This document shows positions 1-36,419 of a stretch of DNA of 36,419 nt, one piece after another. The translations under genes were made by a program, and so were the position numbers. Within the stretch, counting starts at the first letter, position 1. Each line of letters starts with the position of its first letter. The notes below the pieces were generated by a model. It made no database searches. It had not been told where the DNA came from and saw nothing but the letters and a program-made list of their open reading frames with translations. Source of the stretch: Gammaproteobacteria bacterium (GTDB taxonomy: Bacteria; Pseudomonadota; Gammaproteobacteria; JBGSLN01); NCBI GenBank assembly GCA_041740675.1, contig JBGSLN010000132.1, forward strand, positions 1 through 36,419, read 5' to 3'.

Positions 1-55
1 AATTTAGTTAGCCATGAAATCATTATTACAAATTTTTCTTTGGGAGAATTTAATC

Positions 56-1777
56 ATGATATCTAATAAAACCTATACAACAACAACCAGTTATAGCCAA
101 ATTGAGGAATTATTCTCAGACAATATAGATGACAGGGATGAACCCATATTTAGTAATATACTCGAGAAAATACTAAATAAAAGATGGACATCAAAAGGGG
201 GATATAAAAACACTGAACAAAATAGTTTAGCAATGCTTAGAGAGATAAAAGAAGAACTTATAAGACATGCTAAATTTGATGAACAGAAACACCAATTTGT
301 TATCCATCGAAATGCTCATAGTGAAGAACAGATTCAAAATAAAGTAACATCAATATTTTATAACTACTCAACAAAAAATCCTGAATTATTATGGGATTTG
401 TACAGTCGTTTATGGTATTTGGAAGAAGCTAAAGCCTTAGTTGCTCTAGCAAAAGATATAGCTGGAACCGAGCCATCATACTACTTACAAACTTTAATGC
501 CGACAATAATTATTCCTGAGGCTGTAAATAGTGATTGCGATTTAATTAAGGATTTTGTTTTATTGATTGCTACAACTGGAAATTACTTATTAGCGGAAGT
601 AGCTACTATTACAGAAGTTGCTAATCGATGTATAACGCATGGTAGGCCTCTTTTAATGGCTAATGGACTCGAGAGAGAAATTAGCAATGCTAAATCGGTA
701 ATGAAAGCGGTCATGCGTTTTTTAAAAACTAATAAGGAAGAAAAACATAAAGAGATGTCTGAAAAGATTCAAGATATTATTGAAACTGAGGGAAAAGACA
801 TTGACCCCATAAAAACTGGTTTAAAAGTTAGAACAGCGCAGATTTTATATGATCTTGCTGTGTCAGGTTCTAGCGCTGAGGCAGACCGACCTGATGAGCC
901 TCAAGACCGTGATGCGGGAATGGATGATAAGTTTGCTTCAGCAATATGGCAAATTGGGGAGTTAGATGAAAATGACAAAGAAGAATATAAACGATTAGTG
1001 TTTTGTGTTATTGGAGGAAGAACATTTCAAAGCTATTATAAAACTGTCATAAATGGAAGTGGTAGTTGTGCAGGAACTTTTAAGCGTGATTTGGCTAAAT
1101 TCCTATATGAAAATGTGGATCTCTGTCATGAATGGAAGAAAAATTTAAAAGAGAGATATGCAACGGCAACAAAAGGTAGTGATAGATCTGAACATTGGAT
1201 ACCGTCAGAGGATAAAATAAAAATAATTATTAATCAAAACTACTCAAATATAAGTGTTAATAACATAGTATGTAAAAATGATTTAATACAAGAAAAGATA
1301 AATCAATTAAAAAGCAGCCTTCCTAAAATTGTTGAACAATTACAATTTGTTAAAAATAAATGTGATTCCATTAAGTTTTATCACTTACCTTCCTGTCAAT
1401 TTTTTCAAACGGGGATAGAAATTACCAATGAAGCGTGGCAATTGAAGGATACATTGTCTACTTGTAGTAAGCTGCTACAACAATATTTTAGCCTCGCTGC
1501 TGAACTTTGGGAATCTGTTGATGGCAATCCTGAAATTTATAATGATATACGTAGCTTCATTGGAGGATTGGCAAGTATAAGTGACTCTCCTATGATAGAA
1601 AATATTATAAAGGCAAGTATGTCATTTGAAAGTTTATTAGAAAAAAAATCAGAGGGAGCTATTGATAAAGCTTTGTATGATATTTTAATTAATATTAAAA
1701 TGCTTTTAACAACTTTAGAAAATTATGAGGTTTATATGGAAAAATCTCAGTATTGTCAGTTTGACGGTTCCTTTTAA
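56..1777 (+). CDS. Large hypothetical protein, with no family recognised. It is an effector-like orphan.
   Basis: The ORF track gives 14..1777. The ATG at 56 is preceded by GGGAGA (42-47), so I prefer it. I see no recognisable catalytic motif. There is an acidic, locally GC-richer patch (SSAEADRPDEPQDRDAGMDDK) and the C-terminal third looks helical. Confidence 0.6.
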   Translation: MISNKTYTTTTSYSQIEELFSDNIDDRDEPIFSNILEKILNKRWTSKGGYKNTEQNSLAMLREIKEELIRHAKFDEQKHQFVIHRNAHSEEQIQNKVTSIFYNYSTKNPELLWDLYSRLWYLEEAKALVALAKDIAGTEPSYYLQTLMPTIIIPEAVNSDCDLIKDFVLLIATTGNYLLAEVATITEVANRCITHGRPLLMANGLEREISNAKSVMKAVMRFLKTNKEEKHKEMSEKIQDIIETEGKDIDPIKTGLKVRTAQILYDLAVSGSSAEADRPDEPQDRDAGMDDKFASAIWQIGELDENDKEEYKRLVFCVIGGRTFQSYYKTVINGSGSCAGTFKRDLAKFLYENVDLCHEWKKNLKERYATATKGSDRSEHWIPSEDKIKIIINQNYSNISVNNIVCKNDLIQEKINQLKSSLPKIVEQLQFVKNKCDSIKFYHLPSCQFFQTGIEITNEAWQLKDTLSTCSKLLQQYFSLAAELWESVDGNPEIYNDIRSFIGGLASISDSPMIENIIKASMSFESLLEKKSEGAIDKALYDILINIKMLLTTLENYEVYMEKSQYCQFDGSF

Positions 1778-1792
1778 TTATTAATAGGATAT

Positions 1793-1825
1793 TATAATGC
1801 TGTCGATTTATTCAACAGCATTATA
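1793..1825. terminator. Perfect 11-bp inverted repeat hairpin between convergent genes
   Basis: TATAATGCTGT (1793-1803), an 11-nt loop, then ACAGCATTATA (1815-1825). It lies between the stop at 1777 (+) and the stop at 1892 (-). There is no clear U-tract on either side, so the terminator function is tentative. Confidence 0.4.
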
Positions 1826-1891
1826 TACGCCTCTGTTCTCTATAAAAAAAACTCAATCTATCAAATGTCAATTAGCTTTGCTGACGCAAAG

Positions 1892-2500
1892 TTAATTATC
1901 GTCTAATCCTTTGATCTCAATATCAAATGATTTTAATAAGCCTATCACATCTGGAAAAGAAAACTTCGCCTTTGCAATTTTGTTTTCTAATGGATTAATC
2001 AAGTAATTAATTGCACCGGTGAAATTAGCTTTACTAAGATTACAATGCTGGAACAAGGTTTTATAAAAATCAGTATAGCAAAGGCTTGCCCCCAATAAAT
2101 CTGCACCACGCAGATCCAATTCATGGGCTTTACATTGCTCAAATACAGTATCAATTAAATTTACTTCAAAAAAATTTCCCAAACTTAGATCACATTGATA
2201 AAATTTAATGGGCGAAGTAAGCTTTATCAGTGGCCATTTTATTTTAGTCCAATCAACACCTATCAATTTACAACTTTCAAATATCACATTCATTAATGAT
2301 GTTGAAGTAAACTTGGTTAGGGAAAGATTGCAAGCAATGAATTCACAATCAGTAAAACAGCAGTATTTAAAAAGAGTGTTCGAAAAATTACATTTTTTGA
2401 AACTGCAAGATTCAAACTGTTTTTTTTCTAAATTCTTTTCTGCTAAATCGATGTTTTCAAAAGTCTGATCATGATATTCAAATTGAAATGAGTCAAGCAT
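1892..2500 (-). CDS. Pentapeptide-repeat protein, in the Qnr/MfpA size class
   Basis: Tandem five-residue repeats with a central hydrophobic/Phe/Leu pattern run through most of the 202 aa (e.g. CNFSNTLFKYCCFTDCEFIACNLSLTKF and ADLLGASLCYTDFYKTLFQHCNLSKANFTGA). The start lies 8 nt downstream of the queF stop on the same strand. Confidence 0.8.
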   Translation of the reverse strand: MLDSFQFEYHDQTFENIDLAEKNLEKKQFESCSFKKCNFSNTLFKYCCFTDCEFIACNLSLTKFTSTSLMNVIFESCKLIGVDWTKIKWPLIKLTSPIKFYQCDLSLGNFFEVNLIDTVFEQCKAHELDLRGADLLGASLCYTDFYKTLFQHCNLSKANFTGAINYLINPLENKIAKAKFSFPDVIGLLKSFDIEIKGLDDN

Positions 2501-2508
2501 ATAAGCAA

Positions 2509-3369
2509 CTACTGCCGAAGCAATCGGTCATTATTAAGTTGATAGTTAATTTCTGTGGTTCTAAAAGGATTAATATCAATGCCCCCACGACGAGTATATC
2601 GTGCATAGACGGTTAATTCTTTAGGTTGACATCGTTTTAAAATATTCATAAAGATACGCTCTACACATTGTTCATGAAATTCATTATGTTCTCGCAATGA
2701 GATAATATATTTTAACAGTCCAGCATGATTGATTTTTTTTCCTTGATAATGAATATAAATACTGCCCCAATCCGGTTGATTGGTTACTAAGCAATTAGAT
2801 TTTAATAAATCTGAATTTAATTCTTCTTCAATTTCTGAATGTTGTGTGGCTGAATTTTCTGTTGTTAAAAAAGAGGGGTCAGGTTGATAAGTGTTAATGG
2901 CAATATCTAAGTGATCAATATTAATTCCTGGCAATCGACAGTTAGTCTGGAAATTGTGAATTTCTTGAACAAGAGAAATTTTAATTTTAATCGATGTTTT
3001 AGTTCCTTTACTTAAATCTTCGCTAATAATTTTTTCTAGCTGATCTTTATTTGTAAATTGCATTGCATTGAAGGAAATGAGATAGAGTTTCAACGATTTT
3101 GATTCAAAGATATTTTCTGAGTCAGCTGGAACTTCAATGGTTGCAATTGCAACCATTGGTTTACCTTTGTCATTTAACCAAGATAACTCATAAGCATTCC
3201 AAATATCAACTCCTGTAAAGGGTAATATATTGTTGATACCAATTTCTTTACGTTTGATTGTTCGAGGAATAAAAAATAATAAATTTGGATTATAAGAAGA
3301 TTCATAAGCAGCTTCTTTACCGAGTGGTGAAGCTGCTTTAAGTTTTTCTATATGGAGATCATTAGCCAT
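2509..3369 (-). CDS. queF: NADPH-dependent 7-cyano-7-deazaguanine (preQ0) reductase, two-domain type
   Basis: The 286-aa length fits type II QueF. The QueF motif ESKSLKLYL is present, the catalytic Cys sits in the context SNCLVTNQPDWGS, and the C-terminal region contains HEQCVERIF. Confidence 0.9.
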   Translation of the reverse strand: MANDLHIEKLKAASPLGKEAAYESSYNPNLLFFIPRTIKRKEIGINNILPFTGVDIWNAYELSWLNDKGKPMVAIATIEVPADSENIFESKSLKLYLISFNAMQFTNKDQLEKIISEDLSKGTKTSIKIKISLVQEIHNFQTNCRLPGINIDHLDIAINTYQPDPSFLTTENSATQHSEIEEELNSDLLKSNCLVTNQPDWGSIYIHYQGKKINHAGLLKYIISLREHNEFHEQCVERIFMNILKRCQPKELTVYARYTRRGGIDINPFRTTEINYQLNNDRLLRQ

Positions 3370-4795
3370 GTGCTGTTATAGCTCGGTTAACTAACGGTCT
3401 GATTAGCCACATAATTAATGCAATCGCTGCTGCAAATAATCCAATTTTTGCAAATACATTACAATAAATTTGCAAACTCATGTGTACATCTGTAATTACC
3501 CCAGTGGGTGGAACTGTTAACGCGCCTACCCAAGCTGAAATTGGACCAGCCAACATGGTAGTTAAAAACCAAATACCCATCACAAACCCGCTCATACTAG
3601 CAGGACATAATTCTGCAACCATTGCGAGGCCTAATCCAGAAATCAATAGTTCACCGGCAGATTGGAAAAAGTAAGTGAAGACCATCCATAAAGGGGATGC
3701 TAATCCGCTTGTTGCAGTAAACTGCGGAATATATAGGATTAAAAATGCAATAGCGCATAATGTCATCCCAATGCAAAATTTAGTTGCATGTGTCCCTGGT
3801 ACTCGGTGATAAATAACTGCTAATAATGGGGAAAGAATAAAGATAAATAATGGATTAAGAGCCTGATATTCTGCGGGAGGAATATTGATACCCCAAACAA
3901 GATTATTAATATTGTGTACTGCAAAGTAAGTTAATGAAGTGGGCATTTGATTATATAAAACGAAGAACATAATGCCTTCTAAAATTAAGATAAACGCTAT
4001 TAACATCCGCGAACGTTCAGATCCATGTAATTTTAAGGCTTTTGCCACAAACCAAATAAAACCACCTGTAGTTACTATACCTACAATGGTATAACAAATA
4101 AGAATATAATTTAATAACTTACCAAAAATTAAGGTTGCTAAAATAGCACCTATTATAACAACAAGTAACCTTGACCATTTGACAGGTTCACGGCCTGCTT
4201 CTGTAGAAATATGGGCGATTAAACCATAAAATGCATAAAAACTTAAAATACCGCAAAGTAAGCCGAAGGAACACACAATAAATGCAGCGGTCCAGCCAAT
4301 TTTTACTGCAATGATGGGTGTCAATGACATAGAAACAAATGCACCAATATTAATAGCCATATAATAAAGAGTCATTGCACTGTCGAGCGCAGGATCTCCT
4401 TTTGCATAGAGCTTAGAAATTAAAGAAGAAGGATTTGCTTTAAAAAGTGCATTACCGACTACGATAGCACCTAAAGCATAATAGACCGTGCTGGTTGAGG
4501 CAAAAGCCATACCAGCATAGCCAAGCATTAATATAATCGCACCTAGGACGATACAACGCTTTGCACCTAAATAATTATCCCCAATAAAACCGCCTACCCA
4601 AATAAAGCCATAAACAAAGGAAAAAAAAGCGCCCCACAGATAAATACTGTGTGCTTGGGAAAATCCTAAGTATTTTAAAAAATAAATTGTAGCAATTGCT
4701 TGCATCCCATAAAAACCAAAGCGTTCCCAAAATTCAACTGCCCAAAATACCCAAAATGGTTTGGACATACTAGAAATTGCACTCGCTTGTTTCAT
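3362..4795 (-). CDS. Proton-dependent oligopeptide transporter (POT/PTR2 family, Dtp-like)
   Basis: It has the ExxERFxYY-type signature EFWERFGFYGMQ, the PTR2 motif GGFIGDNYLGAKR and many hydrophobic helices. I moved the start from the ORF-track 4852 to the ATG at 4795, which has AGGAG 4 nt upstream. The gene overlaps the queF start by 8 nt. Confidence 0.9.
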   Translation of the reverse strand: MKQASAISSMSKPFWVFWAVEFWERFGFYGMQAIATIYFLKYLGFSQAHSIYLWGAFFSFVYGFIWVGGFIGDNYLGAKRCIVLGAIILMLGYAGMAFASTSTVYYALGAIVVGNALFKANPSSLISKLYAKGDPALDSAMTLYYMAINIGAFVSMSLTPIIAVKIGWTAAFIVCSFGLLCGILSFYAFYGLIAHISTEAGREPVKWSRLLVVIIGAILATLIFGKLLNYILICYTIVGIVTTGGFIWFVAKALKLHGSERSRMLIAFILILEGIMFFVLYNQMPTSLTYFAVHNINNLVWGINIPPAEYQALNPLFIFILSPLLAVIYHRVPGTHATKFCIGMTLCAIAFLILYIPQFTATSGLASPLWMVFTYFFQSAGELLISGLGLAMVAELCPASMSGFVMGIWFLTTMLAGPISAWVGALTVPPTGVITDVHMSLQIYCNVFAKIGLFAAAIALIMWLIRPLVNRAITAHG

Positions 4796-4912
4796 AAAAC
4801 TCCTAAAAAATTTGACTAAAAATTCTTTGCATTTATACTCAATTAAGTCCATAGGCTTAATTTAATAAGTTCAGGCCTTATATTCATCTATTCCAGAGCT
4901 TTAAATATTAGT

Positions 4913-5848
4913 ATGCAACTATCCAAAATAAGAACATTATCTTTTAGAACAAAGCTAATATTTATTGTCATTTTAATAGCGACAGGGCTCTTCCTTTTTA
5001 ATCTTTTTACATACAAATATCAAGCATCTTCTTATATTACTTTTAACGACTTGTTAATAATATTACCAGCATATCTTTTATATATATTTTCAAAAAATAT
5101 TAAGCAGAGCCATCCATCGGTATCCTTTGCGCTTGAAGGATTTTGGTCAATAATACTGGTATCCTTTGTTATTAATTATTTTACTATAACGATCCAATAT
5201 ACTCCTTTCAAATTACAAGATGCATTATTACAGCAATGGGATTTATGGATAGGTTTTAATGTTATTACTGTTGTAAATTGGTTTTATCAATGGCCAGCGT
5301 TTATTTTTTTGATAAAAGTAGCTTATAGTACCAATATAACACAATTAATGTTTATACCACTATTTTTAGCAATTTTGCAGCAAAGACGAAGACTCGACGT
5401 TTTTTTAAATGCCACTTTATTATCTTTTATTATTGGATTTTTAATTTACTATTTTTTTCCTACGTCGGATCCTGCCCATATCCTTGTAAATCCGCATTTT
5501 ACCAAACAGATGTATTCTGTGCCAGCGCGATTTTATGATATACAGCACTATATTCCAAATGATGATCTTTCAGGGGGAATTATTGGTTTCCCTTCTTTTC
5601 ATACCATTTGGGCAATTACGGCAGCCTATTCTCTAAAAAATTATAAAATTGTTTTTTATCCATTAATAGTGTGGAACAGTTTAATTATCATTGCAACCCT
5701 CGCATTAGGGTGGCATTTTTTGGTGGATACCATTGCAGGTGTGGTGATAGTGATCTTTTCAATCCTAATTGCAGAAAAGCAATCAAAACAACAAGATTAT
5801 CCATTAAAGGCTATGTTAGCGCTTTATAAAAGAGAATTAATCAAGTAA
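4913..5848 (+). CDS. Polytopic membrane protein with PAP2-type (lipid phosphate phosphatase / sphingomyelin-synthase-like) motifs
   Basis: Multiple hydrophobic helices. Near the C-terminus it carries GFPSFHT and GWHFLVDTIAG, which resemble the S-x-H and H-x3-D motifs of the PAP2 superfamily. No SD sequence is evident, so the start is uncertain. Confidence 0.6.
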   Translation: MQLSKIRTLSFRTKLIFIVILIATGLFLFNLFTYKYQASSYITFNDLLIILPAYLLYIFSKNIKQSHPSVSFALEGFWSIILVSFVINYFTITIQYTPFKLQDALLQQWDLWIGFNVITVVNWFYQWPAFIFLIKVAYSTNITQLMFIPLFLAILQQRRRLDVFLNATLLSFIIGFLIYYFFPTSDPAHILVNPHFTKQMYSVPARFYDIQHYIPNDDLSGGIIGFPSFHTIWAITAAYSLKNYKIVFYPLIVWNSLIIIATLALGWHFLVDTIAGVVIVIFSILIAEKQSKQQDYPLKAMLALYKRELIK

Positions 5849-6485
5849 AAATTAACTCAGTTTGATGGCTAATGATTAATAATACTTCGCCATTAATACT
5901 GATGCGAGCACTGGGATGAATCAAATGATTAGAGGTGCTCTCTTGTTTGGCAAATTCTAACTTCAATTCTTGCATATCATATTTTAAACCTTTGCTTGAA
6001 ACTATAGCTTTAGGAAAGGAAAGTAATGCTAAAGGTTCAATATTATCCGCAACTATGACAATATTTTTATTTTTTATATAATAAATTTTTTCAGTTTCGG
6101 TAAAAATTGTTATTTTTTTTATTTGAGGATACACACGTTTTAAAATGCGCAAATTATGTAGGCTATGATCTAAACGTGCACCGATTGCTTGGCAGATAGT
6201 AATGGATTTAGGTTGGAGATTAAGGGCAAAATCAATGCCTTTTTCTAAATCAGTTGAATCTTGGTCAGGTATTAAAACAAATTCAATGTTGTCAATAAGG
6301 TCTCGATCAACAGAATCAAAATCACCGAGTACAATATCTGGAACAATATTTCGTTCAATACAAGAAATAATTGCCCCATCTAAGGCAATTGTTTTTTTAT
6401 CTAATTGTAACTCTGTTAGCAATTCGAGAGGTAGTATTGGTCCATTAGCTATAATTAACCAATCTTGTTGTAAAAAATCATTCAA
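5841..6485 (-). CDS. Thiamine pyrophosphokinase (thiamine diphosphokinase, TPK)
   Basis: TPK motifs are present: VLGDFDSV, DQDSTDLEKG and GARLDHSLHN, followed by a beta-rich C-terminal domain. The gene overlaps the upstream PQ-loop gene by 8 nt. Confidence 0.85.
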   Translation of the reverse strand: MNDFLQQDWLIIANGPILPLELLTELQLDKKTIALDGAIISCIERNIVPDIVLGDFDSVDRDLIDNIEFVLIPDQDSTDLEKGIDFALNLQPKSITICQAIGARLDHSLHNLRILKRVYPQIKKITIFTETEKIYYIKNKNIVIVADNIEPLALLSFPKAIVSSKGLKYDMQELKLEFAKQESTSNHLIHPSARISINGEVLLIISHQTELIFT

Positions 6486-7155
6486 GCATGCCTACTCCTT
6501 TGAAAGATACGTCAGTTTGCGAAGATGGTTTATATCGATAATATATTCCTTGGCCAAGAACAATAAATTTTTGTGCCAGTGAAATTGGCACATAATATTT
6601 ACTAGGCCAATCATAATTTAATGCATAAGTAGTAATAACGTCACATAAAGCACTGAATATCGATACTAATACAAAGCTGGTACTCAAACCTTCAGTAGAT
6701 TTATTAGCATAATTCTTTATAATCTGGGGAATGAAGAAAGTAAACCAACAAAAATTTGAAATCATTCCAGCCATATCATAAAAAAACTTAGTATGCTTAT
6801 CGATTGTGATAGTCAATATTGCATAGCAAAAAAAAGTAATAAAGAAAATACTGATAAAATAAAAAATTTGTAGTTCAAAAAATGATTTTAAACCGTATTT
6901 CCAAAATTGAAAATGTTCAATTGCTAAATAGCATAAACCGAAGATAGTGACCATTCTATATTGAATAGGCATTTCTCGGCCAAAACCATAAACCAAATCA
7001 GCTAAATATCCTGCAACTAATAGGCCATGCATCCATAAACTCAATCCCGATGTGCTTTTTCGTTTGAATGTTAATCGTACCTGTGGCAAAAACCAAATAA
7101 AATAGAGAAAGGTAGAGATATTTAAACTAAGTTCACCAATCATATGTACATTCAT
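6478..7155 (-). CDS. PQ-loop repeat membrane protein with two PQ repeats, in the ~7-TM cystinosin/PQLC-like architecture
   Basis: Two PQ motifs lie roughly 115 aa apart, each followed by K-S-T-x-G-L-S (LPQVRLTFKRKSTSGLS and IPQIIKNYANKSTEGLS). The protein is hydrophobic throughout. Its start codon shares 1 nt with the MscS stop (TGATG). Confidence 0.75.
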   Translation of the reverse strand: MNVHMIGELSLNISTFLYFIWFLPQVRLTFKRKSTSGLSLWMHGLLVAGYLADLVYGFGREMPIQYRMVTIFGLCYLAIEHFQFWKYGLKSFFELQIFYFISIFFITFFCYAILTITIDKHTKFFYDMAGMISNFCWFTFFIPQIIKNYANKSTEGLSTSFVLVSIFSALCDVITTYALNYDWPSKYYVPISLAQKFIVLGQGIYYRYKPSSQTDVSFKGVGMLE

Positions 7156-7964
7156 CAGAGGCTCCCATTTTCTTTTTTAAGATGTAAGTCTAATTGTGGA
7201 AATGGTAAAGAAATATTTTCTTCAGAGAACTTTTGCTTAACAGCTTCCAGCAATTTATGTTTAGCAATAGTGTAATTCTCAGTTAACACCCAAAATCGAA
7301 CAAGCATTATAATTGAGCTATCAGCCAAATTAGCCACTCCTATAACAGGTTGTTCTGATTGTACAACAAAGTCAGCTGTTGATAACATTGTTTCAAGTAA
7401 ATTTTTTGCTTTTTGTAAGTCAGTTTCATAGCCAACACCAATTTCTATATCCAAGCGACGTAATTTATAAAATGATTGGTTAGTAATGGGATTAACAATA
7501 ATACCGTTATTGGGAATAAATATGCATTCATTCGAAGAGCTTTTTAATTGAGTCAAAAACAAATTAATATTAATAATGGTTCCGGAATTCCCATTTACTA
7601 CAATAAAATCCCCAATTTTAAAAGGGCGTAGAAATATAATCAAAAATCCAGCAGCAATATTGCTAAGAAAATCTTTTAATGCAAAGCCAATGGCCAGACT
7701 GCCTGCACCCAGCAGAGTAATAAGTGTAGCAGTAGGAACCCCTAACTTTCCTAAAGTCATAATAATAGTAATAACCAGAACAACAGAAAAAACTAAATTA
7801 GTGAGGAATGTTATCAGTATTTCATCATTTTTAATTTTCATTCCATGTTTTAAAAACCGTTTTAATATAGAAGCAATAGTTATACCAACGATAAGAATTA
7901 ATAAAGCAGCAAAAAGATGTGGTAGATATGACAGAATATAAGTCTCATAGGTTTTTAGTAACAT
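7155..7964 (-). CDS. Small-conductance mechanosensitive channel (MscS family)
   Basis: N-terminal TM helices are followed by the pore-lining Gly/Ala-rich helix (LLGAGSLAIGFALKDFLSNIAAG) and the beta domain FKIGDFIVVNGNSGTIININLFLTQLK, which is typical of MscS. Confidence 0.85.
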   Translation of the reverse strand: MLLKTYETYILSYLPHLFAALLILIVGITIASILKRFLKHGMKIKNDEILITFLTNLVFSVVLVITIIMTLGKLGVPTATLITLLGAGSLAIGFALKDFLSNIAAGFLIIFLRPFKIGDFIVVNGNSGTIININLFLTQLKSSSNECIFIPNNGIIVNPITNQSFYKLRRLDIEIGVGYETDLQKAKNLLETMLSTADFVVQSEQPVIGVANLADSSIIMLVRFWVLTENYTIAKHKLLEAVKQKFSEENISLPFPQLDLHLKKENGSL

Positions 7965-8045
7965 TTATTTGTTCACTCACATTATTTATAGTTTCAGCGT
8001 ATTAGTGCTTTTTGTTGCGATTTCTATCGCAGAATTTTGACTTAA

Positions 8046-8750
8046 CTACTCAACCATTACTTTTTCAATGGCCGTAACAATATCTTGCACTAATGATGTT
8101 TTACAATTTCCTGATAAATCAAAGTGTTTTTGGTTCATTTCAATTTCTATACCCAAGTAATATTTATTAGGAGTTTGTTTTCGTAAAAAAGAAGTAAAGC
8201 CATCACTCACTCCTCGATATGGGTAATTAAAGCGAATTTTAAAATCCTGGTTAATAAAATGCATAATTGATTTAAAATTTTCACAAAACTTTTTTTCTTG
8301 TAATCGTTGGGGGTCGTAAAGAAGACCAACATCATTATTTCGAAATTCCCCATTTAATTCAGGCGTAAAGCTATGTAATGACAAATGCAATACCGAAATT
8401 CTTCTAGAGTAATAATCATGAATATGGTTGCTTAGCCAATTGCGATAAGGATGATAATAATTTTTTAGTATATTATTTTTTTCAGTTTCAGAAAGATGTT
8501 TAGTAACATTTGAAAATAAATTTTTATTTTTTAAGGAACGGTTCAAGTCAATTAACAAACGACTCCATTGAGCAGCTTTATGTTGAGTCGCTAATTTTTT
8601 TTTGCAAATAGCGTGATAAAGCCTATCAGCGCCAATATCCGAACCACGGTGACTTTTAATCAGTTTTTGTTGATTGATAAATAAATGTGAATATTGAGTT
8701 GGAATATTTTTAGAAGCATGCTCACAACTTATTATTAATACAGATTTCAT
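8046..8750 (-). CDS. N-formylglutamate amidohydrolase (FGase) family hydrolase
   Basis: FGase-like motifs are present: ISCEHASKNIP, LHLSLHSFTP and NYPYRGVSDGFT. I moved the start from the ORF-track 8780 to the ATG at 8750. This gives an ATGA start/stop overlap with the upstream GCS2 gene. Confidence 0.75.
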   Translation of the reverse strand: MKSVLIISCEHASKNIPTQYSHLFINQQKLIKSHRGSDIGADRLYHAICKKKLATQHKAAQWSRLLIDLNRSLKNKNLFSNVTKHLSETEKNNILKNYYHPYRNWLSNHIHDYYSRRISVLHLSLHSFTPELNGEFRNNDVGLLYDPQRLQEKKFCENFKSIMHFINQDFKIRFNYPYRGVSDGFTSFLRKQTPNKYYLGIEIEMNQKHFDLSGNCKTSLVQDIVTAIEKVMVE

Positions 8751-9985
8751 GCTAGAAAAATTTGATTGTCCGCTAAACACTGCGAAAGCTTGCGATAGGT
8801 AGACATCAGTGTTGCGGGGGTTGGTTCATTTCCAGTGGCTTGCAAAATACGCTCAGCAAGTGTGCCAGCTTGAGTTAATTGAATAAAGTTATTATAAATA
8901 GCTTCAGGCAAATAATTTTTATGCAATCTTTCTGCAGTAGCAAGCCAAAATTCTTTAGCTTGCATTTTTTTAGGAAAATCTAATTTAAATTGTTCTAATA
9001 ACATTACATCAGTTATCATGGTGTTACTACCATCACTCACACAATCAATGAAGGTCTTTTTTAATTGCACAGAATCAATAGGGTTAATTAGGTATTCATC
9101 AGTATTATCGACGATATATTTTAATAATTGCTGAATGAAATATGCATAAGTAATGTCTGCTAATGGACATTCTTGGGTATCAACCACACGAATTTCGATT
9201 GCCATTCGATCAAACCGAGCAATAGCGCCACGTGAATTTAACCATTCATCTTGTAATATTTCTTCTGGATCATGAGGAGCAATGGCTTGGTATAGTGGAT
9301 TTAAAATAACATCTTGATAATGTTGTTTGCTAGTGACAAATTCAGGAACCACGTGACCAGTAATCGCAGGAATTTTCTCCTGGTTTTTTCGATAAAAATT
9401 TAATCGTGCATCTAACCAATCAGATTTTTTTCCTTCAACGAATGGGCTACTGGCTGTCAATGATGGAATAAGTGGTAATAATATTCGGATAGCGTTATGC
9501 AATTTTTTAAATTCAGCATCGTTAGCAAAGGGTAAATTAATATGAATACTCTGTAAATTAGACCATCCATGACCTTTGCAATCAAAAATTCGATTATAAC
9601 AAGAATAAATTTTTTTATCGCCATGTGACCAAAGTTCTACACCTTTTTCAGGATCAAACCAAGGATGCATACCTGTGGGCAGCAACATTGCTTGGTGATT
9701 TTGCAAGAAAGCATTGATTTTTTTTACTGTTTCATGAAACTGTAAATGCAAGGCATAAGAAAATTTTTTAGGGCCATTGGTCTTAAATTCGAGAACATGC
9801 TTTACCAGCTCATTACTGATAGCAATTTCACCCAAATCAACTTCATTGGTAATTTCACCAGCAAAGTGTTCTAAAATTTTATCTGCCACAGGCATTATTT
9901 CTAGTGTAGTTTGATTTACAATCATGTATTCAATTTCTATGCCAACAGCAGAGAAAATAGATAAATAATTATTGCTTGAGGCCAT
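8747..9985 (-). CDS. GCS2-type carboxylate-amine ligase (YbdK / glutamate-cysteine ligase family 2-like)
   Basis: The N-terminal GIEIEYMIV metal-ligand motif and the later AIEIRVVDTQ segment are typical of GCS2. The protein is 412 aa and overlaps the ATP-grasp gene by 17 nt. Confidence 0.75.
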   Translation of the reverse strand: MASSNNYLSIFSAVGIEIEYMIVNQTTLEIMPVADKILEHFAGEITNEVDLGEIAISNELVKHVLEFKTNGPKKFSYALHLQFHETVKKINAFLQNHQAMLLPTGMHPWFDPEKGVELWSHGDKKIYSCYNRIFDCKGHGWSNLQSIHINLPFANDAEFKKLHNAIRILLPLIPSLTASSPFVEGKKSDWLDARLNFYRKNQEKIPAITGHVVPEFVTSKQHYQDVILNPLYQAIAPHDPEEILQDEWLNSRGAIARFDRMAIEIRVVDTQECPLADITYAYFIQQLLKYIVDNTDEYLINPIDSVQLKKTFIDCVSDGSNTMITDVMLLEQFKLDFPKKMQAKEFWLATAERLHKNYLPEAIYNNFIQLTQAGTLAERILQATGNEPTPATLMSTYRKLSQCLADNQIFLA

Positions 9986-11423
9986 GGCTTTTATCCAATC
10001 TGTTTTTAAATGTCATTAATATAGAGTTATAAAGCTCAAATCCCAAATATTCATCTTCGATACCAGCATCGATAGTCGGATTATCATTAATTTCGATTAC
10101 ATATGCTTTACCATCTACTTGTTTTAAATCAACCCCATATAAGCCATCACCGATTAATTTAGTGGCTTTCAGGCTAGTAGTTAGAATAGCAGGTGGGACT
10201 TCTGAAATAGGCAGGGTGTCAAATAATCCAGTTTGCTCTTGTGCACTACTCCAATTATAAATTTGCCAATGTTCTTTAGCCATGTAATATCGGCAGGCAT
10301 AAATCGGTTTATGCTCGATGATGCCAATCCGCCAATCAAAGTCAGATGGCATAAACTCTTGTAAAATGAGTAAATCTGAGGTTTTAAAAAAATTTCTACA
10401 AAATTCTTCCGCAGCTTTTTGATCATTAGCTTTTACTACGCCTTTGGAAAAAGCACTGTCAGGTAATTTAATCACACAAGGATATTCAATTGTCTCCAGT
10501 ACTTGCTTTGCATTAGCTTTATTAATGATAATAGTTTTAGGAGTATTAATATTGTGTTTTTTCATTAATTCAGCAAGATATACTTTGTTGGTGCACTTCA
10601 GAATCGAAATAGGGTCATCAATAACTGTTAATCCTTCTGCCGCAGCTTTGCGAGCAAATCGATAGGTATGATGGTTAACGGCAGTAGTTTCACGAATAAA
10701 TAAAGCGTCATATTCACTTATAGTTTTATAATCATCTTTTTCAACTAATTCTATGTTAATATTTAATTTTCGCCCAGCCGAAATAAATTTTTCGATTGCT
10801 TTTTTATTGGAAGGAGGAGTTTTTTCTTTAGGATTATATAATAACGCGATATCGTAGAAATAACCTTTTGCAGATTTAATTGGTGTGCGTCGCTGCATAT
10901 ACTCACCCATAATATCCGATAAAAAAGCATGGTGAGTATTAGGAACATCTTTAATGCTAACAGGGATAATTTTTTTAGCTTGCCAATGTTTATTTTTCAC
11001 AAAGTAAACTTTAAAAAGTGGTAATGGTACCAGTGAATATAATTTTCTTGCTAATTTATTATGAGTTTTAGCAATATTTCTCCCAAAATATACGCTAAGC
11101 TCAAAATGTTCCGATTGAATTGTTCGTAAAGAAAATTGTATTTCTTCATCTAATTCATCATTAATATAGATGCAGGTATTTTTAATATTAATATCTTGAA
11201 TCGCAAGTACGTTAGGCAATACTTTGTGCCCTCTTGCTTCAGCAAGCAAGGAAACATAATATCCAATCGATTGGTAAGAATAATTAGCGCAGAGATTGAT
11301 AATGCGAATGTTTTTCTCTTGCTCACAAGAATGATCTAAATAATCTATAGCGTCGATGATAGAGGTTTTGTCGTAAATTGGTTTAAGTGAAAAGATATCT
11401 TCCGTAACAATTTTAATTTTCAT
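9969..11423 (-). CDS. RimK-type ATP-grasp ligase with an N-terminal extension of about 200 aa (RLAN-like)
   Basis: The C-terminal half carries ATP-grasp motifs: YPCVIKLPDSAFSKGVVKA, LILQEFMPSDFDWRIGII and GLYGVDLKQVDGKAYVIEINDNP. The N-terminal half has no catalytic motif I recognise. The gene overlaps the upstream peptidase gene by 11 nt. Confidence 0.85.
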   Translation of the reverse strand: MKIKIVTEDIFSLKPIYDKTSIIDAIDYLDHSCEQEKNIRIINLCANYSYQSIGYYVSLLAEARGHKVLPNVLAIQDINIKNTCIYINDELDEEIQFSLRTIQSEHFELSVYFGRNIAKTHNKLARKLYSLVPLPLFKVYFVKNKHWQAKKIIPVSIKDVPNTHHAFLSDIMGEYMQRRTPIKSAKGYFYDIALLYNPKEKTPPSNKKAIEKFISAGRKLNINIELVEKDDYKTISEYDALFIRETTAVNHHTYRFARKAAAEGLTVIDDPISILKCTNKVYLAELMKKHNINTPKTIIINKANAKQVLETIEYPCVIKLPDSAFSKGVVKANDQKAAEEFCRNFFKTSDLLILQEFMPSDFDWRIGIIEHKPIYACRYYMAKEHWQIYNWSSAQEQTGLFDTLPISEVPPAILTTSLKATKLIGDGLYGVDLKQVDGKAYVIEINDNPTIDAGIEDEYLGFELYNSILMTFKNRLDKSHGLKQ

Positions 11424-12159
11424 AATATTTTTTTGATATTAATAATAGGTTTGCGTCGTAAGTTAGTACACCAAGCATAATTGCATTAATCAAGCGACTT
11501 ATGCTCACTTTATAATAATTATCTCCAGAAATTGGGTTAGCTTGATGTGGGTCAGCAACAACCACATGTCGATGAGTTTTATCATATCCGCATAAAACCA
11601 CAAAATGTCCACCAGGCATGCCAATCAAATCATCATAGACGGTCAAATTTTGATTGTCTTTAGTTTCTTCTATATTAGGATTTTCATATTCACGCATACT
11701 TTGATAGAGATAAGTGGCACTGAGACCGGTAATAATGGGGATTTTTTGTTTAAAAATTTGTTTCAATAGTTGTGGCGTTAAATTTTTTTGTAAAACGGTA
11801 CCACCTAACTCTAAATAATGTATATATGCTTCAGAGCTTTCAATGATTCTCAACATATTTTTATGATTCAATTGCAACGTTAATTTCTCTATGAGTTGCT
11901 GGTTATTCAATTTCTGATGATTAAACCAAGTAGGATCAAAAATATCAATATTATAAGCATAAATCAAACATTGATAGCCACGTTTTAATGCATGAATGGC
12001 AAGTAATGGGGCAAGGGTTCCACCAGTCACTACGCTTTTAGCTTCAGTAATAGTTTGTTCTAACGAAATATGATCACCATAATACTCATATACAGAATGT
12101 AAGCTTGTTGGACCACAAGTAACGTCGTCAGGTTGGGTTTGAATTTTAATATTTAGCAT
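11413..12159 (-). CDS. Papain-fold cysteine peptidase, C39-like
   Basis: The N-terminal QTQPDDVTCGPTSL provides a Gln oxyanion-hole residue followed by a Cys nucleophile. A later GGHFVVLCGYD...VVVADPH provides the His and Asp. This is the first gene of the four-gene operon. Confidence 0.7.
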   Translation of the reverse strand: MLNIKIQTQPDDVTCGPTSLHSVYEYYGDHISLEQTITEAKSVVTGGTLAPLLAIHALKRGYQCLIYAYNIDIFDPTWFNHQKLNNQQLIEKLTLQLNHKNMLRIIESSEAYIHYLELGGTVLQKNLTPQLLKQIFKQKIPIITGLSATYLYQSMREYENPNIEETKDNQNLTVYDDLIGMPGGHFVVLCGYDKTHRHVVVADPHQANPISGDNYYKVSISRLINAIMLGVLTYDANLLLISKKYYEN

Positions 12160-12186
12160 AAGGCTAGCTTAATCAATTATTTATAA

Positions 12187-12195
12187 ATTATAACA
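12187..12195 (-). promoter_or_regulatory. Candidate extended -10 (TGTTATAAT) for the 8046-12159 operon
   Basis: The minus strand reads TGTTATAAT, ending about 27 nt upstream of the ATG at 12159. The -35 is poor (CACTAC). This is pattern match only. Confidence 0.3.
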
Positions 12196-12423
12196 TATTG
12201 TGAAAAAAAGTAGTGGGTATTTTGGTGCCTTTTTGGCAAGAATACTGAATATATGTGATTATAGCAAAGCCTGATGCCTGATTTGTGTGAACGTTTTGCT
12301 ATGAGCCCAGATTGGCCTTAGAGGGACGTTCCTATCTAGCTACTGAAGCATTATGAATATTTTGACCTGCTATCGCCTCGATGGTAAACTGCGTTCCGAT
12401 ATTAAATACTGGGTAAGAAGATA

Positions 12424-13044
12424 ATGATAAAAAGAAGAGTCATATTAACTTTTTTGAACCTGATTTTAGTCGGGATCATTTTATCACTTAGTGGCTGTGC
12501 AACGCCACAACCGCAAAATCTTAATAATGTTTGCGCCATCTTCCAACAAAATCCAAATTGGTATCGTTATGCTAAACGCAGCCAAAACCATTGGGGTATA
12601 CCAATAAGTACGCTGATGGCTATTATGTATCAAGAATCGCGTTTTCAACCGACAGTTAAACCACCACGCGAAAAGCTCTTTTCTGTCATCCCTTGGACAC
12701 GTCCTACCAGCGCAGATGGCTATTCACAAGCAACCTATGAGACTTGGTGGGAGTTTCAAGATGATACAGATAACTTTGCCGCTCAACGATCTAATTTTAA
12801 AGATGCTATTTATTTTGTCGGCTGGTATTCCCGCTTAGCCCATGACAAGCTTCGCATTCCTTTGAATAATACATTTGAACTTTATTTAGCATACCATGAA
12901 GGTATTTTAGGTTACGCGCAAAGAAGTTATGCACGACAAGCATGGTTAATTGCTGTAGCTCATCGAGTGGAGGCCCAAGCTAATATCTATCATTATCAAC
13001 TAAACCAATGCGGTCCAAACTATGTGAGGAGTAATTGGGGATAA
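12424..13044 (+). CDS. Lipoprotein with an SLT-like lytic transglycosylase domain
   Basis: It has a signal peptide with the lipobox LSLSGC. MYQESRF contains the E-S catalytic pair typical of SLT/goose-lysozyme-like transglycosylases. Confidence 0.7.
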   Translation: MIKRRVILTFLNLILVGIILSLSGCATPQPQNLNNVCAIFQQNPNWYRYAKRSQNHWGIPISTLMAIMYQESRFQPTVKPPREKLFSVIPWTRPTSADGYSQATYETWWEFQDDTDNFAAQRSNFKDAIYFVGWYSRLAHDKLRIPLNNTFELYLAYHEGILGYAQRSYARQAWLIAVAHRVEAQANIYHYQLNQCGPNYVRSNWG

Positions 13045-13048
13045 AAAG

Positions 13049-14446
13049 TTACCTTTTATAATTTACTAAATCTAATAAATGACTCAAGTTTCGCGCTAAA
13101 GGATCCTTCGGATTTTTTTCATATTCCTTCACATATGCATCAAGTAAATAATGGAATTTAGGCACATTGAGTACACTCATCATTTTTTCTGCACGTTCCA
13201 CATGATGGAGAATGCTGTAATCACACGTGTGCACCAAAATTGTTGAAAGGCTTTGTGCTTTAATTGCTTTTCGGGGCACACTGGCAGTTTTGAAAGTTTG
13301 AATACATTCATCAATCGCGCGGTCTTGATCCCATTGCACCCATTGTTGAAAAAAAGCCATGGCTTGGTCAGCATAATTTGCTAAATTTCGTCGATCAAAC
13401 TGGCCACTTTCTTCTAACAGTAATATAAATAATATTGCAGGAATAGTTGCTTCGACATTAGCCCACGAACAATTTCCAGTGATTTGCGGCGGTACAGGCA
13501 ACGAATAAATTTCGCGTAAATCTAAAATTTTATTCAAGCCAAAATGAATGTATTCTTGTTCATTATGTTTATAAAGAATTTTCTTCATCATCATCGGAGA
13601 GAATTTTTTTGGATCAGGCATTTTATAAATGGTCACTGTTTTATGATTACGTCCATATTCACCGCGATCACATTTAATTAATATATCTTGAAATTTAATT
13701 AGAGTAACAGCATGGCCTGTATATACTACGGGAATAAGCACTAAATTTTCTTCTAATAAGGGATTAATGACATTGAGATGTTGTTCAATTTTAGTGGAGT
13801 ATTGTTGATATTTAATTAATGTTGCAGATGATTGTAAGGCATGAACGATACGGTCGACTTTTTTAAAGTAGTGGTGTAACCGTTTTGCCGCATAATTTTT
13901 TTTAAATCGATTGAGAGAATCTTGAATTAAATTTGCGGTGAATTCAAAAATAAATCCTTCATAGTCTACTAAGATAAATTTGCCTTCTGGGCTAAAAATA
14001 TGTGTTTGTCCAGGCAAAGAAAAGCGATGGCCTAATAATTTCGCATTAATAAAATCTTGGGCAAAATGTAAATCTGCACCATGAGAATAGAGCAATTGTT
14101 TTAAATCAAAATGACCACGAAGCAGGGGATAAACTAAAAGCGGTTGTGAAGAAAAAGAATAACTATTTGGATTGGCATTATGCTTCAATAACAACTGACA
14201 CATGGGTAGATTGCGGTTATCAGTTGCCCAATGTAATGCAGTACGGCCTGTGACATCAGGCATATCCACGGTTGCTCCATGTTGCAGTAGTAATTCTGCC
14301 ACATCAACTTTTTGCATGATCGCAGCCTCGACCATTGGATTAAAACCGTATTCATCAATTTCAAAAACATTTGCACCGCGTTCAATAGCATGTGCGACGT
14401 CAGCTTTAGTTCCATTAATAATAATATCTGCGAAAGATGTAGTCAT
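13049..14446 (-). CDS. Ankyrin-repeat protein with a C-terminal domain of about 330 aa (possible Cys-peptidase-like effector)
   Basis: About four ANK repeats occupy residues 1-130 (e.g. DVTGRTALHWATDNRNLPMCQLLLKHNANPN). The C-terminal domain has an ordered His245 (YTGHAV), Asp254/260, Gln321 and Cys326 (QITGNCSW). Confidence 0.85.
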   Translation of the reverse strand: MTTSFADIIINGTKADVAHAIERGANVFEIDEYGFNPMVEAAIMQKVDVAELLLQHGATVDMPDVTGRTALHWATDNRNLPMCQLLLKHNANPNSYSFSSQPLLVYPLLRGHFDLKQLLYSHGADLHFAQDFINAKLLGHRFSLPGQTHIFSPEGKFILVDYEGFIFEFTANLIQDSLNRFKKNYAAKRLHHYFKKVDRIVHALQSSATLIKYQQYSTKIEQHLNVINPLLEENLVLIPVVYTGHAVTLIKFQDILIKCDRGEYGRNHKTVTIYKMPDPKKFSPMMMKKILYKHNEQEYIHFGLNKILDLREIYSLPVPPQITGNCSWANVEATIPAILFILLLEESGQFDRRNLANYADQAMAFFQQWVQWDQDRAIDECIQTFKTASVPRKAIKAQSLSTILVHTCDYSILHHVERAEKMMSVLNVPKFHYLLDAYVKEYEKNPKDPLARNLSHLLDLVNYKR

Positions 14447-14456
14447 AAGTTATAGA

Positions 14457-14490
14457 TAAAAAAATACCCCTGCTTTGAGGGGTATTTTAT
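14457..14490 (-). terminator. Rho-independent terminator
   Basis: The stem is ATACCCC (14464-14470) and GGGGTAT (14479-14485) with an 8-nt loop. On the minus strand it is followed by a run of 7 or more U (plus-strand A-run 14457-14464). It sits 29 nt after the stop of the 14519-14890 gene. Confidence 0.8.
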
Positions 14491-14518
14491 CGCAAAATTC
14501 AAGTAATATCTAAATTAC

Positions 14519-14890
14519 TTAACCACCTGTTGGCCTAGGAGCAGGCGAACTTTTTGGTGTTGCAGTTGGAGATGGAGTATGCGTATGTGAAAATTCTGGA
14601 CTTGGTGTTAATTTTGGATCAATTTGTTGTGCTTCTACTGCACCTTCAGCAATTTGCTCAGAGGTCATTTGATTTGGATGTTGTGGCTTACGATCATCTG
14701 CACCTTGATATTGGTTAGTTTGTTCAAATGCAGGATGTTGTTTTCTATCTGCACCAACGCCAAGACCTGCTCCTGCAGTTAAACCTGCACGGTCAGTATT
14801 ATCGGAAGCAGCTAGTTCAGCTCTTTTTGCTGGAAAGCCTAGGCCTGAATGACCATCCGCTTGAATATTTAAAATTTTTACTGTTGCCAT
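14519..14890 (-). CDS. Small low-complexity (Gly/Ala/Pro/Thr/Ser-rich) hypothetical protein
   Basis: The 123-aa ORF has GAGGA 6 nt upstream of its ATG and a strong terminator downstream. It is visibly more GC-rich than its flanks. The C-terminus reads TPSPEFSHTHTPSPTATPKSSPAPRPTGG. Confidence 0.6.
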   Translation of the reverse strand: MATVKILNIQADGHSGLGFPAKRAELAASDNTDRAGLTAGAGLGVGADRKQHPAFEQTNQYQGADDRKPQHPNQMTSEQIAEGAVEAQQIDPKLTPSPEFSHTHTPSPTATPKSSPAPRPTGG

Positions 14891-15140
14891 ATGCAGTTCC
14901 TCAATACAACTTATCTATTAAGATTATCTCATCTTTTATTGCTTAATTCAACTTGAAATTCTTGAGATCAATTGAATTCTACTTAATTCCATTATACATG
15001 AGAAAGCTTAAGGAAACATTATGAAAGCTCAAAAATCCACGAGTAAAATCCCATATGCTCTTAGATATACATCCTTAAAGATAATATTTACTTCGATCGT
15101 TAGATTTTCAAAATGAGCGGATTTATCAACGTAATCCCTG

Positions 15141-15149
15141 TGTTATAAT
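15141..15149 (+). promoter_or_regulatory. Candidate extended -10 promoter element (TGTTATAAT) for the MFS gene
   Basis: TGTTATAAT ends 45 nt upstream of the ATG at 15195. The -35 is weak. This is pattern match only. Confidence 0.4.
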
Positions 15150-15194
15150 TTCTAAATTCCACATTTTTTCATTACTAAAGTAAAGAATAATACT

Positions 15195-16412
15195 ATGAAA
15201 AACAACAAGCCACTGGCTTCTCGTTCACTTGTCGGTTTCATTGCAATTGTAGCACCACAAATATTCAGTTTTGCTTTAGCAATGGATATTTATGCGCCTA
15301 GCATTCCGACCATCACTCATGAATTTGCCGTTAGTCAAACCGTTATGCAATTAACCATCAGTTTATTTTTACTGATGACAGGAATAGGACAGATCCTGAT
15401 TGGTCCTATTTGCGATCAAATAGGACGTAGAAAAATTGTTTTAGCAAGTACACTAATTTTTATCATTGGTTCTTTATTATGTATGATCGCTCCCAATGTC
15501 ACCTTTTTAATTGTTTCTCGAATCATACAGGCAATAGGGGCATGCGGCATGATGGTATCCGCTTTTGCTATTGTACGTGATATTTTTTCTGGTGATGAAT
15601 GTGCGCGGGTTTATAGTTTTTTGAATTCAACGATAGCTTTATCTCCTTTGTTAGCACCTTTGGCAGGAGGATATTTACAATATTACATCAGCTGGCGCGC
15701 ATCATTTGCTTTATTAGCAATTATTGGTTTGATTTTTTTAATTTCGGCATTTCGTAATATCAATGAAACGCTAGCGATTGAAAATCAGCGTGAGTTAAAA
15801 AAAGATATATTTATGGATTACTGGTCTATTTTAAAAAGTAGATCATTTTTGATTTATACTTTTTGTGCTGCTGCTGGGTTTGCTGGATTTCTAACATTTT
15901 TTTCTTCTTCGGCTTATGTCATTATTGACTTATTAAAAATTCCTGAACAACATTTTGGTTTCTATTTTGGCGCAATTGGAATTGTATTTTTTATTGGAAG
16001 CTTAATCAGTGGTCATGCTGCTAAGAAATTGGGAACATTTAAAACAGTATTATTAGGTGCATTATTGATGACCTTAAGTGGATTAGTTATGTTGTATTCG
16101 TATTGGCATTTTGGTCTAAGTGTGTCGGCTTTTATGGGTCCAATGATGATTATGGGAATTGGTGGTGCAATGTTAATGGGTGGTGGTGCCGGAGGGGCTA
16201 TTGAACCTTTTCCGTCGATGGCGGGGAGAGCATCAGCGTTATTTGGTAGCATTGAATTTGTCTTTGCTTTTATTGTATCTCAAATAGTTTTAATCTGGAA
16301 AATAACTTCTACAGATCCCTTAGGCACTACTTTGGCAATCTTAGGAATTATTGCTTCTGTAGCCTTAGTATTAAATTATAAGAATTATAAAAATAATAAT
16401 AACCCCAAATAA
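15195..16412 (+). CDS. MFS efflux transporter, Bcr/CflA-like
   Basis: It looks like a 12-TM MFS protein. Motif A-like GPICDQIGRRKIV lies after TM2, and the overall layout is typical of the Bcr/CflA drug-resistance subfamily. Confidence 0.85.
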   Translation: MKNNKPLASRSLVGFIAIVAPQIFSFALAMDIYAPSIPTITHEFAVSQTVMQLTISLFLLMTGIGQILIGPICDQIGRRKIVLASTLIFIIGSLLCMIAPNVTFLIVSRIIQAIGACGMMVSAFAIVRDIFSGDECARVYSFLNSTIALSPLLAPLAGGYLQYYISWRASFALLAIIGLIFLISAFRNINETLAIENQRELKKDIFMDYWSILKSRSFLIYTFCAAAGFAGFLTFFSSSAYVIIDLLKIPEQHFGFYFGAIGIVFFIGSLISGHAAKKLGTFKTVLLGALLMTLSGLVMLYSYWHFGLSVSAFMGPMMIMGIGGAMLMGGGAGGAIEPFPSMAGRASALFGSIEFVFAFIVSQIVLIWKITSTDPLGTTLAILGIIASVALVLNYKNYKNNNNPK

Positions 16413-16423
16413 AACAGGAGTTA

Positions 16424-17242
16424 ATGCTGATGCCAAAAGTTGCGGCGATTCAAATGTGTTCCAGCAATACTGTCGATGAAAATTTAGCAATGGTAGCCAG
16501 TTTATTGCAAGAAGCTGCACAACAAAAAGCGGAATTAGTAGTATTGCCGGAAATGTTTGCCGTGTTTAGCACAGATATAGCTCATAAAATTATGATTAAA
16601 GAAACATATGGTCACGGTAAAATTCAAGATTTTTTAGCTGCACAAGCTGCAAAACACCAGCTCTGGATTGTCGCTGGTACGATTCCAATCAGTTGTGAGA
16701 ATCCCACTAAAATTAGATCGGCCTGTATCGTTTATGATGCAAGCGGAAAAGCTGTGGCACGGTATGACAAAATGCATTTATTTGATGTGGTGATTTCTGA
16801 AACTGAATCATATAAAGAATCCGATACAACGGAAGCGGGTGATGCAATTGTAGTTGTTGATACACCGATAGGCAAATTGGGATTAGCCGTTTGTTATGAC
16901 ATTCGTTTTCCGCTTTTATTTAATAAACTTTTTAAAGCAGGTGCAGAAATTATAGCGATTCCTGCAGCTTTCACTGTTAAGACAGGCATTGCCCATTGGC
17001 ATTTATTAGCAAGAAGCCGTGCTGTAGAGAACTTTTGTTATGTCATTGGTGCTTGTCAAGGTGGTACACACGCAAATGGTCGTAAAACTTACGGCCATTC
17101 TTTGATAGTTGAACCATGGGGTGACATCATTGCTGAGCGTGTTGATCCGATTCCTGGGGTGATTTATGCTGAAGTTGATTTAAAACATTTGCAGAAAATT
17201 CGAACTGCGATTCCAGTTGGAAAACATCAAAAGGAATTTTAG
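16424..17242 (+). CDS. Carbon-nitrogen hydrolase (nitrilase superfamily, Nit-like amidase)
   Basis: The Glu-Lys-Cys triad contexts are present: VVLPEMF, RYDKMHLFD and GLAVCYDIRFP. The start could be 16424 or 16430. Confidence 0.85.
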   Translation: MLMPKVAAIQMCSSNTVDENLAMVASLLQEAAQQKAELVVLPEMFAVFSTDIAHKIMIKETYGHGKIQDFLAAQAAKHQLWIVAGTIPISCENPTKIRSACIVYDASGKAVARYDKMHLFDVVISETESYKESDTTEAGDAIVVVDTPIGKLGLAVCYDIRFPLLFNKLFKAGAEIIAIPAAFTVKTGIAHWHLLARSRAVENFCYVIGACQGGTHANGRKTYGHSLIVEPWGDIIAERVDPIPGVIYAEVDLKHLQKIRTAIPVGKHQKEF

Positions 17243-17356
17243 AATTCTAAACGCAAGGCGCATAATGCAATAAATGTCGCACAAGATGCTTTATGCAAAT
17301 AGCATTCTAAACGGCTGATACTGACTTTTTTGCCGTCTGACGTTAAAATAGTCAAT

Positions 17357-18210
17357 ATGAAGAAAAATCGTTATCTCGTTTCAGACATTATTAATTTGAG
17401 CTTTAACTCCAATAAAATGGCCTTTGTTTCTGGGCCACGACAAGTGGGTAAAACTACAATGGCCAAAGCATTGTTGAAACAGAGAGAAGTAGGGCAATAT
17501 TACAATTGGGATGAAATTAAGTTTCGTAGGATTTGGACTAAAGATCCAGTCTCAATTATTCCAAAAGTGACGATCACACTAAACCATTAGTTGTTCTTGA
17601 TGAAATACATAAGGCAAAGCTTTGGAAGCGAAGTCTAAAAGGTGTTTATGATACTTTAGAAAAACCCTGCGACATTTTAGTGACAGGCAGTGCAAAATTG
17701 GATATTTATCGCAAGGGCAGCGACAGTTTGTTAGGGCGTTATTATACTTTTCGGCTGCATCCTTTTTCATTAGCTGAACTAGATTCTAAGCAAAAGTTAA
17801 TCAAGCAGGGGGACTTATTAAATAGTTTGTTTGATGACTCCATTCAAACTAATAAAGGAACTATGGAAATATTTCAACAGTTGGAAACTTGGGGACCATT
17901 TCCTGAGCCGCTATTCGCACAATCTATGCAACAATTATATTTGTGGCAGCGTAATCGCATTGAGAGATTAATTCGAGAAGATTTGCGTGATATCAGCCGC
18001 TTACCTGAATTGAGTCAAGTTGAGATGCTGGCAAGTTTATTGCCAGAACGAGCAGCTAATCCTTCAAGCCTTAATTCGCTAAGTGGTGATTTAGAAGTTG
18101 CATTTAATACCATTAAACGTTGGTTAGAGTATTTAAAAGCATTGTATTATCATTATGAAATAAAGCCATATTATAAATCGCTCACTCGGGCATTAGCCAA
18201 ATATTTTTAA
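17357..18210 (+). pseudogene. Decayed AAA_14/DUF4143-type ATPase gene, frameshifted and 3'-truncated
   Basis: The Walker A motif GPRQVGKTT is in frame 2 (ORF 17330-17590). The expected continuation SDDHTKPLVVLDEIHKAKLWKRSLKGVYDTLEKPCDILVTGSAKLD is in frame 1, which is open from 17542, so there is a +/-1 shift near the A4 run at 17563-17566. The reading frame ends at ...SLTRALAKYF, where the DUF4143 part would normally continue. Confidence 0.75.
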
Positions 18211-18331
18211 AATTCATAAAAGAGACAAATATGAAATATTAATTATTAGTGTAGATAAATTTTTAAGTTATTTAATATAGGGTCTGTTGAAATTTCTATC
18301 TCGGCCAAGCGAAATGTCAATAGACGCTAGC

Positions 18332-19639
18332 TTACAACCGCAAAATTGATTTGAAATTTAATTCCAATTTACTTAATTCTAGTTGGTTCATGAACAAGGA
18401 AAAACTCATCCATGAACTCAATGGTGCTAAATCAGAAAATTGAGGTGGTAAAAAACGCGGCGGCACAATAATTTTTTCATCAAGTAAGTCTAAAAATAAA
18501 GGCAAATCCTCTAATACTGTTTTACCTAAAAAAAGCAATGGGATATGCGCCAAGGCCCCATGTTTTATTGCGATACGAAGAAAATTATAAATCAAGACAA
18601 ACCCTTTGGTATATGCTAAATCTTTAGTAAACGGCCCTAAGTTTGGCAGACTGCCACGAAAAATACGAGAAGTTAATTGATAGCTTTCATCTTCATTACT
18701 ACCGGTCGATAAGAAATAACGAAAAACTTCAAGAAAATCAGCACCATGTTCAGCCATATTGATCCCTACAATTCGATTGGCTAATTTCTGCAAACGAGCG
18801 GGATGTGAGCGAAAAGTAAATAATTCCATGATAACTGCTAAACCTTCTTGAGTAATGGTTGCAGAGGGCGGGCCTTTACTTAAGAAAGTACACACGGGTT
18901 GGCACATGCCATTGAATGTTGTACCTAAATGAACCCAGCCTTCGTGCACTTCTAGAAGATCTACCTCACGATGAGTGAATTGTGCATCCGATCGTAACTT
19001 AATCACTTCAGCACCTGCGGCCGCATCAGCAACAACTTGATCACTCACTGTTACCATATCTTTGTCATTACCAATATTGTCTTGAAAATAGTCTTTTAAC
19101 CGAATATTAAGAATACCTTTTGCTTCTTCAGCAGTGTATATAGTGGTATCTTTTTCTGAAACAATTTTCTTTGTGAGTGCAGGGATAGTTTTTTGCAAGA
19201 TATCTGCAAGATTTAAAATACTGGGTCCGCCTGCATAAAATACGTCATCGGCACTACCATAGAGTGCTTTAGCATATTTATGAAAATCAGGTTTACCGCG
19301 TTTATTAATGAGGTGTAATACTAATTTATATTCACGGCACATCCGTTGCATAATTTGGCTTAAACTACTTAGTTTTCCTAACTTATTAATAATTTTTAAC
19401 TCAAGATCTTCTAATTCAGCGTGTTTATCCATTGGATCGAAGCTAAGACTTTTTTTAGTGTAATATTCAAGGGTCACATTAGGCAATTCTTCGCATTTAT
19501 TTTTGAAAAATTCTTGTTTAATTGAATCTTCCCATTTTATGCTATCCAAAATACGAATTGGTCGTTGTACTTGAATAAGTTCTTCTGACAAATCTTTAAT
19601 AGTTTGCATTTCTTGAGTAAGAGCATTTTTATTTTTCAT
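18332..19639 (-). CDS. QEGLA-motif protein (DUF1704 / MATCAP-like metallocarboxypeptidase family)
   Basis: The literal QEGLA motif is present (TQEGLAVIMELF). An HExxxH motif, HEGWVH, is encoded at 18929-18946. The protein is 435 aa and starts 33 nt after the RND permease stop on the same strand. Confidence 0.85.
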   Translation of the reverse strand: MKNKNALTQEMQTIKDLSEELIQVQRPIRILDSIKWEDSIKQEFFKNKCEELPNVTLEYYTKKSLSFDPMDKHAELEDLELKIINKLGKLSSLSQIMQRMCREYKLVLHLINKRGKPDFHKYAKALYGSADDVFYAGGPSILNLADILQKTIPALTKKIVSEKDTTIYTAEEAKGILNIRLKDYFQDNIGNDKDMVTVSDQVVADAAAGAEVIKLRSDAQFTHREVDLLEVHEGWVHLGTTFNGMCQPVCTFLSKGPPSATITQEGLAVIMELFTFRSHPARLQKLANRIVGINMAEHGADFLEVFRYFLSTGSNEDESYQLTSRIFRGSLPNLGPFTKDLAYTKGFVLIYNFLRIAIKHGALAHIPLLFLGKTVLEDLPLFLDLLDEKIIVPPRFLPPQFSDLAPLSSWMSFSLFMNQLELSKLELNFKSILRL

Positions 19640-19672
19640 AATAAAAGAATTCCATTCTGAAGATAAAAATAA

Positions 19673-22600
19673 TTATAATTCATTCTCAGCTAACAAAATA
19701 TGTTTTCTTTTTAATTTATTTAGCAGTAAGTACGCTACAGGCACAACAAACAATGAAAAAAACGTACCCACAATTAAACCAGCAATCACTACCCAGCCAA
19801 TCTGACTACGGCTATTAGAACCAATACCCGTAGAAAATACTAGAGGAATTGCGCCTACTATCATTGTAGCAGACGTCATCAAAATGGGACGAATTCGAAT
19901 GCTAGCAGCTTCAATAATAGCTTCCAAAGCCGAAACTTTTTTGCTAATTAGAATATCATTCGCAAATTGCGTGATCAAAACGCCATGTTTAGAAACTAAA
20001 CCTATCAAGGTAACAAGACCGATACCTGTATAGATATTCAGCGATCCATCAATAAAATAGAGCATAGTAAGAGCACCAATAATACAAAGTGGCACAGTTA
20101 ATAAAATAATTAAGGGGTCAATAAAACTTTCAAACATCGCTGCTAATACTAAATATATAAATATGATACCTAAAGCAAATATCAGCGTAAGCATATAGTT
20201 ACCTGTTAGAATGTCTAATTCACTTTGACTAAAAGTAACATTCATGCCAGGTGGTAAAGCACTCTTAGCAATGCTTTGTATTGCTGCAATAACTTGGCCA
20301 GTAGTATATTGCGATTTAGCGACTACATCTATCTCACCAGCACGAGCGCTGTTAATATGCGTTCGCAACGGTAACTCGATAATCGGTTTTATTGTCAATA
20401 AACGCGTTAAACTAATTTGTTGTCCCGAAATATTTTTTACGTAAATATCTTTGAGGATATTTAAATCTTTTAAATCACTCGCTGGTAGTTGTACGATGAC
20501 AGGATAATTAACACCGTTAAATTGATAGCCAGTAGAAAAAGTATAACCGCCTAAAAAAGTACTGAGCGCTGTGTCAATATCATTAATATTCACTCCTAAT
20601 TCAGAAGCCTTAATTCGATCAATATGGATATCAATTTGTTGACTATTATATTTTAAATTATTTTGAACTTGTTGAAACATTCCAGTATTTTCCAATGCAG
20701 CGACATAAGTAGTGATATCATTAGCTAATTCTGTATAATCCGCATAACCAGTAACATATGCACTCACTTGGCCAGGCTGTTGTCCATCGGAATTGTCATT
20801 ATTAACATTCATTGCAACAGAAAAAACTTGAGCATTAGTTAAATTTTTAAATAAGTCACCAAATTGACTGGCAATTTTCATATTTGCATCAAAACCTGTA
20901 TAAGCTGGTTTTAATTCAATAATATTCATGCCGAAGTTACTGTCATTACCTGTTCCTCCGCCAAACGACATGATACTTTTCGTTGCTGGTTGTGCAAGTA
21001 ACTCCGCAATAACTTTTTTTGCAATCGCTTCAGTAAAAGCCACACTGGCCGTTTGTTGAGTTTGTATTCCAAGAAAAATATAGCCGCCATATTCCTCTGG
21101 AATTAAAGTAGTTGGCAATTCTTTAAAAACAAAAATGCCTACAACAAACAACCCAATAAAAAGACTGATAGGCAGCCATTTATGTTGCAAAATCCAAAGT
21201 AGCATCTTTTTATAATTGGTACGTAATGTATTGAAAATAGTCTCTAAAATTGCATCGTAGCCATGGGCGCCAATTTTTGTCATTAACCGAGAACACATCA
21301 TTGGTGTTAATGTTAAGGCAATAATACCAGAAATAAATACCGCACCGGCGAGGGTAAATGCAAATTGTTGGAAAAACACAGCGGTTTTGCCACGCATAAA
21401 TGCCGTAAGAATGTAAACAGCAATAATAGAAACGGTCATTCCAATTACAGGAAATGTAATTTCTTTCATACTTTTAATAGCTGCATCAAACGCAGATAAT
21501 CCATTTTCTACATGACGGTGACAATTTTCTAACACGACAATTGCATCATCTACTACAAGACCGACAGCTAATACCAGCGCTAACAATGTCATTAAATTAA
21601 TATTAAATCCTAATAACCACATAATACTAAATGAGGAGATGATACAAATTGGAATAGTCACTATCGGGATCATGGCAAAACGCCAACGACCTAAAAATAA
21701 TAATGTTACTAATGCAACTAAAATAATCGCTTCGAATATAGTCCAAAAAACTTCCTCGACAGAATGCTGAATTAATTGTGCTTGGTCCCATAACATATGC
21801 ACTTGCATTCCTGGTGGGAATGAATTTTGCATTGTTCCAATTAAAGTTCTTAATTCTTTACCAACCGCTATTGGATTAGCATCATTGGCAGCAACAATTC
21901 CAATGCCAACACCTTGTACCCCATTATAAAATGTATAGGCGCCGCCAAAACTATCACTGGCAATAGCAACCTTTGCAACGTCCTGTAACCGCACAACTCG
22001 ATCAGCGGTTTGTTGAATAATAACATTTTGAAATTGTTTGATGCTCTCTAATTGGGATTCTAAATTTATAGGGATGGTCTGTTCTGTATTAATCAAAGTG
22101 CCTGCTTGAAGAGAAATATTATTATTCTTTAATGCATTCAACACATCAGTGACAGTAATATTTTGTTCTGCCATATTAATTGGATTTAAATTTACCCGCA
22201 GAGCATCGGATGTTGACCATTGTTGCACTTTTCCCACACCAGGAGCTTGTTGTAAACGACGGACAATATTATTTTGCACATAATCCACCAATGCATGTTG
22301 TCCCATTTTCGGATCTGATATTGCAAAGACCATCAGCTGTGGGCCGTTATTGCTAGAGGAAGCAATTTGAGCAGGATTTGCATTATTAGGTAATTGAACT
22401 TGATTAATAGCTTGCATGACTGCAGATTGTGCAGTGAGAAATTCTTCTTGAGTAATATTTTTGAAAGATAGATCAATCTCAGCAAAGCTTTGTGAAGAGC
22501 TTGACATGGTGAATGATAAATAAGGAGTCGTTCGTAATACATTTTCCAAAGGGATGGTAATATTCTTTTCCATGAATTCAGCACTGCTGCCAGGTGCTTC

Positions 22601-22747
22601 AACGGTTACAACTAATTTTGGACGAAATACAACTGGATTTGCACTTAGGCTTAGTTGTTCTAAACCTAATAATCCTAATAAAACTAAGATTAAACTAATG
22701 ACTGTGGTAAAGACAGGTCTATCAATACATATTTTTGAAATGTTCAT
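19673..22747 (-). CDS. RND efflux permease (AcrB/Mdt-like, HAE-1)
   Basis: The protein is about 1020 aa. It begins with the typical N-terminus MNISKICIDRPVFTTVISLILVLLG and shows two large periplasmic loops and 12 TM segments. I moved the start from the ORF-track 22825 to the ATG at 22747. Confidence 0.9.
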   Translation of the reverse strand: MNISKICIDRPVFTTVISLILVLLGLLGLEQLSLSANPVVFRPKLVVTVEAPGSSAEFMEKNITIPLENVLRTTPYLSFTMSSSSQSFAEIDLSFKNITQEEFLTAQSAVMQAINQVQLPNNANPAQIASSSNNGPQLMVFAISDPKMGQHALVDYVQNNIVRRLQQAPGVGKVQQWSTSDALRVNLNPINMAEQNITVTDVLNALKNNNISLQAGTLINTEQTIPINLESQLESIKQFQNVIIQQTADRVVRLQDVAKVAIASDSFGGAYTFYNGVQGVGIGIVAANDANPIAVGKELRTLIGTMQNSFPPGMQVHMLWDQAQLIQHSVEEVFWTIFEAIILVALVTLLFLGRWRFAMIPIVTIPICIISSFSIMWLLGFNINLMTLLALVLAVGLVVDDAIVVLENCHRHVENGLSAFDAAIKSMKEITFPVIGMTVSIIAVYILTAFMRGKTAVFFQQFAFTLAGAVFISGIIALTLTPMMCSRLMTKIGAHGYDAILETIFNTLRTNYKKMLLWILQHKWLPISLFIGLFVVGIFVFKELPTTLIPEEYGGYIFLGIQTQQTASVAFTEAIAKKVIAELLAQPATKSIMSFGGGTGNDSNFGMNIIELKPAYTGFDANMKIASQFGDLFKNLTNAQVFSVAMNVNNDNSDGQQPGQVSAYVTGYADYTELANDITTYVAALENTGMFQQVQNNLKYNSQQIDIHIDRIKASELGVNINDIDTALSTFLGGYTFSTGYQFNGVNYPVIVQLPASDLKDLNILKDIYVKNISGQQISLTRLLTIKPIIELPLRTHINSARAGEIDVVAKSQYTTGQVIAAIQSIAKSALPPGMNVTFSQSELDILTGNYMLTLIFALGIIFIYLVLAAMFESFIDPLIILLTVPLCIIGALTMLYFIDGSLNIYTGIGLVTLIGLVSKHGVLITQFANDILISKKVSALEAIIEAASIRIRPILMTSATMIVGAIPLVFSTGIGSNSRSQIGWVVIAGLIVGTFFSLFVVPVAYLLLNKLKRKHILLAENEL

Positions 22748-22787
22748 TCGTCTTTTTGCTCTTATGATTTCTTGCTCGAGAACATCA

Positions 22788-23888
22788 CTATTTTGTAATT
22801 TGCACAGCCATCCCTGGATGCACAATTAAAGCTCCACTGGTAATAACTTGATCTCCAAGTTTTAAACCAGATTTAATTGCTACGAGATTATTGTATCGCT
22901 GACCAATAATAACAGGTACTTCTTTGACTTTTGAATCCTCAATGGTGTAAACCGAATATCCTGATAGGGAGGAGACTAAACATAAACCAGGTATAGCTAG
23001 TATTTGCTGTTTTGGATCAATGGCTTGTGTGATTGAAACATTCATCCCAGATCTTAGCAGTGGATTTGGATTGTCGATACTTGCAACTACATCATAAGCT
23101 TGATTACTTTGATAGACCACGGGAGAAATATATTTCACCGAACCAGTGAATATTTGGTTTGGAAAGGCACTAATTTTGATTGTTACTGGTTGGCCAATTT
23201 GTAATTTCGAACTGTAATTTTGTGCGACTTGATATTGAACAAACATGTGTTGTGGATTAGATAATATTGCAACTGGCGAGCCAGCGGGTAAATAACTACC
23301 AATATTTAATTGCACTGGTTCATTCAGAGGTGTTCCTACAGTAGCGACTGGATCAGATATTTGTTCTGGAATACCAATAGTTCCATCGAAAGGGGCTGTC
23401 ACTTGAGTGAAACTTAATTGCTGTTTTGCAGCTTGCCATTGTGCTTTTGCAGCGATCATTAAATTTTCTTTTTGTGAAAGCATATCAGCAGAAACAGCAG
23501 AGTTATCAAGTTTTACTAGTTTTTTATAACGGTCATACTGAGTTTTCAAATTAATGTAATTCGCATATTGTTGTGCTACTTGCGCTTGCGCAGCAGTCGG
23601 ATCAAGCTGTAATAGTAGTTGACCTTTAGTGACAGTTTGACCGCTTTTGAAATAAATATTTGTGACAACACCATCAGTTTGTGTTTTTAACATGATAGTT
23701 TCAGGAGCGACAATTTGGCCTAAGGCTTTAACAGTCAGAGGAATGGTTTTTAAGGAGGCTGCTACGACTGAAACTAAAGTGGGTTGTGTAGCAGGGGGAG
23801 TACTCTGAGCATTGCGATGCCAAAGCCAAAATCCTGCTCCTAGCGCAATTAGAATGATAATGGTTATTAAAACATACAAACGTTTCAT
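22788..23888 (-). CDS. RND efflux periplasmic adaptor (membrane fusion protein)
   Basis: An N-terminal anchor is followed by a lipoyl/beta-barrel pattern, a coiled-coil hairpin (AAQAQVAQQYANYINLKTQYDRYKKL) and a C-terminal beta domain. It lies immediately upstream of the RND permease. Confidence 0.9.
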   Translation of the reverse strand: MKRLYVLITIIILIALGAGFWLWHRNAQSTPPATQPTLVSVVAASLKTIPLTVKALGQIVAPETIMLKTQTDGVVTNIYFKSGQTVTKGQLLLQLDPTAAQAQVAQQYANYINLKTQYDRYKKLVKLDNSAVSADMLSQKENLMIAAKAQWQAAKQQLSFTQVTAPFDGTIGIPEQISDPVATVGTPLNEPVQLNIGSYLPAGSPVAILSNPQHMFVQYQVAQNYSSKLQIGQPVTIKISAFPNQIFTGSVKYISPVVYQSNQAYDVVASIDNPNPLLRSGMNVSITQAIDPKQQILAIPGLCLVSSLSGYSVYTIEDSKVKEVPVIIGQRYNNLVAIKSGLKLGDQVITSGALIVHPGMAVQITK

Positions 23889-23975
23889 TGGACGATGTCA
23901 CTACTGGAAATTAGATGAGTATTATTACATAATTCCATAGGAAATTCATTAAAGAAGTTTGTCTGAGAGAAGAAG

Positions 23976-24311
23976 ATGCAAGAAATCAATTGGCATGATT
24001 TTACTAAAATTGAATTGCGTGTGGGTACAATTATTGCAGCAGAAATATTTAAAGAAGCGCATAAGCCAGCCTATAAACTGCAAGTAGATTTTGGTGAGGA
24101 AATTGGGATAAAAAAATCGAGTGCCCAAATTACAGAAGTATATACTGTTGATGAGTTGATTGGCCGACAAGTAATCGCAGTAGTTAATTTCCCAACGAAA
24201 CAAATTGGACCTATTCGATCTGAAGTTTTGGTTACTGGTTTTCACTGTGATGCAGGAGTTGTATTAGCTGTACCAGATAAAGTTGTGAAAAATGGTGCAA
24301 AGCTAGCATAA
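23976..24311 (+). CDS. tRNA-binding domain protein (CsaA/YgjH-like)
   Basis: The 111-aa OB-fold protein has DFTKIELRVGTII...AYKLQVDFGEE...SAQIT...LIGRQVIAVVNF, typical of the CsaA/EMAP-II-like tRNA-binding domain. Confidence 0.85.
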   Translation: MQEINWHDFTKIELRVGTIIAAEIFKEAHKPAYKLQVDFGEEIGIKKSSAQITEVYTVDELIGRQVIAVVNFPTKQIGPIRSEVLVTGFHCDAGVVLAVPDKVVKNGAKLA

Positions 24312-24336
24312 GTCATATTTTTGTTACAAACGCTCC

Positions 24337-24397
24337 TGTCACCCTGAGCGTAGCGAAGGATCTCCATCTAACTGCCCATGCTTCGTTCGCAATGACA
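24337..24397. repeat. GC-rich imperfect palindrome between convergent genes (possible terminator or miniature repeat-element remnant)
   Basis: The arms are TGTCA(24337-41)...GCGTAGCGAAG(24348-58) and CTTCGTTCGC(24381-90)...TGACA(24393-97). The composition stands out from the AT-rich surroundings. Confidence 0.3.
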
Positions 24398-24417
24398 ATG
24401 GTTCTTCATAAATCTGA

Positions 24418-25080
24418 TTATTTTACAGGAGAAACTTTTGGTTCTTTTTCAACTTCATCAGGTCGTTGATAAGAAATAGGCACATTTAATCCACGTTTAA
24501 CTGCTGGTCTTGTTAAGATACGTTCATGCCACGCAGATAGATGTTTAAATGGCGTAATATCAATGCCTGCCCAATTATGAATATCGATCCATGGAAAGGT
24601 TGCAATATCAGCGATAGAATATTCGTCGGCTAAATATTCTTGTTTGGCTAATTGCTTGTCTAATACACCATATAATCGTAAAGTTTCAGTTTGATAACGG
24701 TTAATTGCAAATGGGATCTTTTCATCCAGGTAACGTAGAAATACATGAGTTTGACCTTGCATCGGCCCAATACCACTCATTTGGAACATTAACCACTGCA
24801 TGACTTGTGAACGTTTGAATTTATCTTTAGGTAAAAATTCACCGTATTTTTCTGCTAGGTAAATCAAAATTGCACCTGATTCAAATACCACAAAATCATT
24901 AGATTGATGATCAATAATGACTGGAATACGACCATTCAAGTTTAGTTTTAAAAACCATTCTTCTTTTTGTTCATTGCTTTTCAGGTCAATATATTTGAAG
25001 TGATAGGGTGCTTCTAGTTCTTCTAATAAGATGGAAATCTTACGGCCATTAGGAGTTGCAGCAGTAAATAATTCAATCAT
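24418..25080 (-). CDS. Glutathione S-transferase, Nu-class (YfcG/YghU-like)
   Basis: The N-terminus MIELFTAATPNGRKISILLEELEAPY...LNLNGRIPVIIDH closely resembles the YfcG-type thioredoxin-like N-domain. The C-terminal domain is helical. Confidence 0.85.
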   Translation of the reverse strand: MIELFTAATPNGRKISILLEELEAPYHFKYIDLKSNEQKEEWFLKLNLNGRIPVIIDHQSNDFVVFESGAILIYLAEKYGEFLPKDKFKRSQVMQWLMFQMSGIGPMQGQTHVFLRYLDEKIPFAINRYQTETLRLYGVLDKQLAKQEYLADEYSIADIATFPWIDIHNWAGIDITPFKHLSAWHERILTRPAVKRGLNVPISYQRPDEVEKEPKVSPVK

Positions 25081-25216
25081 GAGATTCCTCTGTTATCAAC
25101 GAATTGTAATTTATAGGTATTTTAGCAGTAAATTTTCACTGACAAAATAGTTTTATTGCAAGCAAAAAACCTGTAACATCAATTTCTCTTAATATAAGAC
25201 AACTCTGAAGAATAAC

Positions 25217-25696
25217 ATGGACATTTATCAATTCAACATAACAACGATTGAAGGAAAAACAATCACATTGGAACAATATAAAAATAAAGTGCTGTTGATT
25301 GTTAATGTAGCAAGTAAATGTGGTTTTACGCCACAGTATCAAGATTTACAAAAACTTTATGAAAAATACCATGAAAAAAATTTCGAAATACTCGCATTTC
25401 CTTGTAATCAATTTCTGCATCAAGAGCCAGGCGATAATGCAAGTATTAAAACTTTTTGCGAAACCAATTACCATATCAGCTTTCCTCTTTTTGCGAAAAT
25501 TGAAGTAAATGGTAATAATACTCACCCACTTTTTCAATATTTAAAAAATGCAGCACCAGGAATTTTTAATTCAAAAAAAATCAAATGGAACTTTACCAAA
25601 TTCTTAGTAGACTCTAATGGCGAAGTTATTAAACGTTTCGCTCCAAAGACTAAAATAAATAAAGTTGAAAATTATTTAATTAATCTTTATCGTTAA
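25217..25696 (+). CDS. Glutathione peroxidase (Cys-type)
   Basis: It has LIVNVASKCGFTPQY (active-site Cys), FPCNQF and KWNFTKFLV motifs. Confidence 0.9.
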   Translation: MDIYQFNITTIEGKTITLEQYKNKVLLIVNVASKCGFTPQYQDLQKLYEKYHEKNFEILAFPCNQFLHQEPGDNASIKTFCETNYHISFPLFAKIEVNGNNTHPLFQYLKNAAPGIFNSKKIKWNFTKFLVDSNGEVIKRFAPKTKINKVENYLINLYR

Positions 25697-26075
25697 ATTT
25701 TAAGGATAAAGAGTTAACACAATATCTTAACCCAGTAGTTTCAGGGCCATCATTAAATACATGACCTAAATGTGACTCACAGCGAGCACAAATTATTTCT
25801 GTGCGCTCTCCGCCATGACTCGTGTCTTGCCGTTCTTCTACGGCTGATTTTGAGCAGGGGCTATCAAAACTTGGCCAACCACTGCCAGACTCGTATTTAT
25901 TGTCTGAATTGAACAATTCATTTCCGCATGCTGCACATAAATAAATTCCTTTTCCATTGAAATGATAATATTTTCCTGATCCTGGCGCCTCAGTTGCACA
26001 CTTCCTAAGCACAGAAAATTGCTCTGCAGTTAAGTTTTTCTGCCATTCTTGCTCTGTTTTATGAATTTTTTTCAT
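25680..26075 (-). CDS. msrB: Peptide-methionine (R)-S-oxide reductase
   Basis: Two CxxC zinc motifs (CAACGNELF and CARCESHLGHVF), the GWPSF motif and the catalytic RYCVNS are present. The 3' end overlaps the GPx 3' end by 17 nt. Confidence 0.95.
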   Translation of the reverse strand: MKKIHKTEQEWQKNLTAEQFSVLRKCATEAPGSGKYYHFNGKGIYLCAACGNELFNSDNKYESGSGWPSFDSPCSKSAVEERQDTSHGGERTEIICARCESHLGHVFNDGPETTGLRYCVNSLSLKFNDKD

Positions 26076-26144
26076 GTTTTTCTCGATTTTTTAATTGGCT
26101 GCTATACTTCAAATAAAGATTATCATAAAAAGAGGAGGGGGATC

Positions 26145-26534
26145 ATGAAAAAATTAGCACTGATCTTATTATTGCCATGTGTGTTGTTGATTTCTGCATG
26201 TTCAAGTATGGATGAATTTATGTATGGTAATAATTCTTCTGATTGGAATGAGTACAACTTTCAAAATGCAAATGTAAATACAATCTTGGTACCAGGACAA
26301 GCCGGTCAGCATAATTATCAAGCCTCAAAAAAGTATTATGTTACTGCTGATGATCAGCAACAATATAATGCCCTTAATGATCGGATACAGAAGCATCAAC
26401 AGAACCTGCAAACACAAAGCACAACTTCTAATTCTACTAATTTAGGCAATGCTGCAACAGCACCACCTTTGCCAGCAACCACTATTCCCATGTCTGGCGA
26501 TAGCACAACGCAACAAGGTTTAAGTACTTATTAG
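26145..26534 (+). CDS. Small Gln/Asn/Thr-rich lipoprotein
   Basis: The ATG at 26145 is preceded by AGGAGG (26131-36). The signal peptide MKKLALILLLPCVLLISAC carries a lipobox. The ORF-track start at 26049 would add a non-signal extension overlapping msrB. Confidence 0.65.
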   Translation: MKKLALILLLPCVLLISACSSMDEFMYGNNSSDWNEYNFQNANVNTILVPGQAGQHNYQASKKYYVTADDQQQYNALNDRIQKHQQNLQTQSTTSNSTNLGNAATAPPLPATTIPMSGDSTTQQGLSTY

Positions 26535-26557
26535 AAAATATGAAGAGAAAAGGGAGA

Positions 26558-27565
26558 ATGATCATGAAATTAATTGCAAAGGTCGTTATTTGCATGTTAC
26601 TAATTTTTTCAGCAAATGCATATGCTCAACCTACGATGAGTTGGAATAGTTGGGTGCAGCAATTGCGACAAGAAGCATTAGCACAAGGAATCAGACCTGC
26701 TTTGTTTGATCAAATATTTACCGGTATGAAACCCAATACGAGGGTTTTGCATTTCGATCGCACCCAACCTGAAAAACGTATTACTTTTGATCAATATCGC
26801 AAAACTAGAATTGATCCTTATCGTATAAAATTAGGGGTGAATGCCTATAAAAAATATCAACAAGTATTAGATAAAATTGGTCAACAATATGGTGTAAATC
26901 CATGTTTTATTCTTGCTTTTTGGGGCATTGAATCAAGTTATGGTCATTTTAAAGGTGATTTTCCAGTCATCCAATCACTAGCCACTTTGGCTTATAATAG
27001 TCCACGCAGTGATTTTTTTCGAAGTCAGTTATTTGTGGCGTTGGAAATCTTAAATGAAGGACATGTAAGTCTAGCGGATTTCAAAGGTGAATGGGCAGGG
27101 GCTTCAGGAAATCCACAATTTTTGCCTACCAGTTGGAAAAAATTTGCAGTTGATTATGATGGGGATGGTCATAAAGATATTTGGAATTCATATCCTGACA
27201 CATTTGCTTCAATTGCAAACTATATGAAGAGTAATGGTTGGAAACAAGGGCAGCCCTGGGCTATTCAAGTCGATTTACCAAAGAATTTTCCAATTGATTT
27301 AAATTCATTAAAAATACAAAAGACTGTAACAGAATGGTTAAACATGGGAGTAAAACCTGCGTATGGGTTTCAACTTCCAAACAATCACAACTTACAAGCA
27401 TCAATTGTGCAGCCTTATGGCGGTCCAGCTTTTATGGCTTTTAATAACTACCGAATGATTATGCGATATAATAATTCGATCTTTTATGCTGGTGCAGTTG
27501 GATATTTAGCAGATAGTATTTGTAAAGGTGCAAATAAAAAAGATGCTGTATTTGGCGACAGATAA
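26558..27565 (+). CDS. Lytic murein transglycosylase (MltB/SLT_2 family)
   Basis: A signal peptide is present. The catalytic segment is AFWGIESSYG, and GEWAGASGNPQFLP and YNNSIFYAGAVGYLAD motifs are typical of MltB-like enzymes. The start could be 26540, 26558 or 26564. Confidence 0.85.
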   Translation: MIMKLIAKVVICMLLIFSANAYAQPTMSWNSWVQQLRQEALAQGIRPALFDQIFTGMKPNTRVLHFDRTQPEKRITFDQYRKTRIDPYRIKLGVNAYKKYQQVLDKIGQQYGVNPCFILAFWGIESSYGHFKGDFPVIQSLATLAYNSPRSDFFRSQLFVALEILNEGHVSLADFKGEWAGASGNPQFLPTSWKKFAVDYDGDGHKDIWNSYPDTFASIANYMKSNGWKQGQPWAIQVDLPKNFPIDLNSLKIQKTVTEWLNMGVKPAYGFQLPNNHNLQASIVQPYGGPAFMAFNNYRMIMRYNNSIFYAGAVGYLADSICKGANKKDAVFGDR

Positions 27566-27568
27566 ACA

Positions 27569-28429
27569 TTAATGCAAGAAATTCAAATACACACCGAAAA
27601 AGATGAAAAACCAAGACCAATGATTATTAGTAAAAGCAGCTAAACATTGGTCTGGTTTACGTTCGATGAGCATCCATTGTTGATAAACAAAACTTAATAA
27701 GACTACAAAAATGCTTGCATAATACCAACTATTTGCATTAATCAATAAACCCAAAATAATTAAAGTAATTAACACAACAACTTGTAAAAATGCAATGATC
27801 AATCGATCATGCTTACCAAACCATATTGCCGATGAATTTAAACCTAATTTTAAATCATCTTCGCGATCGCCTATTGCATACATTGTGTCATAAGCAATAG
27901 TCCATATGACAGCAATAAAAAATAACAGCCATCCAGTAAAAGAAATGTAATTATTGCTTGCTGCAAAGGCCATTAGAATACCAAGATTAAAAACTAAACC
28001 TAAAATACCTTGAGGTAAAGAAAAAAATCGTTTTGTGAAAGGGTAAATTACTGTTAGTAAGATACCAATGCAAGCCAGTACTAATGAATAGATATTCAGC
28101 ATTAAAACTAATACTAATGAGATTAACAATAGTATTATTAATAACAACATGGCTTCCCAAATTTTAATTGTTCCGGCCGTTAATGGTCGTGTTTGAGTTC
28201 GTGCCACATGTTTATCAAACTGGATGTCAATAATATCATTCACAATGCAACCCGCTGCACGCATAACAAAAACTCCAACAACAAAAATAAATATTAACTT
28301 CGCAGGTGGGTGTCCATTAGTTGCTATTAGCAATGCGGCAAGCACTGGCCACAGTATTAGTAATGTTCCAATGGGTCGGTGCCAACGGATCAGTAAGCTA
28401 TATTGATGTAAGCGTTCATGGATAGTCAT
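27569..28429 (-). CDS. ubiA: 4-hydroxybenzoate polyprenyltransferase
   Basis: It has the N-terminus LIRWHRPIGTLL and the Asp-rich motifs NDIIDIQFDKHVARTQTRPL and YDTMYAIGDREDD. I moved the start to the ATG at 28429 (MTIHERL) from the ORF-track 28483. Confidence 0.9.
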   Translation of the reverse strand: MTIHERLHQYSLLIRWHRPIGTLLILWPVLAALLIATNGHPPAKLIFIFVVGVFVMRAAGCIVNDIIDIQFDKHVARTQTRPLTAGTIKIWEAMLLLIILLLISLVLVLMLNIYSLVLACIGILLTVIYPFTKRFFSLPQGILGLVFNLGILMAFAASNNYISFTGWLLFFIAVIWTIAYDTMYAIGDREDDLKLGLNSSAIWFGKHDRLIIAFLQVVVLITLIILGLLINANSWYYASIFVVLLSFVYQQWMLIERKPDQCLAAFTNNHWSWFFIFFGVYLNFLH

Positions 28430-28528
28430 ATTGTTCTTGCAAGTCCTATAGGAAATACTAAAGATTATAAGTGACAAAAACAAAACTGCAATGTATTTAA
28501 AAACTTAGTAAGTAACCTTAAACAAGAG

Positions 28529-29761
28529 CTATTTTGTTGAACGCATATATAAAATAATTGCAGCTGCTAAAGCAACAAATCCTAAAATAATTAAGGGTAA
28601 TTTAATTACTAAAGCTGCTAGCATACCGCCGATTAAACCAGAGAGTGCTTCAGCACCTACGTTCAATGCTTGATTATTACCCATTACGCGTCCTTGTTCA
28701 TTTTCATTTGCTGACATAGATAATAAGCTTGCACAAGCAGGTAAACATAATGCCAATGCCAGCGAAGCAAGAAATAAAGTTATCCATAGCGCATTTTCAT
28801 TGGGTGGGAGCAGAATAATCCACATGAAAATACCTGTTAAAATGGCACTCACGAAAGTTATTTGTTTAGGAGTGAAATAGTTTGAAATAAAACCCGTTAA
28901 CCATAAATTAGCTAATATTATAGGCACTGCAACCCAAGCAATATATTCAGATAATGTAGAAACATTCATATGAAATTGAGTAACTAGATACATAGGAAAA
29001 CAACGGAAAAAACCAAAAATGGCGAGGTATAATAAAAAATTTACTAAATAAAGCGAACGAATTTTATTTTTGGTAAATAATCCTGTTAGGTTAGTAAATG
29101 CTTTTAAATAAGAAATAGTTTGAATAGATTGTGTTTTAGTTTCTTTAAAAACAATAAACATACCAATCGTTGCCAATGCCAATAAAATCACAATGCACCA
29201 AAAAGGCGTTGTTTCATTAAACCAACTAACTAAACTAGGGTCGGCCAGTTTGCCACCAATAAGTGGGCCAAGAATATAAGCCAATGAAGCACTTAAATAA
29301 ATATAACCAAATAAACGATTGCGGTCGTGAGGTGTTGATACATCAGCGATTGCACTTTGCGCAATAACAATATTAGCTTCCATCAGTCCGCTGATAATTA
29401 AACTGATCATCAAAAGACTTAAGTTTTGCATAGTGAGTGAAATAGCTATAAAAATATAACCTAACATACAAATACCGAGCGAAATTAATAACACAGGTTT
29501 GCGTCCAAATCGATCGGAGAATGCACCCATTATGGGGGAACCAAAAAATTGTCCTAGTGGATATAAAGCTAGAACTATACCTAATAATATAGTTCTATGT
29601 GCCATAGGGGCATGTGCTGCTAAGAATTTGGTTTCGCCCTGTAAAAATAGTGGTGTAAAAACAGTTATCATTAAACTGTAACCGACAAAACCGATAAATA
29701 TGACTAAGTAGAGCGGTAATAGGCGTAATAAATAATGCGTACCATTAATTTTACTATTCAT
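28529..29761 (-). CDS. MFS transporter (TCR/Tet-like drug:H+ antiporter type)
   Basis: It is a 12-TM MFS protein. Motif A, GAFSDRFGRKPVLL, lies after TM2. It is divergent from the LysR-type regulator gene. Confidence 0.85.
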   Translation of the reverse strand: MNSKINGTHYLLRLLPLYLVIFIGFVGYSLMITVFTPLFLQGETKFLAAHAPMAHRTILLGIVLALYPLGQFFGSPIMGAFSDRFGRKPVLLISLGICMLGYIFIAISLTMQNLSLLMISLIISGLMEANIVIAQSAIADVSTPHDRNRLFGYIYLSASLAYILGPLIGGKLADPSLVSWFNETTPFWCIVILLALATIGMFIVFKETKTQSIQTISYLKAFTNLTGLFTKNKIRSLYLVNFLLYLAIFGFFRCFPMYLVTQFHMNVSTLSEYIAWVAVPIILANLWLTGFISNYFTPKQITFVSAILTGIFMWIILLPPNENALWITLFLASLALALCLPACASLLSMSANENEQGRVMGNNQALNVGAEALSGLIGGMLAALVIKLPLIILGFVALAAAIILYMRSTK

Positions 29762-29789
29762 TAAAAAATCTCTTGTTATGATCAGTCTT

Positions 29790-29810
29790 TCAATCTATTT
29801 GTGCAATTGA
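29790..29810. promoter_or_regulatory. Candidate LysR-type T-N11-A box
   Basis: TCAAT-N11-ATTGA is a perfect 5-bp inverted repeat with an 11-nt spacer. It lies in the divergent MFS/LysR intergenic region. This is pattern match only. Confidence 0.3.
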
Positions 29811-30007
29811 TAAGTAAGCTTTTTGCTTTCATCTATTTTATGTTAAAATTTACACATTTAATAACTATTATTCACAAAGTTTTACAAGAACTAGAATTTC
29901 TTTGGTTTAAGATAATCAGGACTTAAAAAACCCTCAGCTTTTGGCTAGCTTCTTTAATATTTTTTGTTTTTAAAAGAATGATTTTAAATAATGGAGATAG
30001 AACTGCA

Positions 30008-30871
30008 ATGAATTTAATGAGCCCCCAATTGCAGGCATTTATAGCAGTGGTTGAAAAAAAAACTGTGCATGCGGCTGCTGATGTACTATGTTTGACACAA
30101 ACAGCCACCACACAAAGAATCCGTGGTCTAGAAACCCAATTGAAAACTACACTTTTTATCCGCTCAAGACGGGGAATGGAATTAACTCGAGAAGGAGAGG
30201 CGTTACTACGGTATTGTCAAGCAGTCAAAATTTTAGAAGGAGAAACAGTTGCTAACATTGTTGGATCTGGTGTGACTACTGAAGTAGAAATTAGAATTGC
30301 GGGTCCATCTAGTATTATGCGCAGTCGGATTATTCCAGCACTATTGGATTTTCCTATAAAATTTCCTAACGTCCTTTTACATTTTATTTTCAATGATGTT
30401 GAAAATTTGCAACAGCAATTAAAATCGGGGGAGTGTGATTTTGCAATTATGCCGATAACAAATGTTGCCCAAGAAATGTCTAGCAAAGCATTAAAATCTG
30501 AACGTTATAAGTTAGTGTGTTCTGCCAAGTGGCAGGGCCGTTCTCTAAAAGAAATTCTACAACAAGAACGGATTATTGATTTCAATCCTTCAGATCAAAT
30601 GACCCTGAATTATTTACAACATTTTAATTTATTACCGGCAGCACAAAAATCCCGACATTTTGTCAATAATATTGATAGTATGGCAGATCTTGTTGAAGCG
30701 GGTATAGGGTATACTACCTTAACTGAAGAGCTTGCTAGTACGCATATAAATACAAAGAAAATGATTGTTTTAAATAATAATAAAGCGTATGAATATCATC
30801 CTATCCTAGCCTGGTATCCAAGAGCTGAAATGCCGAGTTATTTTGCTGATTTAGTTAAACGGATAAAATGA
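30008..30871 (+). CDS. LysR-family transcriptional regulator
   Basis: The N-terminal wHTH is LQAFIAVVEKKTVHAAADVLCLTQTATTQRIRGLE and the C-terminal domain is a substrate-binding type. The start is ambiguous (29978, 30008 or 30017). The stop overlaps the ATG of the next ORF (ATGA). Confidence 0.85.
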   Translation: MNLMSPQLQAFIAVVEKKTVHAAADVLCLTQTATTQRIRGLETQLKTTLFIRSRRGMELTREGEALLRYCQAVKILEGETVANIVGSGVTTEVEIRIAGPSSIMRSRIIPALLDFPIKFPNVLLHFIFNDVENLQQQLKSGECDFAIMPITNVAQEMSSKALKSERYKLVCSAKWQGRSLKEILQQERIIDFNPSDQMTLNYLQHFNLLPAAQKSRHFVNNIDSMADLVEAGIGYTTLTEELASTHINTKKMIVLNNNKAYEYHPILAWYPRAEMPSYFADLVKRIK

Positions 30872-31470
30872 AAATAGATGGAGAAACAATGTTGATTGAA
30901 TCCTTAAAGAAATACGATGGCTTAATATTACATCGTCGCTTCGCGTATAATTTTTTTCGCAAAGAATGCAATGCTATTGGTGACATTATTATTTTTCGTG
31001 GGGAGATGGAAGTATTAAACGATGGTATGATCGATCAAGAAGATGCAATTAATAAAGAATATATTTGGAGTAAAGATGCCTTAAACATCTTGTGGGAATT
31101 GCCAATTTTAGGAAATAATTCTTTTGGCGCAGTATGTTATCAAAGATTATTTAATAGCCGAATTGCTGAATTGTTGAGCCAAGAAAACTATTTAAATCAG
31201 CCAGTTGTTATTAATGGAGACGATATTTATGTTAAATCTCCAAATAAAAAATTAAGTAAAGCTAGTGTTAGCATTACACATGTAAAGGATCATGCTGCAT
31301 TAGGACATACAGGTATTAATATTGATGCGGGTAGTCAGGCACCTGAAATTGCTTTTTCCACAAGACTTACCGAAAAACAAATCGGTAGTTTTGCAGAAGA
31401 TGTGATAGAATTATTTTACAAAATGAATCAAGATATTTTCATTGCAACCACTAAAATTCTGGTTAAATAG
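30868..31470 (+). CDS. Conserved hypothetical protein (possibly DUF366-like; family assignment unsure)
   Basis: The 200-aa soluble ORF is sandwiched in an operon between the LysR and amidotransferase genes. An alternative start is the ATG at 30889, with GGAGA 5 nt upstream. I can point to no catalytic motif with confidence. Confidence 0.6.
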   Translation: MKIDGETMLIESLKKYDGLILHRRFAYNFFRKECNAIGDIIIFRGEMEVLNDGMIDQEDAINKEYIWSKDALNILWELPILGNNSFGAVCYQRLFNSRIAELLSQENYLNQPVVINGDDIYVKSPNKKLSKASVSITHVKDHAALGHTGINIDAGSQAPEIAFSTRLTEKQIGSFAEDVIELFYKMNQDIFIATTKILVK

Positions 31471-31480
31471 AGGTAAAGAG

Positions 31481-32335
31481 ATGTGCCGTTTTGTTCTTTA
31501 TTCGGGAAATAAAATTTTATTGCATGATGTACTAATAAAGCCATCTAACTCATTAATTTCACAAAGTTTTAATGCGCGTGAAACGGATAAACCTTTAAAT
31601 GCAGATGGTTTTGGTTTGGGTTGGTATGATCATACAATTGACGAATTTCCAGCAGTTTTTAAATCATTACAACCTGCCTGGAGTAATCTAAATTTAGTAA
31701 GTCTTTCAGCAAAGATAAAATCTTCGAATTTTTTTGCCCATGTGCGTGCTGCAAGTGAAGGCTGTATCACAGACGTTAATTGTCATCCTTTTCAATTTGA
31801 GAAATACTTGTTTATGCATAATGGTACGGTTTATGGCTTTAAATTAATTCGCCGCTGTTTATCTGATGCATTAGATGATGACATTTATAATTGGTTAAAA
31901 GGTCAAACAGATTCAGAGCATGTTTTTGCTTTATTTATTCAAACTATGCGAGATCATCAACTAAACTCGGCAAAATTAGATGATTTCATTAACGGTTTGA
32001 AACTCACTATCGATCGATTAAGTTCTATGTTAGCAATCAAAAAAGCAGATCCTTTGATGTTTTTGAATTTAGCCATTACTGATGGTATACGTACAATTGC
32101 TTGTCGTTATATCTCTGATATTTCTAAGAAAGCAAATACGCTATATTATGCCATTGGGGATTGTTTTATATATCAACAAAATTCAGCATGTCTACACCCA
32201 GTACAGGCGAAACCAGGAGCAATATTGATTAGTTCAGAAAAGCTAACTGATTATGATTTAGAATGGAAGGATATACCCTCTAATCACTGCATTGCTATTA
32301 ATGAAGATTTTTCTCTCAAAATGCAACAAATCTAG
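31481..32335 (+). CDS. Class II (Ntn-type) glutamine amidotransferase-like hydrolase (YafJ/EgtC-like)
   Basis: Starting at the ATG at 31481 (GAGG upstream) gives the N-terminus MCRFVLYSG, with Cys2 as the Ntn nucleophile. NADGFGLGWYD, HVRAAS, NCHPF and MHNGTV motifs are present. Confidence 0.85.
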   Translation: MCRFVLYSGNKILLHDVLIKPSNSLISQSFNARETDKPLNADGFGLGWYDHTIDEFPAVFKSLQPAWSNLNLVSLSAKIKSSNFFAHVRAASEGCITDVNCHPFQFEKYLFMHNGTVYGFKLIRRCLSDALDDDIYNWLKGQTDSEHVFALFIQTMRDHQLNSAKLDDFINGLKLTIDRLSSMLAIKKADPLMFLNLAITDGIRTIACRYISDISKKANTLYYAIGDCFIYQQNSACLHPVQAKPGAILISSEKLTDYDLEWKDIPSNHCIAINEDFSLKMQQI

Positions 32336-32350
32336 TTATGGCTATTTTTT

Positions 32351-32372
32351 GCCCAATAATTGGGCTTTATTC
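32351..32372 (+). terminator. Possible terminator hairpin after the amidotransferase-like gene
   Basis: GCCCAAT-A-ATTGGGC is followed by TTTATTCT. The nominal loop is too small, so the effective stem is shorter. Confidence 0.4.
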
Positions 32373-32652
32373 TAATTTTGTATAAAGTGTAGAAATAGTC
32401 CTATTGAACCCTAATTACCCCCTTTGTATACTCATGCAGCTAATTTCAAGTTTATTGAACTGAAAGTGTGAGTCTTATAGTTTCTTAAAGCCTGTGAAAT
32501 TTATATAACAGTTTCAATATAAATGGTTTCCTAGCTGTTTTAGGGATAGAAAGTCGTTTTCTTGTACCAAGTCAGTCATTAGGACGCCCAAAATAGCGTC
32601 ATAGTTTGATCTAGGTATATTAAAATATAACGGATAAGGTAAGGGGCTAGCT

Positions 32653-33306
32653 TTGATCAAATTAATTTTTGTGGAACAACAGGGATTGTTTCGTGCATCA
32701 ATGAAGCATTTAATCACTTGTTATCCTGAGTTTCATTTGCTTGGCAGTTTTGAAACAGGAAAAGAATTATTAAGTACACTCGATAAACCACTTGAAGTAA
32801 CTATTATATTAAGTGCAAATATTCAAGATATGAGCTTAGTATTTTTAATAAAGAAGCTAAAAAGAGATTCATCAAGAGTGAAAATTGTGGTTCTAGCTAA
32901 TGAGCCCAATATGATTTTAGCAAGGCAATATATTCTTGCTGGGGCTGATGGTTATATTGTTAAGTCTATTACTGAAAATGAATTCATTGAAACACTTTTT
33001 AAAATTCAACAAAATAAAACGGTTTTACCCGATTCACTCGCACAACAATTAGCAAATCAAGAAATAACGGAAGAGAATTTGTCACCCTTTGAAGTATTAA
33101 GTCAACGAGAAATGGATATTTTGCTATTAATGGTTAAGGGAAAAAGTATTAAAGCAATCTCTGAAATACTACATCTAAGTCCTAAAACTATTAGCACTTA
33201 CAAAGGGCGAATATTTGAAAAATTAAATGTTAAATCCATGATGGATGTGTTTTTATTAGCTGCCGAATTTGGTCTTATAGGCACAGAAACAACTACCTAT
33301 CAATGA
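32653..33306 (+). CDS. LuxR/NarL-family regulator with a degenerate (pseudo-)receiver domain
   Basis: It has a TTG start with AAGGGG upstream. The C-terminal LuxR HTH reads LSQREMDILLLMVKGKSIKAISEILHLSPKTISTYKGRIFEKLNV. The receiver-like N-domain has EQ in place of the acidic DD pair and no Asp at the phospho-acceptor position (EVTIILSANIQ). The conserved Lys is retained (GYIVKS). Confidence 0.8.
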   Translation: MIKLIFVEQQGLFRASMKHLITCYPEFHLLGSFETGKELLSTLDKPLEVTIILSANIQDMSLVFLIKKLKRDSSRVKIVVLANEPNMILARQYILAGADGYIVKSITENEFIETLFKIQQNKTVLPDSLAQQLANQEITEENLSPFEVLSQREMDILLLMVKGKSIKAISEILHLSPKTISTYKGRIFEKLNVKSMMDVFLLAAEFGLIGTETTTYQ

Positions 33307-33818
33307 CAGCTTTGCACAGAATCCATTTGCATATTTTGTGGGATATCTCCGGCATAATGATTATTAATGCGCTTCAACACTAATAAGAATGGAGCGCCAT
33401 TCATTGCATTCTCATATTTGATTTGCAAAATTAATACATTTTTACTTACTAAAAGACCTGTTTGAGAAAATGAACCGCATTGTTTTTCATTGCCTAGAAA
33501 AATATTACTTAATTGTCCATGGTGACATTGTGCCCAAAGAGTCCCTTGCATACTTTTAGATACATAAGAAGGAGCTTTGTCATCGCTAACTTTGCCGACA
33601 ATGTTAGTACCGCTATTATAAAGAGAAATTTCTACTGGCCAAGGACCACCGTTACCAAATAAATCAGTTGGATCAGTAAAAAAGCCTCGCCAAGTGCCAG
33701 TATAACTTGTGCAGCTGGCTTGATAATACTTAGATAACTGAATTGTCTGGGTTGTGCTAGCAAAGGTAAATAATGGAAAATAACATAAACAGATTAGAAT
33801 AAATTTTTTTAGTTTCAT
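33300..33818 (-). CDS. Secreted Cys-containing hypothetical protein
   Basis: It has a signal peptide (MKLKKFILICLCYFPLFTFAS) and a beta-rich mature part with several Cys residues. Its 3' end overlaps the regulator 3' end by 7 nt. Confidence 0.6.
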   Translation of the reverse strand: MKLKKFILICLCYFPLFTFASTTQTIQLSKYYQASCTSYTGTWRGFFTDPTDLFGNGGPWPVEISLYNSGTNIVGKVSDDKAPSYVSKSMQGTLWAQCHHGQLSNIFLGNEKQCGSFSQTGLLVSKNVLILQIKYENAMNGAPFLLVLKRINNHYAGDIPQNMQMDSVQSCH

Positions 33819-34092
33819 AACAATTCCAATTAGGTGAGCATTCAGAACCCGTCAAAAAGGGTGTGTATTCAGCTTGGTATTATAGCGGTTTCATGATTAT
33901 TTGACCCTATAATTTCTTGGTTAGTAATAAAATAGTAATACAAATATTGCATACACAAGATCAAATAATTATGAAACTGCTAATCAAAAAAGTCTAATAA
34001 ATAAAATAGCAAAAGATATGATATTATTCAAGGTAAAAACTTAAGTTTTAAGTTTTGTCGCAAAAATCAGTAATTAATAAGGGGAGTATTTT

Positions 34093-34527
34093 ATGACAGA
34101 TCAATTAGAAATTCGCAACGCAACAATTAAAGATGTGTCTTTAATCTTGAGTTTTATCAAAGAACTTGCTGAATATGAAAAACTTGCACATGAGGTGGTA
34201 ACAACAGAAGCTATACTGAAAGAATCACTATTTGGTGCTAAACCCTATGCCGAAGTTATTCTAGCTTATTACTTGCAGCAACCCGTTGGATTTGCATTAT
34301 TCTTTCATAATTTTTCCACTTTTCTTGGGCGACCAGGTATTTATTTAGAAGATCTTTTTGTGAAATCAGAGATGCGTGGTAATGGGTTTGGCAAGAAAAT
34401 TTTAAGTTATTTAGCAGCATTGGCAGTTGAACGAAATTGTGGTCGGCTCGAATGGTGGGTATTAGATTGGAATACACCTGCTGGTAATTTTTATAAAAAA
34501 TTGGGTGCTATGCCGATGGATGATTGA
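34093..34527 (+). CDS. GNAT-family N-acetyltransferase, apparently C-terminally truncated by an in-frame TGA
   Basis: AAGGGGAG lies upstream of the ATG. The acetyl-CoA motif is RGNGFGKKILSYLA. The ORF stops at TGA 34525-27 in the sequence PMDD*TVFRLTGDKLRELAES, and the same frame stays open to TAA 34576-78. Confidence 0.8.
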   Translation: MTDQLEIRNATIKDVSLILSFIKELAEYEKLAHEVVTTEAILKESLFGAKPYAEVILAYYLQQPVGFALFFHNFSTFLGRPGIYLEDLFVKSEMRGNGFGKKILSYLAALAVERNCGRLEWWVLDWNTPAGNFYKKLGAMPMDD

Positions 34528-34676
34528 ACTGTATTTCGACTAACAGGCGATAAACTACGAGAACTTGCAGAGAGTTAATTATTAAATTGGGAATTAGCTT
34601 CTTTAGCAAATCTTAATAGACATTTATTTTTTTTCTCTGTATAAGTGATTAATATTTTTCTTATTAAAGTATTTTC

Positions 34677-35855
34677 ATGAAAACCGTTAAATTAACTAAA
34701 GATACAGAAAGACGCATCAAAGCAGGTCATTTATGGATCTATAGCAATGAAATAGATACCAAGCAGACACCACTAAAAAATTTCTCTGCGGGTGAATTAG
34801 TTATTATTGAACCTGCTGTTGGCAAAGCATTAGCAATTGGTTATATTAATCCTCAATGTTTATTATGTGTTCGAATATTATCTAAAAATTTACATGAAAA
34901 AATCGACCAAGATTTTTTTGTTAAGCGAATTTTAGCAGCACAGGCGAAACGAAAATTAATTTTTACTGAATCTTATTATCGATTAGTCTTTGGTGAAAGT
35001 GATGCATTGCCAGGGTTAGTGATTGATCAATTTAATGAACTTATTGTTATACAAATTAATACCGCTGGAATGGAGCTATTAAAAAATCATGTGATTGCGG
35101 CAGTACAGGAAGTATTACAGCCAAAAGTTATTCAATTAAAATGTGACAGTTCTGAACTAAAAAAAGAAGGGCTGAATGCTTATAATGAAGTGGTTTATGG
35201 AGAGTTGCCAGAAACCTTGTTAATTCAAGAAAACAATTGCAGTTATAAAATTTCAACACCTGTAGGTCAAAAAACCGGATGGTTTTTTGACCATCGATTT
35301 AGCAGACAACAAATTGCTCGATATTGCCAAAATAAACGAGTACTCGATATTTTCAGTTATACCGGTGCATTTGCGATGCCATGCGCAAAAGCCGGCGCAA
35401 AAGAACTCTTTTGCATTGATAGTTCTGCTCTTGCTTTAGAAGTATTACATGAAAATGCAACTCTAAATCAATTTAATAATATTAAAACCTTGCAAGGTGA
35501 TGCATTAGCAACGATGGAATCATTGTTACAACAGGGTGAAAAATTTGATGTCATTATTTTAGATCCACCTGCTTTGATCAAAAAGAAAAAAGATTTAGTT
35601 GCGGGCAGTAAAATGTATCAAAAATTAAATGAAGCAGCATTAAATTTGTTAAATCATAATGGTATATTACTCTCAGCTTCTTGTTCAATGCAATTATCTG
35701 CCCCCGAATTATTAAATATTATTCGTCGAGCGAGTATTGCAACTGGATTTGAATTATCAATCTTAGAGCAATGTCACCAAGCAGCGGATCATCCAATTCA
35801 TCCTGCAATTGCCGAAACACAATATTTGAAAGGGTATATTGCCCACAAATTGTAA
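34677..35855 (+). CDS. rlmI: Class I SAM-dependent rRNA (cytosine-C5) methyltransferase, RlmI-like
   Basis: The N-terminal PUA-like segment reads RIKAGHLWIYSNEI, the SAM-binding segment reads VLDIFSYTGAF, and DVIILDPP and LLSASCS motifs follow. The protein is 392 aa. Confidence 0.8.
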   Translation: MKTVKLTKDTERRIKAGHLWIYSNEIDTKQTPLKNFSAGELVIIEPAVGKALAIGYINPQCLLCVRILSKNLHEKIDQDFFVKRILAAQAKRKLIFTESYYRLVFGESDALPGLVIDQFNELIVIQINTAGMELLKNHVIAAVQEVLQPKVIQLKCDSSELKKEGLNAYNEVVYGELPETLLIQENNCSYKISTPVGQKTGWFFDHRFSRQQIARYCQNKRVLDIFSYTGAFAMPCAKAGAKELFCIDSSALALEVLHENATLNQFNNIKTLQGDALATMESLLQQGEKFDVIILDPPALIKKKKDLVAGSKMYQKLNEAALNLLNHNGILLSASCSMQLSAPELLNIIRRASIATGFELSILEQCHQAADHPIHPAIAETQYLKGYIAHKL

Positions 35856-36004
35856 ATCAACGGTGTAATTGCATAGCTGAAGTTTTATTTCAGACTGTTG
35901 AGGATCATCCAGTAGCTGTAAATTTATATTAGAAGCCTCCGGTTGCAGCAAGTGCAGAAACCCGTGTTTGCAAGGGTTGTTACTACGGAATTTAAGATAT
36001 AAAT

Positions 36005-36418
36005 TTAACTACTACAATTCACCATGACTGGCCTGCACTGTTGTGTTTCTTCAGGAACATAGGTTGGTAAATTATTTCCTTCGATGAACTTGGTTAATGA
36101 GGAAGCTTCGGTTTCAATGCAAATTTGCAATGCTTTAATTCGGACATGGTTAGGATCATTTGTTATTGCTAATGCTAAATAATTTTGTATTTCTCCGTGA
36201 ATTTCCATTAAAGCCATATACCTATCTCGATAGGTTGCATTGGGAGATAATTTAATATAAGCATCTCGTGCTGCCTCTAGATATTTAAGTTCATTGCGAT
36301 ATTTAATTGAAGTAAAAAATCCGACACTCCAATTAATGATAAATGCATGTCGACTTTCACTAGTTTCTAGCTTTAATTGTTCAGAAGATTCTCTTATTAA
36401 TACACAACCTAATTTACA
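36005..36418 (-). CDS. Partial hypothetical protein (3' part; the N-terminus lies beyond the window end)
   Basis: The track lists only 36005-36217, but by my hand translation the same minus-strand frame stays open to the window edge (..CKLGCVLIRESSEQLKLETSESRHAFIINWSVGFFTSIKYRNELKYLEAARDAYIKLSPNATYRDRYMALMEIHG..). No family is recognised. Confidence 0.5.
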   Translation of the reverse strand, partial: CKLGCVLIRESSEQLKLETSESRHAFIINWSVGFFTSIKYRNELKYLEAARDAYIKLSPNATYRDRYMALMEIHGEIQNYLALAITNDPNHVRIKALQICIETEASSLTKFIEGNNLPTYVPEETQQCRPVMVNCSS

Positions 36419-36419
36419 T

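Follow-up and report, generated by a model that had tools for sequence, protein, structure and literature searches.

The question raised by this locus is what a bacterium would make with two amide-bond ligases and two amide-bond hydrolases encoded side by side. The window analyzed here, 36,419 nucleotides of a gammaproteobacterial contig (JBGSLN010000132.1) from a low-GC genome (about 33%) that, judging from its top protein hits, may belong to a Legionellales relative, contains a quartet of minus-strand open reading frames (ORFs) spanning positions 12159 to 8046, in which consecutive genes overlap by 11, 17, and 4 nt (Table 1). The overlapping codons suggest stoichiometric co-expression of the four genes. 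For gene 4, the longest ORF (8046 to 8780) starts at GTG 8780; the ATG at 8750 was preferred because conservation among homologs begins at residue 9 of this form, with the CEH motif. The promoter candidate upstream of gene 1 has 10 of 12 matches and is tied for best in the region, but it is weak evidence, as promoter-like sites in this region are no commoner than in shuffled sequences. The inverted repeat beyond gene 4 is possibly a weak operon end; its minus strand, read directly, has no T-run, so read-through into the MscS gene (7964 to 7155) may occur.

Table 1. Features of the four-gene operon (coordinates are those of the window)
Feature	Position	Strand	Remarks
Gene 1, C39-like papain-fold cysteine peptidase	11413..12159	-	248 aa; Pfam Peptidase_C39_2
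Gene 2, RLAN + RimK-type ATP-grasp ligase	9969..11423	-	484 aa; Pfam RLAN + RimK
RLAN domain of gene 2, conserved N-terminal alpha/beta domain	10917..11345	-	aa 27-169; Pfam RLAN 4e-44
Pre-ATP-grasp + ATP-grasp catalytic region of gene 2	10059..10850	-	about aa 192-455; rimK_fam TIGR00768 alignment
Gene 3, GCS2/YbdK-type carboxylate-amine ligase (glutamine-synthetase-fold)	8747..9985	-	412 aa; Pfam GCS2
Gene 4, FGase-family amidohydrolase, Atu2144-like subfamily	8046..8750	-	234 aa from ATG 8750; Pfam FGase
Gene 1/gene 2 stop/start overlap, ATGAAAATTAA	11413..11423	-	11 nt; peptidase stop, ATP-grasp start
Gene 2/gene 3 stop/start overlap, ATGGCCTCAAGCAATAA	9969..9985	-	17 nt; ATP-grasp stop, GCS2 start
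Gene 3/gene 4 stop/start overlap, ATGA	8747..8750	-	GCS2 stop, FGase start
Candidate sigma-70-like promoter, TTCACA-17-AATAAT	12176..12204	-	17 nt upstream of peptidase start
Inverted repeat	8015..8032	.	14 nt downstream of FGase stop; flagged terminator-like, on + strand

The product of gene 1 matches Peptidase_C39_2 (Pfam, 3.6e-10) and, more weakly, Guanylate_cyc_2. Its predicted catalytic residues, Gln9, Cys15, His185, and Asp203, are each kept in at least 95% of 53 homologs. The best PDB folds for its AlphaFold model (pLDDT 81) are the C39 double-glycine peptidase 6mpz (1.6e-4), 3erv, and the primitive phytochelatin synthase of Nostoc (2e-4), the last a similarity at the level of fold only (TM about 0.4, 11% identity). 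This papain-fold enzyme could be a transpeptidase instead of a hydrolase.

In gene 2, the RLAN domain is followed by a Pfam RimK match (5e-10, aa 279-453). The rimK_fam model aligns with aa 192-450 at 76 bits against a cutoff of 143, and the MptN and LysX models score nearly as high. By sequence, this part is assigned to the RimK/MptN/LysX/CofF clade, whose members work on a terminal glutamate carboxylate or extend it by alpha-L-Glu. Residues K319, D363-W364-R365, D432, E444, and N446 are invariant in the homolog alignment. The RimK structure 7qyr aligns with the C-terminal part of the protein at 8.8e-9, which pairs RimK R64, R189, and N262, known to contact the poly-Glu chain or acyl-phosphate (PMC10092738), with the invariant R244, R365, and N446. 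The RLAN extension lies outside what solved RimK chains (about 300 aa) cover, and its model (pLDDT 74) found no PDB fold at E<0.05. RLAN matches 900 representative clusters at 50% identity and no more; among the full-length matches listed, it is always N-terminal to an ATP-grasp-sized remainder or sits behind an N-terminal extension of roughly 150 aa, which is a GNAT in locus L069. The RLAN signature comprises N43, Q51, G54-Y55-Y56, R64, and Y112-F113-G114; C45 and H66 are not strictly invariant.

Gene 3 matches GCS2 (Pfam, 2.6e-27) and has conserved residues E17, E19, E59, H63, E66, H148, N150, R252, E264, and R266. The YbdK family model gives 55 bits against a cutoff of 176, and the sole PDB relative, a plant glutamate-cysteine ligase, is remote (2e-3). 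Gene 4 matches FGase (Pfam, 8.4e-22), with E10, H11, D38, R64, H122, H126, E202, and E204 conserved. Its nearest solved relative is Atu2144 (PDB 2odf, 9e-33), an Agrobacterium FGase-family protein without assigned function, whereas the true N-formylglutamate amidohydrolase 2q7s reaches just 5e-3.

All of the relevant NCBIfam equivalog models fell far below their cutoffs: RimK (30.7 versus 331 bits) on gene 2, HutG (23.8 versus 279 bits) on gene 4, GshB (33.9 versus 408 bits), and gshA models (at most 37 bits versus cutoffs of at least 249). The operon proteins are therefore not these canonical enzymes. An initial annotation, made from the sequence alone, had conceded that its case for novelty would lapse were the ligases simply canonical gshA/gshB or rimK, which these scores speak against. 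Pfam likewise agrees with its four family assignments and with the roughly 200-aa N-terminal extension it described, which is RLAN; the motifs it quoted are all present in the translations, and its four overlapping ORFs reappear at the same coordinates in the ORF list, with the overlaps reread in the sequence.

To gauge conservation, one genome per species was scanned, and at least 587 candidate stretches were confirmed as encoding an RLAN-ATP-grasp relative. Neighborhoods were counted in the best 80 of these at least 587 loci, 64 of which were evaluable for gene order. Among these best 80, all four genes occur in the same order and strand in 37 of the 64 evaluable loci, and FGase alone is missing in a further 12. 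Cassettes are found in Legionellales, Bacteroidota, Planctomycetota, Nitrospirota, Acidobacteriota, Fibrobacter, and others, with cross-phylum identities of 43 to 55% for the ATP-grasp and peptidase and about 35 to 50% for GCS2 and FGase. The genes are also tightly packed in the related loci (median estimated intergenic gaps of 7, -1, and 2 nt), which makes this a family trait. Within the same best 80, GCS2 is present in 49 of 51 peptidase-bearing loci, and FGase almost never occurs without GCS2 (38 of 39 loci). FGase itself is an optional partner (40 of 65 evaluable loci), and nothing consistent takes its place in the roughly one-third of cassettes that lack it. In variant loci, a GNAT adjoins or is fused to the RLAN-ATP-grasp protein, replacing peptidase, GCS2, and FGase.

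Beside the cassette in related loci, no fifth gene, transporter or exporter, carrier protein, or regulator is conserved; in the flanks examined (63 loci upstream), no small precursor ORF is conserved, and no conserved riboswitch was found. The initial annotation had noted that the operon holds no precursor or substrate gene, and this absence extends to the related loci. Conservation of the four-gene association, which it had proposed mapping in Legionellales and other gammaproteobacteria, reaches far past the Legionellales into many phyla, with FGase an optional member. In line with its statement that no experimentally defined product is known to it, the searchable literature yielded neither an experimental study nor a product of the operon.

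We tentatively favor reading the operon as a cytoplasmic, self-contained system for building and trimming a peptide that contains glutamate, the product being small and glutathione- or NAAG-like. The GCS2-type ligase would activate a carboxylate, most likely the glutamate gamma-carboxylate, as an acyl-phosphate and join it to an amine, giving a gamma-glutamyl amide (gamma-Glu-X). The RLAN-RimK ligase would activate the free alpha-carboxylate of gamma-Glu-X and add one or more alpha-linked L-glutamates. The FGase-like metallo-amidohydrolase would undo the RimK-type step by removing an (N-acylated) glutamate from the C terminus, and the papain-fold enzyme would hydrolyze or transfer the other bond, much as phytochelatin synthase acts on glutathione; jointly, the two hydrolases would set product length, turnover, or recycling. 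As substrates the module would draw on the common amino acids of the cytoplasm, and its product would be a small oligopeptide, not a secreted natural product. Here we infer the substrates, the order of steps, the bond cut by each hydrolase, and the small-molecule acceptor.

This model is consistent with four families whose active-site residues are intact, with the clade of the ATP-grasp and its aligned RimK contact residues, and with the co-occurrence of GCS2 with both hydrolases in the best 80 loci. The lack of a conserved precursor ORF, carrier, exporter, regulator, or riboswitch, and of any signal peptide apparent by eye at the N termini of the operon proteins, gene 1 included, fits intracellular substrates and product. 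GshA plus GshB is the same fold pairing, a GCS2-like ligase with an ATP-grasp, and the peptidase model fits primitive phytochelatin synthase about as well as C39 peptidases. The operon and glutathione/phytochelatin chemistry have three folds in common: the glutamine-synthetase fold in a gamma-glutamyl ligase, the ATP-grasp in an alpha-carboxylate ligase, and the papain fold in a tripeptide-processing enzyme. Apart from the missed gshA/gshB cutoffs, the operon differs in that its RimK-type ATP-grasp suggests a Glu donor instead of glycine and in showing no sign of a cysteine substrate. The GNAT variants, which would supply an N-acylating enzyme, mirror N-acetyl-amino-acid plus RimK-like chemistry: NAAG is made by the GNAT NAT8L and the RimK-like RIMKLA/B, and bacterial NAGGN by the GNAT-ATP-grasp Ngg. 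In those routes the acceptor of the Glu added by the RimK-like ligase is an N-acylated amino acid, and the RLAN family has its own GNAT-RLAN-ATP-grasp fusions; those systems use a GNAT where the cassette in the window uses GCS2, and to our knowledge RIMKLA and Ngg lack RLAN.

Several points weigh against the make-and-trim model. Similarity to the protein-directed RimK and LysX equals that to the cofactor-directed MptN, and C39/papain-fold enzymes usually target peptides or proteins. RLAN and the high cross-phylum identity would be in keeping, too, with enzymes that recognize a conserved protein whose gene lies elsewhere. Two ligases beside two hydrolases that undo their work look futile unless regulated, and FGase is dispensed with in roughly one-third of cassettes.

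Somewhat less likely is that the operon writes and erases a protein tail. The initial annotation had offered both readings, a glutathione-like small peptide and a tail added to and trimmed from a protein, and the evidence fits either. RLAN-RimK would add alpha-linked glutamates to the C terminus of a conserved protein encoded elsewhere, such as a ribosomal protein, with RLAN recognizing the target, GCS2 amidating or branching the Glu gamma-carboxylate, the Cys peptidase exposing or removing the tail, and the FGase-like enzyme trimming terminal Glu in deglutamylase-like fashion. Protein-directed RimK and LysX are among the top ATP-grasp matches, C39 peptide-processing enzymes are nearest to the peptidase, no substrate is encoded in cis, and the family is compact and highly conserved across phyla. 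The GNAT partners recall RimI, RimJ, and RimL, which are ribosomal-protein acetylases. A precedent is RimABK of Pseudomonas, in which RimK is co-transcribed with its own protease, RimB, which strips glutamates off S6 (PMC11957791, PMC10092738, PMC7343187). Both systems combine a RimK-type ATP-grasp with a peptidase undoing the ligase product, and the residues for ATP, Mg, and the acyl-phosphate are kept. However, RimB is a retropepsin Asp peptidase rather than a papain-fold Cys enzyme, the ligase here carries RLAN in addition, GCS2 comes in as a further ligase, an FGase-like amidohydrolase is added, and no RimA phosphodiesterase is encoded. Also unfavorable to a protein tail are the low RimK equivalog score, the use of free amino-acid derivatives by GCS2 and FGase relatives of known activity, and the apparent loss, read by eye outside the tool alignment, of several poly-Glu-contacting residues of the RimK N-domain, e.g., R8 (PMC10092738).

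A cyanophycin-like storage or buffer polymer is improbable. RLAN-RimK would polymerize alpha-poly-glutamate, GCS2 would attach an amine or amino acid to its gamma-carboxylates, and the Cys endopeptidase and FGase-like exo-amidase would mobilize it. Loci for storage polymers typically encode a depolymerase along with the synthetase (cphB with cphA, for example), which would account for ligases and hydrolases in one operon, and the module is self-contained without an exporter. RimK forms free poly-alpha-L-glutamate in vitro, stimulated by its partner protease (PMC11957791). Such a polymer is not known, however; no primer-binding or granule-associated protein is encoded, and likeness to cyanophycin synthetase is limited to generic ATP-grasp similarity (1.8e-4, far under the cutoff).

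Puu-type catabolism, in which GCS2 would gamma-glutamylate an amine for processing and release by the hydrolases, is very improbable: glutamine-synthetase-fold ligases act thus on polyamines, isopropylamine, and ethanolamine, and the operon has hydrolases, but no conserved oxidoreductase or aminotransferase belongs to the cassette, and the RimK-type Glu ligase would be left without a role. We give hardly any credence to RiPP or bacteriocin maturation, in which a C39 leader peptidase and an ATP-grasp macrocyclase would process a ribosomal precursor peptide; despite the C39-like fold and a weak MvdC-type ATP-grasp maturase match (3.8e-3), the flanks examined (63 loci upstream) lack a conserved small ORF, an ABC or PCAT transporter is neither fused nor adjacent, the ATP-grasp is RimK-type, and RiPP clusters are not typically so conserved across phyla. 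Just as hard to credit are divergent housekeeping enzymes for glutathione (gshA/gshB), S6 (rimK), and histidine catabolism (hutG): some database records do call homologs "ribosomal protein S6 modification protein" or "glutathione synthase/RimK-type ligase," but no equivalog model comes near its cutoff, gene 2 carries RLAN, no hut genes lie nearby, and the FGase profile fits Atu2144 far better than true HutG.

An amidoligase survey by Iyer, Abhiman, Burroughs, and Aravind (Mol Biosyst, 2009) reportedly predicted an RLAN-type RimK-like ATP-grasp neighborhood, and it is presumably the source of Pfam PF14401 (RLAN); the initial annotation, too, had pointed to amidoligase surveys that flagged neighborhoods of this type. 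The reported architecture, RLAN then RimK-like ATP-grasp, is that of the operon. The partners agree as well: FGase, a papain-like peptidase, and a GCS2-type COOH-NH2 ligase, with a GNAT instead in variants. Both are predicted peptide-synthesis or tagging systems without a known product, and we see no substantive difference between them. The present survey adds how often each architecture occurs, that FGase is optional, and that no fifth gene is conserved. The operon is an ordinary member of a widespread, computationally known, biochemically orphan neighborhood with its own Pfam domain.

The cassette consists of four minus-strand genes encoding, in order, a papain-fold peptidase (P), a RimK-type ATP-grasp protein with an N-terminal RLAN domain (A), a GCS2 ligase (G), and an FGase-family protein (F). 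Direct reading of the reverse strand places an 11-nt overlap between the peptidase stop and the ATP-grasp start within ATGAAAATTAA and a 17-nt overlap between the ATP-grasp stop and the GCS2 start within ATGGCCTCAAGCAATAA; the GCS2 stop and the FGase start overlap as ATGA. The ORF listing also shows an in-frame GTG (8780) upstream of the FGase ATG (8750). As conservation in the family alignment begins only at residue 9 of the ATG form, translation of this gene likely starts at ATG 8750. The promoter-like site just upstream of gene 1 is weak evidence, because such sites show no excess over shuffles in the region. As the hairpin downstream of the cassette lacks a T-run on the coding strand and an MscS gene begins 81 nt past the cassette end, transcription may extend beyond the FGase gene. 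No signal peptide is apparent by eye in the N-termini of the four proteins, and neither the window region nor nine related loci yielded an Rfam element or riboswitch.

Coordinates of the cassette, its window neighbors, and selected related loci (L numbers)
Feature	Sequence	Position	Strand	Remark
Gene 1, peptidase (P), 248 aa	Window	12159-11413	minus	ORF listing
Gene 2, ATP-grasp (A), 484 aa	Window	11423-9969	minus	ORF listing
Gene 3, GCS2 (G), 412 aa	Window	9985-8747	minus	ORF listing
Gene 4, FGase (F), 244/234 aa	Window	8780/8750-8046	minus	ORF listing
RLAN/ATP-grasp linker, aa ~175-190	Window	~10854-10901		Within gene 2
Promoter-like site TTCACA-17-AATAAT	Window	12204-12176		Just upstream of gene 1
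Inverted repeat	Window	8015-8032		Downstream of cassette; no T-run on coding strand
MscS-type mechanosensitive channel	Window	7964-7155	minus	First of three genes packed stop-to-start after cassette
Two-repeat PQ-loop membrane protein	Window	7155-6478	minus	Shares base 7155 with MscS gene
Thiamin pyrophosphokinase (TPK)	Window	6485-5841	minus	8-nt overlap with PQ-loop gene
POT-family di/tripeptide transporter	Window	3362-4852	minus	~3 kb downstream of cassette
SLT_4 lytic-transglycosylase lipoprotein	Window	12424-13044	plus	Upstream of cassette, divergent
Ankyrin protein, 465 aa	Window	13049-14446	minus	Ank_2 (2.4e-19) at N-terminus
RLAN-ATP-grasp followed directly by FGase	L013, Breznakibacter xylanolyticus	6752-9165		No GCS2 or peptidase
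GNAT variant	L033	6469-8410
GNAT variant	L043	2080-4090
GNAT variant	L064	914-3768
GNAT variant	L069	6512-8476
Stand-alone RLAN-RimK homolog, 529 aa	L081, P. aeruginosa plasmid pZYPA1927 (NZ_CP133752.1)	4908-6497		41% identical

Pfam profiles recovered the families named in the initial annotation (RimK ATP-grasp, an RLAN-like N-domain, GCS2, FGase, and a C39-like peptidase), and the peptide motifs quoted there are all present in the window translations. The gene 1 product matches Peptidase_C39_2 (3.6e-10), with weaker Peptidase_C39 and Guanylate_cyc_2/GUCD1-like matches. Gene 2 encodes RLAN (PF14401; 4e-44, residues 27 to 169), a domain with its own Pfam family, and, directly C-terminal to it, a RimK ATP-grasp domain (5e-10, residues 279 to 453); genes 3 and 4 match GCS2 (2.6e-27) and FGase (8.4e-22). 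The nearest NCBIfam models are rimK_fam, MptN, and LysX for the ATP-grasp protein, the YbdK family for GCS2, and HutG for the FGase protein, all matched far under their curated cutoffs. Gene 2 scores 30.7 bits against canonical RimK (S6--L-glutamate ligase; NF007764), for which the cutoff is 331; canonical RimK is ~300 residues long and lacks an N-terminal extension, whereas gene 2 encodes 484 residues including RLAN. The window contains no rpsF. A GshB identity is rejected at 33.9 bits (cutoff, 408), a gshA identity at no more than 37 bits for the best gshA-type model (cutoffs, 249 to 463), and a HutG identity for gene 4 at 23.8 bits (TIGR02017; cutoff, 278.75); no hut genes occur among the cassette neighbors. 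Because all of these scores fall so far beneath the NCBIfam cutoffs, the cassette genes are not canonical rimK, gshA, gshB, or hutG. This disposes of the earlier caveat that the two ligases might simply be the organism's gshA/gshB or rimK, and housekeeping roles of this kind are very unlikely for the cassette. In annotation of the window, these genes should not be taken as signs that the organism modifies S6, makes glutathione, or catabolizes histidine.

Homologs of the ATP-grasp protein number at least 8,000 in a set of 5.8 billion proteins. Among the matches listed, the closest relatives are 84%, 80%, and 70% identical, and those with names are “RimK family protein” entries from several Legionella species (51 to 53% identity). 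The scan of one genome per species yielded at least 587 stretches encoding an RLAN-ATP-grasp relative among the 600 candidate stretches listed, and the best 80 of these at least 587 relatives formed the sample for a survey of architecture. These 80, which are 43 to 52% identical to the window protein, come from Gammaproteobacteria (Legionella, Tatlockia, and others), Bacteroidota, Balneolaceae, Planctomycetota, Nitrospirota, Nitrospinota, Acidobacteriota, Verrucomicrobiota, Kiritimatiellales, Spirochaetota, Fibrobacter, and Myxococcota-type and Desulfobacterota-type MAGs, among others. One cassette contig (L023) is labeled Oscillospiraceae (Firmicutes), the only Gram-positive-type label in the best 80; this could reflect a binning error or horizontal transfer.

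In searches of the related loci with the four window proteins (tblastn), the partner genes recovered shared the strand of the ATP-grasp gene and kept the gene order of the window. Sixty-four loci from the best 80 had enough flanking sequence for architecture to be counted: P-A-G-F in 37, P-A-G in 12, A alone in 6, A-G in 5, P-A in 2, and A-G-F and A-F in 1 each, the sole A-F case being that of B. xylanolyticus. The conservation of gene neighborhood that the initial annotation had put forward as a check is therefore present, with all four genes in the same order in 37/64 evaluable loci from many phyla. Taken gene by gene over the evaluable loci in the best 80, GCS2 adjoins RLAN-ATP-grasp in 62 of 72, the upstream peptidase is present in 60 of 75, and the downstream FGase is present in 40 of 65; the window has all three, with GCS2 adjacent on the same strand. 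The peptidase and GCS2 are tightly linked and constitute the core coupling, GCS2 being found in 49 of the 51 loci with a peptidase. Since only 40/65 evaluable loci carry it, FGase is an optional component, and it is an accessory almost never seen without GCS2 (present in 38 of 39 FGase-bearing loci). Estimated median gaps between consecutive genes in the related loci are 7, −1, and 2 nt, and overlapping genes, as in the window, are thus normal for the family.

Beyond these four genes, clustering of ORFs of ≥60 codons in the best 80 loci gave no further conserved gene: the commonest family outside the cassette was an ABC ATPase (9/80 loci), and the remainder were shadow ORFs. The 129 genes immediately flanking cassettes spread across 115 Pfam families, none of them in more than four loci, and the one reaching four is the GNAT of a variant architecture. 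By these two measures, there is no conserved fifth gene, transporter, or regulator. In the loci that lack FGase, nothing consistent replaces it. ORFs of 15 to 70 codons next to the cassette are not conserved, and almost none encodes an acidic C-terminus; the 264-nt upstream spacer in the window contains only ORFs of 20 to 45 codons, none conserved. As no conserved small ORF flanks the cassette, neither a LysW-like carrier nor a RiPP precursor is encoded in cis. A role in anti-phage defense was rejected, with no PADLOC-DB match for any of the four proteins and no homolog in the phage collection. Carriage as mobile-element cargo was also rejected: homologs occur in just 11 plasmid records, mostly Azospirillum replicons of megaplasmid or chromid size.

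The neighbors of the cassette in the window (MscS, PQ-loop, TPK, SLT lipoprotein, and ankyrin protein) are outside the conserved unit. A downstream MscS gene is common to only 2 of the best 80 loci, and neither the SLT_4 lipoprotein nor the POT transporter is conserved beside the cassette in other genomes. A seven-gene transcript running from the cassette through TPK is possible, because just 81 nt and a weak hairpin separate the FGase and MscS genes. Both PQ-loop proteins and TPK occur more typically in eukaryotes. The ankyrin protein, of which the C-terminal ~350 residues have no Pfam match, appears from its sequence to be of the eukaryote-like kind common among Legionellales effectors.

Catalytic-type residues are conserved across homologs of all four proteins: Q9, C15, H185, and D203 in the peptidase; K319, D363-W364-R365, D432, E444, and N446 in the ATP-grasp protein; E17, E19, E59, H63, E66, H148, N150, R252, E264, and R266 in GCS2; and E10, H11, D38, R64, H122, H126, E202, and E204 in FGase. 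In a profile alignment with the Pseudomonas RimK structure 7qyr, R64, R189, and N262 align with the invariant R244, R365, and N446 of gene 2; these RimK residues are reported to lie in the active site or to contact bound oligo-glutamate (PMC10092738). PDB matches are remote for three of the four proteins. The exception is FGase, for which the family profile favors Atu2144 (2odf; 9e-33) over the structure of a genuine N-formylglutamate amidohydrolase, HutG (2q7s; 5e-3 only). The peptidase model from AlphaFold (pLDDT, 81) has a papain fold, and its best PDB matches are C39 double-glycine peptidase domains (6mpz, 1.6e-4; ComA), along with 3erv, a putative C39-like peptidase. An almost equal match (2e-4) is Alr0975, the primitive phytochelatin synthase of Nostoc, for which PDB entries include glutathione-bound and acyl-enzyme forms. 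Gene 1 thus shares with bacteriocin-processing C39 peptidases of the PCAT type a papain-fold core with predicted Gln/Cys/His/Asp catalysis. PCAT-type enzymes, however, have a fused or adjacent ABC exporter and a nearby double-glycine precursor gene, whereas gene 1 encodes a stand-alone protein in a cassette with no conserved ABC transporter or small ORF.

The RLAN model is an alpha/beta domain (pLDDT, 74) for which Foldseek found no significant match among PDB folds (best E value, about 0.05). The SIS, rhodanese, and ATP-grasp N-domain matches were only weak and local (E > 0.05), and a rhodanese-like assignment is rejected. The most conserved positions are N43, Q51, G54-Y55-Y56, R64, and Y112-F113-G114. 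C45 and H66 are each replaced in 6/79 sequences, and we therefore propose no catalytic Cys or His for RLAN and reject a hidden Cys/His enzyme. Against 1.84 billion representative proteins, the RLAN profile matched only 900 clusters; among the full-length matches listed, the domain sits at the N-terminus of an ~485-residue protein or at residues ~150 to 360 of an ~650-residue protein. One of these longer proteins, of 654 residues, is a GNAT-RLAN-ATP-grasp fusion (L069). The linker between RLAN and the ATP-grasp domain is predicted to be disordered (pLDDT, <50) and is strongly basic in most homologs (consensus, KKRFHxxRKKxR); that of the window protein (QRRTPIKSAKG) is far less basic than the consensus.

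In the GNAT variant, the gene for a small GNAT acetyltransferase either adjoins or overlaps that for RLAN-ATP-grasp or forms a fusion with it, and the peptidase, GCS2, and FGase are absent; in two such loci (L033 and L043), an Orn/DAP/Arg-decarboxylase-like gene and then a further gene follow. The stand-alone homolog on the P. aeruginosa plasmid is annotated “RimK family alpha-L-glutamate ligase.” It is convergent with a class I/II aminotransferase gene; pagP and a glutamate/aspartate ABC transporter lie nearby, in what looks like a chromosomal segment.

The cassette therefore comprises four enzyme families with intact active sites, tightly packed across phyla, with no other locally encoded component. 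ATP-grasp enzymes of the RimK, MptN, CofF, and LysX type convert a terminal carboxylate to an acyl-phosphate and make an alpha-peptide bond to or from glutamate. Ligases of the glutamine-synthetase fold, GCS2 included, activate a carboxylate, typically the gamma-carboxylate of Glu, and join it to an amine. FGase-family enzymes, of the zinc-exopeptidase-like fold class, hydrolyze the N-acyl bond of N-acyl-L-glutamate, and papain-fold enzymes hydrolyze or transfer acyl groups via a thioester. By these precedents, GCS2 would make a gamma-glutamyl amide, and RLAN-RimK would extend its free alpha-carboxylate with Glu. The FGase-like enzyme would remove the terminal Glu, undoing the RimK-type bond, and the Cys enzyme, which tracks GCS2 presence, would cleave or transfer the other bond. 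In the GNAT variant, N-acetylation may take the place of gamma-glutamylation as the N-capping step before RimK-like Glu addition, as happens in NAAG synthesis.

We tentatively favor a pathway from free amino acids to an intracellular oligopeptide, because the GCS2 and FGase relatives with known activities use small molecules, the resemblance of the peptidase to a glutathione-processing enzyme is as strong as that to C39 enzymes, and the cassette encodes nothing protein-like alongside. The leading rival, somewhat less probable, is a writer/eraser of protein tails that would be modeled on RimK-RimB (PMC11957791); the additional RLAN domain, the kinship of the peptidase to C39 enzymes, and conservation across phyla that is unusually high and flat all speak for it. 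In a further reading, slightly more doubtful, the cassette would be the writer/eraser set for an undescribed bacterial protein modification: a conserved protein encoded at another locus would be recruited by RLAN and its C-terminal oligo-glutamate tail lengthened by the RimK-type domain, GCS2 would use a gamma-carboxylate of the tail to build an amide branch or cross-link (by analogy to pupylation, which also uses a GS-fold ligase), and the Cys peptidase and FGase-like enzyme would erase the mark. If true, this would amount to a tubulin-code or pupylation-like system in more than 10 bacterial phyla. A cyanophycin-like branched poly-Glu polymer would account for synthetases and hydrolases in one operon but seems improbable. 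RiPP maturation, given that no precursor ORF is conserved in cis, and Puu-type catabolism are both highly unlikely.

Iyer et al. reportedly predicted in 2009 that RLAN-ATP-grasp/GCS2/FGase/papain-like (or GNAT) neighborhoods are peptide-synthesis or tagging systems. The window operon has every defining feature of this predicted neighborhood; its kind is already computationally defined, and this copy holds nothing surprising to a specialist. Two papers citing that study bear out parts of this description; operonic linkage of ATP-grasp enzymes with COOH-NH2 ligases or GNATs is a recurrent theme (PMC4431377). A full-text literature search found no experimental characterization of the cassette. 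To the computational definition, the survey adds the P-G core coupling, the optional F, the lack of a substrate in cis, and the GNAT alternative. Across many phyla, several hundred or more species-level genomes keep two amide hydrolases and two ATP-dependent amide ligases together in a single order. The conserved order, together with the 35 to 55% identity of the cassette proteins across phyla, therefore indicates a function under strong selection. Since the module is small and self-contained and its hosts include cultivable organisms (Pontibacter, Azospirillum, Blastopirellula marina, and several Legionella species), it is directly testable by expression and mass spectrometry. It could make a peptide of low molecular weight, a storage polymer, or a reversible protein tag, new in each case.
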